Below, in pieces: positions 1-64,000 of a stretch of 64,000 bases of DNA (position 1 is its first letter; each line of letters begins with the position of its first letter). Both the position numbers and the translations under genes were made by a program. This DNA comes from an uncultured Desulfobacter sp. (GTDB lineage: Bacteria > Desulfobacterota > Desulfobacteria > Desulfobacterales > Desulfobacteraceae), in assembly GCA_963665095.1 (NCBI GenBank), contig OY762069.1, positions 3,840,001 to 3,904,000 on the forward strand, given 5' to 3'. Under the pieces are notes generated by a model. It saw only the letters and a program-made list of their open reading frames with translations, was not told the origin of the DNA and made no database searches.

Positions 1-300
1 CACCGGCACATCATAGCCGTCCTTATGCCGGATATAGCACTCCTTGGCTTCAGTCTTACCATGCTCCAGCACACCGCACTGGGAAATATCCGTTGGATTG
101 GACTGATCATAGCACCGGCTGCACTTGATCAGCCGGCAGCTTTGTCCCACTGCCTCTTTTTCTGTGTACCCGCTGATATTTTCCATGGCCCGGTTCCAGG
201 CGGTAATTTTCCCCTCCTGGTCCAGAGTAAACAATCCCTCGGCCATTGCATCCAGAATATGGTTTAAAAAAGTTGCATTCCATATATCACTGTTTTTCAC
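1..300 (-). CDS. N-terminal part of a PAS-domain protein (probably a sensor or sigma-54-dependent regulator); runs off the window start
   Basis: Manual translation from GTG at 300: ...FLNHILDAMAEGLFTLDQEGKITAWNRAMENISGYTEKEAVGQSC...ECYIRHKDGYDVPV, a typical PAS pattern. Absent from the ORF track; start uncertain. Confidence 0.75.
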   Translation of the reverse strand, partial: MKNSDIWNATFLNHILDAMAEGLFTLDQEGKITAWNRAMENISGYTEKEAVGQSCRLIKCSRCYDQSNPTDISQCGVLEHGKTEAKECYIRHKDGYDVPV

Positions 301-364
301 GAAATCACCCGTTATCTTAACGTTACCAAACACCGGGCCATGATAAAGTAACGTTACACAACAA

Positions 365-517
365 TCAATCGTTATTCTCAAACGGGTTATCTTTTTTCTT
401 CTTATCTGTCCCCTGACAGGCATCACGCATTCAGGTCGATACGCCCATTTTGGGCAGGATATAAATCTGCAACAGCAGATAAAACACCAAAAACCCGATC
501 ATTAATAAAAGCTCCAT
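365..517 (-). CDS. Candidate 50-aa membrane-anchored selenoprotein (UGA at codon 29)
   Basis: AGGAG RBS before ATG 517. Translation MELLLMIGFLVFYLLLQIYILPKMGVST-U-MRDACQGTDKKKKDNPFENND*; in-frame TGA at 431-433 followed by a SECIS-like hairpin. Confidence 0.6.
406..419 (-). promoter_or_regulatory. Bacterial SECIS-like hairpin
   Basis: Minus strand CTGTC-AGGG-GACAG; loop starts 16 nt after the UGA and has G at loop position 2. Confidence 0.55.
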
Positions 518-702
518 TTTTTCTCCTTTGCATCATTTTAGTATCTCTTAACAAATCATTATCATTCTACTGGTTACCAAGCCTGCACCTTGTATAAAAG
601 GCTTTTGGACTTATACTTGAGACATGTAGCAAACCACATGCCACTGCCTCCCAAAAAGGATTTTGGGAAAGGGGAACCGCAGAACAGATAAAGGAGGTTA
701 CT

Positions 703-900
703 ATGCCCATTTTTGAATACACCTGCAAACAGTGCAAGAAAGAATTTGAAACTTTAGTTTTTTCTTCCAGGGACCCGGCACCCCAATGCCCTGCGTGCGG
801 CAGCCAGGAGGTAGCCAAGAAAGTGAGTGCCGCAAGCCTGACCAGGAGCGGGGGCTGTACTCCTTCAACGTCCGGCAGAAAATTTGGCTGAGCCAGTTAA
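703..900 (+). CDS. FmdB-family zinc-ribbon protein with probable C-terminal selenocysteine (...RKFG-U-AS*)
   Basis: MPIFEYTCKQC...CPACGS zinc ribbon; AGGAGG RBS; TGA 889-891 then GCC AGT TAA and a SECIS-like hairpin. Without recoding the CDS ends at 891. Confidence 0.8.
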
Positions 901-905
901 AATTC

Positions 906-923
906 CGGCGCCGGTCGGTGCCG
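906..923 (+). promoter_or_regulatory. Bacterial SECIS-like hairpin
   Basis: CGGCGCC-GGTC-GGTGCCG (7-bp stem with one G-U pair, GGUC loop as in the fdhF SECIS); loop 21 nt after the UGA. Confidence 0.7.
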
Positions 924-1075
924 TTCAATGGCTCATCCACGAAGGCATTGCAGGCTTAAAACAGATATTCAGCATCATCTTATTTAAAATAATGAGGATT
1001 TAGACTTGCTTATTTGCCATTTTCACTATTATATCAAACTGACTGCTTGAAAAAACAGACTAAGGAGATCCCAGA

Positions 1076-1606
1076 ATGATTCAGAAAATCGACCGTATCT
1101 TATTTGCTTCGGACCTGTCCGAGAACATGAAAGAGGTGTTTGAGCATGCAGTCTCTTTTTCCTCTTATACCGGGGCTAAAATCATCGTGCTTCATGTCAT
1201 GGAAGAGGCCAGCAAAAATGCAGAAAAACTTGTACAGCGTGCATTTGGGGAAAAACTGTACAACTCCCTTCGATCTGAACATAAAACCGGTGCCAGGAAT
1301 ATTTTGACAGGTAAAAATGTGGATGCCCTGCGTATCCGCCAGGCAATTGCCGGCTTCCTTGAAAACAGAGAAGAAGCGGAAGAGATTGTTGAACAAGGCT
1401 CTCCCATTGAAAAAATTCTTGTAACAGAAAGTCGATCCATTGCAGATGAAATTACCCAGACAGCTGTTGCGGAAGCGTGTGGAGCCATCATTATGGGATG
1501 TGGACACCACAGTTTTATCGCAAACGCCATAGGGGACAATATTGCCCGCAAGATACTTAAACGCGCAACAGTTCCTGTTCTGGTCGTCCCCCTTTTAAAA
1601 GGGTAA
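1076..1606 (+). CDS. Universal stress protein (UspA family)
   Basis: RILFASDLSE...IVLHV...IIMG...GDNIARKILKRATVPVLVVP motifs. Confidence 0.9.
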   Translation: MIQKIDRILFASDLSENMKEVFEHAVSFSSYTGAKIIVLHVMEEASKNAEKLVQRAFGEKLYNSLRSEHKTGARNILTGKNVDALRIRQAIAGFLENREEAEEIVEQGSPIEKILVTESRSIADEITQTAVAEACGAIIMGCGHHSFIANAIGDNIARKILKRATVPVLVVPLLKG

Positions 1607-1715
1607 AAGACCCTGGACTCCGGGCCGCTTTGAATCGCTGCTTTCGATAATCTTTAGCCTGTGATATACCTTTGCGTCGTTGTGCAGATAAAACAAGCCT
1701 GATTGTGGAGGTGGT

Positions 1716-2099
1716 ATGGCAGAGATATCTGATATTGTATTGATTTATCTGGAAGAAGCACCGGTCAGCTTTGCCCGGGTTGAAGATATTGTGCCGGATC
1801 ATAAAAAGGACTGGTATCAGATCAGCCTGCTCATGCTCCAGATTCCGTTACAGGTCGTTACCTGGATTTTAAGGGAGGAGTATATCAACGGCGAGATTTT
1901 TTCCATGAACGGTAAAAAAATGCGCCTGGAGCGCGTGGAAGCCCCTGCCCGCGTAGTTGAAGATGATTCTTCACTCACACCTCCCCACAAAAATAAGCAG
2001 TCACCTGAACCAGACACCACCTCAGACAGAAAACAGGGAAAGATCATCTCTTTTTCTGATCTAAAAAACCAAAAAAACGGACAGGACCCCGACATTTGA
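1716..2099 (+). CDS. Hypothetical protein
   Basis: GGAGG RBS; 127-aa ORF overlapping the next gene; globular N-terminus, low-complexity tail. Confidence 0.75.
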   Translation: MAEISDIVLIYLEEAPVSFARVEDIVPDHKKDWYQISLLMLQIPLQVVTWILREEYINGEIFSMNGKKMRLERVEAPARVVEDDSSLTPPHKNKQSPEPDTTSDRKQGKIISFSDLKNQKNGQDPDI

Positions 2100-3001
2100 C
2101 AGAGGCAGCGGGCATCCTGTCTGCATCCCGGCGTACGGACATACCGGGGTGGTACACACCCTGGTTTCTGGACAGGGTTGAAAAGGGGTGGTTTCCCGTC
2201 ACCAACCCCTTTAACAGGCAGACCCGGAAAGTCAGTGCCAGGCCTGAGGATATTCACACAATTGTTTTCTGGTCTAAAAATTATGGCCCGTTTCTGGAAC
2301 TGGATGCCCACAGAATTCTGGCAGAAAAAGGCTTTCACCTTTTCTTTAACTTTACCATTAACACACCATCCAAAGATCTTGAGCCGGTCCTGCCGCACCT
2401 GGATATCCGCCTGACCCAGGCCCGGCGCATTGCCGAAAACCTAAACCCCGCCCAAATCGCATGGCGCTTTGACCCGATCTGCTTTTATGAAAAAAATGGA
2501 CAGTTAATGGATAATATCAGCGGGTTTAAACACATTGCAAGAGAACTGTCCGACATGGGCATTACCCGGTGTATCACCAGCTTTTACGACCCTTATAAAA
2601 AAGTGGAACAACGCACCAGGCGCCTGGCAGAAAAAGGCAACCCATATATCCGTTTTATTGACCCGAACGTTGAAACAAAACAGCTGGTGATTTCACATAT
2701 GTCCGATTTCCTGGCAGATCTGGGTATCCGCCTTTTTTTATGCTGTGAAAAAGAGTTGCTGGATAGTTCTGGTCTTAAGGGAAATGCGGCTCCCAGTGCC
2801 TGTATTGACGGACATCTGTACAAACACTTGTTTGGCGGAACCCCCGAGACACATGCTGATTATGGGCAACGGCGCAAACAAGGCTGCAGGTGTACCAGAT
2901 CCTTTGATATTGGCAGCTACGATGAACACCCCTGCTTCCATAACTGTCTTTTCTGCTATGCCAGGACAGGACAGGACACACAAAACCGGGGACGCCTATG
3001 A
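2096..3001 (+). CDS. DUF1848 family protein
   Basis: ILSASRRTDIP, VFWSKN, WRFDPI and C-terminal CRC...DIGSY...CFHNCLFCYA signature. Confidence 0.9.
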   Translation: MTEAAGILSASRRTDIPGWYTPWFLDRVEKGWFPVTNPFNRQTRKVSARPEDIHTIVFWSKNYGPFLELDAHRILAEKGFHLFFNFTINTPSKDLEPVLPHLDIRLTQARRIAENLNPAQIAWRFDPICFYEKNGQLMDNISGFKHIARELSDMGITRCITSFYDPYKKVEQRTRRLAEKGNPYIRFIDPNVETKQLVISHMSDFLADLGIRLFLCCEKELLDSSGLKGNAAPSACIDGHLYKHLFGGTPETHADYGQRRKQGCRCTRSFDIGSYDEHPCFHNCLFCYARTGQDTQNRGRL

Positions 3002-3966
3002 AAATAAAAGATCTGGAAGTCAAAGGAATTACCTTTTTAGCCCCTTTGGCAGGGATTACCAACCTGCCATTCAGACAGCTTGTCAAAGAGTGCGGGTGCG
3101 CAGTGGTATGTTCGGAGATGATCAGCGCCAAGGGGATATTTTACAACTCAGAAAATACCCTGACGCTGCTCAAATCCCATGCGAGTGAGCGGCCTTTGTC
3201 GGTCCAGATATTTGGTGCAGATCCAGTATCCATGGGTAGGGCCGCCGCCTTTATTGATGATCTGGGTACAGCAGATATCATTGACATCAATTTTGGCTGC
3301 TCCGTTAGGAAGGTGGTCAAACAAGGGGCCGGCGTCAGCTTAATGAAGGATTTAACCCTTGCGGAAAAAGTATTAAACGCAGTCAGAAATGCCACAAGCC
3401 TTCCTTTTACGATTAAAATTAGAAGCGGATGGGATGCCTCTGGAGCCCAGGCGTTTGCCCTGGCTAAGATCGCCGAAACCTCAGGTGTGGATGCCATTGC
3501 ATTTCACCCGCGCACTGCTGTTCAGGGGTTCAGGGGCAAAGCGGACTGGCAGCTGATCCGGCGCCTTAAACAGGAGGTGGGGGTTCCTGTAATCGGCAAT
3601 GGGGATATCATCACCCCGGAGGATGCGGGTCGAATGATATCACAGACTGGCTGCGACGGCGTTATGGTCGGCCGGGCCTCAATGTCCAATCCGTTTATCC
3701 TGTCACAGATTGAACAGTTTGCAGCCCATGGCAACTACATCCGGCCGGCCCCTTGCGACATTTTCAGAAAAATGGAATCTCTGACCCTGCGCTATGTATC
3801 CTTTTTCGGGGAGGAGACGGGGTGCAAAATGCTCAGGGGACGGCTTTCCTGGTTTATCCGTGGGCTTCCCGGCGCATCCGCATTCCGAAGAGATTTATCC
3901 ACGCTGCAAAGCTGCTGTCACGCCCTTGAACTCATTCGCCGATTTGAGGCTGGACTTATGGTTTAG
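2998..3966 (+). CDS. dusB: tRNA-dihydrouridine synthase
   Basis: LAPLAG, IDINFGC, KIRSGW, IGNGDI, DGVMVGRA motifs. Confidence 0.92.
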   Translation: MKIKDLEVKGITFLAPLAGITNLPFRQLVKECGCAVVCSEMISAKGIFYNSENTLTLLKSHASERPLSVQIFGADPVSMGRAAAFIDDLGTADIIDINFGCSVRKVVKQGAGVSLMKDLTLAEKVLNAVRNATSLPFTIKIRSGWDASGAQAFALAKIAETSGVDAIAFHPRTAVQGFRGKADWQLIRRLKQEVGVPVIGNGDIITPEDAGRMISQTGCDGVMVGRASMSNPFILSQIEQFAAHGNYIRPAPCDIFRKMESLTLRYVSFFGEETGCKMLRGRLSWFIRGLPGASAFRRDLSTLQSCCHALELIRRFEAGLMV

Positions 3967-4357
3967 TGTACTCGGCAGATCCCACAGACGAAATCCCGCC
4001 CCTGGGCGTGAATTCGCCTGTCACTTTCATATAAAGTGGGTTTATCACTAAGACCAGATCATCCAGAATTTTATTCACCACATGTTCGTAAAACATCCCG
4101 ACATTTCTGTACTGCATCAAATAATATTTAAGAGACTTCAGCTCTACAAGATGCGCATCCGGGCGATATTCAATAATGATGGTACCGTTATCGGGTAACC
4201 CGGTCATGGGACAGACGGAGGTGTACTCCGGCTGGGTGATTTTTATATCAATACTGCGTTTTGATTTATATGCATAATCAATAGGCTCAAGCAAATCCGG
4301 GACTATCACATCGGCCGAATCCACTGTAAACGGAGTGTCGTAATGTTTATTTTCCAT
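3956..4357 (-). CDS. queF: 7-cyano-7-deazaguanine reductase (preQ1 synthase)
   Basis: PEYTSVCPMTGLPD, VELKSLKYYL, PRGGI motifs. Confidence 0.95.
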   Translation of the reverse strand: MENKHYDTPFTVDSADVIVPDLLEPIDYAYKSKRSIDIKITQPEYTSVCPMTGLPDNGTIIIEYRPDAHLVELKSLKYYLMQYRNVGMFYEHVVNKILDDLVLVINPLYMKVTGEFTPRGGISSVGSAEYTKP

Positions 4358-4739
4358 ATTAATATTTCTTTAACAAACCTTTACAAATCTTTACCCTAAA
4401 ATAGACCCCTATGGGTTGGTATTTTCTTCAGAATTATGGTAGCATACCTGTTAGAAGTATACAATATACTTCAACAATGGAATTGCTTGGGAACGGTTCG
4501 CTTCGACAGATAAATCCGTGGCAATACAAAAGTTGGGAAATTATTTAAAATTCTCTTGACAAGCGACCTTAAAAATAGATAAAAATCCCTGCATTCTGTT
4601 AGACTTTAATTTAATTAACTACATCCTTTTACTGCTCGCATTTGTTGATTAAGGAACAGCTGAAATTTTTTTCACAGCGCACATATATATCTATTATATA
4701 TTTATGCAGCAGAAGGATACCTAAGGAGGAAAAAGATAA

Positions 4740-5528
4740 ATGAACGATTTTTTGCAGAGCCTTCGTAACGGCCAGGCAGAGAAGGCGCGAACCCCCAAAA
4801 CGCGAAAAAGCTTTGACAACTCGTATCACTACTCAAGTGGTACCAGATTTCATTCATATCCCAACGGTGGATATCAAAACACCAGAACACCCCAGATGAA
4901 AAGACCGGGCGCCCCGGGTATGCCCCAGCCCATGGGCAACCAAGTTCCTGTCGAAGAGCCGAATTCCGTTCTTATAGCCGACATTCTGGATAACTTAAGT
5001 TCCCAGATCGATATTCTGGTTAAAAACCAGGAATACATGATTACAATCCAGGAACGGACAGCTGACCTGCTTCAGCGTCAGGCCGATGCCATTGAAATAA
5101 TAATGGAAAGCCTTAGTGGTTCAGAGAACACAATGGCTGCCCCCGCCCCAGCTTTTGAGCATCACTATGTATCTTCCCAGGATGAAGATGAAAGTTTTGA
5201 CGAAACAGTGGGAGACCTGCTTAAAGCTGAAATGGTTGAAGAAGAACGTAGAAAAGCAGCAGCGCAGACACCTGCTGTTAAAAAACGCAGAAAAATTGTC
5301 GCCCCGGCGACCCAGCCGGCCCCGTCAGCGCCAACGCCTTTGTCATCCAATTCAACAGCAGAGCTACTCCCCCGAGATGAAATCATGAATATTATCAACA
5401 TGATGCGGGAGCAAGGCGCTACCTATGACCAGGTAGCCAAACACCTTATTGACCTTGGGCAGCCAACGTTTTCAGGCCGTGGAGAGTGGCACGCACAAAC
5501 CATCCACAGACTGTGTAGCAATAAATAA
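4740..5528 (+). CDS. Hypothetical protein with coiled-coil and C-terminal Recombinase-like DNA-binding domain
   Basis: AGGAGG RBS; C-terminal GATYDQVAKHLIDLGQPTFSGRGEWHAQTIHRL resembles the serine-recombinase DNA-binding domain; no catalytic domain. Confidence 0.75.
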   Translation: MNDFLQSLRNGQAEKARTPKTRKSFDNSYHYSSGTRFHSYPNGGYQNTRTPQMKRPGAPGMPQPMGNQVPVEEPNSVLIADILDNLSSQIDILVKNQEYMITIQERTADLLQRQADAIEIIMESLSGSENTMAAPAPAFEHHYVSSQDEDESFDETVGDLLKAEMVEEERRKAAAQTPAVKKRRKIVAPATQPAPSAPTPLSSNSTAELLPRDEIMNIINMMREQGATYDQVAKHLIDLGQPTFSGRGEWHAQTIHRLCSNK

Positions 5529-5552
5529 AATCTAAAAGACCTAAGAATTTCT

Positions 5553-5589
5553 AAAACAGCCGGCAGGGACCAGCCCTCCGGCTGTTTTT
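5553..5589. terminator. Bidirectional intrinsic terminator
   Basis: AAAACAGCCGG...CCGGCTGTTTTT between convergent genes. Confidence 0.75.
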
Positions 5590-5590
5590 C

Positions 5591-5893
5591 TTATTTCCCC
5601 TCCCGCAGCCGGGCCATGTATTCATCCCATTCTGCCGGCAGCAGCTGGCGTTTTTGGGTATTGCACGCCTTACAGCAGGGCACCAGATTGAATTTTTCCG
5701 AACGCCCCCCCCTGGAAATGGGGATCACATGATCCATGGTCAGTTCCCTGGGTGGAAACTGCCCTTTGCAATAATGACAGATCCCGGATGCCCGCTTTCG
5801 CTTCCACCACTGGCTGCTCTTAAGCTGCCGTGCTTTCGTCCGTTCCTGTTTTAAAACAGCTTCGTCGGGAAAAGAAAAAAAAGGCTCCATCAC
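5591..5893 (-). CDS. Small HNH endonuclease-family protein
   Basis: CHYC...TMDHVIPISRGG...NLVPCCKACN. Confidence 0.9.
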   Translation of the reverse strand: MMEPFFSFPDEAVLKQERTKARQLKSSQWWKRKRASGICHYCKGQFPPRELTMDHVIPISRGGRSEKFNLVPCCKACNTQKRQLLPAEWDEYMARLREGK

Positions 5894-5920
5894 CTCGCCA
5901 TATCGTCATACAGACTTTTA

Positions 5921-6805
5921 TTAATATCCAAACTCACTGAGGCGACGTTCATTTGATACCCAGTCCCGGGTTACCTTAACAAAAAGTTTAAGCAGCACCT
6001 TGACCCCAAGCATATCCTCAATATCTTTCCGGGCACTTGAACCAATGCGCTTCAGCATACTTCCATTTTTCCCGATAATAATTCCTTTTTGTGAATTACG
6101 AACCAGGTGGATGCTGGCATGGATTACAATTAGCTTTTTTTCAACCTCAAAGGCATCCACTGTTACAGCAGATGAGTACGGAATCTCCATACCGGTGAGT
6201 CGAAACACCTTTTCCCGAATGATTTCGCTGACCATATATTTCTCGGACACATCGGTAAAGGTTTCTTCGGGATAAAGTGCCGGCCCCTCAGGCAATCTTT
6301 TTTCCACTTCGTCAAGAAGAATATCAACCTGGATATTTTTCCTGGCAGAAACCGGTACGATGGTTTCAAAATCGTACATCTGACTGAACTGGTCAACCTG
6401 CTTAAATACAGCGGCCTTATCTGCAAGGTCAATTTTATTCAAGGCCAGTATAACCGGTTTGTTAACCGTTGAAAACTGGTTGACGATCATCTTTTCCGAT
6501 GAATAGTTCCGGGAGGCTGCATCCACCATGAACAAAATCAGATCCACATCCTCCATGGCCTGAACGGCCTGGTCCACAATGCGCCGGTTGAGCAGCGTGG
6601 TACTTTTATGAATACCTGGCGTATCCAGAAAAACGATCTGTGCATGGGGGCGGTTGACAATACCCAGGATTCTATCCCGGGTGGTCTGGGGTTTTTTAGA
6701 GGTGATGGAGATTTTTTGGCCCAGCACCTGGTTAAGCAGAGTTGATTTTCCTGCATTGGGGGCACCAATAATACCCACAAATCCTGAACGGATAACACTG
6801 GTCAT
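5921..6805 (-). CDS. era: GTPase Era
   Basis: GAPNAGKSTL, KPQTTR, DTPG, NKID and KH domain (GKNGSMLKRIG). Confidence 0.97.
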   Translation of the reverse strand: MTSVIRSGFVGIIGAPNAGKSTLLNQVLGQKISITSKKPQTTRDRILGIVNRPHAQIVFLDTPGIHKSTTLLNRRIVDQAVQAMEDVDLILFMVDAASRNYSSEKMIVNQFSTVNKPVILALNKIDLADKAAVFKQVDQFSQMYDFETIVPVSARKNIQVDILLDEVEKRLPEGPALYPEETFTDVSEKYMVSEIIREKVFRLTGMEIPYSSAVTVDAFEVEKKLIVIHASIHLVRNSQKGIIIGKNGSMLKRIGSSARKDIEDMLGVKVLLKLFVKVTRDWVSNERRLSEFGY

Positions 6806-6808
6806 TTT

Positions 6809-7408
6809 TTACGCCTCCTCCTGGTACCAGTCCATGAGATTGTGAATCTCATCCCAGATGGTCTGCCTGCCCTGTCCTGTTTTGGCAGAAAACAGGACAA
6901 TGCCATTACGATCCCGGTTAAAACATTCACAGGCAGCATCCAGCTGCTTTATCTGCTTGCTTTTTGACAACTTATCAGCCTTTGTCAACACCAGAAGATA
7001 GGGCATATTCCTGGCTTCAAGCCACTGGGTCATTTCAAACTCCTCCCGGGCCGGGGCCCTTCTGATATCAATGAGCAGAATCAGCCCCAGAAGATTGGAC
7101 CTGGTTTTCATATAGGTCTCCACCATGGGCCGCCACTGGGCCCGGACTTTTTTGGAGACCTTTGCATACCCGTACCCGGGCAAATCCACCAGAGAGAACC
7201 CGTCATTAACCAGAAAGAAATTAATCAGCTGGGTACATCCTGGCCTGGAGCTTGTCTTGACCATGTCCTTCCGGGATATCAGAGTATTGATCAGGGAGGA
7301 TTTCCCCACATTGGAACGTCCGGCAAACGCGATTTCGGGGAAATCGTATTCCGGATAATGGGCGGGTTTTACCGCACTTTTTACAAATTCAACGGCACGG
7401 ATTTTCAT
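6809..7408 (-). CDS. engB: Ribosome biogenesis GTP-binding protein YihA/YsxC
   Basis: GRSNVGKSSLIN, DLPGYGYA, TKADK. Confidence 0.95.
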   Translation of the reverse strand: MKIRAVEFVKSAVKPAHYPEYDFPEIAFAGRSNVGKSSLINTLISRKDMVKTSSRPGCTQLINFFLVNDGFSLVDLPGYGYAKVSKKVRAQWRPMVETYMKTRSNLLGLILLIDIRRAPAREEFEMTQWLEARNMPYLLVLTKADKLSKSKQIKQLDAACECFNRDRNGIVLFSAKTGQGRQTIWDEIHNLMDWYQEEA

Positions 7409-8562
7409 GCATTCCTTTTCAGATACTCCTCCAACCGGTCCATACCGGTCTTCAAATTTTCCATGGAGTTGGCATAGGAAAACCGAAGATATCCTTCGCC
7501 ATTGGCACCAAAATCAATACCCGGCGTCACTCCGATATGCGCCTTTTCCAGGATATCAAATGCCAGGGCGTAAGAGTCCATGGAAATATGCTTGAAATTC
7601 ACAAAAATATAAAAGGCGCCAGTCGGTTCCACAGTAATAGACAACCCCATCTCCTTGAGTCGTCTGATCAAAAACTTTCTGCGCTCATCATAGGTCCTGC
7701 GCATCTGTTCTGTCTCTTTTTCAGCCCCGGATAAAGCGGCAGCCCCGGCCAGCTGGGTGACGGAATTGGCGCAGATAAAAAAGTTCTGCTGCAACACCTG
7801 TAAGGCCCGGACAAAGGGCATGGGTGCAATCAGGTATCCCAGGCGAAGCCCTGTCATGGCAAACAGCTTGGAAAACCCGTTCAGGACAAAGGCCTGGTCT
7901 GTGAACTCCAGGATGGAGTGATCTTTCCCCTCATAGGTCAAACCGTGGTAAATTTCATCAGAAACAATATACAGGCCATGCTCCCGGGCCACTGCAACAA
8001 TTTCCTTCATCCGGTCCTCTGGAATAACGGTGCCTGTGGGGTTGGCCGGAGAATTAATAAATATGGCCTTGGTTTTCGGGGTAATTTTTTCTTTTATGGC
8101 TTCAGGAGTATAAACAAACCCGTCTTCTTCGTGGACCTTGACAAAAATGGGTTCGCCTTGGACATACCGGATAAAATTGGCATAGCAGGCATAATGGGGA
8201 TCAGATACAATCACCTCATCCCCGGGATTTAGCAGGGCACTGAATACCAAAAGCATGGCGGGGGAAGTGCCGGAAGTCACAAGAATCTGGCCCGGATCAA
8301 CCTTTGTGCCATAGATACGGCCATGGTAATCGCTGATCGCCTTGCGCAGACGCAGGTCCCCAAGACTGTGGGTATAGCAGGTTTCATGCTGTTCCAGGGC
8401 CTCCATGTAGACCCTGTTAACACATTCGGGGACATTGAAATCAGGCTCCCCGATCTCCATGTGAATCACATTAATTCCGTCAGCTTCCATCTTATGGATT
8501 TTTTCCATCACATCCATAACAATGAACGGCTTTATCTGTTCACATCTTCTGGCCACAGTCAT
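7405..8562 (-). CDS. PLP-dependent aminotransferase class I/II
   Basis: NSPANPTG, SDEIY, GFSKLFAMTGLRLGY. Confidence 0.92.
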   Translation of the reverse strand: MTVARRCEQIKPFIVMDVMEKIHKMEADGINVIHMEIGEPDFNVPECVNRVYMEALEQHETCYTHSLGDLRLRKAISDYHGRIYGTKVDPGQILVTSGTSPAMLLVFSALLNPGDEVIVSDPHYACYANFIRYVQGEPIFVKVHEEDGFVYTPEAIKEKITPKTKAIFINSPANPTGTVIPEDRMKEIVAVAREHGLYIVSDEIYHGLTYEGKDHSILEFTDQAFVLNGFSKLFAMTGLRLGYLIAPMPFVRALQVLQQNFFICANSVTQLAGAAALSGAEKETEQMRRTYDERRKFLIRRLKEMGLSITVEPTGAFYIFVNFKHISMDSYALAFDILEKAHIGVTPGIDFGANGEGYLRFSYANSMENLKTGMDRLEEYLKRNA

Positions 8563-8563
8563 C

Positions 8564-9439
8564 TTAAATCACCTTATTCAATGAATACTCAATAATACCT
8601 TCGGCTCCCTTTTTCAATAGACAGGGAACCAGATCCCTCACAACTTTGTTTTCAACCACAGTCTCAACACTAAACCAGTCAGACTGGTACAGAGATGCCA
8701 CAGTGGGAGCATTCAGACTTGGCAGAAGCGCCACAATATCAGGCAGCTTTGACTCAGGTACATTCATTTTAAGGCCCACCAGCTTCTCTGCCACCAGGGC
8801 CGCTTTAAGCAGCATGGCAATCTGCTCAATTTTTTCACGCTTTTCCGGATTCTGCCAGGCAGTTTTATTGGCAATGAGCTGGGTATTGGTTTTCATCACC
8901 TCGTGGATCACCCGCAGGTTGTGGGCCCGGATAGTGCTCTCGGTTTCTGTTATTTCCACAATGGCATCAGCCAGACCGGATACGATTTTGGCTTCGGTGG
9001 CGCCCCAGGAAAACTTCACATTGACATTAATATTGCGGGACTCAAAAAAGCGCTTGGTAAATTTGACGAGCTCAGTGGATATGGTTTTCCCTTCCAGGTC
9101 GGCCAGGGTCTTTATATCCGAATCCCCTGCCACAGCAACCACCCACCGGGCCGGCCGCGCAGACACTTTTGAATAAACCAGATCAGCCACTACATGGACA
9201 TCTGATTCATGTTCCGCCACCCAGTCAAGGCCGGTGAGACCGGCATCAATAACGCCTGACTCCACATTAATGGACATCTCCTGGGCACGGCACAGGGCAC
9301 ATTCAATGGTATCGTCATCAATGTCCGGGAAATAGCTTCTGCCTTCCACATTAATCTTCCAACCGGAACGTCTGAACAGATTGACCGTTGCATTCTGCAG
9401 GCTTCCTTTGGGGATGCCCAGCTTTAACATCTTTTCCAT
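8564..9439 (-). CDS. hisG: ATP phosphoribosyltransferase (long form)
   Basis: [20 protein letters not shown] and C-terminal regulatory domain (APTVASL). Confidence 0.93.
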
Positions 9440-9813
9440 TACTTATATACCTTTTCCGGGTCAAAGACCCGCTCCTCAACAACTTTAAACTCGCCGTCTT
9501 CCACAACTGTGTGAAAACAGCTTTTAAATCCTTTATGGCAGGCAGCCCCGCCCACCTGCTCCACCTTGAGCAGCACCGTGTCGTTGTCACAGTCCACCCG
9601 GATCTCTTTAACATGCTGAACGTGCCCCGAAGTTTCACCTTTGAGCCATAGTTTATTTCTGGACCGGCTGAAGTATACGGCTTTACCACCGGCAAGGGTC
9701 TGTTCAAAGGCCTGTTTGTTCATATAGGCCAGCATAAGGACCTCTCCGGTCTCCGCATCCTGGGCAATGGCTGGAATCAACCCACCGGTTTTATTAAAAT
9801 CAAGTTCCGGCAT
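9439..9813 (-). CDS. hisI: Phosphoribosyl-AMP cyclohydrolase
   Basis: [37 protein letters not shown]; start placed at MPELDF. Confidence 0.93.
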
Positions 9814-9992
9814 GAATTTCTTTATCCCTTTTTTTAGTACATTGACATCAAAACTTTTATATCTAATTGAATACCCATAAAAAGTCAATTTATATATTCC
9901 TGATTCAAGAAAAGGACAATCTATTGCCATCTGAACCCCAATCTGATAAAAGCAAGTATTTTATCAAAATTAGGACAGCATTTCGGAAGCTT

Positions 9993-12392
9993 ATGACAAA
10001 GCAGCAAAGCCGCACCCAGATCCTGAAAAAAAGAAGCAAAAAGAAAGAAAAAAGCCTGCTATTAACCCTTTTTAAATGGATGTGTTTTCTGCTAACCCTC
10101 GGGATTCTTGCAGGATGCGCAGGCATTGCAGGTCTGTTTTTCTATCTGAGCAAGGATCTTCCACAGATTAACTCCCTCAATGATTACCGCCCCTCCATTG
10201 TCACAAATGTATTCTCTGATGATGGAAGAAAAATAGGCGAGTTTTACAAGGAACGCAGAATCGTCATCCCTTTGTCCGACATGCCCGCCAATCTGATAAA
10301 CGCCTTTGTGGCAGCGGAGGATTCCCGTTTCAGAGAGCATCCCGGAATTGATATTCAGTCCATCATAAGGGCTTTTATTAAAAATTTCATGGCAGGTACC
10401 ATTGTCCAGGGGGGCTCCACCATTACCCAGCAGGTGACCAAATCTTTTTTGCTCACACCGGAGCGAACATATGAGCGCAAACTCAAAGAAGTAATTCTAT
10501 CCTATAAAATAGAAAAAAAATTTTCAAAAGATGACATATTATTTCTCTATCTGAATCAGATTTATTTAGGCCATGGAGCTTACGGGGTTGAAGCCGCCTC
10601 TGAAAATTATTTCGGCAAACACGCCAAGGACCTGAGCTTGGCAGAATGCGCCGTGCTGGCAGGCTTACCCCAGGCCCCCAGCCGATACAGCCCCTTTCAC
10701 TATCCAGACAAAGCCAGACAGCGGCAGATTTACACCCTGAACCGGATGAAAGAGGAGGGAATGATCTCCAATATTGAGGCCACTCAAGCCATTAATGCCA
10801 AACTGGATATCAAACCCAGAAAAAACTGGTTTATCGAACGGGTCCCCTGTTATACAGAACATGTCAGACGGTATGTGGAAAAAAAATACGGAGGTGACCT
10901 GCTTTACACCCAGGGCTTAAGTATCCATACCGCTGTAAATATTGAACTCCAGAAAATGGCCAGGGCCGCTGTCAACAAAGGCCTGACAGAACTTGACAAA
11001 CGATGCGGATACAGGGGCCCTGTCAAAAACATCCCTGCCCTTCAGATAAATGATTTCTGCCAGAACATTGTGGAAGAACTCAATGGCAGCCTGCCATCCA
11101 AAGGCAATATTTATCAGGGGGTTGTCCTCAACGTGGACGACCACAATAAAATTACCCACGTAAGGGTAGGAGACGTCACAGGCATTATCCACCTTTCTAC
11201 CATGAACTGGGCCAGAAAACCTGACATAAAAAAGGCGCCCTATAAAATCCAAACGCCGTCCAGCGCACTCAAACCCGGAGATGTCATCTATGTTCAGGTT
11301 CTTAAAGAGATGCTGGAAGGCAAGGAATATGAATTTGCTCTGTACCAGGAACCGGTGGCACAGGCAGCCCTTTTAAGCATTGAAGCGGAAACAGGACACG
11401 TCAAGACCATGATCGGTGGCCGGGACTTTAAAGACTCCCAGTTCAACCGGGCATTTCAGTCCAGGCGCCAGCCCGGCTCCGCCTTCAAGCCGATTCTGTA
11501 TGCAGCCGCTCTTGACAAGGGTTACACAGCGGCCAGCGTTATTATTGACTCGCCGGTTGTTTTTGAGGATGAGGAGCGGGACCTGGTGTGGAAACCCCAT
11601 AATTACGCAGAAATATTTTACGGTCCCACCCTGCTTCGTGAAGCACTTGCCAAGTCCAGAAATATTGTTACCATTAAAATCCTGCAGGACATCGGCATTG
11701 ACTATGTAATCTCCTATGCCAGGGAGTTAGGCATTACCTCCCCTATTGCCAGGGATCTGTCCATCTCCTTAGGCTCCTCCGGGGTCTCCCTGTTTGAAAT
11801 AACAAAAGCCTATTCCGTATTCTCCAACCTTGGCTACCTCATTGAACCCGTGTTTATCACGGAAATTTACGACCGGGACAACAATCTGCTGGAATCTTCT
11901 AAGCTGGTTCGAAAAAAAGTAATGGATATGGGCACGGCCTATATTATGACAAGTTTGCTTGAAAGTGTGGTACAGGCCGGAACAGGAAGACGGGTCAAGG
12001 CATTACACAGGCCCGTGGCAGGTAAAACAGGCACCACCAACGATCTTCATGACGCCTGGTTTATGGGGTACACCCCCCGGTATACCACAGGCGTATGGGT
12101 GGGCCTGGACCGGGAAGCCCCCTTAGGCAAAAGGGAAACGGGCTCCCGAGCCGCAAGCCCTATCTGGCTGGAATATATGGCACACGCCCTGGAAGGCAAA
12201 TCAGTCCGCGAGTTTACAGTACCTGAAGGCATTATCCGGGTTAAAATTGATGCCAAAACCGGCCTTTTACCTATTCCTGAAAGTGAAAAAACTATATTTG
12301 AATGCTTTAAGGAAGGCTCTGAACCCACCGAACATACGCCCAGGCCCGATGAAATCCGGACAACGGAAGAACTATTTAAGGAAGGCATTTAG
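9993..12392 (+). CDS. mrcA: Penicillin-binding protein 1A
   Basis: TM anchor, EDSRF/GGSTITQQ glycosyltransferase, OB insert, SAFK/SRN/KTGT transpeptidase motifs; start approximate. Confidence 0.92.
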   Translation: MTKQQSRTQILKKRSKKKEKSLLLTLFKWMCFLLTLGILAGCAGIAGLFFYLSKDLPQINSLNDYRPSIVTNVFSDDGRKIGEFYKERRIVIPLSDMPANLINAFVAAEDSRFREHPGIDIQSIIRAFIKNFMAGTIVQGGSTITQQVTKSFLLTPERTYERKLKEVILSYKIEKKFSKDDILFLYLNQIYLGHGAYGVEAASENYFGKHAKDLSLAECAVLAGLPQAPSRYSPFHYPDKARQRQIYTLNRMKEEGMISNIEATQAINAKLDIKPRKNWFIERVPCYTEHVRRYVEKKYGGDLLYTQGLSIHTAVNIELQKMARAAVNKGLTELDKRCGYRGPVKNIPALQINDFCQNIVEELNGSLPSKGNIYQGVVLNVDDHNKITHVRVGDVTGIIHLSTMNWARKPDIKKAPYKIQTPSSALKPGDVIYVQVLKEMLEGKEYEFALYQEPVAQAALLSIEAETGHVKTMIGGRDFKDSQFNRAFQSRRQPGSAFKPILYAAALDKGYTAASVIIDSPVVFEDEERDLVWKPHNYAEIFYGPTLLREALAKSRNIVTIKILQDIGIDYVISYARELGITSPIARDLSISLGSSGVSLFEITKAYSVFSNLGYLIEPVFITEIYDRDNNLLESSKLVRKKVMDMGTAYIMTSLLESVVQAGTGRRVKALHRPVAGKTGTTNDLHDAWFMGYTPRYTTGVWVGLDREAPLGKRETGSRAASPIWLEYMAHALEGKSVREFTVPEGIIRVKIDAKTGLLPIPESEKTIFECFKEGSEPTEHTPRPDEIRTTEELFKEGI

Positions 12393-12465
12393 TCCGGCAT
12401 AGTCCAAAATCTAATTTTCAAGACCTGCCACAGAAAACCTGCAACCTGGTATTTTCAGATAGTGG

Positions 12466-13563
12466 CTAAACAAAACCCTTAGTTGAACTGCTTGATAGGC
12501 GGACGCATGCCTGAACCTGACCTACAGCCAGGGCCACATTCTGCTTAATGGTAAGCACAACTCCCGGGTATTGTTCAGCCAGCCGGGCAAGATTCGTCTT
12601 TCTGTTGCCCTGAAGCCGGGACAAAGATTTCGGGTTTACCTGCAACTCCACGGATAGCGGTTGTCCCGGGCGGGGGCCCTTCCGAATGTTTCCTTCGTGG
12701 TCCAGGGCCGCATCCACCGCTTCTTTTGCCCTGTCGAGCATGAGAGAAGATAAAACCAGATGACCGAAGGCCGGATGCCAGGGCCCTGCAATCATCTGTG
12801 AACTATCTTCCATCATATCCGTCGCCTGAAGTCCGATTCGTGTCACAGTCACCCCGGCCCGGGTAAAAATTGTGACCATCTCTTTGGCCTGGTCAACGGC
12901 CTGATCAAGACTTAAGGGCCGGTATTTACCTGAACGGTACCAGTGGGCCAGGCGGGAACCGGCCAGCACCAGCAACGGATAGACCCTGGCAAGATCCGGG
13001 CGCAGAGCGGCCAGTTCCTGAGCTGTCTGCACAGCACGATGCTTGGTATCTCCTGGAAGCCCCACCATCACCTGTACGCCGGTCTTAAATTCATATTCCT
13101 TGAGCAGGGCAAGAGCTGCCCTGGTATCATTGCTGGAATGACCTCTGTCAGCCAGTATCAGGACCTGGTCATCCATGGACTGGACACCTAACTCTACAGT
13201 GGCAAGGCCAAAAGGTTTTACAAGTTTTAGAATCTCCCGGGAAATGGTATCCGGACGGGTGGAGCAACGGATACTGTGAATGAGACCCTGTTCGATCCAG
13301 GGCTGGACTGATTCAAGCAGGGCAACCATCCTGGGCCGTTCCAAACCAAGAAAATTGCCCCCAAAAAAGGCCAGTTCCACCCTGGTCCGATTTTTTTTAT
13401 ACTTCAGATAGGTATGAATTGTTTCAGCCAGCCGGCCTGATTCCTCCCGCAACGACTCCCCGTAGCTGGTCTGTCGGGAAATGAGGCGCTGGTTGCAGAA
13501 AACACACAAATGGGGGCATCCCTGGTGCGGAATAAAAAAGGGGATAATCAGAGGGGGGCTCAT
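12466..13563 (-). CDS. Radical SAM protein (Elp3/YhcC-like)
   Basis: GCPHLCVFCNQ (CxxxCxxC), STRPD, ELGVQS, GPWHPAFG. Confidence 0.88.
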   Translation of the reverse strand: MSPPLIIPFFIPHQGCPHLCVFCNQRLISRQTSYGESLREESGRLAETIHTYLKYKKNRTRVELAFFGGNFLGLERPRMVALLESVQPWIEQGLIHSIRCSTRPDTISREILKLVKPFGLATVELGVQSMDDQVLILADRGHSSNDTRAALALLKEYEFKTGVQVMVGLPGDTKHRAVQTAQELAALRPDLARVYPLLVLAGSRLAHWYRSGKYRPLSLDQAVDQAKEMVTIFTRAGVTVTRIGLQATDMMEDSSQMIAGPWHPAFGHLVLSSLMLDRAKEAVDAALDHEGNIRKGPRPGQPLSVELQVNPKSLSRLQGNRKTNLARLAEQYPGVVLTIKQNVALAVGQVQACVRLSSSSTKGFV

Positions 13564-13625
13564 ATTTAATCAGCTCCAGACCGAAAAAATCATGCGTGGA
13601 AAACCGGAAACCTGGCGTTCAAACA

Positions 13626-15191
13626 CTAATGACACGCCGAATCGGGCATCAGAATAGACAGGGCCTGTCGTGCGGCATCCTGCTCAGCAGCTTTTTTTGT
13701 TTTTCCTGTTCCTGTGGCGGTTACAGAATCCAGTGTCATACAGATTTCAAATGTTTTGTCATGGTCCGGACCCTCTTCTTTGGCCAGAACATAGTCCGGA
13801 GTCGTACCAAAATGCTCCTGGGCATATTCCTGAAGTCCGCTTTTATAATCAACCGTATCTGCAGAAGCCAGCACCTGCCTGACGGGCTGGTCAAAAAGAC
13901 GGCGTACTACAGCCTTTGCCCTGTCAAATCCGGCATCCATGTATACCGCAGCCATAACCGCTTCAAACGCATCAGATAATATGGAGTTTTTATCACTCCC
14001 TCCAGATAAAAACTCTCCCTTGCCCAATTTTACAAACCGCCCAAGATCAATCTTTCGGGCAATCAGGGCCAGCCCATTCTCGCTGACAAGGGTAGCGCGC
14101 AGTCGAGAAAGATCCCCCTCCTTTTTCAAGGGATCACCGTCCATGAGCATATGGCCCACACACAGTCCAAGCACTGCATCCCCCAGAAATTCCAGGCGTT
14201 CGTTATCCGCATCACAGGTACTTTGATTTTCATTGAGGTATGAACGATGGCACAAGGCATTGATTAAAATAGCCTGATCCTTAAACCGGTAATCAAGATT
14301 ACGCTCAAGCAGATCCAGACGGGGATCGGACTGCACCTCAAGCAGCCTGTCTTTCAGAGATTTAAACACAGATATATTCACGTTCAGATTCCCACGCCCC
14401 CGGCCCAGATCCACCCCCTGATTAAAACTGCCGTGAAAATCAGATCCGCCGGTGGCAATCAGCCCTTTGCTTTGTGCCAGATCGGCAAAATATTTTGTTT
14501 TGGCTGAATCATGACCGGAATAATACACCTCAATGCCGGCCAGCCCGTCCTCTGCCAGGATATCCACAAAGGTACCCAGATCATGGGCATATTCAAATTC
14601 AATAATTCCCGGATGGGCCAGGACCGGAAGGCCGCCGGCATCCAGTATCAGCCTTATGGCATCCCGGCAGGTAATTTTAAATTTTTCTACATAGGCAGGC
14701 TTGTTTTTACCCAGATACAGGCCAAAGGCCTGGCGGAAATCTGACACATACCCTTTTTCCACCAGTAGTTCAGCAATGTGGGGACGGCCTGTCTGACGAG
14801 CCCCGAATCGTTTTTCAACCTCGGCAAGGGTAATATCAAATCCCAGTTCATTCAGTTTATCAATTATTTTGGGATTCCGGTTTGTCCGGGCATCTGCCGC
14901 ACATGCAAGGGCCTGGTTCAGGGCAGCATCGTAAATGGAAAACCCATATCCAAGCATATGGATACTTCCAAGATTTTTAAACTGTGATGGCGGCGTGCAG
15001 GAAATTTCAACGCCTGTGATGAACTCTACCGGGTAGGAGTGAACAACATCCTTAATTTCCAGGATGCCGGAAATGGTATCATGATCGGTCAGAGAGACAG
15101 CACTGATCCCTGTTTCTTTTGCCAGCTCAAGAATCTGCCTGGGGGTCAAAGACCCGTCCGAGGCAGTGGAATGTACGTGAAGATCAATCAA
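13626..15191 (-). CDS. rnc: Fusion of a PHP-domain phosphoesterase and ribonuclease III
   Basis: N-terminal IDLHVHSTASDG, LTDHD, GGSDFHG (PHP); C-terminal NERLEFLGDAVL, SDAFEA, dsRBD, all in one frame. Start put at TTG 15191 (ORF track uses 15254). Confidence 0.88.
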   Translation of the reverse strand: MIDLHVHSTASDGSLTPRQILELAKETGISAVSLTDHDTISGILEIKDVVHSYPVEFITGVEISCTPPSQFKNLGSIHMLGYGFSIYDAALNQALACAADARTNRNPKIIDKLNELGFDITLAEVEKRFGARQTGRPHIAELLVEKGYVSDFRQAFGLYLGKNKPAYVEKFKITCRDAIRLILDAGGLPVLAHPGIIEFEYAHDLGTFVDILAEDGLAGIEVYYSGHDSAKTKYFADLAQSKGLIATGGSDFHGSFNQGVDLGRGRGNLNVNISVFKSLKDRLLEVQSDPRLDLLERNLDYRFKDQAILINALCHRSYLNENQSTCDADNERLEFLGDAVLGLCVGHMLMDGDPLKKEGDLSRLRATLVSENGLALIARKIDLGRFVKLGKGEFLSGGSDKNSILSDAFEAVMAAVYMDAGFDRAKAVVRRLFDQPVRQVLASADTVDYKSGLQEYAQEHFGTTPDYVLAKEEGPDHDKTFEICMTLDSVTATGTGKTKKAAEQDAARQALSILMPDSACH

Positions 15192-15219
15192 AACCTGTTG
15201 TACTGCACTCTTAGGTTCA

Positions 15220-15582
15220 TTAAATACCCAGGGCTTTTTCCATATTTTCTTCACGGGTTTTACAGGTAATGCACTGGGTGGTTACCGGCCGGGCTTTGAG
15301 TCGTGCAATGGAGATATCTTCTTCACAGATTTCACACAGGCCAAAAGTCCCATTTTCAATTCGCTCAAGGGCTTTTTTGATTTTTTTAATCAGTTTATGC
15401 TCACGATCCCGGATACGCAGCTCAAAGCTTCTTTCCGCTTCATGGGAAGCGCGATCCGTGGGGTCGGCAAAATTCTCCTTAGGCTGGGTCATGCCGGTGA
15501 CAGTGGTGTCGGCATGGGAAAGCAACTCATTGAGCCTTTCTGTTAACAGCTCTTTAAAATAATCCAGATCTTCTTGTTTCAT
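15220..15582 (-). CDS. dksA: RNA polymerase-binding protein DksA
   Basis: DPTDRAS coiled-coil tip; CEIC...RLKARP...CITC zinc finger. Confidence 0.93.
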   Translation of the reverse strand: MKQEDLDYFKELLTERLNELLSHADTTVTGMTQPKENFADPTDRASHEAERSFELRIRDREHKLIKKIKKALERIENGTFGLCEICEEDISIARLKARPVTTQCITCKTREENMEKALGI

Positions 15583-15714
15583 ATTGTGTTGTCCTTCTCG
15601 TTAGATGTACTTTGCTCGACACTATTAAGAGTTAATTATTATATTCATGCACCCTATAAAAGTAAAGTACTTAATCCCGTCCAACGAGACAGACTGGTGA
15701 ATTTAATCCAGACA

Positions 15715-16452
15715 CTATGAATGTTCTTTGCCAGGGGCGATCAGACTGCGAATCCATCCCAGCATGGTATTACCTTTCAGGCAGTCTTTTTCTGCCGCCT
15801 CCAGAACCTTTGTCATCTTTTCGGTATCGCCATATCGATCTTTTCTGGTAATTATCGCACGGTCGGGATCAAGCTGACGAACCACTCTGGCAGGATTGCC
15901 GGCAGCCACAGTATTGGCAGGCACATCAGATGTAACAACCGCGCCTGCACCGATGACAGCATTTGTTCCAATGGTGACACCCTTGCAGACAATGGCTGAA
16001 TCACCAATCCACACATTCTCCTCCAGGACAACCTTTGAACGGGTAGATGGCGGCAGAGACCGGTCATAGATCCCGTGCCAGTCAGAATCTGTAATATAGG
16101 AATGACTTGCCAGCATGCAGGAGTCCGCAATAGAAATGGAGTTGGCCGCAGATATCCTTACACCCGGAGAAATCAGCACATGATCCCCAATGCAGATACC
16201 GTCAATATCTTTTTCTTCAGACCATACAGTCAGCCGGGTCCGTTTGTCCGGACATCCCAGCAACGTAACATGACTGCCAATGGATATGGGACCACCGAAC
16301 AATTCAATATGCCATGGCTTGATGATATATGGATGGGGCCCCAGAGAGGTGAGCTGGGGAACAAGGTAGTGCCGGACATAAAAATCCTGGATCCGGTACC
16401 AGGCTTTTTTAATATAATATGGACGTTTATCCCTGATCATCTGTAGTGCCAA
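15715..16452 (-). CDS. Hexapeptide-repeat acyltransferase
   Basis: ENVWIGDSAIVCKGVTIGTNAVIGAGAVVTSDVP...AGNPARVV. Confidence 0.88.
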   Translation of the reverse strand: MALQMIRDKRPYYIKKAWYRIQDFYVRHYLVPQLTSLGPHPYIIKPWHIELFGGPISIGSHVTLLGCPDKRTRLTVWSEEKDIDGICIGDHVLISPGVRISAANSISIADSCMLASHSYITDSDWHGIYDRSLPPSTRSKVVLEENVWIGDSAIVCKGVTIGTNAVIGAGAVVTSDVPANTVAAGNPARVVRQLDPDRAIITRKDRYGDTEKMTKVLEAAEKDCLKGNTMLGWIRSLIAPGKEHS

Positions 16453-16468
16453 ACTTCAGACTGTTCTT

Positions 16469-17512
16469 TTACAGCCACTTATACTGATATCCATCCCAGG
16501 ATCCATGATCAAACAGGCGGCCTCCGGGTGTCAGATCATACAGAGCGTCTGCAGCCATCAGGACAACAGCATTGGTCCATGAAATTTTATCCTCCGGCCA
16601 GACAACCATATCCGGATAAGTAAACCCACACCAGAAAGTGTGATCCTCAAAAACCCGGTTATGAATCCAGGAAAATAAAATCCCTGCCTTCTGCCTGCGG
16701 CCCATTGCGTGCAGGGCCAGTACCAGTTCGGCAGATTCGGCAATGGTCACCCAGGGCTGGTCAGATACGCAACGACAGCCCTGTCCCTCAATTACGTATT
16801 TATGCCAGTACCTGTCAATGCGGGCCTCTGCCCGACTTCCCCGCAAGGCTCCGGATAACACCGGGTAAAACCAGTACATGGAAAACCTGGATTTGGACAC
16901 ATTGTAGACAAAAATATTATCAGAGATGGATCTGCCAAGCCTGTTAAGCGCAATTTCCCATTCCGGACGGGGAATGCCCAGTATCCCGGCAATGGCCAAC
17001 GCACACTTCAGACTCATAAATATGGAAGAAGACCCGGACAGAAGCGACATGGGATCGGCTTTCCCTTCTGGGCTTCTGGCCCAGTAGATTTCACCGGCAG
17101 CTGTCTGCAGCGTCAGCGCAAATTCAATCCCCTTTGACATGGCAGGCCAGAATTGTTTCAATTCGGAGCGGTCTTTCTTAATAAGATACTGATGAAACAG
17201 CCCCACAGCCAGATAGCACGCCATATGGGTTTCAGTAGTTCTGTCCTCGGGTACACTGTCCATATAAGATGAATACCAGGAACCATCTTCATTCTGGGCG
17301 CCCACCAGCCAGTTAAGGGCCGCCAGGGCCTGGTCATAAAACCCGCCGATATTGAGCCCCATGACCGACTCCACCAGGTCCCAGGGATCTGTCTTACCCC
17401 CCGCATGCCAGGGGATATCTCCGTTTTTCCGCTGCAGATCGGCTATCATCCGGATGACTGAGCCGGGGTTCAGGGGTGAATCAGGGTGCAGCTTCGCGCT
17501 TATCCGGTTCAT
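16469..17512 (-). CDS. Prenyltransferase/squalene-oxidase-repeat-like (alpha/alpha-barrel) protein
   Basis: DPWDLVE, WLVGAQNEDGSW (QxxDGSW) repeat, SMYWFYPVL, WVTIAES; start placed at MNRISA. Confidence 0.7.
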   Translation of the reverse strand: MNRISAKLHPDSPLNPGSVIRMIADLQRKNGDIPWHAGGKTDPWDLVESVMGLNIGGFYDQALAALNWLVGAQNEDGSWYSSYMDSVPEDRTTETHMACYLAVGLFHQYLIKKDRSELKQFWPAMSKGIEFALTLQTAAGEIYWARSPEGKADPMSLLSGSSSIFMSLKCALAIAGILGIPRPEWEIALNRLGRSISDNIFVYNVSKSRFSMYWFYPVLSGALRGSRAEARIDRYWHKYVIEGQGCRCVSDQPWVTIAESAELVLALHAMGRRQKAGILFSWIHNRVFEDHTFWCGFTYPDMVVWPEDKISWTNAVVLMAADALYDLTPGGRLFDHGSWDGYQYKWL

Positions 17513-17861
17513 GGGCTCTCTTAAACTGTGTATTCTGTATTCAGTTCCACGGCTGTGCGTTAAGTCTTCCAGCCAAAGCACCCAATACAAATGTAAAAGA
17601 ATTCAAACACCTTTATAACAATGCATTATCAAACAAGGCCAACCTATCAGACCCATTTTAATTTTACAAGATTTTACTTATTTATTCATGAATGATAATT
17701 CATATCCCTGTCGGTTTTTCGCCACTGGAGGGACCGTCCGTGTAATGTTTTCCAAACAGCCCAACTAACAATCTGAAATAAAAGAAAATATAAATATACA
17801 ATCTTGAAATTCCTGAAAAATGTTTTTTCTTGACAATCTCTATTCATTTAGGTAAACAAAA

Positions 17862-17877
17862 CTGAATGGTCATTCAG
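17862..17877. promoter_or_regulatory. Palindromic operator (TetR-type FadR-like) for the beta-oxidation operon
   Basis: CTGAATG-GT-CATTCAG just downstream of TTGACA (17830)-N17-TAAACA; related site TGAAT-GATA-ATTCA at 17689-17702. Confidence 0.6.
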
Positions 17878-17916
17878 AATATTTGATTATTTATACCCCA
17901 ACTTGAGGAGGAAATC

Positions 17917-20325
17917 ATGGTAAGAAAGATCAGAAAAGCAGCAGTTATCGGGTCCGGAATCATGGGAGGCGGAATCGCAGCCCTTCTCGCCGGCGCCGGT
18001 GTTGATGTGCTGCTGCTGGACATTGTCCCTTTTGATTTAACAGACGAAGAAAAGAAAGACCCTGCGGCCAGAAACCGCATTGTTGAGGCCGGCATGAAAG
18101 CGGCCTTAGCAGCCAAGCCCTCTTTATTTTTCAGCAAAAAAGACGCATCGCGCATCAGCCTGGGCAACCTGGATGATGACCTTGAAAAACTATCCGAATG
18201 CGACTGGATCGTTGAAGTTGTCGTAGAAAATCTGAAAATCAAAAGAGCTCTGTTCGAAAAGGTGGCCAAGGTCAAAAAAGACGGCGCCATCGTTACCAGC
18301 AACACATCCGGAATTCCCCTCAAGGATATGAGCGAAGGCTTTTCCCAGGAATTCAAAGAACACTTCATGGGTACCCACTTCTTTAACCCTGTCCGCTATA
18401 TGCATCTGCTCGAGCTGATCCCCGGGGCTGAAACAAAAAAGGAAGTTCTCGATTTCATCGCTCAGTTTGGCGAAAGGAACCTGGGTAAGGGTATTGTATG
18501 GGCCAAAGACACTCCGAACTTTGTGGGTAACAGAATCGGCGTTCAGGGCATTGGTGCCTGCATCAAGTTCATGCTTGAAGACAAGATGACAATCCCTGAA
18601 GTAGACGCACTGTTCGGACCGGCACTGGGACGTCCCAAAACTGCGATTTTCAAAACCACGGATCTCGTCGGTCTTGACACCATGTTCCATGTGGCTAAAA
18701 ACTCCTATGACCTGTGCGCAGACGATGAGCAGCGCGAAACCCTGGCCCTGCCTGAATTTGTCTCCACCATGGTTGAGAAAAAAATGCTGGGCAACAAAAC
18801 CCAGGGCGGTTTCTACAAAACCGAACTGACCCCTGAGTGGAAAAAACTGCGCAAGGTTCTCAATGTTGAAACCCTGGAATATGAAGACCTTGAAAGAGCC
18901 TCTTTCCCCTGCCTGGACGAAGCCAAGAAAAAAGGCACCCTGGAAGAGAAACTTGCCTGCGTGCTCAAAGGCGATGACAAAGGCGCCAAGTTTGCCTGGA
19001 AATGTCAGGCCAATGCCTTCCAGTATGCTGCCAACCGGATTCCCGAGATTGCCGACACCATCATCGAGATCGATAACTCCATGAAATGGGGTTACAACTT
19101 TGAGATGGGCCCCTTTGAGACCTGGGATGCCTATGGCGTTGAAGAAGCAGTTGAAAGAATGAAAGCCGAAGGTCTGGACGTACCGGCCAACGTGGCTGCC
19201 ATGCTCGACAAGGGTGTAAAATCCTTCTACAAACTTGAAAACGGTATTCGCTACTACTTTGACTTTGCCTCTGGTGAATACAAGGCTGTTCCGGTTTCCA
19301 AAAACATGGTTTCCATTGCTGCTGCCAAGGGTAACAACAAAACCGTATTTGAGAATGGCTCTGCAGCGCTGGTTGACATTGGAGATGATGTCTTCTGTAT
19401 CGAATTCCACACCAAAATGAATGCCATCAACGCTGAAATCGTTGACTCCATCGGCAAGGCCCTTGATTACGTGGAAGCCAACGGTGCCGGGCTGGTTATC
19501 GGTAACGAAGCCGGCGGCATGCCGGGTGCTTTCTCAGCCGGTGCGGATCTCTCTTATGTATCCAAACTGTGCCACGATAAAAAATACACTGAAATTGATG
19601 CATTCCTGGCCAAAGCCCAGGGCGGCATCCAGAGAGCCAAATACGCCCCCTTCCCCGTTGTTGCCGCACCATACGGCATGGTTCTGGGCGGTGGTTGCGA
19701 AACCTGCCTGGGCGCTGACCGTATCGTCGCCCATACCGAGCTTTTCATGGGCCTGGTTGAAATCGGCGTAGGGCTTCTTCCTGCCGGCGGCGGCTGCATG
19801 AACCTGTGGAAAAAATATGTGGATGCCCTGCCCGGAAAAACCGTAAAACAGGCAGATCTGGCCAAATTCTTCACCGAGGCATTCATGAAAATCGCCATGG
19901 CAGCCGTATCCATGTCTGCTGCCCAGGCCCGTGATAACGGTTTCCTTGGTTTGAATGACCGCGTTGTCATGAACCGTGACAACCTGGTGGGTGAAGCCAA
20001 AAAAGAAGTGCTCAAAATGGTGGACGACGGATATGTTCCCCCGCTGAAAAAGAAACTTAAAGTGATTGGCAACGCCGGTCAGGGCATGGTCAATGCCGAG
20101 CTGTTCAATATGCTCCATGGTAATTTCATGAGCGAATATGATGCCTTCCTGGCCAAACGCATTGCCTATGTCGTCAGCGGCGGCGATGCCAATGTGGGCA
20201 GTGAAATTGAGGAAGAAGGTATCCTCAAGCTCGAACGTGAAGCCTTTGTGGACTTCTGCAAGGAAGAAAAAACAGTTGCCAGAATCGACCATATGCTTAA
20301 AACCGGGAAGCCGCTTAGAAACTAG
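17917..20325 (+). CDS. fadN: 3-hydroxyacyl-CoA dehydrogenase / enoyl-CoA hydratase (FadN-type)
   Basis: GSGIMGGGIA, SNTSGIP, HFFNPVRYM; C-terminal crotonase (FSAGADL, GGGCE); TGKPLRN end. Confidence 0.9.
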   Translation: MVRKIRKAAVIGSGIMGGGIAALLAGAGVDVLLLDIVPFDLTDEEKKDPAARNRIVEAGMKAALAAKPSLFFSKKDASRISLGNLDDDLEKLSECDWIVEVVVENLKIKRALFEKVAKVKKDGAIVTSNTSGIPLKDMSEGFSQEFKEHFMGTHFFNPVRYMHLLELIPGAETKKEVLDFIAQFGERNLGKGIVWAKDTPNFVGNRIGVQGIGACIKFMLEDKMTIPEVDALFGPALGRPKTAIFKTTDLVGLDTMFHVAKNSYDLCADDEQRETLALPEFVSTMVEKKMLGNKTQGGFYKTELTPEWKKLRKVLNVETLEYEDLERASFPCLDEAKKKGTLEEKLACVLKGDDKGAKFAWKCQANAFQYAANRIPEIADTIIEIDNSMKWGYNFEMGPFETWDAYGVEEAVERMKAEGLDVPANVAAMLDKGVKSFYKLENGIRYYFDFASGEYKAVPVSKNMVSIAAAKGNNKTVFENGSAALVDIGDDVFCIEFHTKMNAINAEIVDSIGKALDYVEANGAGLVIGNEAGGMPGAFSAGADLSYVSKLCHDKKYTEIDAFLAKAQGGIQRAKYAPFPVVAAPYGMVLGGGCETCLGADRIVAHTELFMGLVEIGVGLLPAGGGCMNLWKKYVDALPGKTVKQADLAKFFTEAFMKIAMAAVSMSAAQARDNGFLGLNDRVVMNRDNLVGEAKKEVLKMVDDGYVPPLKKKLKVIGNAGQGMVNAELFNMLHGNFMSEYDAFLAKRIAYVVSGGDANVGSEIEEEGILKLEREAFVDFCKEEKTVARIDHMLKTGKPLRN

Positions 20326-20358
20326 GCCAGGCGCTTTAAAATTTAGGAGGACAAAATA

Positions 20359-21537
20359 ATGAGAGATGCATATATTGTACAATCCGTAAGAACCCCGGGC
20401 TGCAAGCAGAAAAGAGGTTTGTTCAAACAGACCCGGCCCGAAGAGCTGATTTCCTTTATCATGAAGGAAGCCGTTGACAGAACTGCCAACCTGAAACCCG
20501 AAGACATTGACGATGTTATGCTGGGATGCGCCTTCCCTGAGGCCGAACAGGGCCTGAACCTGGGCCGGATCGCGGCTAAAATGGCCGGCTTCCCGGACGA
20601 AGTATCAGGTGCCACAGTAAATCGGTTCTGCGCATCCGGTCTTGAAGCCATTGCCCTTGCCTCTGTGCGGGTATCTGCCGGCTGGTCTGAAATCTGCGTT
20701 GGCGCAGGATGCGAGTCCATGACCTTTGTACCCATGGGCGGCAACATCCCCAGGCCCCACCCTGATTTTTCCAAAACCTACCCAGATATGTACGTATCCA
20801 TGGGTATTACTGCTGAAAACGTAGCCAGCCGCTACAACATCTCCAGAGAAGAGCAGGACATATTTGCCGCCGCCTCCCAGGCCAAAGCAACAGCAGCCAG
20901 AGACAACGGGAAATTCACTGAAATCATCCCCACGCCAGCTTACAAATATGTTGAACAGGCTGATGGCACCTACAAAAAAGAGACATTTATTGTCGAGCAC
21001 GACGATGGCATCCGTGCCTCTACTCCCGAAGGTCTTGCCAAACTGAGAACTGTCTTCAAAATTGGCGGTTCCGTTACTGCCGGGAACTCTTCTCAAACCA
21101 CCGACGGCGCTGCTGCCACCATCATCGCTTCCAAGGAAAAATGCGATGAACTTGGGCTTACCCCCATTGCCAGACTGGTGGGCTACACCACGGTTGGCTG
21201 CAGGGCTGATGAAATGGGCGTAGGCCCTAAATATGCCATCCCCAAGGTCCTGAAACAGGTCGGGCTGACCATTGACGACATTGACATATACGAAGTTAAT
21301 GAAGCCTTTGCTTCCCAGGCCCTGCACTGCATCAAGGAAATCGGCATTGAAAAATACATGGATAAAATCAATATCCATGGCGGCGCCATTGCCCTTGGCC
21401 ATCCTCTTGGATGCACAGGCGCCAAACTGACTGCCACATGCATTGCCAACCTCAAAGAGGTAAATGGGAAATACGGCGTTGTCTCCATGTGCATCGGCGG
21501 CGGAATGGGCGCAGCAGCTGTTTTTGAAAAACTGTAA
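20359..21537 (+). CDS. fadA: Acetyl-CoA C-acyltransferase (thiolase)
   Basis: NRFCASG, NEAFA, GHPLGCTG, CIGGGMG. Confidence 0.92.
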   Translation: MRDAYIVQSVRTPGCKQKRGLFKQTRPEELISFIMKEAVDRTANLKPEDIDDVMLGCAFPEAEQGLNLGRIAAKMAGFPDEVSGATVNRFCASGLEAIALASVRVSAGWSEICVGAGCESMTFVPMGGNIPRPHPDFSKTYPDMYVSMGITAENVASRYNISREEQDIFAAASQAKATAARDNGKFTEIIPTPAYKYVEQADGTYKKETFIVEHDDGIRASTPEGLAKLRTVFKIGGSVTAGNSSQTTDGAAATIIASKEKCDELGLTPIARLVGYTTVGCRADEMGVGPKYAIPKVLKQVGLTIDDIDIYEVNEAFASQALHCIKEIGIEKYMDKINIHGGAIALGHPLGCTGAKLTATCIANLKEVNGKYGVVSMCIGGGMGAAAVFEKL

Positions 21538-21563
21538 TCCGTACTGCAACGTTATAATTAATT

Positions 21564-21609
21564 AAAAAACCGGTTTCCTTTCTTTGAGTTGAAAGGAAAC
21601 CGGTTTTTT
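21564..21609. terminator. Bidirectional intrinsic terminator
   Basis: AAAAAACCGGTTTCCTTTC...GAAAGGAAACCGGTTTTTT. Confidence 0.85.
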
Positions 21610-21639
21610 ATTCAACCTTTGGGTTTATTACCTTTGATT

Positions 21640-22515
21640 TTATTTAGCGCGGGTAGTTATCTTGCAGCCATTCTCAGCAAATTCCGCCACCTCGGAAGCT
21701 TTGTTTTTATTGTCGTCTTCATCAGTCAAAATTTGAATACCGCGAACCCCCCGGGATAAATTCTTAGTCTCGGTTTGAATGGCATAGACCCCGCCAGCAG
21801 CCTTTTTATCCAATTCACCCAGAGGCGAGGTGCTGGCGTAAAGAATGAGTTCTTCGGCGCCAAACGGAGGGCAGACCTGTAAGGAAAAACGATCCAGGCC
21901 TGTGGGGACTTCATAGACAGTGCCGCCGTTAAAATAGTTGTCCTGGCGATAGGGGTTGGGCAGCAACTGAATACGATTTCCCCCTGCATCCAGGTAAACC
22001 AGCTTACCAAAAAAGGGACGATTACCCTTTAAAAAGACCTTTATATTTTCTTTGGCCTTGTAATCCGGCTGGGCCGTCCAGACCTTGACGGTCAGGGGGG
22101 CACCGGGGTCGTCAAGCATCTTACGGTTATTCTGTTCAGTCCGTTCGCCAATGGTCTTCTCATCAGGCAAAACCTCCAGCTTGAGTTTTACCCGATAACA
22201 CCTGCCTGACATGGGGTCATCAACCCACTCTTTAAGCAGCTCCTTGATTAGTTTGACCTGGGCGTTGGTGTAGGCGGTGATAAGATCTTTTTCCAGCAGG
22301 CCGTCAGACACCTCGGTTTCAGTCTGGATATAGGTTAAAGCAGCCTCGCCTGCCAAGCGGCGGGCCTCCTGGACCGCAGCGCTTTCGGTTTCTTTGCGGG
22401 ACTTGTCGTCACCCATGCAGGCATAGCCGTCGCTGTCAATGATGACCGACTGACCGGCATACAAAGAAGATGTGGCTGTTATCAAAACACAAATCAATAA
22501 TATAAATTTTTGCAT
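21640..22515 (-). CDS. Exported protein with a DUF4384-like domain
   Basis: Signal peptide MQKFILL...LYA; IQLLPN...FSLQVCPPFGAEELILYAS motif. Confidence 0.72.
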   Translation of the reverse strand: MQKFILLICVLITATSSLYAGQSVIIDSDGYACMGDDKSRKETESAAVQEARRLAGEAALTYIQTETEVSDGLLEKDLITAYTNAQVKLIKELLKEWVDDPMSGRCYRVKLKLEVLPDEKTIGERTEQNNRKMLDDPGAPLTVKVWTAQPDYKAKENIKVFLKGNRPFFGKLVYLDAGGNRIQLLPNPYRQDNYFNGGTVYEVPTGLDRFSLQVCPPFGAEELILYASTSPLGELDKKAAGGVYAIQTETKNLSRGVRGIQILTDEDDNKNKASEVAEFAENGCKITTRAK

Positions 22516-22744
22516 GATGCCGCCTCCGATATTTTCTTTAACAGGAAGAATAGACAAGAATTGTCATATGATTCATTATCCTGTTCGGTTTTATCCAAAA
22601 GGAACTCAATTTGCAAGAGTGAAACTTTGGTTTTAAGGCAACTATGAATAGGATTTTTATCCCTGCAGTGTTAAGAAACAGATAGCGGTTGTCTACAGAA
22701 AAATGCTACGACATCTGTCAGTCAAATTATTTACAGGAGGCAAT

Positions 22745-23881
22745 ATGCAGTTTCACATGCCTGCCAGGCTGATTTTCGGTCCTGGACAGATTCAAAATAT
22801 AAATACGGTGGCAGTTGAGGTGCTAAAGGCACAGAAGCCTGTACTGATAACAGATAAAGGCGTGGCGGCCACAGGGCTGGTCGAAAAAGTCACTGCCCTT
22901 TGCGCCTGTGTGAAAGTTTATGATGAGATCGAAGCCAATCCCAAATCTGACACCATTAACACCATTGGGCGGGAACTAAGGGAGATGACACCGGATCTGA
23001 TCATCGGCCTTGGCGGGGGCAGTGCCATGGATGCAGGTAAGGCCCTGGCCTTGCTGGCCACAAACCCTGGAAAGATCGAAGACTATGAAGGACGGGAAAA
23101 GTACAGGACAGATCCCCTGCCCTTCCTGGCAGTGCCCACCACCTGCGGCACCGGGTCTGAAGTCACCTGGGTATCGGTTATCACGGATGTGACACGCAAA
23201 TTCAAAATGAGCATCAAGGGTCCGAAACTCTATCCTGCAGCAGCCATTGTTGACCCGGACCTGATCAAAACCCTGCCGAAATCCGTCATTGCCTCCACCG
23301 GACTGGATGCCTTGACCCATGCAGTTGAGGCCTACCTGTCCAAACCAGCTACCCTGATCACGGACATGCATGCCCAAAAAGCGGTCCAGCTGATTCTGGC
23401 ATCAATAGAGTCGGCATGGCAGGATATCCAGACCCATGCAACCGCCCGGGAAAACCTTATGTACGGGTCAACCGTGGCCGGCTTTGCATTTGGCAACTCC
23501 GACGTGACAGCGGTTCACTGTATCTCAGAATCCATCGGCGCCCTTTATGATGTGCCCCACGGGATTGCCAATTCTGTTTTCCTGCCCCATGTGCTCTCCT
23601 ATAATATGCCGTCCTGTCTGGGAAAAATGGCTGGTCTTGCCCGGACAACCGGCATTGACGCATCTGAAGACGCAGACGCGGCGCTACAGTTTATCCGGAC
23701 CATTAAAGAGCTATCCGCCCGCCTTGAGATTCCGGAGTTCAGGGATCTTGGCATCGGGCCTGAAGAGTTTGAACGGATTGCAGACATGTCATTCCAGAAT
23801 AACTCCAACCCGTCCAACCCAAGACCGCTTACCCGAAAGGATTATATAGCCATTCTTAAAATGGCCTTTAGCGATGATTAA
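22745..23881 (+). CDS. Iron-containing alcohol dehydrogenase
   Basis: GGGSAMDAGK, PTTCGTGSEVT, DALTHAVE, VPHGIAN. Confidence 0.92.
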   Translation: MQFHMPARLIFGPGQIQNINTVAVEVLKAQKPVLITDKGVAATGLVEKVTALCACVKVYDEIEANPKSDTINTIGRELREMTPDLIIGLGGGSAMDAGKALALLATNPGKIEDYEGREKYRTDPLPFLAVPTTCGTGSEVTWVSVITDVTRKFKMSIKGPKLYPAAAIVDPDLIKTLPKSVIASTGLDALTHAVEAYLSKPATLITDMHAQKAVQLILASIESAWQDIQTHATARENLMYGSTVAGFAFGNSDVTAVHCISESIGALYDVPHGIANSVFLPHVLSYNMPSCLGKMAGLARTTGIDASEDADAALQFIRTIKELSARLEIPEFRDLGIGPEEFERIADMSFQNNSNPSNPRPLTRKDYIAILKMAFSDD

Positions 23882-25053
23882 CCCTTTGCTTTTTCCATGG
23901 CCCTTTTAAAGCCGGCAAATGAGCCGGATATGGACTGTTCAGGCACGGCATAGGAGAGCCGGATATGTCCGGGCCCGCCAAATCCGGAACCTGGCACGGC
24001 CAGAATATTTTCCTCTTTAAGCAGGCCCACAAACGCCACATCATTTTCAATAGGGGTCTTGGGAAACAGATAGAATGCGCCTTCGGGCACATTGAACTCA
24101 TACCCGGCAGCAGAGAGACCGTCACAGATCATGTCTCTTCGTTTGCGGTAGATGTCGATGTCCACACAAACCCCCTGCAGTTTTCCCACCACCTGCTGGA
24201 ACAGGGCCGGGGCATTTACAAACATCATGGTGTTGGCCACACCGGCTGCCGCAGCAATCAGTTCCGCATCCTCCGCTGCCGGATGAACGGCCAGATATCC
24301 GACCCGCTCACCTGCCAGAGAGAGCTCCTTGGAATAAGAGGTCAGGACAACGGTGTGATCATATATGCCGAACACCCAGGGCACCTCCACATCATAGGCA
24401 ATCTTTCGATAGGGCTCGTCAGATATCAGATAAATGCGGCGTCCGAATTCCCGGCTTTTCTTTTCTAAAATCCCGCCAAGCGCTTCAAGCTCCTGTTTTG
24501 TGTAAACGACGCCTGTGGGATTGTTTGGGGAATTAATCAGCATAATGCGGGTCTGTTTGTTAATGGCCGCCTCAATGGCCCCAAGATCCAGATGGAAATC
24601 GGGCTGGGTGGATACGGTTTTCAAGCTGGCCCCGGCAATAAACGCATACTGATTATAGCCTACAAAATAGGGCGCCGGCACCAGGATTTCTTCGCCGGGA
24701 TTGACAAGGGCCTTAAGGGTATCATTAAGGGCCCCGGCAGCCCCCACACTCATGACCACCAGATCGGAAGTCATCTCCACTCCGCATGCCCCGTGCAAAT
24801 AATCCGCCACAGCCTGCCGCACGTGAGGATAACCGGCATTGGGCATATATCCATGGGAGGTGTTTTTATCATTAATCAGCGCCAGCACAGTTTCCTTAAC
24901 CACTGCAGGCGGCGGCACATCAGGATTTCCCAGGGAGAAATCAAAAACATTATCCGCACCGAATTTCTCTCTCATCCGGATACCTTCTTCAAACATCTTC
25001 CTGATCATGGACGCGGATTCAACTATTTTGACCATCTTGTCTGCAATTGGCAT
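23878..25053 (-). CDS. PLP-dependent (aspartate) aminotransferase
   Basis: DFSLGNP, NSPNNPTG, SDEPY, SYSKELSLAGERVGY. Confidence 0.92.
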   Translation of the reverse strand: MPIADKMVKIVESASMIRKMFEEGIRMREKFGADNVFDFSLGNPDVPPPAVVKETVLALINDKNTSHGYMPNAGYPHVRQAVADYLHGACGVEMTSDLVVMSVGAAGALNDTLKALVNPGEEILVPAPYFVGYNQYAFIAGASLKTVSTQPDFHLDLGAIEAAINKQTRIMLINSPNNPTGVVYTKQELEALGGILEKKSREFGRRIYLISDEPYRKIAYDVEVPWVFGIYDHTVVLTSYSKELSLAGERVGYLAVHPAAEDAELIAAAAGVANTMMFVNAPALFQQVVGKLQGVCVDIDIYRKRRDMICDGLSAAGYEFNVPEGAFYLFPKTPIENDVAFVGLLKEENILAVPGSGFGGPGHIRLSYAVPEQSISGSFAGFKRAMEKAKG

Positions 25054-25390
25054 GGTATTACCCTCTTTCTGATATAGTGAAAAACTGTTTTGGGGCCACC
25101 ATATCTTAAAACCGGTCAAACAAAAACAGTTTTTTATCTGCCCCTATCCCTGGAAGTCTGACCTGCTTTTCTGACCTGTTATATCCAAAGCTTGCAACGC
25201 CCAAGCCCGCTAATGATCAAAATTGCCGGCCGGTGTGTGTTGCCTATAATAAAAGATTTATGGTAAAGAAAAAGTCGTCCGGGTATTTACATGCATTGAT
25301 AAAAGAGGATAGACAGCTCTTAGCTGTTGTCCGAGTTGGTATATGGACAGTTTATTTTGATCCCTGGTTTTTAAGAGTGGCGAACAAATA

Positions 25391-25831
25391 ATGACTATAG
25401 ATTCAGAAATATACAAAATCCTTCCCCACAGGGAACCAATGATCATGATTGATCAATTCACCAAGGACAGCGAAATAACCGGAACTGCCGTCAAGCAGTT
25501 TTCCGGTGATGACTATGGCTGTGAAAACGGCATGGTCCTGCCGGGCATACTGATAGAGTGTGTTGCCCAGACCATTGCCGCCCATCATGGCCTGACCCAT
25601 CTTGATGAGGAGAATAAAAACCCGGCCATCGGCATGCTGGTTACCATAGATCATTTTGAATTCTGCCATCCTCTGCCCCAGGACGCAAAGGTCACCATTA
25701 AGGTGGAAAAAACAGATGAAATTGGCGCCTTTCACATTATTAAGGGAGAAGTTTTTCATAACAGTGAGTTAGCCGCCCACGGGCAGGTAAAAATTTTTAT
25801 TGAAGACCAGGATAAAGGTGAAACCCATTGA
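25391..25831 (+). CDS. Hot-dog-fold dehydratase-like protein (ApeP/FabZ-like)
   Basis: LPHREPMIMID, IECVAQTIAA, IGML motifs. Confidence 0.75.
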   Translation: MTIDSEIYKILPHREPMIMIDQFTKDSEITGTAVKQFSGDDYGCENGMVLPGILIECVAQTIAAHHGLTHLDEENKNPAIGMLVTIDHFEFCHPLPQDAKVTIKVEKTDEIGAFHIIKGEVFHNSELAAHGQVKIFIEDQDKGETH

Positions 25832-26559
25832 TGCGCCCTCTTTGTCACTGTTTATGCTGTATGATGGCTGCTTTTTCTCTTTTCACGATCTTTTTGCCGC
25901 CTGCTCTCAGCGCTGAAAATGATACTACCCCAGACAGCGCCGCCATGATGCCTGACGCAGAGCTCGATTCAGTCCTGGCCAGTATAGAAGAGAATCTGGG
26001 TAAAATTAAAACGCTGAAAACCAAAATCATTCAGGAAAAAAAGATCTCTTTATTTTCAGAACCTGTTTTTTCAAACGGAATTCTGCTGTTCAAGAGCCCG
26101 GACAAGATACGCCTTGAATATTTTGATCCTTTCAGATCGGTTCTTCTGGTCAATGAAAACAACATTTCTAAATATGAAATGATCAATGGGACATGGCAGA
26201 AAACAGGTTCAGGGGATGAAAAAATGATGCAGGTGATTCTGGATCACATTATCACCTGGATTACAGGCAGATTTAATGAGAAGAATTTGTATACTGTTTC
26301 CGGCAGATGCAGAAAGGCCGGGGACCAGACTGCCTGCTGCATCCTGCTTGAGCCAAGGGCAGAAGGCTTTAAAGCCTTTATCAGCGGATTTGAACTGGGC
26401 ATCAGTAAAGATATGAACCGGCTTGACTATATTATCATCAAAGAATCCGGGCAGGATTATACCAAACTGACGTTTCATGATGATCAGGTCAACGGCCCTG
26501 TTGAAGATCTCTATTTTAAAGGGGATACCCAGACGTTTCCCCCGGCGCCCCAATGGTAA
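25828..26559 (+). CDS. LolA-like lipoprotein carrier protein
   Basis: Signal peptide; QEKKISLFSEPVFSNG-LLFKSPDKIRLEY pattern. Confidence 0.75.
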   Translation: MMRPLCHCLCCMMAAFSLFTIFLPPALSAENDTTPDSAAMMPDAELDSVLASIEENLGKIKTLKTKIIQEKKISLFSEPVFSNGILLFKSPDKIRLEYFDPFRSVLLVNENNISKYEMINGTWQKTGSGDEKMMQVILDHIITWITGRFNEKNLYTVSGRCRKAGDQTACCILLEPRAEGFKAFISGFELGISKDMNRLDYIIIKESGQDYTKLTFHDDQVNGPVEDLYFKGDTQTFPPAPQW

Positions 26560-27257
26560 CCGGTCAAATGATACAACGATTTTCCTTCCTTTCCGGACTG
26601 CTTCTGATGCTTTTGACGGCATCAGGATGTGCGGTCCAAAAAATACCTGAAACCGCCTGCAGCAGGGATTGTGTTCAAGAGCCGGAGCAGTTGATTTCCC
26701 TGATTTCCCATTTATACCCCGTCCGGTTCAGCGCCCTTCACCAGGTTGTTCTGGATATCCGGGGCAGGACCATGTCACTGAGCGGCTATCTGAATATTGA
26801 CCATTCAAAAGGCCAGGTGGATCTGGTGGCCCAGCCCCCCATGGGAGGCACTTTGTTTGAGGTTCACCTTTGCAGAAACAAACCGGATGTGGTTTTGACA
26901 AAAGGCTTTCTAAAGAAAAAATGGCTCGAGGCGTCTGTTGTTCATGACCTGCATTATCTTTATGCCAAACCTGTTGTTCATTCAGTAAATATCTGCGAAT
27001 TGAATGATAAAACAATACTCTTTGATGCAGATGGGCCCCGGACCACCTGCTACACTTTTTTGAAATCCACCCCTTCTTTGCGGCTATCCGAAGTCAGGGT
27101 ATTAAATAAGAACCGGCTGGAGTACAAAATTGATTATCAGTATGCATCCGGCAGCCCAATGCCCGGTTTCATAAAAATAGAGAATATAAAAGCAAATTAC
27201 ACTTTAAACATTAACCAGCACATTATTCCTGACAAAAATCAGGCGAACAGCAATTAA
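26553..27257 (+). CDS. Putative lipoprotein (DUF3261-like)
   Basis: Lipobox ASGC; LVAQPPMGGTLFEV; context next to LolA/FabZ-like genes. Confidence 0.55.
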   Translation: MVTGQMIQRFSFLSGLLLMLLTASGCAVQKIPETACSRDCVQEPEQLISLISHLYPVRFSALHQVVLDIRGRTMSLSGYLNIDHSKGQVDLVAQPPMGGTLFEVHLCRNKPDVVLTKGFLKKKWLEASVVHDLHYLYAKPVVHSVNICELNDKTILFDADGPRTTCYTFLKSTPSLRLSEVRVLNKNRLEYKIDYQYASGSPMPGFIKIENIKANYTLNINQHIIPDKNQANSN

Positions 27258-27261
27258 TCCA

Positions 27262-27642
27262 ATGAGCTTATACGAAGACATTAAACAGGCTGAAGTGAAC
27301 ATCACCGGAAACCAGGAGACCGGCATCCAGGCAGAGTTCAATTTCCCGGAAAACCTTGAATTATTTAAGGGACATTTTCCGACAACCCCCATTCTTCCAG
27401 GGGTTGCCCAGATAGAGATGGTTCGGTTTGTCCTGGAAACCGTTTTTTCCCAAAAGATGTCGATCAAGACCATTAAAAAGACAAAGTTCTCCTATCTTGT
27501 CAGACCGAACACCCCTGTTTTTCTCAATGTGAATATCCTCTCCTTTGAACCGGAGGATACCGGTCAAATTTCTGTGAGGGTGACTGTTCACGCAGATGAT
27601 AAGGTTGCCGGCAAACTGAATCTGAGCTTTCTTATTGTTTAA
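27262..27642 (+). CDS. FabA/FabZ-like 3-hydroxyacyl-ACP dehydratase (ApeI-like)
   Basis: FKGHFPTTPILPGVAQIE, KFSYLVRP. Confidence 0.85.
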   Translation: MSLYEDIKQAEVNITGNQETGIQAEFNFPENLELFKGHFPTTPILPGVAQIEMVRFVLETVFSQKMSIKTIKKTKFSYLVRPNTPVFLNVNILSFEPEDTGQISVRVTVHADDKVAGKLNLSFLIV

Positions 27643-27750
27643 ACCCGGCTGCCTATCCCTGCCTAAAAAAAAAAGCAACAAAAACACCCACCCTTGCAAT
27701 GATTGAGACAACTGCCGTGGGCAGATAAATCCACAACAATAAGGAGCAAT

Positions 27751-28905
27751 ATGAAGCAGTTGGATTTGGACCAGTTGATTGCCTTCAGAAGGGAACTGCA
27801 TAAGCATCCCGAACTATCCAACCATGAAATACAGACCCACGACCGAATTCACGATTTTATCCGTCAATTCGATCCGGACAGCGTCATTCCCCACATTGGC
27901 GGATACGGCCTTGCCGCTGTTTATGAGGGCAAAGCACCGGGGCAGACCTTGGCCTTCAGGGCAGATATTGATGCCCTGCCCATTCAGGAAAAAAACCGGT
28001 TCGACCATGCGTCAGTGGTTAAGAGTGTCAGTCACAAATGCGGTCATGACGGGCATACGGCCATGGTGGCGGGTTTGGGCATGCTACTGCAGAAAGAACG
28101 CCCCCAAAGGGGCCGGGTAGTCCTGATCTTCCAGCCGGCCGAGGAGACCCTGAACGGGGCCAGGGAGTTTGTCAATGATCCAAAATTCGAGCAGATCAGA
28201 CCCGACTATCTGTTCGGCCTGCACAATTTCAGATCTGAAAAACCAAACCAGATCAATTTCAAAAAAGGGCAGATGTCCCCTGCGGTCACCACGATGCTCA
28301 TCGATCTTGAGGGTGCGTCCGCCCATGCCTCCCGCCCTGAATTCGGGGTATGCCCCTATAATTGCGCCGTAAAAATAGTTGATAGGGCATATGAACTTCA
28401 GAACAATCTGGATATTTACAACGAAAATTTTTCCATGACCACCCTTGTAAATTTTGTGGTGGGGAAAAATCCCGGATACGGAACAGCACCTGGGGACGGG
28501 CATATCGCCATGACCCTTCGGGCATACAGGGACGAGGTGTTAAAGCAGTTGACCGACGATATTGAGACCTATGTGGCAGAACGGTCGCAAAAGGAAAACC
28601 TGGCCTGGAAAGTTGCTTATACTGATGAGACCATTGCCTGTACCAACTGTGAATCCTGCTGCCGCATTATTGAAAAGGCAGCAGCGGTAAACAAACTTGA
28701 AGTGAAAACCATGGACGTTCCCATGAGGGGCGGGGAAGACGTGGGCTACCTGATAAACGCCAGCCGTGAAGGAGGGGCCTTTTTTCAGCTGGGAACAGGC
28801 CCGGATCAGCCAGATCTTCACGAGCCGGATTTTGACTTCCCCGATACCGTCATAATAACCGGTATCAAAATGTACAGGGCCATCATTGATCAGGTTTTAA
28901 ATTGA
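27751..28905 (+). CDS. M20 family amidohydrolase
   Basis: RRELHKHPELS, RADIDALP, HKCGHDGH, FQPAEE, GEDVG, LHEPDFDF. Confidence 0.9.
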   Translation: MKQLDLDQLIAFRRELHKHPELSNHEIQTHDRIHDFIRQFDPDSVIPHIGGYGLAAVYEGKAPGQTLAFRADIDALPIQEKNRFDHASVVKSVSHKCGHDGHTAMVAGLGMLLQKERPQRGRVVLIFQPAEETLNGAREFVNDPKFEQIRPDYLFGLHNFRSEKPNQINFKKGQMSPAVTTMLIDLEGASAHASRPEFGVCPYNCAVKIVDRAYELQNNLDIYNENFSMTTLVNFVVGKNPGYGTAPGDGHIAMTLRAYRDEVLKQLTDDIETYVAERSQKENLAWKVAYTDETIACTNCESCCRIIEKAAAVNKLEVKTMDVPMRGGEDVGYLINASREGGAFFQLGTGPDQPDLHEPDFDFPDTVIITGIKMYRAIIDQVLN

Positions 28906-28926
28906 TCTTCAGCCGTTTGGATTTAG

Positions 28927-29685
28927 TTACACGCTCAGGTAGCGTTCAGCAAGCAGGATTGCGGCGACATGCTGCCGGTTGTTGACCTGCAGTTTGGCGT
29001 AAATATTTTTCATGTGAAATTTTATGGTGTTTTCCGTCACCCCGAGACGCCGGGCAATGACCTTGTATGAACTGCCGGATACGGCCTCGGCAGCCACTTC
29101 TTTTTCCTTCTGGGTAAGCGAATCAACCCGTTCCTGCAGGATAAGCCGTTTCGTAGTTATCAGCAGAGGACGAATAATCATCCTGGCCATTGCCTCTGTG
29201 CGGGCATCCGGAACAGTGGTGCGGCTTGCAAAAGAAAGGTTAAAGGAAAAGTCTTTCTTTTCGGAAGTGACAAATATCGAACATCCGAATTCAAGCCCGA
29301 ATGAACGCCTGCGCGCAATGTAATGTTGCTGCTCTTTTGAAATCGTCCAGTTAAACTGGTCCCACACGCAGTATCCAATGGATGCGCCGGCAGCGTATTG
29401 CCGCTCTATTTCATTTATCAGCGGACTGTTTTCCTGGGATTTTAAATATTCCGTCATCCAGTCCCCGGGATTGGTCAAATTAACGATCACGGCTTCATGG
29501 CGATTGGTGTAGGTGGTTTGTATATAGCCGTAAAGCGCGAATTCAAAGCCGAGAAAATCGCTTAAGGCAATGATATGCCGGTGAAAGTCGCCACTGTTCC
29601 TGGCAGAGGTACAATTGTGGATAAAGGAATAGGCATAAAAAAGGTCATCTTTACTTAATCCTGTATCATTCATATCGGTGTACAT
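28927..29685 (-). CDS. LuxR-family regulator with autoinducer-binding domain (LuxR solo)
   Basis: N-terminal NPGDWMTEY...P...W...FGL..G; C-terminal LTQKEKEV...YKVIARRLGVTENTIKFHMKNIYAKL; no luxI in the window. Confidence 0.88.
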   Translation of the reverse strand: MYTDMNDTGLSKDDLFYAYSFIHNCTSARNSGDFHRHIIALSDFLGFEFALYGYIQTTYTNRHEAVIVNLTNPGDWMTEYLKSQENSPLINEIERQYAAGASIGYCVWDQFNWTISKEQQHYIARRRSFGLEFGCSIFVTSEKKDFSFNLSFASRTTVPDARTEAMARMIIRPLLITTKRLILQERVDSLTQKEKEVAAEAVSGSSYKVIARRLGVTENTIKFHMKNIYAKLQVNNRQHVAAILLAERYLSV

Positions 29686-29764
29686 CAGTTATCCATAACA
29701 GGGACCATGAAACAAAGTCAGCGGCCATGGGAATTTGTTTAAAAAATTTGCAAAAAAACGACCA

Positions 29765-29786
29765 AACCTACCCGTTCGGGTAGGTT
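29765..29786. promoter_or_regulatory. lux-box-like operator
   Basis: Perfect palindrome AACCTACCCG-TT-CGGGTAGGTT (ACCT-N12-AGGT core) upstream of extended -10 TGATAAAAT (29804-29812). Confidence 0.75.
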
Positions 29787-29952
29787 ATTTTTATATTATA
29801 TTCTGATAAAATCGTAAACAAATTCTCTGCTGGCTTTTATAAGCAGGGGACTGTTTATAAAACACCGGGTAGACATATTGGCAGTTTGTCCAACGAATTC
29901 AATTAAAAACAGCATATTGCAGCAGAAGACATTTATACAGACCGGAAGCTGA

Positions 29953-32900
29953 GTGAGGAATATAACGATGATGAACAGGTTGAAGCTGAAAGCGGGTTGG
30001 GCAATTTTACTGCTGGTTTTATTTTTCTTTAGGGCACCGGCCGCGCGGGCCGCAGCCTATTCCGGGGGAGACGGCTCGGAAGCGTCACCTTACCAGATCG
30101 CAAACGCGGCCGACCTGATCACCCTTTCCCGGACCTCGGGTGACTGGGCCAAACATTTTATCCAGACGGCGGATATTGAGTTTGATGCAAATGAAGCATT
30201 AGTGGATTGGGATGCGGACGGGAATCCAGACGGCATAGACACTTCGGGGTTTACCCCCATTGGGAATGGAAGTAGCAACTTTACAGGCAGCTATGACGGC
30301 GACGGCCATACCATATCCAACCTGTTTATTGATATTGACGGAACCTCAAGTTCTGCCTATGTCGGCCTTTTCGGGTATGTTAATACCAGTGGGGAACTGA
30401 AGAGTATTGCTCTTATTAATGTGGACATTTCTTCTTCATCCTCTTCTGCTAATTCATATGCCGGAGGCCTTGCCGGGTATATTAGGGGTAACATAACGAA
30501 TAGTTATGCTACTGGCAGCGTTTTTTCCTCCTCTTCTTATAATTCATACGCCGGAGGCCTGGCTGGAAGTATTCATGGTGATATAATAAACGGCTATGCT
30601 ACTGGCAGCGTTTCTTCTTTTTCTTCTTCCTCTTATCGTTCACGTGCCGGAGGCCTTGCCGGGTATGCTGCCGGTGACATAACAAATAGTTATGCTACCG
30701 GCAGCATTTTCTCTTCTTCTTATAGTTCATATGCCGGAGGCCTGATTGGGGAGGGTGCTTCTGCAGATATAAAAAATAGTTATGCTAGTGGCAGCGTTTC
30801 TGCTTTTGCTTCGTATAATTCATATGCCGGAGGTCTTGCCGGGTATATTAGGGGTAACATAACGAATAGTTATGCTACTGGCAGCGTTTCTTCTTCCTCC
30901 TCTTCTTATAATTCATACGCCGGAGGCCTGGCTGGAAGTATTCATGGTGATATAATAAACGGCTATGCTACTGGCAGCGTTTCTTCTTTTTCTTCTTCCT
31001 CTTATCGTTCACGTGCCGGAGGCCTTGCCGGGTATGCTACCGGTGACATAACAAATAGTTATGCTACCGGCAGCATTTTCTCTTCTTCTTATAGTTCATA
31101 TGCCGGAGGCCTGATTGGGGAGGGTGCTTCTGCAGATATAAAAAATAGTTATGCTAGTGGCAGCGTTTCTGCTTTTGCTTCGTATAATTCATATGCCGGA
31201 GGTCTTGCCGGGTATATTAGGGGTAACATAACGAATAGTTATGCTACTGGCAGAGTTTTTTCTCTATCTTCTTCTGCTGCTTCATATGCCGGGGGCCTTG
31301 CCGGGATTACTTATTTTTGCAAAATGAAGAATTCATTTTATGATACGCAGACCACTAAAATGAACAGCCTCGGTACCCAAGGAAACGAAACAACTATTTC
31401 CAACTCCCAGGGACTCACAACCGATCAGTTCAAGAGCAGTCATCCAGATTTTACAACGTATTTCACCTGGAATATAAAGGATTCCCCGGATGATGATGCT
31501 CCCTGGGTGGCCCAGTTGGACAACTATCCCGAACTGTATTTTTCTCTTTCCACGTCCGCCCCGGGTGTCAGCACCGTGGCAGCGACTGACATAGATACGA
31601 CCACAGCGACTGCCATCGGACTCATAACGGATCTTGGCGACCCCGACCCCACTTCCTATGGTTTCTGCTGGAGCACCAGTACCGCCCCCACCATTGACAG
31701 CTGCGACGGCATCAGCAAAACCCAAGAGACCGTCACCGCAACCGGCAGCTTTTCCTCCGGTATTACCGGGCTGACCGAAAACACAACCTATTATATCCGG
31801 GCCTTTGCCACCAATGATGCCGGCACCGGCTACGGCAACAGTATTTCATTTACCACCTTAACAACAGATTCTGGAAACTCCGGGGATACAGATGACCTGG
31901 ATGTTGACCCGGAGCCGGATGATGACCCGGAGCCGGATGAGCAGCTGGCGGATGCCATTGATGATGCCCTGAATGCCATTGAGCAGTCCGGAAACGTTGT
32001 TGAATCGGCCATGGAAGCCCTGGACCTGGCCGTGGGACTGATCGCCTCAGGTGAGGTTGACCCGGATGATACCCTGGATGTTTTAACTTTGGCGGCCAGG
32101 GTGCTGGCTTACCTTGACACCCTGGCTGAAACCGATGCAGCAACGGTGCTGGCCATTCTTGCAAACGCCAATGAGATTGCAACGGCAGCTTTATCAGCCC
32201 ATGAAGCAGGACAAACGCTTACCAGCTATGAATTAACGCTGATTTTAAGACAATCCACTGCAGTTATAGAAAGCCTGGGGGCACTGGTGCAAACATTGGA
32301 TTTTGACGACCGGCTTGACATCCTTGACCAGGCAGGAACCCTTCTGGTGTCCGGCATTACAGCCGGCCTGGCTGCTTCGGATATGGATACCGACACCCTT
32401 TCCAGCCTGGTGGATACCATCAGCGATCTTATGACCGCCTGCATGTCCGGTACCGATGCAAAGGGGTGTGCACAACTCATTGACATGGCCAAAGATACCA
32501 TCCTCGGGGCGGTTGAGGCGGCCCTGGCCGCAGATGGCGGCAGTGGTGCGGGTCGGGATCTTGCCGGGGAGATTGCAAATGAAGTGCGGTTAATCTGTGA
32601 CGCTGTTTATGACTTTTTAACGGAAGAGGCGTCTGCCGGTTCGGCAGCCCTGTCCCGGAATCAGGCCCTTGCCGCCGGCAGTGTTGCAGCCATGGATTCA
32701 GAGGAGACAGATGAAAATCTCACCCTTTCCGATATCCGGGACCTCACCGGGGACATCGCGGAGATGCTCTCGCCATTCACTGAAAATGACCTGACGCTCA
32801 GCAATCGACTGGTCAGATCCGTTGTGGCCCTGCTGGATGAGCTTTATGAGGCCGGCATTGATCCGCTGGCCGAAACTTTGGGAATTGATACCAGCCAGGG

Positions 32901-33903
32901 CGCCATTGCCGGTGATCAGGCAGCCCTGATATCGGCTCTGGCCGATGCCCCGGGCCTTTTAGGGCAGCTGCTTGACGCCTTTGCCGCAACCATCGCCTGC
33001 AGTATTGACCGCCAGGATCTGGTACAGGCCCTTGAAGCAGTTTATACCGCCGAACTGGCAGCCGCCCTTGAAGGGGCGCTTCCGGCCCTGGTGGATTTTA
33101 ACCAGGTCCTTTTGACCCTGGACAGCCAGACGGTGATTGACACCGTTACCCGGGCACTTGGTCTGTATTACCCGGATGATGTTGTCTCGGTTACCGGAGA
33201 TCTTGACACCAGCCTGGCAATCAGTTTAGCCGGAGGGGACGGTTCAACCCTGGGGGAGATCCAGACAGTCATGGTCAGTGATGTGCGCCTGGTTCCCTCG
33301 GTTATCCCCGACGGCGTCTACATACTTGGTGATGATGACAGGCGCCTGCTTGTGTCTGCCCCCCTGGCCGTCACCATCGCCCCGGTGTTCTCCCATACCT
33401 GTGATGCCATGCTCGCCCTTCTGGACGATGATTATCCCGTTGCCCTGGAGACCGACGGCCGCTTCACCATTGCCTTTGATGAGGCAACAACCCTTTGCGC
33501 CATGACCGGATACGGCCTTAGCCAGGTGTCGGATGAAGACGGCAGCGGTATTTTATTCAAGGCGCAGGTGGATGACCCGGCATCTGCAACATACAAAATC
33601 GCCATCAATTACGCCGACAGCACCACCCAGGATATGGTTCCGGCAGTTCTGGATCTGGATATTTTAAAAAATTATCTCAACAGCCTGAATGTAACGTTTT
33701 CCATTGACCGGGACAGCGGCATCTTTACCCTTGGGGACGGATGTACCTACCGGCCCGGATTCTGGATCACCGCCCTCACCGAAGATGATCTGAGCTATTT
33801 TAATGAACACCAGGTATCTGGTGCGGCATTTAGGTTGGCCGGAAACAATATCCAATTTATCAGCGCCACCGGGAAACAGGTGTTTTATTTCCTGGAGGAG
33901 TAA
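29953..33903 (+). CDS. Large exported GLUG-repeat / FN3-like surface protein
   Basis: Signal peptide; YSGGDGSEASPYQIA start; repeated YAGGLAG...NSYATGSV modules; FN3-like TGLTENTTYYIRAFATN; acidic helical C-terminal half. Start may be 29968 or 29971. Confidence 0.85.
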   Translation: MRNITMMNRLKLKAGWAILLLVLFFFRAPAARAAAYSGGDGSEASPYQIANAADLITLSRTSGDWAKHFIQTADIEFDANEALVDWDADGNPDGIDTSGFTPIGNGSSNFTGSYDGDGHTISNLFIDIDGTSSSAYVGLFGYVNTSGELKSIALINVDISSSSSSANSYAGGLAGYIRGNITNSYATGSVFSSSSYNSYAGGLAGSIHGDIINGYATGSVSSFSSSSYRSRAGGLAGYAAGDITNSYATGSIFSSSYSSYAGGLIGEGASADIKNSYASGSVSAFASYNSYAGGLAGYIRGNITNSYATGSVSSSSSSYNSYAGGLAGSIHGDIINGYATGSVSSFSSSSYRSRAGGLAGYATGDITNSYATGSIFSSSYSSYAGGLIGEGASADIKNSYASGSVSAFASYNSYAGGLAGYIRGNITNSYATGRVFSLSSSAASYAGGLAGITYFCKMKNSFYDTQTTKMNSLGTQGNETTISNSQGLTTDQFKSSHPDFTTYFTWNIKDSPDDDAPWVAQLDNYPELYFSLSTSAPGVSTVAATDIDTTTATAIGLITDLGDPDPTSYGFCWSTSTAPTIDSCDGISKTQETVTATGSFSSGITGLTENTTYYIRAFATNDAGTGYGNSISFTTLTTDSGNSGDTDDLDVDPEPDDDPEPDEQLADAIDDALNAIEQSGNVVESAMEALDLAVGLIASGEVDPDDTLDVLTLAARVLAYLDTLAETDAATVLAILANANEIATAALSAHEAGQTLTSYELTLILRQSTAVIESLGALVQTLDFDDRLDILDQAGTLLVSGITAGLAASDMDTDTLSSLVDTISDLMTACMSGTDAKGCAQLIDMAKDTILGAVEAALAADGGSGAGRDLAGEIANEVRLICDAVYDFLTEEASAGSAALSRNQALAAGSVAAMDSEETDENLTLSDIRDLTGDIAEMLSPFTENDLTLSNRLVRSVVALLDELYEAGIDPLAETLGIDTSQGAIAGDQAALISALADAPGLLGQLLDAFAATIACSIDRQDLVQALEAVYTAELAAALEGALPALVDFNQVLLTLDSQTVIDTVTRALGLYYPDDVVSVTGDLDTSLAISLAGGDGSTLGEIQTVMVSDVRLVPSVIPDGVYILGDDDRRLLVSAPLAVTIAPVFSHTCDAMLALLDDDYPVALETDGRFTIAFDEATTLCAMTGYGLSQVSDEDGSGILFKAQVDDPASATYKIAINYADSTTQDMVPAVLDLDILKNYLNSLNVTFSIDRDSGIFTLGDGCTYRPGFWITALTEDDLSYFNEHQVSGAAFRLAGNNIQFISATGKQVFYFLEE
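30451..31255 (+). repeat. Near-identical tandem duplication (about 2.2 copies of a 366-369-bp unit)
   Basis: AATTCATATGCCGGAGG.CTTGCCGGGTATATTAGGGG recurs at 30451, 30817 and 31186; each unit holds four GLUG-type modules. Confidence 0.9.
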
Positions 33904-33935
33904 GGGTTTTGGAGAGGTACCATATTTTTTCCGAT

Positions 33936-34529
33936 CTAGGGTGCGGCATTGCCTTTAGCCTGTTCAATGAGGTCTGCGTTCTTCTCTTTTAATTCCGGGT
34001 AGCCGGCACAAAAGCTTCCGGATTTCTTTGCCAGTGATACGGCCTGCTGAAAATGGCCCTGAGCCAGCTGTGACCTGGCCATGAGATGCCATATCAAAGG
34101 GTCCCGGCCGTCTATATAAAGGGCCTGTTCCAGAGTGGCAAACGCCTTTTCCGGCTCTTTCCGGGCCAGCTGATCTTCGGCCTTTCTGATCATCCGGGTA
34201 AGCACCTTTGGCCGTTGACGGGGTTCGGGGCTCAGGGCTGCCATGGTCTGGCCGGATGCAGTGTCATCACTTCGGACAGTCCCGCCGATCCCAGGCACCG
34301 CAGGCCGGCTCTGGACGGGCAGATCAACTTGTGAATCCGCGTCCGGGCCCGGGGCGGAAAGATCTGCAGCAGGCTGTGGCGTCTGAACCGGGGCAGGCCC
34401 GCCAATCTGCGGCACGGATTCCGGTGGAACATGTCTGTCCGGAATGGTTAACACCTTTTTCTGCCCGCAGGCAGACAAGATAGATAGAGCCAGAATCATA
34501 GTCAGAAAACCAAGGCAGATACGTTTCAT
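33936..34529 (-). CDS. TPR-containing lipoprotein (LpoP-like PBP1B activator candidate)
   Basis: Lipobox LSAC, Pro-rich linker, TPR (ATLEQALYIDGRDPLIWHLMA); overlaps the mrcB stop. Confidence 0.7.
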   Translation of the reverse strand: MKRICLGFLTMILALSILSACGQKKVLTIPDRHVPPESVPQIGGPAPVQTPQPAADLSAPGPDADSQVDLPVQSRPAVPGIGGTVRSDDTASGQTMAALSPEPRQRPKVLTRMIRKAEDQLARKEPEKAFATLEQALYIDGRDPLIWHLMARSQLAQGHFQQAVSLAKKSGSFCAGYPELKEKNADLIEQAKGNAAP

Positions 34530-36883
34530 TTAAACAGATCCTTAAGCCAGTCGATGAGATACCGCGGCTTTTCATTTTTGTCTGGCAGGTTATTTTGCTC
34601 AAGCGCCGGTGCTGTTCCTGTGTCAACTTCCCCTGCACCCGCGTCCGGGATGACACCGGCAGCATCAGGAACAGGTTCCGGATCGGTCTCAGGCACAATA
34701 TCCGGAGGGGCCGAACCGCTGATAAAGGGAACAGCAAGGGCATTGTCCGCGTTTCTGTCCGTGCGAAGACCGGTTTGGGGATTGACCACGGCCCATTCAA
34801 TATTTTCAGGCTGGGTAACCACCAGGGGGGTATTTGAAATATGTGACATGATCCGGCCAAAAATCGGCAGGGCACCGGTGGCGCCTGTCAGCCCGGTGGA
34901 TCGGTTATCATCCCGGCCGACCCATACCACGGCCAGGTGATTCCCGGAAAATCCGGCAAACCAGGAATCCCGCAGGCCGTTGGTGGTGCCGGTTTTTCCG
35001 GCAATATTAAGATCCGGGGAGAGCCAGCGGCGCACCCCTTTCCCCGTACCCTCCTGCACCACCGCCTGAAGGGTTTTATTCACCAGGAACACGGCACCTG
35101 GTTCCAGGCGCTGCTCAATGCTTAAGGGATACCGGGCCAGCACCTCTCCGTCAGGTGTATACACGGCCCTGATGGCCCGGGCCGGGGTAAAAAAGCCGCC
35201 TGAAGAAAGGGTGTGATATACCTGGGCCACCTGTATTGGCGACATCTCAACACTGCCCAGAAGCATGGCCGGTACCAGGGGCGTTGAAACAGTAACCCCC
35301 AGACGGTCCATGTTGTCTGATACCGATTCCAGGCCAAGGGCCATGCCCAGCCTGACTGTGGAGGTATTATAGGAATGGACCAGGGCCTGGTACAGAGGGA
35401 TATCGCCATGATATTTCCGGTCATAGTTCCGGGGCTCCCACCAGGTACCATCAGAATTTTTCAGACGCACCGGCCCATCACTGATGGATGTGACCAGGGT
35501 ATATGACTCCGGCCTGGAAAGCGCCGTCAGATAGACCGCTGGTTTCACCAGGGAGCCAATGGGCCGCGTGGCATCCAGGGCACGGTTAAATCCGGCATCC
35601 CTGGGCTGCTTTCCCCCCACAAGGGCCTGGATTTCATTGGAGGCGCATGCTGTGACCACAGCACCGGCTTCAAGTGCTTTTTTCTCTGTTTTCATGAAAT
35701 CAGCCACCCCGTCTTCTGCTGCCAGCTGCACCAGGGGATCCAGGGGGGTAAAAATCCGTAACCCCATGGTTTTCAGATCCTCTTCCCGGTACTCTTTTAA
35801 CAGCCTGCGTTTAACCAGGTCCAGATAAAAGGGAAAGCGGACGTGACGGGGTGCCGGTATCACATGTAAGGGTGTAACAAGGGCCTTTTGAAGCTGGGAA
35901 GCTGAGATCAGGCCCTGGTCCGCCATAAGCCCGAGAACAGTGTCCCGCCGCTGCCGGGCCCGATCCGGATGCAGGCGGGGATTATAGTAGGACGGCCCCT
36001 TGAGCAGTCCCACCAGAAGGGCGGTCTCCCCGGGTGTTAAAAATTCCGGAAGCTTATCAAAATAAAACCGGGATGCCAGGCCAAACCCGTGGATGGCCCG
36101 GGGACCGTCCTGGCCCATGTAGACTTCATTGATGTAGGCATCAAGGATCTGATCTTTGGTATACTGGTATTCAATGGCCCCCGCCACAAAGGCTTCGCTC
36201 ACCTTGCGGCGCAGGGTCTTTTCAGAAGAGAGGAAAAAATTTTTTGCCAGCTGCTGGGTCAGGGTGCTGGCCCCCTGGGTGAACCGCATCTGGCGGATGT
36301 TAACGGCCATGGCCCGCACAATGGATTTAAAATCAATGCCGTAATGGGTATAAAAATTTCTGTCTTCCACGGCAACAATGGCACTTCTGAGCAGCTTGGG
36401 GATCTGTTCAGATGCCAGAAGGATGCGGTCTTCCATGGAAGAGGGATAGAACTGGCCGATGAGAACCGGGTCCAGCCGCACCATGTCATCGTCCCGGCCA
36501 CGGATTCTGAGCCAGGAGACCTGGTGGTCGGCCATGGTAAGTGCCACCCGGCAGGCAGGCCGCTGTTCATCCCCGAAATCAAAGGCCCGGCACATCAGGG
36601 TAAACTTTTCCCGGTACCGGGTGTATCGGCCTGGCGCTGTGAGTGCTGAGGCACCTGTCACTTTCCGGTACCCCAGTAATTCAAGTTCCTGCTCAAGACT
36701 ATCCGGTGACAGGGCCAGCCCCGGATAAAGGGATAACGGCCGGGCATAAACCTTGGCAGGCACCTGCCACAGCTGGCCCTTGAAACGCTCAGCCACCTGG
36801 CGGTTCACCTGGTATGCATAACCGAAAACGGCCACGCCGGCACAAAGAATCAACAGAATCACTATTCGTCTCAAAAATTTCAT
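34526..36883 (-). CDS. mrcB: Penicillin-binding protein 1B
   Basis: PAKVYARPL (UB2H entry), EDRNF, GASTLTQQ, SLVK, SYN, KTGT. Confidence 0.92.
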   Translation of the reverse strand: MKFLRRIVILLILCAGVAVFGYAYQVNRQVAERFKGQLWQVPAKVYARPLSLYPGLALSPDSLEQELELLGYRKVTGASALTAPGRYTRYREKFTLMCRAFDFGDEQRPACRVALTMADHQVSWLRIRGRDDDMVRLDPVLIGQFYPSSMEDRILLASEQIPKLLRSAIVAVEDRNFYTHYGIDFKSIVRAMAVNIRQMRFTQGASTLTQQLAKNFFLSSEKTLRRKVSEAFVAGAIEYQYTKDQILDAYINEVYMGQDGPRAIHGFGLASRFYFDKLPEFLTPGETALLVGLLKGPSYYNPRLHPDRARQRRDTVLGLMADQGLISASQLQKALVTPLHVIPAPRHVRFPFYLDLVKRRLLKEYREEDLKTMGLRIFTPLDPLVQLAAEDGVADFMKTEKKALEAGAVVTACASNEIQALVGGKQPRDAGFNRALDATRPIGSLVKPAVYLTALSRPESYTLVTSISDGPVRLKNSDGTWWEPRNYDRKYHGDIPLYQALVHSYNTSTVRLGMALGLESVSDNMDRLGVTVSTPLVPAMLLGSVEMSPIQVAQVYHTLSSGGFFTPARAIRAVYTPDGEVLARYPLSIEQRLEPGAVFLVNKTLQAVVQEGTGKGVRRWLSPDLNIAGKTGTTNGLRDSWFAGFSGNHLAVVWVGRDDNRSTGLTGATGALPIFGRIMSHISNTPLVVTQPENIEWAVVNPQTGLRTDRNADNALAVPFISGSAPPDIVPETDPEPVPDAAGVIPDAGAGEVDTGTAPALEQNNLPDKNEKPRYLIDWLKDLFK

Positions 36884-37134
36884 ATATATGCGGTATGGTT
36901 TTCCGGTGGGTTCATTATTGTTTTATCATTTTCGTTTTTTGGCAGAAGGGTACCACTGTTTGAAGATGGGAAAAAGTATTTGTTTCTGAATATATCCCTG
37001 GTGTTGAAGAACAGTGATACATTGTGCACCGGGAACTGACAGCAGATAACAAAGAATCAGGGGATTGGCAGGGACTTGAAAGGCAAATTGAAACCCCTTG
37101 GGAACCGATCAAAAAGATTTAGCAGATCCGGTGG

Positions 37135-38898
37135 TCAGGCGCCCCGGACAAGGGCCTCAGCTGCCATGGCCGCCTTAACAGCATTGGGTGCCCAGCCGTG
37201 GGCCCCGTACCGGATGGCTCTGTTTTCATCCACAGGGGCGCCGCCCACCATGATTTTAACCCGGGGATCAATCTCTTTCAGGGCATCAACAACTTTCGGG
37301 ATATTGCGCATGCTGGTACTCATCAAAGCAGATATTCCCACCAGTGTGGGGCGATACTCCCGGTAGGCTGCCACGAACTGCGCCGGGCTGACATCGGTGC
37401 CCAGATCACGAACCTGCCATCCGGCAGCCGTAAACATGGCAATTACAAGATTCTTGCCGATTTCATGAATATCCCCCTGAACCACGCCTATCAGCAGTGA
37501 GGCAGGTGTTTTCAACGGATCGGCTTCGGCCGCCAGAAAGGGCGTGACCACCTCCAGACCGGCGTAGAGGGTGTCGGCACATCTTAAAAGTTCGGGAATA
37601 AAATAAATATCAGAGGAAAACAACTCCCCGGCCGCTTCCATTCCGGCGGAGAGCCCATTTTCCACGGTTCTCACAGCCCCCACGCCATCATCCATGGCCT
37701 GCCGGCACAAGGTTTTGCACAGCACTGGCTGGAACTTAACCACGGCATTCCTGATCTGATCCAAAAGGGTGTTGTCAGGTGCGAGGACAGAATCCACCGA
37801 TATAGCAGGGGTATGTGGGTCCGGCGGCTGTGTATCGGTCTGGAAGCGCGTCCCGGATGAACAGGCAAGGCCCTTCTTCAGCGGGCTTGCATTCCTGTCA
37901 TGCCTGAATGACCGGGTGGTTTCAATCAGCGCTGTTAAGTTTTCCCTTGGCGTCTCCAGAACAAGGTCGCACCCTGTGGACATGAGAAAATTGGGATACC
38001 CTGCCACGGCCTCAAGCAGCCCCCGGGTTTCCCCGACCACGTCTCTGGCATCCATCTCAAGCATCACATCAATGGGATCAATATTGCCGAACACCACGAT
38101 ATCTTCGGGAATCTGCGGCATCAGGGAGGGAATGTCCATGACCTGGTCCAGGCTGATCCCCTGGAGGGGGCAGGTTAAAATTTCATCCAGCAGGTGGCTG
38201 GTATCTCCGCAGATGTGCATCACCGGCCAGGCATGAATCCCTTTAAATACAGAGTGTACCCCCGGCACCACAAAGGTTTTGAACTGGACCTTTGACAGAA
38301 TAATGGCCGTGGGTTCGGCAATGGAAATCAAAGCGGCACCGGCATTGGCTGCAGCATGGGCGTAGGCCCTGACCGTTTTGGCGGTAAAGGCCAGCAGTTC
38401 TTTGACAAAATCCGGATCTGTAATGATGAACCGGGCCAGATCCTCCACACCGGCCAGCTGGGCGGCCAGGGTGAAAGGCCCTTCCACACTCAGCGCAACA
38501 GGTTTATCACTGGCTTTGACCAACGCCCGGATGGACTCAATATTGGTGGTCATGCGGCTGCCGGCCAGGGGATCAGGCACAGACAGGGCAGCAAGCTTTT
38601 CCCGGCTTTTAATGGCATGGTCTGCCACAGCCGGAAAATCATAATCAAATTGTTTGATGGTAAGCCCCAGTGTCTCACTGCAGATAATACCGTCATCCAT
38701 GATGCCGGTGAAATCAGCGTTAAATGTACGTTCCATCTCTTTTGCCACAAGGAGCTGGGTCTTTTGGGACTCATAGATGTCATACAGTTTTTTCGGACAA
38801 AGCCCGAGGCTGACAAGCCCGGTCCAGGGCAGGCAGAGGCGGCGGTCAAAACTGGAAATATAGGATAACAGTGTTGGGTGCTGGCGTAGATCAATCAT
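37135..38898 (-). CDS. MtaA/CmuA (UroD-family) methyltransferase fused to a cobalamin-binding corrinoid domain
   Basis: GPFTLAAQL, HICGDT, GNIDP, STGCDL; then B12 cap and GDIHEIGKNLV...GISALM...VGGAP (DxHxxG). Confidence 0.88.
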   Translation of the reverse strand: MIDLRQHPTLLSYISSFDRRLCLPWTGLVSLGLCPKKLYDIYESQKTQLLVAKEMERTFNADFTGIMDDGIICSETLGLTIKQFDYDFPAVADHAIKSREKLAALSVPDPLAGSRMTTNIESIRALVKASDKPVALSVEGPFTLAAQLAGVEDLARFIITDPDFVKELLAFTAKTVRAYAHAAANAGAALISIAEPTAIILSKVQFKTFVVPGVHSVFKGIHAWPVMHICGDTSHLLDEILTCPLQGISLDQVMDIPSLMPQIPEDIVVFGNIDPIDVMLEMDARDVVGETRGLLEAVAGYPNFLMSTGCDLVLETPRENLTALIETTRSFRHDRNASPLKKGLACSSGTRFQTDTQPPDPHTPAISVDSVLAPDNTLLDQIRNAVVKFQPVLCKTLCRQAMDDGVGAVRTVENGLSAGMEAAGELFSSDIYFIPELLRCADTLYAGLEVVTPFLAAEADPLKTPASLLIGVVQGDIHEIGKNLVIAMFTAAGWQVRDLGTDVSPAQFVAAYREYRPTLVGISALMSTSMRNIPKVVDALKEIDPRVKIMVGGAPVDENRAIRYGAHGWAPNAVKAAMAAEALVRGA

Positions 38899-38901
38899 GG
38901 C

Positions 38902-39879
38902 TTACTCCCTTTTTTGTTGAAACACCACGGCATACACACAGACAGAGACCACAATGGTCAGGCCGTAAACCAGGCGGGTCCAGAAGCCGGACAACCCCAT
39001 GCTGATGATGCCGGCCTCAAGAATACCGATGATCACGGCACCGGCAAGGGTGCCGAAAATCGTCCCCGTGCCGCCAAATACCGATGTGCCGCCAATGAAA
39101 ATGGAGGCAAACACGATGAGCAGATACCCCTCTCCCTGGGTGGGCCACCAGTTGGCCATCTCCAGGCAGATCATCACGGCGGCCAGGGCGCTGACCGCCC
39201 CCATGGCCACAAAGAGCAGAATGCGGGTCCCCTGGGTATTGATGCCCATCATTTCAGCGGTTTTAATGTCGTCTCCGATGAACAGGACATTGTCCCCGAA
39301 CACGTGGCGATGCAGTATCAGCCAGGCAAAACCCGCCAGGCCCAGACACCACAGGGCCTGCACCGGTATGGTATCAAAAAGACGCCCCACCATCACCGGA
39401 TGCAGCCAGGTATCCCGGACCGCCACCAGGTTCAGCGCCAGACCCGAGGCCAGCACGGTGGTAAGCCCCCGCCAGAAGAACTGGGTGCCGATGGTGGCAA
39501 TGATGGATGGCACCCCGATCTTCACCACCACAATACCGTTGACCAGCCCCACAAAACAGCCGGCCGCAAGGGCAGCCCCAAGGGCCAGAAGGCAGGAGCC
39601 GGTATGGGTGAAACAGAAGGCAAAAATATACCCGGAAAATGCCATCACTGAAGGAAAGGAAAGATCCATCTCCCCTGCCACAATGAGATAGGTAAGGCCC
39701 AGGGCCAGGATGGCGGTAAAGGGGATGGTGGACATGAATGAAATATAGATCCGCAGGGAAAGAAAGGTTTTCGGGCTGAACACCATGAATACCAGCCAGA
39801 AAAAAACCAGCACCCCCAGAACGCCTGCCTGAAGCTTGTGGGTACCCAGAAACCGTGATATCCGCATCCTGATACTCAT
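38902..39879 (-). CDS. Sugar (CUT2) ABC transporter permease
   Basis: GEMDLS, IATIG, IGGTSVFGGTG motifs; multi-TM. Confidence 0.9.
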   Translation of the reverse strand: MSIRMRISRFLGTHKLQAGVLGVLVFFWLVFMVFSPKTFLSLRIYISFMSTIPFTAILALGLTYLIVAGEMDLSFPSVMAFSGYIFAFCFTHTGSCLLALGAALAAGCFVGLVNGIVVVKIGVPSIIATIGTQFFWRGLTTVLASGLALNLVAVRDTWLHPVMVGRLFDTIPVQALWCLGLAGFAWLILHRHVFGDNVLFIGDDIKTAEMMGINTQGTRILLFVAMGAVSALAAVMICLEMANWWPTQGEGYLLIVFASIFIGGTSVFGGTGTIFGTLAGAVIIGILEAGIISMGLSGFWTRLVYGLTIVVSVCVYAVVFQQKRE

Positions 39880-40622
39880 GAGGCAATCTCCACCAGGCGG
39901 TCGGTGAGGTCTTTCAGGCTCAGGTCCTTTCGCATATGGCTGCCGGCCACCCGGCCCCGTTCCAGCAGAAGAAACCTGTCCGCCGCCTGCCAGGCATGCC
40001 CGATATTATGGGTGATGAGAATCCCCGATTTGCCCTGGGCCTTGATCCCGCCGATAAATTCCATCACCTTTTTGACCTCTCTGACGGAAAGTGCGGTGGT
40101 GGGCTCATCCAGGATCAGAATGCTGGACTTGAAAAACAGGGCCCTGGCAATGGCAAGCCCCTGCTTTTCTCCGCCGGACAGGGTTTTGACCAGGGCATTT
40201 TCATCCAGGCCCACCCCATGAAGTCCCAAGTGATCTTGAAGAATCCTACGGGTATGCATCTTCTCTTTTTTAATATCAATGAACCCGAACCGGTTGGTAA
40301 GATGCCGCCCCATGAACACATTGCGCCACAGGAACTGTTTGGTGCCAACGCAGCTCTCCTGGTACACGGTTTCAATGCCAAGTTTTCGGGAGTGCTTGAC
40401 TGAATAGCGGCTGAAATCCACTGGCGTGTCATGGATACGCATCTGACCGGCATCAGGCCGGACCAGGCCGGAAATGATTTTAATCAGGGTGGACTTTCCC
40501 GCCCCGTTATCCCCAAGCAGCGCCAGGACCTCGCCCTGGGGCAGCTGGAGGTTGATATCATCCAGGGTCAGGGTATTGCCGAACCGTTTGGTGATCTGTC
40601 TAAGGTCAAGGGCATTGGGCAT
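39876..40622 (-). CDS. Sugar ABC transporter ATP-binding protein
   Basis: GDNGAGKST, LSGGEKQ, DEPTTAL; start placed at MPNAL. Confidence 0.92.
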   Translation of the reverse strand: MPNALDLRQITKRFGNTLTLDDINLQLPQGEVLALLGDNGAGKSTLIKIISGLVRPDAGQMRIHDTPVDFSRYSVKHSRKLGIETVYQESCVGTKQFLWRNVFMGRHLTNRFGFIDIKKEKMHTRRILQDHLGLHGVGLDENALVKTLSGGEKQGLAIARALFFKSSILILDEPTTALSVREVKKVMEFIGGIKAQGKSGILITHNIGHAWQAADRFLLLERGRVAGSHMRKDLSLKDLTDRLVEIAS

Positions 40623-40629
40623 GGATGGA

Positions 40630-41631
40630 TCAGCGAAGGCCCTTTTTGGCCAGAGGGGCGATAAGATCAATGTTGTCTTTTGTGACAAACCCACCGCCGG
40701 TATTGATCTTCAGGCCGGAAAATCCCAGCTTTTTGGTCAGCACCAGCTGGAGTACCGGCAGATAGCCCTGCAGGTAGGGCTGACCATCACCGATGAGATC
40801 CACATAGCCGCTTTTAACGGCAGAGGCTGTGGCTGGAGACAGACTGAAACCGGCGCCATAAATATCGTCGGGTTTCAGGCCTGCCTGGCGGAAAAAATTC
40901 TCCAGCTGGGCAGTCAGGGCCCCGTGGTCCATGACCACCAGGTCACAGTCCGGGTTGGCAGACAGGTAGGCTGTCATCACAGGCGCCCCCAGTACAGCGT
41001 CCTTATCAATTTCCGGGGTAATCTCCATGTAATCCACCTTAACACCGGCCGCTTCCAGGGTTTCAATAATGCCGACGGTGCTGCGGCCACGGGTGGGCTG
41101 GCTTTTCAGGCCCCATACCAGGGCCTTGTTGCCCTTGCCCAGGTGAAATCTGCGCGCAGCCTCGGCAGCCAGGGATTTTCCCCGGGCATAGTTATCCACA
41201 CCTGAATAGCCGAATCCTTTGGCCTGGTACCGGGCCTGCAGTTCCGGCAGCTCCGTGTCCGCGGACGTTACCAGAATGCCTTTGTCCATGGCCTCTTTAA
41301 TGAAAGGTGCATAGGCACTGTCCCCGGGATGGCCCATAACCACAATGCCATCCGGAGAAGAGGCCACGGCCTGCTTGAAGTTTTCCACCATTTTCTGGGG
41401 GCTCCAGTCCGAGTAAAGCAGTTCAATATCGCATCCAAGATCTTTGCCCGCCTGGAGCGCGCCGTTCTGGACAATGGTGTTGTAGGTGCCGCCCACAGGG
41501 CCGCCGGTGTCAAACCAGATGGTCATCCCCTCCCCCAGGGGTTTTAAATCATTTTTCTGGGCATAGGCCTGGGGAAACAGGGAAAGACAGAAAACAAGGG
41601 CGCCAATGGCAACTGATTTTAAATGGTTCAC
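40630..41631 (-). CDS. Sugar ABC transporter substrate-binding protein
   Basis: Signal peptide; type I periplasmic binding fold features (GVDNYARG, QPYLQGY). Confidence 0.88.
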   Translation of the reverse strand: MNHLKSVAIGALVFCLSLFPQAYAQKNDLKPLGEGMTIWFDTGGPVGGTYNTIVQNGALQAGKDLGCDIELLYSDWSPQKMVENFKQAVASSPDGIVVMGHPGDSAYAPFIKEAMDKGILVTSADTELPELQARYQAKGFGYSGVDNYARGKSLAAEAARRFHLGKGNKALVWGLKSQPTRGRSTVGIIETLEAAGVKVDYMEITPEIDKDAVLGAPVMTAYLSANPDCDLVVMDHGALTAQLENFFRQAGLKPDDIYGAGFSLSPATASAVKSGYVDLIGDGQPYLQGYLPVLQLVLTKKLGFSGLKINTGGGFVTKDNIDLIAPLAKKGLR

Positions 41632-41820
41632 AAAAAGCTCCTAAAATTATGGTTTAATTATTTACTCCGGCAGGCTGACACGCAGGCCGGATAAGTATCT
41701 GTGAAGCGGTTGCTGGTTGTCTTGAGATATATGGACTAAATATATATGGCAGGATTGCAAGGTCAATTCGATATTCCTGATCCATTTTCAAAATCCAGAT
41801 ACAAATAATCTATTCAAACA

Positions 41821-43130
41821 CAGTAGTGTCCGGTTAGGTTTTTGCTTGCTCAGTAATTTTTTGATCTTTGACAATATTGTCTCTGTTTGAACCGTGAAAA
41901 GCATCATTGTTGCTCTCAATCAGATCATTCAAGATGGCTGTTCGTAACTGCCGAACCCTTTTAATAGTAACCTTTTCATTAAACTCGTTTCGACAGTAGA
42001 TTGCAAGCAACAGATACGTGATGAGGCCGCTAAGGATTTGCACCATAAGGCCATATTCGCTGCGGGCAATGAGGTGGTAAACTTTCAGGTGTCCTTTCCA
42101 CCATTTGAAAAAATCTTCAATGGTCCACCGGAGCTTATATATGGTTGCTATTTGCTCTGCCGTTAAATCATGCCTGTCAGTTGCTACATAGTATTTCACG
42201 CCGGCAATTTTATAGCCAACAACCCGGACGGGAGTTTTTGTCTGGTTCAGGTTCGGAGTGCCAAGGAAGACCAGAGCATCATAGAAAATGTAGCTGCCAT
42301 AGTTGACCTCGTGAGTCTCAATTACCGTTCTGGTTGTTTTGGCTTTTATACGGCAAACAAAATGCTTGCCTTGTGCCTGTAGCAAGTCAAAATCGTGATG
42401 TGATTGATAGCCACGGTCCATAACACCTGTTTGCCCCTCGGTAAGTATCTTTGGGACAAAAGGGCGCTCCCCGCCGTTGCCTTCTGTCAGGAATATTTTG
42501 TTTGGAATGCCGTGATTTATGTCAAATCCGCAATGCGCTTTGGCTTTTTTACTTCCTTTCCTGTAGTTTGCCCAATGCATTGAAAGGACGGCATTTATAA
42601 GGCTGCCGTCAATGGAAACCAGATCGCCCAACTCGGCATGCTCCTTTGGCAGGCACCCAACAGCCTGTTTATAAAGATCTTCGAAGACAAATTGCAGTTG
42701 TTCAAGCCCTCGGTGGTTGACTGCTTCACAAAAGCTGCTGCGGCTGATACCGCCTTCCGGAGCAATATGTTCTTTGGCAAAAATATTTTCCTTGAGATCT
42801 TGGACTAAATGCCGGGCTGATTTGTGTTCCTGCAGATGAAAATAAATCAGGGCATTTATCTGGTCTTCGAATGTCATTTTTAAAGGTCGGTCTCCTCGAG
42901 ATTGCAATTCTGGTGCTTGTGGAAGCGACCTTATCAGAGGGTTACGGAACTTGTCAAAATTCAGGGACGATATTATGGCTTTGGTAATTGAAATGCGCGT
43001 CATTTGGGCTCCTTGATAAAATTTTTCAAGGCGCGCAAAAATTTTTACGCACATTTGTCAACATAAAAATGACGTTTTTTGAATAATTTTAGATATTTTT
43101 TATATGCAACAACCTAACCGGACACTACTG
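41821..43130 (-). mobile_element. Complete IS4-family insertion sequence (1310 bp)
   Basis: Perfect 20-bp IRs CAGTAGTGTCCGGTTAGGTT / AACCTAACCGGACACTACTG; 9-bp target duplication ATTCAAACA at 41812-41820 and 43131-43139. Confidence 0.95.
41834..43054 (-). CDS. IS4-family DDE transposase
   Basis: SIDGS, MDRGY, YKLRWTIEDFFKWWK (YREK); start may be 43003. Confidence 0.93.
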   Translation of the reverse strand: MCVKIFARLEKFYQGAQMTRISITKAIISSLNFDKFRNPLIRSLPQAPELQSRGDRPLKMTFEDQINALIYFHLQEHKSARHLVQDLKENIFAKEHIAPEGGISRSSFCEAVNHRGLEQLQFVFEDLYKQAVGCLPKEHAELGDLVSIDGSLINAVLSMHWANYRKGSKKAKAHCGFDINHGIPNKIFLTEGNGGERPFVPKILTEGQTGVMDRGYQSHHDFDLLQAQGKHFVCRIKAKTTRTVIETHEVNYGSYIFYDALVFLGTPNLNQTKTPVRVVGYKIAGVKYYVATDRHDLTAEQIATIYKLRWTIEDFFKWWKGHLKVYHLIARSEYGLMVQILSGLITYLLLAIYCRNEFNEKVTIKRVRQLRTAILNDLIESNNDAFHGSNRDNIVKDQKITEQAKT

Positions 43131-43318
43131 ATTCAAACATAAATTTTTCATTTTCTGATCTCCCTTTTTCTCTGATAACGCTTTATATTCTGAAGGAAAT
43201 CAGGATTACCTATACAACTCCGGCTGCCCATTGCATCTATCAATTGGCAATCCATGTGATAGACGGTCTATTTATAAAATTTTTGTATATGAATTTTTTA
43301 ACTTAAAGGGTAACCGGT

Positions 43319-44458
43319 ATGAAACAGGCACTTTTCAATAAACTGCAACAGGTCTCGGACGAAAATCTTATTAATATTGAGGCCCACAAGACCAAGGGTA
43401 ATTCCGCCATCGGGTTTTACTGCCTCTATGGTCCCACGGAACTTGCCATTGCCGCCGATGCCATTCCCCTGCCGCTGTGCGGCACCAGAAACGACCCCAT
43501 TGAAGCAGCTGAAAACGACCTGCCCCGCAACCTGTGCCCCCTGATCAAAAGCAGTTACGGCTTTGCAGTCACAGATACCTGTCCTTTCTTCAGGGTATCG
43601 GACCTGATTGTGGCAGACACCACCTGTGACGGCAAAAAAAAGATGTTTGAAATCATGAACCAGATCAAACCGGTCCATGTGCTTCAGCTGCCGCAGCAGC
43701 AGGATGTGGAGTTATTTTTAGGGCCCTGGATTGACCAGCTTGAAAAGTTGAAACAGGTCATTGAAGCCGCCACAAAAACCACGATCACCGATGAAAAACT
43801 GTCAGATGCCATTGACCTGATGAACCGGGAGCGGGCCGCAAGGAAACGGCTCATGGATGTCACAAAAGCCAACCCCTCTCCCATCACCGGAATGGAGCTT
43901 CTGGAAATTTTATTCAAAAGCGGTTTTTTTGCAGACAAGGAGCAGGGCATTGCCCTGATGGAGGAATTAGCCGGTGCATTTGAGCAGATGGCCCGTGACG
44001 GGGTCTGCGCATTTCCGGCAGGTTCTCCAAGAATTCTTCTCACCGGTGTGCCTGTGGGGCTTGGCTCCCATAAGGTAATTCAAATCATTGAGGAGTCCAA
44101 AGCCAATGTGGTGGCCCTGGAGAGCTGCAGCGGATACAAACAGGTGTTTGAAGTGGATAAAACCCTGCCGCCCATTGAAGCCCTGGCCCGCCAGTACCTG
44201 GCAGTTCCCTGCTCGGTCATGAGCCCGAATCCCGGCCGCATGGATCTGTTACGGCAGATGATCACTGATTTTAAAGTGGACGGGGTGGTGGATCTGACCT
44301 GGCAGGCCTGCCACACTTATAATGTGGAAGCCTTTCAGGTTCAAAAACTGGTCAGCGATGAGATGGGCCTGCCCTGCCTTCACATTGAAACCGACTACTC
44401 GCTGTCAGATACGGAACAGCTGCGGGTCAGGATTCAGGCTTTCATTGAGATGATATGA
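43319..44458 (+). CDS. Double-cubane-cluster anaerobic reductase (2-hydroxyacyl-CoA dehydratase family)
   Basis: GFYC, LCGT, PRNLCPLIKSSYG, CPFF, TTCDGKKK, ESCSG, PCSVMSPN, ACHTYNVE, ETDYS. Confidence 0.85.
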   Translation: MKQALFNKLQQVSDENLINIEAHKTKGNSAIGFYCLYGPTELAIAADAIPLPLCGTRNDPIEAAENDLPRNLCPLIKSSYGFAVTDTCPFFRVSDLIVADTTCDGKKKMFEIMNQIKPVHVLQLPQQQDVELFLGPWIDQLEKLKQVIEAATKTTITDEKLSDAIDLMNRERAARKRLMDVTKANPSPITGMELLEILFKSGFFADKEQGIALMEELAGAFEQMARDGVCAFPAGSPRILLTGVPVGLGSHKVIQIIEESKANVVALESCSGYKQVFEVDKTLPPIEALARQYLAVPCSVMSPNPGRMDLLRQMITDFKVDGVVDLTWQACHTYNVEAFQVQKLVSDEMGLPCLHIETDYSLSDTEQLRVRIQAFIEMI

Positions 44459-44609
44459 CCTTCAGGAATCACCGGTCACAATACAGGGTCTTCCCGTAAC
44501 ACCCGCCTTTCATCCTCATGGAAAGGCCCTGTTCTAAAGCATAAAAAAAGGTTTCTGGCCGGCATGCCTGCCCGCCAGAAACCTGCGATAATTCCAAAGG
44601 TTATCCACC

Positions 44610-45341
44610 CTATAAAATCTGTTTAAGAAACAGTTTCGTCCGGTTATGGGAAGGATTGGTATAAAACTCTTCAGGGGTACCTTCCTCAATAATCTGCCCC
44701 TGGTCCATGAAGATCACCCGGTCTGCCACTTCCCGGGCAAACCCCATTTCATGGGTAACACAGACCATGGTCATGCCTTCCTTGGCAAGGGTTTTCATGA
44801 CATCAAGCACCTCGCCGATCATCTCCGGGTCCAGCGCTGAGGTGGGTTCGTCAAAGAGCATGATCTTGGGGTCCATGGCAAGGGCACGGGCAATGGCCAC
44901 CCGCTGCTGCTGCCCCCCGGAGAGGTTGGCGGGCCAGGCATGGGCCTTTTCGGCAATGCCCACTTTTTCCAGCAGCGCCATGGCTTTTTCCTCCCGCTCC
45001 CTTTTCCCTCTTTTTCGCACCAGCTTCTGGGCCAGGGTGACGTTGCCCAGGATGGTCTGGTGGGGAAACAGGTTAAAGGACTGAAACACCATGCCCATTT
45101 CCATGCGTACTTTATTGATATCGGTTTTGGGATCAAACAGATCCACCCCGTCCACCAGGACCTGGCCATGATCAGCCGTTTCAAGCCGGTTCAGACAGCG
45201 CAGAAATGTGGACTTCCCCGAACCTGAAGGACCGATCACCACCACCACTTCCCCTTCATTTATAAAATTGGACACATTGTCCAGGGCCTTGACTTCGTGG
45301 GGCACATGAAATGTTTTATAAAGATTTTTAATTTCAATCAT
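44610..45341 (-). CDS. Polar amino-acid ABC transporter ATP-binding protein
   Basis: [27 protein letters not shown]; start placed at MIEIKN. Confidence 0.95.
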
Positions 45342-46354
45342 TTTGCAGCTGTCCTCCTTTCCAGATACTGTACAAACATGGACAGCGTAAATGTCATGGT
45401 CAGGTAGAGCACAGCACACAGAAACCACAGTTCAAAGGTCTGCAGACTGGTGGTAATACCCTCCCTGGTGGCTTTGGTCAGCTCAGTGACTGAAATCATT
45501 CCCAAAAGGGAAGAGTCCTTGATCAGGTTGATAAACTGGCCTGCCAGCGGCGGCAGGATGGTTTTCAGTGCCTGGGGCAGGATAATGTGAAACATGGTCT
45601 GGAAATAGGTCATGCCCTGGGATCTTGCCGCTTCGATCTGGCCGGGATGGATGGCCTCAATACCGGCTCGCACGATCTCCACCACATAGGCGCCGGTGAA
45701 CACGGACAAAGCCATGATGCCGTACCATTCCGGATGAATTATGGGCAGGCCGTGTGAGCTTAAAATACCGTTGATGGTGGTGCCCAGAACAAAATAAAAA
45801 ATCATGATCTGAACCAGCAGCGGTGATCCGCGCACAATTTCCACATAGGTAATGGCAGTCCACTTGAGTACCGGGGTATTTGACACCCTGGCCACACCGC
45901 CGATGATGCCTAAGATAATACCCAGAATAGTGGATATAAAAGAAATTTTAAGTGTGATCCACAGCCCTTTCAGCAAAATACCCGGTTTCCAGCTGTCCTG
46001 GTATTCTGCGATAATGTCGCCCGGGGATACCATATCCCCTTCGTCCCAGGAGATGGATCCTTTGGGTACCATATAGGTTGAAGTTTTACCGTTTTCTTCC
46101 ACCACCAGCTCAACTTTATCGCCTTTAGCGGTGATGGATTGAATTTCACCGTCATCTTCAGCATAGATGGTCACGGCCGGTTTATATACAAAATACTGGG
46201 GCACCTTGAACCAGCGCCACTGGTATTTTACAGCCACGGTGGCACCGTATACGGCGCCAATGACCAGGGCTATCAGAACGATGAATCCGACAACAGACAT
46301 GAAATAGGCAGTGGGATTGCTCAGTCGTTGGATATTGGATGTATTTTTTTCCAT
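45338..46354 (-). CDS. Polar amino-acid ABC transporter permease
   Basis: [22 protein letters not shown]. Confidence 0.93.
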
Positions 46355-46433
46355 TGAATCTTACGCCTTAATAAAACAGCCGGCAGTTATGCAACTGCCG
46401 GCATTTTTTAACTTTCAAGTCCTGCAAAAGGGT

Positions 46434-47255
46434 CTATTTTGCCAGGTCTTTCTGCCAGTCATTGGATTTGATCCATTTGTTGTAGGATTTTTCCCATCTG
46501 CCGTCATTCTTGTACTGACGGATGAAGTTATTCAGAAAGTTGATAAAATCAGGGTCACCTTTTTTCAGACCGATTGCCAGGGGCTCAAAGGTAAAAGGCT
46601 GGTTCAGGGCGTAAGTTTTGCCCTCGCCGTGGGCTGCCTGGAAGAACTCAATCAGGGGAAGATCGTAAACCGTTGCATCGGCATTGCCCTGGATAACTTC
46701 CATGCAGGCTTCGGATTCCACTTCAAAGGATTTGTATTTTGCCTTGGGAATGTATTGTTTTACTGCTTTTTCACCGGTGGTGCCCAGTTTTGAGCATACA
46801 GTGTACTGGGGATCATTCAGATCTTTGTAAGATTTAATTTTGCCTGCGTGCTTTTTGTTAACCAGAATAGCCTGACCCACAACAATGTAGGGATCTGAAA
46901 AGCAGATGGCCAGGTTTCTTTCCTGGGTAACGGTCATGCCGCCGATAATAACGTCAATTTTATCGGTGATCAGGGCGGGGATAATGCCGTCCCATGCGGT
47001 ATTGACCGGCTCAAACTTAACGCCCATGGCCTTTGCCAGGTGTTTGGCCATGTCAATGTCAAATCCCATGTAATTACCCTTGGTGTTGGTCATTTCAAAG
47101 GGCAGGTAACCGGATTCAAAACCCACACGAATTTTTCCGGCTTTAAGGATGGATTCAATGGTGGATTTCTTAGCCAGTTCAATGTCAGCACTGAATGCTG
47201 GTGTGGATACCAGAGCGAACACGGCGACAAGCATGCACACGATAATTCTTTTCAT
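46434..47255 (-). CDS. Polar amino-acid ABC transporter substrate-binding protein
   Basis: Signal peptide; GFDIDM, WDGIIPAL, TQER, FSDPY. Confidence 0.93.
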   Translation of the reverse strand: MKRIIVCMLVAVFALVSTPAFSADIELAKKSTIESILKAGKIRVGFESGYLPFEMTNTKGNYMGFDIDMAKHLAKAMGVKFEPVNTAWDGIIPALITDKIDVIIGGMTVTQERNLAICFSDPYIVVGQAILVNKKHAGKIKSYKDLNDPQYTVCSKLGTTGEKAVKQYIPKAKYKSFEVESEACMEVIQGNADATVYDLPLIEFFQAAHGEGKTYALNQPFTFEPLAIGLKKGDPDFINFLNNFIRQYKNDGRWEKSYNKWIKSNDWQKDLAK

Positions 47256-47536
47256 TCCTTTTTCTCCTTAAATTTTTTGTGTCCGGCACTGCTTTGTGCA
47301 TTCCTACCCTGCCCAAGCAGGCTGCCGTAACATTAGTTAAACGCCACTTATCCGTTAAATTAAATCAATTCTTAGCATAATATTTTTAAATGGCAAACAC
47401 TATTTGTTCTTTTAAAGCAGGATGTTTTTTTTCCACAGGTTTGCCCTTTAGATGATTTCAGGCTAAAACCGTTCTATATTTTGCAGACATTAGCGTAAGA
47501 ACTCTTACACAAGACCACAATAAAACAGGAACCAAT

Positions 47537-48292
47537 GTGACCATGAAGATCCTATTAACAAATGATGACGGATACCAGGCCCCGGGGATCCGGGCCCTTT
47601 TCGATGCATTGAAATCCGACCATGACGTGACGCTGGCCGCCCCGGACAGGGAGAAAAGTGCTGTGGGTCACGGCATCACCCTGAATACCCCCTTGAAACA
47701 CCAGAAAGTACGCCTGGGCCATAATGATTTTGTCCATGCCGTGGCCGGGAACCCGGCCGACTGTGTAAAACTGGCCCTGTTTGATATTTGCAGCGACACA
47801 CCTGATCTGGTGCTTTCAGGAATCAATGCCGGCTCCAACACCGGGGTGAACATCAACTACTCAGGCACCGTGGGCGCGGCCAGGGAGGCTGCCATTAACG
47901 GGCTGCCGGCCATTGCCGTATCCATCCAGCATGGAAACAACATGGACTTTCAAGGTGTGGCCGCCTATACCGCCTCCATCCTGGAAAAGGCCCTTGCCCT
48001 GAATCTGCCCCCGGGGGTTTTCCTGAACATCAATGCCCCGGCCATTCCCTTTGACCGGATGACCGGCACAAAGGTAACTTCCCAGGCAGACAACAATCTG
48101 ACCAATATGTTTGACCGCCGACAGGATCCCAGGGACCGCTCTTACTACTGGTACGCCGGCATGGAGCCGGTGGTTCCCTGCAAGGACTCAGATAACGGTG
48201 CGCTGCTTGAAAACTGCATCTCCATCACGCCCTTGCAGTGCGACATGACCGCCCGCGGGGTCATGGGCATGATCGCTGAAGCGGGGTTTTAA
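47537..48292 (+). CDS. surE: 5'/3'-nucleotidase SurE
   Basis: ILLTNDDG, SGINAGSN, YSGTVGAARE. Confidence 0.95.
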   Translation: MTMKILLTNDDGYQAPGIRALFDALKSDHDVTLAAPDREKSAVGHGITLNTPLKHQKVRLGHNDFVHAVAGNPADCVKLALFDICSDTPDLVLSGINAGSNTGVNINYSGTVGAAREAAINGLPAIAVSIQHGNNMDFQGVAAYTASILEKALALNLPPGVFLNINAPAIPFDRMTGTKVTSQADNNLTNMFDRRQDPRDRSYYWYAGMEPVVPCKDSDNGALLENCISITPLQCDMTARGVMGMIAEAGF

Positions 48293-48294
48293 TA

Positions 48295-49485
48295 ATGACT
48301 CCAGATAAAACGGCCATGACATCTGTACCGGCTGCTTCTGCCTTCCAGGCATCCAGGGTCTCCATGATTGCCTTTGCCCATTTTGTCCACGATCTTTACA
48401 CAAGCTTTCTGGCACCGCTTTTACCCCTGATCATTGAAAAGCTCTCTTTGACCCTGAGCCAGGCAGGTCTTTTGTCCACGGTGATGCAGATCCCGGCTCT
48501 GGCCAACCCGTTCATAGGGCTTTTTGCGGATAACAAAGGGCTTGCCCGGTGGCTGGTGATCCTGGCCCCGACCTTGACAGCCATCCCCATGAGTGTCATC
48601 GGCATTGCTTCCTCCTACGGTATGCTGCTGATCCTGGTCTTTATCGCAGGCATCTCCGTCTCTTTGTTCCACGTACCAGCCCCGGTAACAGTGGCAAGGT
48701 ATTCCGGGAAGTTCAAAGGCCGGGGCATGAGTTTTTTCATGACCGGCGGTGAACTGTCAAGGACCTTAGGTCCGCTGATTGCCGTGGCAGCCGTATCACT
48801 TCTCGGGCTTGGCCGGTTCCACTTTGTTCTGGTCCTGGCCCTGGCAACCTCAGTCCTCCTGTTTTTGAATCTGGAACCATCGGAAGAGCCGGTAAAGGCC
48901 AAGCGCCGGGGATCCCTGACCAGCGCTTATAAAGAGGTACGCCATGTACTCAATCCCCTGGCAGGCATCCTTTCGGCACGGGCGTTGATGCACGGATCCA
49001 TGGGCATGTTTCTGACAGTGTATGTGGAGCAGGCCACCGGATCTTTGTGGCTGGGCGGCACTGCATTGACCCTGTACGAGGCCATGGGTGTGGCAGGCAT
49101 TCTTTCCGCAGGCATCCTGTCCGACCGCCTGGGGCGTCAGCGGGTACTGTTCTGGGCCTTGATGGTGGGTCCGGCGGGCATTCTTCTATTTACTTTGACC
49201 TCCGGGGCGATCCAGGTACTGGGACTTCTGGCCGCAGGCTTTGCCGTATTGTCCACCACGCCTGTGATGCTGGCCCTGGTTCAGGAAAATGCAAATGAAA
49301 ACCCGGCTGCGGCCAACGGGCTTTTTATGATGATCTCCTTTGCAGTAAGGTCCCTGGCTGTTGTTGTGGCCGGGGCCATTGCAGATGCCTTCGGGCTAAA
49401 CATGATGTTCATTGTTGCGGCCCTGGCAGGGTTTACGGCCATCCCGTTTTTAATTAAACTTAAGGTGTCTGCCGGCACAGCGTAG
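48295..49485 (+). CDS. MFS transporter (Fsr-like)
   Basis: AHFVHD, FHVPA, GILSDRLGR; 12-TM pattern. Confidence 0.88.
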   Translation: MTPDKTAMTSVPAASAFQASRVSMIAFAHFVHDLYTSFLAPLLPLIIEKLSLTLSQAGLLSTVMQIPALANPFIGLFADNKGLARWLVILAPTLTAIPMSVIGIASSYGMLLILVFIAGISVSLFHVPAPVTVARYSGKFKGRGMSFFMTGGELSRTLGPLIAVAAVSLLGLGRFHFVLVLALATSVLLFLNLEPSEEPVKAKRRGSLTSAYKEVRHVLNPLAGILSARALMHGSMGMFLTVYVEQATGSLWLGGTALTLYEAMGVAGILSAGILSDRLGRQRVLFWALMVGPAGILLFTLTSGAIQVLGLLAAGFAVLSTTPVMLALVQENANENPAAANGLFMMISFAVRSLAVVVAGAIADAFGLNMMFIVAALAGFTAIPFLIKLKVSAGTA

Positions 49486-49539
49486 ATTTGAACGGCGGCA
49501 TCATTATAAGAAGGCATAGAATCATTCAAGGAGCAAACC

Positions 49540-50442
49540 ATGTTAAAAACCAATAAAGACAAAGTTGTTGAAATGTATCTGGCGTGCAAGCCCGGCATGC
49601 CCCGGGCCGGTGCCGGCTGGAAAGTGGACCATCAGGGCAATCCTTTTCTTTTGCCCGGCATTGGCGGCATCACCCTTAATGTTCAGGCGGGCGACCCGGC
49701 CTTTGGACTGGCCGGAGACCATATTGAACCGGGTGTGTCCTGCACGGCCAATATGGAAAAACCAAATGAGTTTCCCAACAATACCCTGCAACTCTTCTCC
49801 TGTGTGGGCAACGAGGCAAAAATCATCTCCGGGGATGCCCAGGGAGAGACGGGTGTGGTCATAGGCCACCACGGCGGGTCCGAACATGTGATTGTGGAGT
49901 TTCCCAGGCAGACCAAGGAAAAGATGAGCTACGAGGACAAAATCCTGATCCGGGCCAAGGGCCAGGGTCTGGCCCTGACCGATTACCCCAGGATCAAACT
50001 GTTCAACCTGGACCCGGACCTTCTGGAAAAAATGAACATCGTTGAAACCGGCGCAGGCGTTCTCCAGGTGCCGGTGACCACCATTGTACCGGCTCCCTGC
50101 ATGGGATCTGGTGTGGGACGGGCCCATGTGGGCGCAGGCGACTATGATGTCATGACCTCCGACCCTGAAACCGTTAAAAAGTACCACCTGGACAAAATCC
50201 GGTTCGGGGATTTTGTGGCCCTCATGGACCACGACAACTCCTATGGCAGGGCCTATGTGCAGGGTGCGGTCACCATCGGCATTGTGGTGCACTCCGACTG
50301 CCTGCTGGCCGGCCACGGTCCGGGCGTATCAACGCTTCTGACCTGCCCTACCCCGCAGATTGAGCCCAGAATCGACCCGAAAGCCAATATTGCCGACCTT
50401 CTGGGAATCGGCAGTGCGGCCCCGCTAACAGATGGCGATTAA
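49540..50442 (+). CDS. DUF4438-like protein
   Basis: [33 protein letters not shown] motifs. Confidence 0.75.
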
Positions 50443-51337
50443 GCCGGCACTTGGCATATACCTGGTCTGGAGTCTTTCAACCTTTGGACTCCAGACCCTG
50501 GGTCAATGCCTGCCGGCAAGATTCAGCGCCGGACTTGAGTATATTTTTATCCTGGGCCTGATCATCTGCCTGGCCTGGATAACGAGGATTTATCAACGGC
50601 AGATTGAACCGGTCATCGGCACAAACACCATGCGGCGCCTGTCATGGACAGGATCGCTGGTGCTGATTTTTGTCATTCTCTACCTGCTGGCCGGCCAAGC
50701 AGGCCTCAGGAACAACCTTATCACGGCCTTTTCCACAGCGACCCTGGTGCTGCTGGCCTGTGTGACAGGCCACTGGCTGGTCATCCCCCTCAAGCGCCCT
50801 GCTGAATTTATCCCCATTGGCATGGCCGTGGCCCTGTCTGACATATTCAGTGTGTTTTCAGGGCCCACAAAACATTTTGCGAAAAATATTTCTGATTACT
50901 ACCGGGACGGCATGGCCGGCCCTGCGCCCCTGGTGGATTTTTTCCTGGTTAAAATGCCCTTGCCCGGAAATGATTATTTTATGCCGGTGTTCGGCATCAC
51001 CGACTGGGTGGTGGTGGCCCTGCTGTCAGCCGGCGCGCTTCGATTCAGCCTGAGCGACAATGTATTCAGCCTTGTGGGGTCAAAAAAAACAAAAGCCGCC
51101 CCCCGGGTATTTTTCCCCGTGGCCGGCATCGGGCTTATCCTCTCCATTGTGGCGGCAAGATCCTTTAACCTGTACCTGCCGGCCCTCCCGTTTATTGCTG
51201 TTGTTTTCCTGACTGCCATGGCGGCAAAATATCCGGAAATCCGAAACCTGGGACGTGAAGAGCTGCGGGCCATGGCCATTGTTGGGACCCTGATGGTCAT
51301 GGCTATGGCCGTGTTTTACGTCATAAAGGCCCGATAA
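50432..51337 (+). CDS. Hypothetical multi-pass membrane protein
   Basis: Many hydrophobic segments; DIFSV..GPT, FGITD and LPALPF echo presenilin/SPP-type aspartyl-protease motifs (unverified). Confidence 0.7.
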
Positions 51338-51350
51338 AAAGGGGAATAAC

Positions 51351-52061
51351 ATGAGAATCTGGGATCTTCATCCAGGATACCTGAACCGCCAGAGCCTATT
51401 AGGTGAGCACAGGGAACTTCACGGCATGGTATCCATCATCGTCAACGGCAAAAAAGGCTATTCCCGTCATCCTGAAACCCTGCGCTGGGCCGATTTCGGA
51501 TGGGCACTCTACAAGCGTCACCAGCTGCTGGCCGCAGAGATGCGCTTGAGGGGATACAATGATAAATCACCCGTGACAACCCGGGAAAACAGAAGTGAGT
51601 GGCCGGCCAAATATATTGATGAGCCCTTTGTTCAAATCCAGCTGCTCAAAGAAAAATACAAGGACAAGAACCCGGGACGCATCCCCCTGCCTTTAAACGC
51701 CCAGCAAATGTGGCGCCATCATAAATATTCCATTATGGCCAGGGACGTGTCACTGTACAAAAAGACAGGCGCAGATGTCGCCCTCATGGCCCCTGGGGAT
51801 GATTTCAGTGATCTGGCCCGCCTCCTTACGGAAAAACTCAGAATTTCGCCTTCACAGGGCGGGCTGAGAAATGCCCTCCAGCATATGTGGGGATATGTGT
51901 CAGACAAGTATGATGAATCCCGGCAGGATATGAATGACTGGCCCCTGGCAACCCTGCTTGGCCGCATTCAGGACCTGGGAGTCAGGCACCAGCAGCCCTA
52001 TCTGATGGAATCAACCGCCCTTAGTGAACTTGCTGTCTGGATAGAACTCCCGCGGCATTAA
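51351..52061 (+). CDS. Pyrimidine-dimer DNA glycosylase-like domain fused to a DUF1722-like domain
   Basis: MRIWDLHPGYLNRQSLLGEHRELH...HPET...EMRLRGY; C-terminal NALQHMWGY...YLMEST. Confidence 0.75.
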   Translation: MRIWDLHPGYLNRQSLLGEHRELHGMVSIIVNGKKGYSRHPETLRWADFGWALYKRHQLLAAEMRLRGYNDKSPVTTRENRSEWPAKYIDEPFVQIQLLKEKYKDKNPGRIPLPLNAQQMWRHHKYSIMARDVSLYKKTGADVALMAPGDDFSDLARLLTEKLRISPSQGGLRNALQHMWGYVSDKYDESRQDMNDWPLATLLGRIQDLGVRHQQPYLMESTALSELAVWIELPRH

Positions 52062-52376
52062 TGATACCTTAGCCCCTCTTTATCAAACCCGCATATATAG
52101 TTCTGACTCTTCTGCACACATCCTCCCATAAATTTCATGCCGGAAGGCAGGTTCAGGGCTTGTAACTTGCTTATTGTTTGATGCAGCTTGCCAATAAAAT
52201 TGATTATCACCGGATAAAAAAACATTTAAAAATAAGGGGTTCCCTGATAGACATACATTCAGGTCGATGATAGGACACTAATCGGGGGTTAATCTCCATT
52301 GTTTTGATTGTCTGCTTTTTATTTTAAGCAGAAACTGTTTCCGGGTTGAAAGTACGCGAACTGGTAAAATACGGAA

Positions 52377-52440
52377 TCTGCCTATTGGCCTATTCTGTAT
52401 ATCACCATATCCGCTCATTCTGCCTATTTCACTGTTAGCG
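52377..52440 (+). other. attI-like integron recombination site
   Basis: GCCTATT-TCACT-GTTAGCG (L box, 5-nt spacer, R box) preceded by two more GCCTATT repeats; no hairpin; GTTAGCG matches R'' AGCTAAC at the end of the next ORF (6/7). Confidence 0.6.
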
Positions 52441-52495
52441 TGTTAAAATCGACCATGGATATCATTAAACATACAATGGGAAAAAAGGAAATTTA

Positions 52496-52867
52496 TTGAC
52501 AATAGTTTTCATCATTCTTTGTGTTTCTGTATATATTTTGGAGGGAATACCAATTAACCCTTTTGCTTTTTGGAATATGGTCCCTCTTGTTCTTGGATAT
52601 ATAGTATTGAAGAGTAGCTTTAAAAGCAAAAGCTATGCCAATAAATTGGGGGGTATTGGATTCGCTACAGGTGCGACCATCATAGTCTTTTTTAGTCATT
52701 TCGCATGGTTTTTTGATTGGTGGGCAACTAAAACTGGTTCATCTACAGCTGGCCTTATATTTATTTTTATTCCGCTATACGCAATTGGCGGTAGTCTTGT
52801 TCTGGGATTAATAACATCACTAATTGGAGTGATATGCGATAAAACCATAAACGTAAAAAAGCTATGA
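52496..52867 (+). CDS. Cassette 1: small hypothetical membrane protein
   Basis: AAGGA RBS and TTG start; about 4 hydrophobic segments; stop 3 nt before R'' AGCTAAC. Confidence 0.75.
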   Translation: MTIVFIILCVSVYILEGIPINPFAFWNMVPLVLGYIVLKSSFKSKSYANKLGGIGFATGATIIVFFSHFAWFFDWWATKTGSSTAGLIFIFIPLYAIGGSLVLGLITSLIGVICDKTINVKKL

Positions 52868-52870
52868 TTC

Positions 52871-52928
52871 AGCTAACCAATAAGGATTGATGCGACCTGA
52901 CAAGGTCGCTTTCAATCCATTGTTCAAG
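52871..52928 (+). repeat. Atypical attC-like hairpin at the left end of the IS91-like element
   Basis: AGCTAAC-caataa-GGATTGATGCGACC-tgacaa-GGTCGCTTTCAATCC-att-GTTCAAG. Confidence 0.65.
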
Positions 52929-53178
52929 AAGCCCGGGTTTCATATGGGTAAAGATTGATTGTGGTGCAGGCGGGGTAGGCAAGCACAGGGTGGAAATTGA
53001 TAAAAAGTGCTTGCCGGTATGCTTTAACTTTTCAATTTTGAATAATTTTGACGTCGTTCTTTGAAAAACAGGACAGGTTCAGGGTTCGTTTTTCGGCCGC
53101 AGGACGTACTCGTCCCTGACGGTTCAGAAAACCGTTAAAAAACATGTATCCTAAAACCCGTTCCCTTTACGTTGAAGC

Positions 53179-54279
53179 CTATCCGAACCCAAAATCAGGC
53201 AACGGTAAGGGGCGGATATAGTAGATGTGACATCTGAGCTTGAGGCCCGCCCCGCATTCCGGGCAAATTGGCTTTGGCGAAGATTTGGGTGTTTCTATAG
53301 GCCGCTGTTCTTTGAACCCCAGGGTTGACTGGATAAGTGAACGGATTCGTTCAAGCGGGATGGAAGATCCCGGTCCCATGAAGCCATAATATCGGATTTT
53401 CATAAATCCTGTGGGCAGGACATGCTGAAGGAACCTGCGCATAAATTCCATTGTATCAAGGGTCATTTTCCGCAGGCGCCGGCTGCCGGGCTTTTTATAA
53501 TGGAACATCACCTTCTGCTGATCGTAATGGATAATCCGGTAGTCGGAAATCGCCACTTTGAACACATAGGGGGCCAGGTATTTGATACTGTGGTGACTGG
53601 AAACGGCCTGGGAATTTACGTTGAACGGCTTTGACCAGACGTCCGGAGCAATACTTTGAAGTATTCCGGCCGTATTCAGCTGGGTTTTAAGCTTTGCTCT
53701 GAACACCTTGGACATGGCTTTGACCGGAGCGAAGAAGGCCGGACGGCAGGGATGCCATTTGCCGTCGGTCCGGGAATATGCTCCGCCGGGAACAACATAA
53801 TGGATGTGCGGATGATACTGCATGGTCCGTCCCCAGGTGTGAAGGACTCCAAAAAAGCCGGGCAGATCACCGCCGATGAATTTGCTGTCCCTGGCAAAGG
53901 CTTTAAGTGTCTGTGAGGATGCCGCAAACAGTGCCGCATAGGCCTCCTTCTGGTTGCTTCGAAACAGAGCGCGCAATTGTTCCGGGATGGTAAATGTTAT
54001 CAGAAAATGAGGGCCCGGCAGTTGTCGTTCCAGCTGCCGGTCACGCCACTGGCGGGTTTTATGGTACTGGCATATGGGGCAGTGACGGTTTCCACAGGAA
54101 CGAAAACCGAAATGTATCCGGCCGCAGCCGGTACAATCATAGACCACCAGGCCGCAGGCAGACGTCCGGCAGGAAATGATTGCCTTCAAGGCTTTTATGT
54201 GATTTTTTGGAATGCGGGTTTTATACCGATGGAGGTATTCCCGGGCTGACCGGGCAAAAATGTTTTGAATGGCTCCCAT
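53179..54279 (-). CDS. IS91-family rolling-circle transposase
   Basis: Zn-binding CRT...C..C...SCGNRHCPICQ; HUH in LHTWG...HPHIH; YLAPY (YxxxY); FLQHVLPTGFMKIRYYG. Confidence 0.92.
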   Translation of the reverse strand: MGAIQNIFARSAREYLHRYKTRIPKNHIKALKAIISCRTSACGLVVYDCTGCGRIHFGFRSCGNRHCPICQYHKTRQWRDRQLERQLPGPHFLITFTIPEQLRALFRSNQKEAYAALFAASSQTLKAFARDSKFIGGDLPGFFGVLHTWGRTMQYHPHIHYVVPGGAYSRTDGKWHPCRPAFFAPVKAMSKVFRAKLKTQLNTAGILQSIAPDVWSKPFNVNSQAVSSHHSIKYLAPYVFKVAISDYRIIHYDQQKVMFHYKKPGSRRLRKMTLDTMEFMRRFLQHVLPTGFMKIRYYGFMGPGSSIPLERIRSLIQSTLGFKEQRPIETPKSSPKPICPECGAGLKLRCHIYYIRPLPLPDFGFG

Positions 54280-54281
54280 GG

Positions 54282-55151
54282 CTACACCTCCTTCATCAGA
54301 TCATTGATAAGTCCGCAGGCGTGTTCATGCCCCTGGGTGGTCAGATGCAGGTAAACCATGGTGGTGGTCAGACTGCTGTGGCCCAGATACTGCTGGATGC
54401 GCCGGATGTTGACACCTGCTTCGAGCAGATGGGTGGCGTAGCTGTGGCGAAGGGTGTGGATGGTGACCCGTTTTGTGATGGGCAAAGAGGTCAGTGTCTG
54501 TCTCAGGGCTCCCCTGACGGAATTGCTCCTCATGGGTTCTTCTGCTGTTGAGGCTTCTTTGCCGTTGCGTCCAAGTTTTGGAAAGATCAGTTTGGGGTTG
54601 CGATGGGTGGCCCAGTATTCACGCAGAATAAAAAGTGTCTTTTCAGGCAGCGGCACGTATCGGTCCTTTGCGCCTTTGCCCCGATGGACATGGATGAACA
54701 TGCGCTGGCTGTCAATGTCCCTGACCTGGAGGCTCAATCCCTCATTGAGCCTGAGACCGCAGGAGTAGACAGTGGTCAGGTAGGCTTTGTTCCAGGGTGT
54801 CCGGACAGCAGTAAGAATGGACTTAACCTCGTTAATACTGAGTACGGATGGTAACCGCTGTTCCCGTTTGGCATTAATCAGGGCAAGCGTATGCCAGTCC
54901 CGCTGCAGCACATTGATGAAGAAGAACTTTATGCCGCTGTAGCAGATACGCATGGTGGCGGCAGACCATTGATCAACGTTTTTGCGATGGAGAAAATAAT
55001 CCTGCAGTTCCCGCTCGGTGATTTCATCAGGGGTTTTGCCGAAGAAATCGACCAGCATACGGATAGCGCGGGTGTAGTTCTTTTGAGTGGAAGTGCTCAT
55101 CCCGGCAAGTTGCAGGGCCCTCATTGATTGTTGATAATAATCGCTCATCAT
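54282..55151 (-). CDS. Tyrosine recombinase (SAM_4-type N-terminus; not an IntI)
   Basis: [54 protein letters not shown] before MMSDYY. Confidence 0.92.
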
Positions 55152-55278
55152 ACCGTCTCCTTTCATGTGAAGGGTTAATTGGATTGGCGTCCAGATACGA
55201 TACGATGAAAATGACGGGCAATGCAACTTGCCGATTTTATTAATTAGAGTAGTTGTTTGGCTGCCGCGTAGCGGCTTA

Positions 55279-55405
55279 CTTGAACAAGCCGCTCCAGCCG
55301 ACCCGGGGGGCCTAGCGACTTTTGAAAGACCTTGATTTTTGAAAGGATTGGGCTTTTACAACGCGCTCGGCAATTTGCCCCGGTCGGCTGAGCTTGTCGT
55401 TGTGC
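55279..55405 (+). repeat. attC site (long type)
   Basis: CTTGAAC-aagcc-GCTCCAGCCGACCCGGGG...CCCCGGTCGGCTGAGC-ttgtc-GTTGTGC; homologous to 62694-62815. Confidence 0.88.
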
Positions 55406-55432
55406 CTTTAAAATCCAAAGAGGAATTTTAAA

Positions 55433-56173
55433 ATGTTGCTTTCCACTAAAATTGCGATTTGCTCCTCAATTATTGCGTTCGGGGCACTGGCTGTTTCTAT
55501 AGCATCTCTTTGGAAGACTCATCTTTCAAAATTCAATCCAGTATCAGCTGTTGGCCGTATACGCCATCGCATTTATCCGATCAAAAATGAGGAACAACGT
55601 TGGTTTATTTCAAGTTTCGACATACCGCTAACCATAACAAACGATGGTGCTCGTACTGGGAAGATATTGGATCTTCGCCTCATACTACATTTCCCAGAAA
55701 TTCCAATTCCAAACAATCAAGAAAGTATTAAGCCGACATTTGAAATAAGCCCTTCTGATGCACGGAAAATAGACAAAAGAAGATTTGAATGGATTGAAGA
55801 AATTGTGATAGGAGAATGGATGCCTTTTATTATTCTTCCTAAAAAAACAATCAGAAAACATATAGTTTTTGAAACGCGATGGGATGACCCTGTCATTCAA
55901 AATCAAATAGAAGCGGAACTTGAACTACTTACCGATTCCTCTATAAAATGGAAAAAAGTCTGTAGTTGGAATTTGTTTCTTGATGCCGCATCTTGGGGTG
56001 AGCGTGCAAATCGGGGTACATCTTTTTATTATCACCCAAAAGGATTTCAGTTTGATTATGGCAAGTGTTATCCCAAAGACCTTCATAAATATACAGGATC
56101 AAAGGAAGAGATACCGCTTAACGGATATGATGCGGCACCATCATATTTAGATTTTCCAGAAAATAAAGAATAA
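55433..56173 (+). CDS. Cassette: hypothetical protein with N-terminal TM helix
   Basis: AGAGGA RBS; 246-aa AT-rich ORF filling the space between two attC sites. Confidence 0.8.
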   Translation: MLLSTKIAICSSIIAFGALAVSIASLWKTHLSKFNPVSAVGRIRHRIYPIKNEEQRWFISSFDIPLTITNDGARTGKILDLRLILHFPEIPIPNNQESIKPTFEISPSDARKIDKRRFEWIEEIVIGEWMPFIILPKKTIRKHIVFETRWDDPVIQNQIEAELELLTDSSIKWKKVCSWNLFLDAASWGERANRGTSFYYHPKGFQFDYGKCYPKDLHKYTGSKEEIPLNGYDAAPSYLDFPENKE

Positions 56174-56184
56174 GCTAAATATTT

Positions 56185-56311
56185 GCACAAAACGCTGGAG
56201 AGGGACCAGGCTTACTGCGCGGCCTTTCGGGAGTGCCTGGTCCAGGAAAATTAAAACTTTTATCGGAGCTTTTAGGGTTTAAAAGCCTGGCCCCTCAGCT
56301 CCCCGTTGGCC
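56185..56311 (+). repeat. attC site with eroded R'' box
   Basis: GCAC-aaaac-GCTGGAGAGGGACCAGGCTT...AAGCCTGGCCCCTCAGC-tcccc-GTTGGCC; expected R'' is GCACAAC. Confidence 0.82.
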
Positions 56312-56344
56312 CTTTAACTTCAAAAATGAAACAGAGGGAATAAT

Positions 56345-57718
56345 ATGCATATGCAACGTATGGACTGGGAAAAGTTGTTAGCTGAAGAACGGTGTGGTTC
56401 TGAGACAAAAAAAAGTAATGATGGTCGAAGTCAATTCCAAAAAGATATTGATAGGATTACATTTTCAAGCTCATTCCGAAGATTGGGAAGGAAAACGCAA
56501 GTTCACCCGCTGAATGAAAACGATCATATACATACTCGTTTGTCTCATAGCTTGGAGGTTGCCTGCGTTGGAAGAAGCCTTGGCCTTATGTTGGGGTATT
56601 TTTTAGAATCTATAAAGGAACTCCCCAAAAATATAACCCCTTCAAATGTTGGTGAAATTTTACGTGCTGCCTGCTTGGCTCATGATATTGGGAACCCTCC
56701 TTTTGGCCATGCCGGTGAAGAAGTCATAAAAAAATGGTTTACGCAAGCTTTTCAGGCATCGGAATTAAAAAACAGAATAACACCTAAAGCTTATGAATCA
56801 GATTTTACATGCTACGATGGTAATGCAATGGCATTTCGGATTGTTGTATATAAAGAGTATTATACAGGTAACGGAGGGATGAGACTTACCTATCCAACAA
56901 TAGGGGCAATGTTGAAGTATCCTTGGACTTCACACTACGTCGAAAAAAAGGAAAAATTTAGTTGTTTTATTTCTGAATTTGATGTCTTTACTAAAATTTG
57001 CGAAAAATTAGGACTTAATTGCATAGAAAAATCTATTGAGGAAAGAAAAGCGAAATTTGTACGCCATCCATTGGCATTTATGGTCGAGGCAGCAGATGAT
57101 ATTTGCTATAAAATATTAGATATAGAAGATGCAGTTGAGTTAGGTCTGTTGGACCCTTGCTTTATGGAACAACAATTCAAATCTAAATTACGCCTAAAAG
57201 ATGAAGAGAATGAACTTTTAAGTTCTGAATTGGTTTCAAGGAGGACGAAGAATGCTTTATTACGTGGAAAAATGATGGAGCTTTTAATATCTGATACATT
57301 TCAAGTTTTTAAGGATAATTACAATCAAATAATGGAAGGTAGCTACAACACAGGCTTAATCGATACGAAAACTAAAGAAAGTTGCAATGCCCTTAATGAC
57401 GCATATCAATACGTAATTGATACTGTGTATTCAAGTAGACGTAAAACATTAATTGAAATCGGGGCATTTTCAACAATTGGTCATTTACTAGACACACTCA
57501 GTGAGGCGGCCTTTCAAGTTTGTTTCTTAGAAAAAAATCGTCGATCTTATAAAACAAAAAAAATTTGTGAGCTATTAAAATCGAATATCCCCGATGTTTC
57601 TAAGCCAGATCCCGCATCGTTTTATTATGGACTTATGTTTGCTTTAGATTATGTAACAGGAATGACTGATCAATATGCAACATCAATGAACAAAAAAATT
57701 TTGGGACTTGATGTATAA
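56345..57718 (+). CDS. dgt: Cassette: dGTP triphosphohydrolase (HD superfamily), candidate anti-phage dGTPase
   Basis: FRRLGRKTQV, HTRLSHSLEV, LAHDIGNPPFGHAGE, DGNA, EAADDICY, DYVTGMTDQYA. Confidence 0.92.
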   Translation: MHMQRMDWEKLLAEERCGSETKKSNDGRSQFQKDIDRITFSSSFRRLGRKTQVHPLNENDHIHTRLSHSLEVACVGRSLGLMLGYFLESIKELPKNITPSNVGEILRAACLAHDIGNPPFGHAGEEVIKKWFTQAFQASELKNRITPKAYESDFTCYDGNAMAFRIVVYKEYYTGNGGMRLTYPTIGAMLKYPWTSHYVEKKEKFSCFISEFDVFTKICEKLGLNCIEKSIEERKAKFVRHPLAFMVEAADDICYKILDIEDAVELGLLDPCFMEQQFKSKLRLKDEENELLSSELVSRRTKNALLRGKMMELLISDTFQVFKDNYNQIMEGSYNTGLIDTKTKESCNALNDAYQYVIDTVYSSRRKTLIEIGAFSTIGHLLDTLSEAAFQVCFLEKNRRSYKTKKICELLKSNIPDVSKPDPASFYYGLMFALDYVTGMTDQYATSMNKKILGLDV

Positions 57719-57723
57719 AATTC

Positions 57724-57775
57724 GGCCTGCATTGCACCTGACTCGCGGAGCTCGCCGATGAATTTTACGTTATGT
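57724..57775 (+). repeat. Short attC site with eroded R'' box
   Basis: GGCC-tgc-ATTGCACCTGACTCGCGGAGCTCGCCGATGAAT-tttac-GTTATGT; expected R'' is GGCCAAC. Confidence 0.65.
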
Positions 57776-57811
57776 GTAAGATGTAAGAAAATAAAGGATC
57801 ATCATGAAATA

Positions 57812-58412
57812 TGAACTTTAGAACACGTTTATCCTTTGTCTTAGTAGCCAGTCTGCTCATCAAACGGTCGTGGTTCACCCTGTCAAAGAATTTTGACAGA
57901 TCCATGTCAACGGTATATCCGTACCCTGAAGCCAGATGATGCCTGGCCCTGAAGATTGCTTTATGCTGAGATTTTCCCGGCCTGAATCCAAAACTCGAAT
58001 TAGAAAAGGAAGGGTCCCAGATCTCTTGCAGAACCTGGCCTATTGCCTGTTGGATCAGACGATCCAGAATAGTGGGAATACCAAGCAGTCTTACGCCTCC
58101 CCCTGGCTTTGGAATTTCTTTCCTCCTGACCGGGGATGGCTTGTACCTGCCGTTTAACAGGTCTTCCCTGATTTTAGGCCAATGGCGTTTAAGGTATCCC
58201 GGCAGTTGCTCAACAGTCATCTTGTCGATACCGGGTGCCCCTTTGTTACCACGGACCCGTGCTAGTGCTTTAAACATATTTCCCCTCTCAAGGATCATCT
58301 CCATGAGCCTGGGACTTTTTGCCAGATGTTCGGTAAACAGATACGCTACAGTTATTTCAGGCGGCTGCTGCATGATAACCATAAGTAATATGCTCCTAAT
58401 AATCGTTTTCAT
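57812..58412 (-). pseudogene. ltrA: Truncated class C group II intron reverse transcriptase
   Basis: RVRGNKGAPGIDKM, YKPSPVRRKEIPKPGGGVRLLGIPT, DMDLSKFFDRVNHD; stops before PQG and YADD. Confidence 0.88.
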
Positions 58413-58888
58413 TTACCCGAACCGCTGGTCCGGGCACCGTTCGGGCCTTCACCGGGGTGAGTCCTCCGTGTTGTTCACAGCTCGTTTCCACCGGCTAATA
58501 TACCCTCTGCTGACTTCTCCCATGCGGTCAGGACAGGTTACCCTGCCCTCAGCCGTAAGGCACATGGGAGACCTCCCGGGGTAAACACATGTCTTTCGGT
58601 ACGTGGGCGCCGGGTTTACGGACACCCTATAATGGATAGAGGACTTCGTCTTGTTGTGCAGACTCGTCCCAGTGTGGACGCCTTATACCCGATTTCTGTA
58701 CGTCACCCCGTACCTTTGCGGTACCCTGCCTCGGCAGGGCGGCTTCCTTCCGAAGTACCGTCGCCGGCACTCCGTTGCCATACCGCTATACCCTTCGCCT
58801 CCATCTGGCTGGGTTTGGGACTTGCCTTGACTTCCAAATACGGAAATCATAGGCTCACCCTTAAGAGCATGTGCCGTGCCCGGCACAC
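57812..58888 (-). mobile_element. Group IIC-attC intron, 3'-truncated
   Basis: 5' end GTGTGCCGGGC at 58888 directly after bottom-strand TTGT of an attC; about 470 nt of RNA domains, then the RT ORF. Left boundary approximate. Confidence 0.88.
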
Positions 58889-58935
58889 ACAATCCAAATG
58901 AAGACGGATAAACCGCTTATTTGGAAACGTTAGGC
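58889..58935 (+). repeat. attC site whose R'' is split by the IIC intron
   Basis: ACAAT-CCAAATGAAGACGG-ATAAA-CCGCTTATTTGG-AAAC-GTTAGGC. Confidence 0.88.
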
Positions 58936-58953
58936 ATACAAATAATTGGAGTG

Positions 58954-59610
58954 ATGATGAGCCTAAATATTACACGAAAACTGTTGTTTATTTATTTGCT
59001 AGCCACATCGATGCTTATAGCTATTGCATTCGTAAGTGTGGTATTCAATATTAGCATTCCCACATTTACCAGGGATGTTACAGCCATTGCAAATATTCAC
59101 CCTTTTTCAGGGATTCTTTCGAATTTAGGAATTTATCTGTGGTGTATATCCGCATCGTCTAGTTTCTTTGCCGCTATGGTGCTGCTAGAATTAAAACAGA
59201 TAAAAAGCTTTTCGTTTTTATTTAGTTCAGCCCTATTATCAACATATCTCATGCTTGACGATGCATTTCTAATTCATGAGGATTTATTTTCCAGATTTTT
59301 GGGTGTGAGTGAAAAAGTTATCTTTGTCATATTAGGAATAGTTGTATTAGTATATCTAAAATACTTTATTCATATCATCTTGAAGACAAAATATATTACC
59401 CTGTTGTTGGCCTTCGCGTTTCTATCTTTATCTGTAGTGATTGATTCCATCCTTGAACCATGGCTGTGGCGTCTTGGTCACTGGGAATTCTTCATTGAAG
59501 ACGGAGCTAAATGGATAGGCATAGTAAGTTGGTGTATTTATTACGTGGGCACCTCTTTTCATTTTGTTGTAGATGCATATAAATTGCCTAACAAGGCACT
59601 CGGACAGTAA
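58954..59610 (+). CDS. Cassette: hypothetical multi-pass membrane protein
   Basis: GGAG RBS; about 7 TM segments with LDDAFLIHE and IEDGAKW motifs; stop lies inside the attC. Confidence 0.8.
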   Translation: MMSLNITRKLLFIYLLATSMLIAIAFVSVVFNISIPTFTRDVTAIANIHPFSGILSNLGIYLWCISASSSFFAAMVLLELKQIKSFSFLFSSALLSTYLMLDDAFLIHEDLFSRFLGVSEKVIFVILGIVVLVYLKYFIHIILKTKYITLLLAFAFLSLSVVIDSILEPWLWRLGHWEFFIEDGAKWIGIVSWCIYYVGTSFHFVVDAYKLPNKALGQ

Positions 59611-59661
59611 AAAGCGCCGCTACGCTTTGCTTTTTACTGCCGGTGATTTTCGGCGTTGGCT
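59586..59661 (+). repeat. Intact canonical attC site
   Basis: GCCTAAC-aaggc-ACTCGGACAGTAAAAAGC...GCTTTTTACTGCCGGTG...GTTGGCT. Confidence 0.92.
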
Positions 59662-60029
59662 ACGCAGATGGAAACAAAATCATCACCACAATGGAGTGAA
59701 GTGGACCCCATGTCAAGACCGATTTTAACGTTTTTTAAGCTACATTTTCTCTGTTTCTAATTTCGAATCAGCCTGTTAAAGACCCTCTTTTCCGGCATAT
59801 TTTTCTTGATATTTAATACCGCTATGTTATCCTCCCGCCGCCAACCCGGAGGATAGGGCAATGCTGGGAAGCAACCTGAGCGCCGTGGCTGGCGACGAAG
59901 ACATGGGGGCAGTATACGTTTAATGTATGCTGTCCTTCCCCCATGTTTTTGTCCTTAATGCGTTAAATCCTCGCGCCTTAGCGCGAAATCAATACCCCGT
60001 AGGGCCGCCGGAGGCATCAGGCCTTTCCT

Positions 60030-60836
60030 TTAAGCCGCTCGATAGACCGAAAACGGCACCTTATACCCCAGGGCTGAATGAAGTCTCTCCCGATTATAAA
60101 ACCCGATAAACGCTTTTAACGATTGCTGAGCCTCTCTTACCGTTCTGTAGTCCTTCAAATAGACTTCTTCGTATTTAATCGTTCTCCACAGCCGTTCCAC
60201 AAAAACGTTGTCCAAGGCTCTGCCCTTTGAATCCATGCTGATTTTGATGTTTTTAGCCTGGAGTATCTTCAAAAATTTTAATGAAGTGAACTGACTACCC
60301 TGGTCAGTGTTGAAAATCTCAGGTGTCGATACAATCAATGCCTCCTCAAGGGCCTCAATACAAAATGTATTCTCAAGGGTGTTACTGAGGCGCCATGAAA
60401 GGACATATCTGCTAAACCAATCCATAACCGCCGATAAGTACATAAATCCGTTTCCAATTCTAATGTATGTGATATCTGTACTCCATACCTGATCTGGCCT
60501 GTCAATTACGGCATTTTTCAGCAAATAGGGGTAAACTTTATGGCTTTCATCCCTCCTTGTTGTTTTAGGTCCTGGGTAAATCGCTTCTATTCTCATCAGC
60601 TTCATCAGGCGCTGTACTCGTTTCCTGCTTACCGGATACCCCATATTGTTCAGCCAGGCTGTAAGCCTACGGCTTCCATAAAAGGGGGTTTTGGTATGCT
60701 GCTCATCAAGCAGATCCATAAGGGTTAATGTATACGGGCTTATGGCTACCGGCCTGTAATACAACGCCCCTTTTGAAACCTGAAGCAGTTCACACTGCCG
60801 GTTAATGCTGATGGAAGGATGTTGTTTATCTATCAA
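60030..60836 (-). CDS. IS3 transposase OrfB
   Basis: WSTDITY, FNTDQGSQF, DNVFVERLWRTIKYE, YNRERLHSALGY. Confidence 0.92.
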   Translation of the reverse strand: MIDKQHPSISINRQCELLQVSKGALYYRPVAISPYTLTLMDLLDEQHTKTPFYGSRRLTAWLNNMGYPVSRKRVQRLMKLMRIEAIYPGPKTTRRDESHKVYPYLLKNAVIDRPDQVWSTDITYIRIGNGFMYLSAVMDWFSRYVLSWRLSNTLENTFCIEALEEALIVSTPEIFNTDQGSQFTSLKFLKILQAKNIKISMDSKGRALDNVFVERLWRTIKYEEVYLKDYRTVREAQQSLKAFIGFYNRERLHSALGYKVPFSVYRAA

Positions 60837-60846
60837 CCCCCTTCTG

Positions 60847-61131
60847 TCAGAGATTGATTGTATTAACCTTTTTTTTTAACCAGTCATTCTCAACTTCGAG
60901 CTGACCGATTTTCTTATATAATTCGTCTATTAGATTCTGAGTATCATTTGGGCTTTTCTTTTTCGCTGATGAAAACAACGTCGGAAGACCCTCTATCGCT
61001 TCTTTCTTCCATCTGTTTAACATAGTTCGATGAACCTGGTATTTGGATGACAACTCCGCAAGAGTTTCATTTTCTCGAATCACATCAACTACAACTTTAG
61101 CTTTGAACTTTCCGGTATAATTTTTTCTCAT
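60847..61131 (-). CDS. IS3 transposase OrfA
   Basis: KFKAKVV...TLAELSSKYQVH...WKK HTH; LYKKIGQLEVENDWLKKK. Confidence 0.9.
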   Translation of the reverse strand: MRKNYTGKFKAKVVVDVIRENETLAELSSKYQVHRTMLNRWKKEAIEGLPTLFSSAKKKSPNDTQNLIDELYKKIGQLEVENDWLKKKVNTINL

Positions 61132-61220
61132 GGACCTCCTTTTTCGGTACAAATTTGAACCGGGTTTTTATCACCTCATATGTACCTTAGCAACTGGTTC
61201 AAATTTCGGGGTCCATTATA

Positions 61221-61801
61221 CCTCCTTGCGGAGTTCCTTTTAGCGGATAAACAAGTGATCCGTCCGGCATTGCGATTGGGGCCTTTAGCCACCGTTCAAC
61301 ATACAAAAGTACCCAGCGACAATCTGTGTGTTTTACTACAGCTCTCATCAAAAGTTCATGACTGATATTGTCAAAAAATCCTTTGACATCAAGATCCAAC
61401 ACCCAGTCATACCGCCAGCATCTTTTGCGTGCTTCCCCCACGGCATCCAGGGCTGACTTGTTTGGCAGATAACCATACGAGTCCGGATGAAAATGATGCT
61501 CTAATAACGGTTCGAGATACTGTTTTACAACCATCTGGGCGACACGATCTCCCACAGTTGGAATACCAAGGGGCCTCATTCGGCCATCCCCTTTTGGTAT
61601 CTCTATACGCGCTACCGGAGGAGGGAAATAACTGCCGGAAGACATCCGGTTCCATATTTTGAAAAGGTTATTGGTAATATCCTTTTCAAAATCAACTATG
61701 GACTGATTATCTATTCCAGCCCCACCACGGTTTGCTTTCACGCATTTGTATGCTTCCCAAACTTGACGCTTTGAGATAATAAACGACTTTACTTTTTTCA
61801 A
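61221..61801 (-). pseudogene. ltrA: Class D (RmInt1-like) group II intron RT, cut by IS3 after PQGG
   Basis: VKANRGGAGID, KIWNRMSSGSYFPPPV, RPLGIPTV, DLDVKGFFDNI, GTPQGG then IS sequence. Confidence 0.9.
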
Positions 61802-62027
61802 CAGAATCCTTCCCTATACGGGTTGTTCTTATGTTAAAAGTTGAACGACGCAACCCCTTCGCTCCAGTCCCATTACAGCACCTTCTTCACTACTACGAGT
61901 TGCTCCGCCCCTGTGCTCCGCTTCGGTACTCTGATCCTTGTGGTGCTTCCACTTGGATTTCTCCCTTAGCATCGGAACGACAGGTTCCCATGTTCCATAA
62001 GAAAGCCTAAGATATGTTCATGCCGCC
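61221..62027 (-). mobile_element. Internal fragment of a class D group II intron abutting domain V of a IIC intron
   Basis: RT ORF plus about 225 nt of upstream non-coding RNA; no GUGYG 5' end visible; joins the IIC domain V in a C-run at about 62026-62031. Confidence 0.75.
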
Positions 62028-62693
62028 CCCCGGCGTACGGATCTCGTACCAAGGCGGTTCGGCTGGTATGAATAGAATCGGTTGTAGGTTATCCCACCGA
62101 TTTTATCGGGCTTTGGGCAAAGTCATGCTATGGAAATTTCGACCACTGCCGCATTATTTCCATAAAATCCTTCTACTTACTCACCACAACCATTTACCCA
62201 AGCCATTCGGCCCGGGTACCGTTCAGGCCTTCATCGGGGTGAGGCCTCCGGGTGTACTTCTCCCATGACAGGGAGGCCCGGCTCGTTTCCTTCCGACTAC
62301 TATGCCCTCTGCTGACTTCTCCCATGCGGTCAGGACCGGTTACCCGGCCCTCAGCCAATCCGGCACATGGGAGATCTCCCGGGGTAAACACATGTCTTTC
62401 GGTACGTGAATGCCGGGTTTACGGACATACCCTGTAATGGATAGAGGACTTTGCCTTGTGTGGCAGGCTCGTCCCGGTATGCGCGCCTTATACCCGATTC
62501 CTGTACGTCATCCCGTACCTTCGTGGTGCCTTGCCTCAGCAAAGCGGCTTCCTCCCGAAGCACCGTCACCGGTACCCCGTTGCACTACCACTACACCCTT
62601 CGCCTCCATCCGGCTGGGTCTAAGACTTGCCAAATGTATTGGAATTCTATACATTTGACTCACTCTTAAGAACATGTGCCGTGCCCGGCACAC
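62028..62693 (-). mobile_element. ORF-less group IIC-attC intron
   Basis: 5' GTGTGCCGGGCACGGCACATG at 62693; 62190-62693 aligns by eye with 58410-58888; only about 130 nt separate it from domain V (GAACCGCCTTGGTACGAGATCCGTACGCCGGG, 62060-62029). Confidence 0.85.
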
Positions 62694-62815
62694 CACAAGC
62701 CGTTGCAGCCGACCCGGGGTTCTAGCGGCTTTTTGAAAGTGCTCGGTTTTCGAAAAAATTTGGCTTTTACAATCTGCTCGGCACAAGCCCCGGGCGGCTG
62801 AACTACACGTTGGCC
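62694..62815 (+). repeat. attC site (long type), R'' interrupted by the intron
   Basis: CAC-aagcc-GTTGCAGCCGACCCGGGG...CCCCGGGCGGCTGAAC-tacac-GTTGGCC. Confidence 0.88.
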
Positions 62816-62829
62816 TCAAAAAATACCAA

Positions 62830-62859
62830 TTGACAAAATGTACACTATGATGCACACTA
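62830..62859 (+). promoter_or_regulatory. Internal promoter/operator of the TA cassette
   Basis: TTGACA-N17-CACACT overlapping direct repeats TGTACACTA / TGCACACTA. Confidence 0.55.
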
Positions 62860-62884
62860 AAGAGCATAAATATGGAGGTGTATC

Positions 62885-63121
62885 ATGAAAACAGTAACAT
62901 TTACCGAATTTCGCAAAAACGCATCAGAATTATTTTCTAACGTTGAACAAGGGGAAGTTTTCGTTGTAATTCGACACGGGAAACCCATTGCAGAGATCTC
63001 ACCAGTTTCAACAAATAGAAACTTACCAGCGTGGAAACAGCCTGCTTTACGACTTTCATCTAAGGGGGCGGAATTATCATCTGCAATTATAGAAGAACGG
63101 GACAATGAAAATATTTTTTGA
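62885..63121 (+). CDS. Phd/YefM-family antitoxin
   Basis: MKTVTFTEFRKNASELFSNVEQGE...IRHGKPIAEI; GGAGG RBS. Confidence 0.92.
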   Translation: MKTVTFTEFRKNASELFSNVEQGEVFVVIRHGKPIAEISPVSTNRNLPAWKQPALRLSSKGAELSSAIIEERDNENIF

Positions 63122-63518
63122 TTCATCAGCTTTTGCAAAACGCTATATTGATGAACCAGGTAGCGATTCGGTTGAGGCTCTATGTCAGAATGCAACCGAA
63201 CTAGCATTATCAGTCATTTGTATTCCTGAAATTATATCAGCTATGAATCGTCGTATTAGAGAAGGCTCAATTTCACAAACTCAATATCGCCAGATAAAAA
63301 CTTGTTTGGCGACAGAAACCGCTGATGTCACAATAATCAATTTATTACCTGAAGTCATTGCGGATGCGATTCAGGTACTTGAAACTAATACTCTAAGAGC
63401 TATGGATGCGTTGCATGTTGCTTGCGCACTGCAATGGAATGCAGATCTTTTTGTTTCATCTGACAATCGCCAATTGAACGCAGCTCACAATGCAAAGCTA
63501 TTAACTGAAAAAGTATAA
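63105..63518 (+). CDS. vapC: VapC-family PIN-domain toxin
   Basis: FFDSSAFAKRYIDE, LRAMDALHVA, FVSSDNRQ; overlaps the antitoxin. Confidence 0.92.
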   Translation: MKIFFDSSAFAKRYIDEPGSDSVEALCQNATELALSVICIPEIISAMNRRIREGSISQTQYRQIKTCLATETADVTIINLLPEVIADAIQVLETNTLRAMDALHVACALQWNADLFVSSDNRQLNAAHNAKLLTEKV

Positions 63519-63525
63519 AAGGCCA

Positions 63526-63564
63526 ATCGGGATAGGACTCCCCATCACTGAGGAGCCCTCCCAG
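63526..63564 (-). mobile_element. 3' end (domain VI) of a third group IIC-attC intron inserted in R'' of the TA cassette attC
   Basis: Minus strand ...TGGGAGGGCTCCTCAGTGATGGGGAGTCCTATCCCGAT|TGGCC; GGCCA matches the cassette start GTTGGCC. Confidence 0.82.
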
Positions 63565-64000
63565 GTGAGTAGCCCAAAGGAACTTCCCCTTCAGGCTCTC
63601 TCAGAACCGGACGTGAATCTCTCGACTCATCCGGCTCCTATCGTTCAGCCGTTTTTTTTTCAGGACACGCCAATGTACAAAAAGGTTCGGCTGTCGTTCA
63701 GCAATCTGTGTCAACCATCTTGTGGCCTTTTGTTGACGTCCCCTGAGTTTCTTATATTTACAGATTGCCCAACGTACTAACCGCCAATTTATATGATGGA
63801 GAATCCCAGACATCTCAGAAGGATTGTACCGCCAGTAATAATTAATCCAGCCTTGAATTATTGGATTACATTCTATAGCCAGATCCTCAAGCGTGTCCCC
63901 TGGCCGTAATTGCCAGTTCCAACTGCGTACTTTCTGTCTGATTGCCTTTGCAGCCTTGTTGCTTATCGCTGGTGTGAAGTTTTCAAAAAATTTTCCTCTG
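63565..64000 (-). mobile_element. ltrA: 3' part of a class D group II intron (maturase C-terminus, domains V and VI) nested in the IIC intron
   Basis: FTPAIS...NPIIQGWINYY...RWAICKYKKL...LFVHW; DV GAGCCGGATGAGTCGAGAGATTCACGTCCGGTTC; ends ...CTACTCAC at 63565. Confidence 0.88.

Follow-up and report, generated by a model that had tools for sequence, protein, structure and literature searches.

The window, a stretch of 64,000 nucleotides from an uncultured Desulfobacter sp., contains a mobile element that combines an HUH transposase with an IntI-related tyrosine recombinase, carries its own hairpin and lies backwards at the AAC of an attC R'' box. The element is real, widespread and well delimited. 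It probably moves as a single-stranded DNA circle that is joined to its target by its own recombinase.

Limits of the element and its copies in the genome

The element and its host cassettes comprise the following features, numbered along the window.

52434-52440, plus strand: R' core GTTAGCG, start of host cassette 1; 6 of 7 bases are the complement of the R'' box at 52871
52496-52867, plus strand: open reading frame of host cassette 1, 123 aa, no Pfam family
52871-52877, plus strand: host attC R'' box AGCTAAC; the left crossover core is AAC at 52875-52877
52878-52928, plus strand: the element's attC-like hairpin, with a 6-nt spacer, stem, 3-nt spacer and box GTTCAAG (52922-52928)
52929-52934: conserved AAGCCC directly after the hairpin
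53179-54279, minus strand: tnp, IS91-family HUH/Y2 transposase, 366 aa
54282-55151, minus strand: tyrosine recombinase, 289 aa
55263-55278, plus strand: short palindrome GCCGC-N3-GCGGC plus TTA, a terIS-like end conserved family-wide
55279-55285, plus strand: element right box CTTGAAC, made of the tetranucleotide CTTG and the right AAC core; complementary to 52922-52928
55286-55405, plus strand: displaced host attC body, which differs between copies and is rejoined to 52877 in the empty allele; spacer AAGCC, L'' GCTCCAGC (55291-55298), L' GCTGAGC (55387-55393), R' GTTGTGC (55399-55405)
55433-56173, plus strand: open reading frame of the next host cassette, 246 aa, no Pfam family

The sequence-only reading had placed the boxes AGCTAAC, GTTCAAG and CTTGAAC, and the full attC body behind the last of them, at exactly these coordinates, and had both genes antisense to the array, as they are. 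Comparison of sequences and an empty allele delimit the mobile unit to 52878-55285 (2408 bp), from AAC to AAC. The AAC is common to both ends, and the joint may lie anywhere within the 3 bases that it permits. The attC body at 55286-55405 is owned by cassette 1 and not by the element, and the crossover at 52434-52440 seems to belong to an attI-like site, with no intI adjoining it. First cassettes other than cassette 1 are joined at 52434-52440 in other samples. Read along its own genes, the element resembles an upside-down cassette, in the order core, genes, inverse core, stem and G↓TT, and annotation tools would mistake it for a cassette.

Three identical copies of the element were found in the genome, namely A1 (the window copy), A2 and A3. 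Each starts with AAC and the hairpin and ends with the right box. The hairpin is constant in all three copies and their flanks differ, with two attC types and one ordinary gene; a constant hairpin with a variable attC body behind the element, which had been predicted from the window, is seen among relatives as well. A3 is located in an array beside an intact intI, with a group II intron within its right box and an attC body of the other type behind the intron. A2 lies inside an ordinary gene; with the element and one AAC removed, the reading frame of that gene is restored (439 codons open), a test that fixes it only modulo 3. The A2 target shows no unusual fold and no evident L'' box. A diverged second pair, B1 and B2 (about 41% transposase identity), has a like layout and lies before attC bodies, and four of the five element copies in the genome are located at an attC. 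These attC bodies were located by seed searches; a stricter genome-wide scan gave 10 hits. The host R'' box agrees with the R' box at the start of the upstream cassette at 6/7 bases for A1 and 7/7 for A3 and B1, and this match test gave no hit for B2 and nothing clear for the G087 rows.

An empty allele of cassette 1 is present in contigs of runs X4 and X5, both from one sample. In this allele 52874 is joined to 55283, with 2408 bases skipped and 3 shared; the long attC is retained and the element hairpin is absent. Removal of 52878-55285 thus restores the attC, as anticipated by the sequence-only reading. The same joint is not listed in the other 6 of the 8 runs of which contigs were examined. 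In X4, cassette 1 has a depth of 489 vs about 135 for its flanks, and the empty form may therefore represent extra copies of cassette 1 rather than an excision product. The empty site holds one AAC and the filled site one at each end, a count expected equally from a shared core and from a 3-bp duplication; given the five variant junctions described below, we favour a shared core. A free circle junction was not seen in the contigs of these 8 of 20 runs, which drop rare forms. In run X11 the element occurs with yet other flanks.

Both ends of the inserted element appear to serve other reactions. In run X1, cassette 1 and the element are lost together between two GTT cores, at low depth, and the cassette at 55433-56173 is swapped for another one. 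A solo hairpin found elsewhere in the genome is followed by a toxin-antitoxin cassette, and the GTT of the hairpin seems sometimes to be recombined too. The right end, for its part, appears to rebuild an attC that is used by others, as suggested by the intron in A3 and by the X1 loss. A cassette is in this way split from its attC yet a usable site is rebuilt, which changes the units that IntI can move.

Hairpin, end boxes and target sites

The element hairpin folds with a z of -6.2 on both strands, and 0 of 200 shuffles folded as well. For the displaced attC body, z is -3.4 (bottom strand) and -2.4 (top strand). In the predicted circle junction all 7 box pairs are closed, at -19.3 and -19.2 kcal/mol. 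This junction had been proposed to form an attC-like site with complementary core boxes; the complementarity stands in the predicted fold, but the spacing is not canonical. In a canonical attC, 5 nt separate R'' from L'' and 5 or 6 nt separate L' from R', and the R'' arm carries extrahelical bases; the hairpin spacers in the window are 6 and 3 nt. Relatives have the same layout as the window copy, with spacers mostly of 6 and 3-4 nt. The hairpin may thus work like an att site yet is not a canonical attC. The right-end palindrome, folded within 61 nt of context, does no better than chance, and its support therefore comes from conservation.

The two end boxes change together and stay complementary. 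In the 64 intron-free elements in which both could be read, the pair is GTTCAAG/CTTGAAC in 31, GTTGAAC/GTTCAAC in 29 and GTTGGAC/GTTCAAC, which includes a wobble pair, in 4. The boxes of the integrated element are more than 2 kb apart, and they flank the hairpin only in a circle or a dimer. One assembly contains a head-to-tail dimer of a 273-bp mini-element (L203), with the junction CTTGAAC-hairpin and then an attC body. This dimer shows the junction predicted for the circle; a second insertion or rolling-circle read-through could also yield it. Similar mini-elements recur at separate G214 sites, which suggests that the element ends likely suffice in cis. Mini-elements of less than 300 bp, with minimal ends, suggest a compact, host-independent integration system.

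A related transposase is encoded by 69 of the 301 genomes of the class, and 60 metagenome loci were added to the family set. By a scan for the right-end motif, 121 loci were fetched of an estimated 1100 stretches with one end motif in the species collection. These loci come from Desulfobacterota, Planctomycetota, Gamma- and Betaproteobacteria, Nitrospirota and others. The recombinase lies upstream in 63 of the 86 junctions with enough upstream DNA, and the other 23 include mini-elements and remnants.

Target sites were assessed with a purpose-made attC score, on which a strict attC scores at least 10, and 3000 AACs from the same loci served as controls. A strict attC body is entered at 58 of 143 right junctions in the first set and at 73 of 189 in the larger set, vs 46 of the 3000 control AACs, for junctions that were collected with a motif requiring AAC on the right and from relatives that are not independent. 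The subfamily with CTTGAAC contributes 68/161 and that with GTTCAAC (subfamily 2) 5/28. Orientation is strongly one-sided, with 71 of the 75 junctions scoring at least 10 either way on the R'' side, 3 in mirror orientation and 1 tied. The other 116 of the 189 right junctions are not at a strict attC. The sequence-only reading had taken attC as the site of insertion; the preference holds for its R''-L'' half, and exclusivity does not, with one of the three copies here and 12 of 13 in genome G267 off, or below the threshold for, a strict attC.

Non-strict targets frequently keep part of the attC layout. An L''-like box 5 bp past the AAC is over the 95% control level in 59 of 113 such targets and over the 99% level in 41; truncated or long attCs probably account for part of them. 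Of the 13 targets in G267, 9 have an L'' box and 11 show no unusual downstream fold. Since the L''-like box is kept at sites that lack a hairpin, the target would be the R''-5 bp-L'' half-site and not the whole attC. The element thus appears to prefer attC through its R''-L'' half without being restricted to it, and its target is probably duplex DNA with two boxes, as in attI or attG.

Relatives were also found on plasmids. In the E. coli plasmid NZ_LT985243.1, the aadA1 attC is interrupted at this AAC by a relative, and the aadA2 attC on this plasmid provides the unbroken form for comparison. This element has no close match in complete E. coli genomes and, at 99% or more, matches only itself in the plasmid set; it is therefore rare in those E. 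coli genomes and plasmids. Four of five Vibrionaceae plasmid copies (L338, L339, L345 and L346) precede bodies that by eye are attC-like or VCR-like, and L340 does not. Alphaproteobacterial and Chloroflexota relatives (L341 and L342) have divergent ends and no evident attC. The right end of a Herpetosiphon copy lies in AAT, and a second plasmid copy is only 72% alike.

Encoded enzymes and formation of the joint

By profile, the tnp product can be regarded as a bona fide IS91-family transposase. It matches Pfam Y2_Tnp and Zn_Tnp_IS91, scores 359.9 bits against NF033538 (cut-off 125), and carries HPHIH at 156-160, YLAPY at 234-238 and CxxC pairs. The recombinase comprises Phage_integrase and Phage_int_SAM_4 domains (Pfam) with the full R-K-H-R-H-Y set (R134, K159, H232, R235, H258, Y267). 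Its score against the IntI profile TIGR02249 is 171 bits, below the cut-off of 265, and the IntI-specific helical insertion is absent, with 22 residues where IntI has 53. IS91-borne recombinases without this insertion are grouped with IntI, as an integron-like group, in 10.1101/542381. Our own tree, which has long branches and few outgroups, did not group IntI with the element recombinases, and the sister relation therefore rests on that study. If the recombinase handles a folded strand without the special helix of IntI, this would bear on the evolution of integron integrases. Profile searches found no DEDD (IS110-type) transposase family in either element protein, and a Pfam search found no RVT_1 (reverse transcriptase/maturase) within the element.

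Of 34 element recombinases, 25 have the six catalytic residues in a single frame; in 8, which belong to one branch, the C-terminus is in another frame, and 1 is broken. In 10 of the 11 sequences examined from the frameshifted branch, a run of 8-9 A precedes the catalytic segment, which is in the -1 frame. This segment shows 959 synonymous vs 587 non-synonymous codon differences, and the other frames 204/1420 and 72/1564. The catalytic C-terminus behind the conserved A-run frameshift is under purifying selection, and the recombinase is kept functional.

The position of the joint was examined in 78 left junctions in a fixed register, row L007 having been left out of the 79 as a false anchor match. 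The host side reads AAC in 73, ATC in 3 and ACC in 2, and in each of the five variants the right end reads AAC. As the variant middle base occurs on the left only, it is host-derived and the joint lies after it. IntI crosses over between the first two bases of GTT (PMC12901181). A joint after the second base would fit an IntI-type crossover, and also an HUH joint after the C. When 401 genomes were searched with a loose pattern for right ends whose third base is not C, the full palindrome was absent from all 30 loci fetched.

In the explanation that we consider the most likely, the HUH enzyme would nick at the IS91-type tetranucleotide beside the right palindrome and release the array-top strand as a circle, acting either on the integrated copy or, as an amplifying step, on a circle first excised by the recombinase. 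In the circle, the paired end boxes would complete the hairpin. The recombinase would then exchange one strand at AA↓C between this fold and a double-stranded R''-5 bp-L'' half-site, a predicted exchange that resembles that of IntI between a folded attC and a double-stranded attI or attG. Insertion would rebuild a working attC at the right end, and the array would therefore stay usable by IntI. At the left end, where an IS91-type ori nick would need one, the host side shows no conserved tetranucleotide; a circle that the recombinase first excises and that is then copied by rolling circle would explain how the HUH enzyme starts there. We consider the chances evenly balanced for a further reading, in which the element is an autonomous, self-mobilising inverted cassette whose HUH enzyme makes the single-stranded circle and whose insertion-less IntI-sister recombinase joins the hairpin to double-stranded R''-L'' half-sites. 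If this is true, the element offers a living model of the way in which recombination of the integron type, with a folded strand on one side and a duplex on the other, could have arisen before IntI.

The recombinase seems the likelier maker of the joint than the HUH enzyme. A transposition that is IS91-style throughout, in which the HUH enzyme both excises and joins, the target is shifted to NANC↓, the hairpin is the oriIS palindrome and the recombinase only resolves dimers or excises copies, is possible but rather unlikely. It would accommodate the bona fide IS91 transposase, the ter-ori polarity, which is as in IS91, the tandem dimer L203 and the insertions into ordinary genes. A terIS-type end as defined in PMC13181058 is present, with GCCGC-N3-GCGGC-TTA-CTTG, or TTC-GTTC in subfamily 2. 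IS91 is described as tolerating third-base changes in its tetranucleotide (GTCC and GTAC; PMC13181058, Table 2), for which reason an HUH joint at NANC↓ would fit too. The tolerated middle base therefore does not separate joining by the two enzymes, and 2 of the 5 variants (ACC, i.e. GGT) are outside the GWT consensus of IntI, a point against joining by the recombinase. However, the tetranucleotides CTTG and GTTC (PMC13181058), one per subfamily, lie 5' of the AAC, and a joint at CTTG↓ or GTTC↓ is excluded by the five variant left junctions. Nor do the 78 left junctions show the IS91 pattern, in which oriIS is inserted directly behind a CTTG or GTTC of the host; the host side reads AAC, ATC or ACC. 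The second conserved box, 5 bp from the joint, corresponds to a two-site recombinase layout, and the covariation of 7-bp boxes is unexplained by a 4-nt target.

It is quite improbable that the element only makes circles, which the host IntI would insert at attC top strands or secondary sites. The window genome does have an intact intI, the hairpin was used at its GTT at least once (the solo hairpin before another cassette), and double-stranded GWT sites (attG) are recombined by IntI through a single cleavage (10.1101/2022.09.11.507474). On attC, however, only folded bottom strands react with IntI, as reported in PMC11023631, and insertion by IntI would be expected in sense orientation at attI or R', against the R'' orientation of 71 of 75 scored junctions. 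G267 contains 13 complete copies, six of which were compared and are 99.3-100% identical, and no intI above the cut-off, only an 82-residue C-terminal intI fragment; G008, with 2 copies, has no intI above the cut-off either, and the other three genomes tested carry intI. The element has multiplied in a genome without intact intI, and dependence on IntI, which the sequence-only reading had kept open as an objection, is unlikely.

That reading had also offered a plain gene cassette that spans 52923-55399, would own the long attC and is moved by IntI, and this is by far the least probable explanation: the unit does look like a cassette after insertion, and the solo hairpin and the X1 loss between two GTT cores suggest its occasional loss, but a cassette would run from G↓TT to G↓TT and keep its own downstream attC, whereas identical copies share a constant hairpin and have a different long attC or none, and a relative splits the known aadA1 attC. 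As the main route it is ruled out by the empty allele, with its long attC and no hairpin, and by the copy inside a gene. Joining by the element's own recombinase thus remains the preferred reading.

Comparison with known systems

The gene pair is already catalogued within the IS91 family, and the target rule and anatomy were not found in print. IS91-family elements with a tyrosine recombinase gene include ISShvi3, ISSod25, ISWz1 and others, and these are, by their description, probably of the same group as the element described here. Romine et al. are said to have linked the ISSod25 integrases to attC sites in 2008, which may be real prior art. In the available text of PMC9229058, an ISShvi3 next to an attC is read as a new cassette structure, with no IS found to interrupt an attC; Figure S2 of that paper, on ISShvi3, may bear on novelty. 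Target choice is not addressed in the accessible parts of PMC11322121, PMC7923331, PMC3469429, PMC8876359 and PMC11970703. AAC limits, an element-borne hairpin and an R'' target rule were not found in the portions of the open-access literature that were available. For the recombinase gene carried by a widespread IS91 subgroup, which had been unexplained, the element suggests a testable role.

The element shares with the IS91 family (IS91, IS801, IS1294 and IS1294b, as described in PMC13181058) an HUH/Y2 enzyme, a palindrome and tetranucleotide upstream of tnp, a hairpin at the downstream end and strand-specific polarity. It differs in that its joint lies within an AAC common to both ends and not 3' of CTTG or GTTC (PMC13181058). 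In addition it encodes a recombinase, its end boxes pair with each other, and its target includes a second box.

A predicted reaction between a single strand and a double strand is also the closest likeness to the integron system, together with a folded hairpin with paired core boxes, an AAC/GTT core and a related recombinase. Unlike that system, the element encodes its own insertion-less enzyme, has spacers of 6 and 3 nt, is inverted at R'' and works without intI. In CTXphi-type elements, a folded single strand is integrated into double-stranded dif by the host XerCD. The element resembles these in its predicted rolling-circle single strand and in the predicted joining of a hairpin att to a two-box site in duplex DNA, but it encodes its recombinase instead of borrowing XerCD, and it targets attC halves.

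Known attC parasites are the group IIC-attC introns and the IS1111-attC elements (PMC3001079; 10.1101/2025.06.18.660453). Like them, as far as described in PMC3001079, the element inserts antisense near the 5' end of attC, and an intron is even found in the rebuilt attC of A3. The introns use retrohoming, and IS1111-attC elements a DEDD recombinase with a guide RNA (PMC3001079), which is other chemistry than that of the element, and neither has a cassette-like att site of its own. The element would be a third kind of attC-homing element, one of them inside a class 1 resistance integron, and, if the proposed mechanism is true, it would add to the attC parasites a third class that uses chemistry of its own.

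Frameshifts in the recombinase gene

One branch of the element family carries a conserved −1 frameshift or slippage site in the recombinase gene, at a run of 8-9 A near codon 232 that precedes the catalytic H-x-x-R segment (loci L107, L283, L113, L034, L030, L103, L027, L028, L033 and L115). The recombinase segment read in the shifted frame behind this run is under purifying selection. In genome G374, the A-run of one copy is 1 base shorter than in its sibling copies. Of the diverged pair of copies in the genome of the window, B1 has a 1-base frameshift in its recombinase gene at G000:C1:3326479-3326485, and the recombinase of B2 is intact.

Reduced forms and distant relatives

A solo copy of the element hairpin, with the element body missing, lies within an array at G000:C1:2928254-2928306 (minus strand; L004). 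After this hairpin come GTTTTCC and a cassette of two genes, which by eye resemble a toxin-antitoxin pair. Loci L203, L155, L180, L302 and L304 are non-autonomous mini-elements of ~180-750 bp with both ends present; several are hosted by attC sites, and L203 is a tandem dimer. On a Shewanella sp. ANA-3 plasmid (L344), no right end was found in the locus; its left end (2501-2754), followed by an unrelated gene, shares 95% identity with the left end of the element on the E. coli plasmid.

The genome of the window also encodes four further, more distant IS91-type transposases (~33% identity), with no close recombinase match beside any of them:

G000:C1:114292-115305
G000:C1:134239-135252
G000:C1:932170-933252
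G000:C1:3330900-3331913

The arrays and an interrupted gene

An attI-like site without an adjoining intI is located at window 52200-52440. In other samples its first cassette differs, and 8-bp insertions occur near window 52380. The depth of cassette 1 (window 52441-52877) in run X4 is ~3.5x that of its flanks, mainly in the empty form, which may reflect extra copies or amplification. The arrays are rich in group II introns and their fragments, with antisense introns within R'' boxes and sense introns directly after R'.

Window 56345-57718: HD-domain (dGTPase-like) cassette
Window 57765-58900 and 61199-62660: group II introns or fragments
Window 59700-61160: IS3-family element, embedded in the remnant of a group II intron
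Window 62885-63518: YefM/PIN toxin-antitoxin cassette
G000:C1:923156-925065 and 928450 onward: group II introns or fragments

Two attC sites, at window 56183-56195 and G000:C1:2927690, have an R''-spacer part ~3 nt short (…GCACAAAAC GCTG…) and are possibly scars. Finally, element copy A2 interrupts a ~408-aa gene at G000:C1:3315400-3319130, whose C-terminal part presumably resembles, from its motif, nucleoside deoxyribosyltransferase or TIR-like domains.
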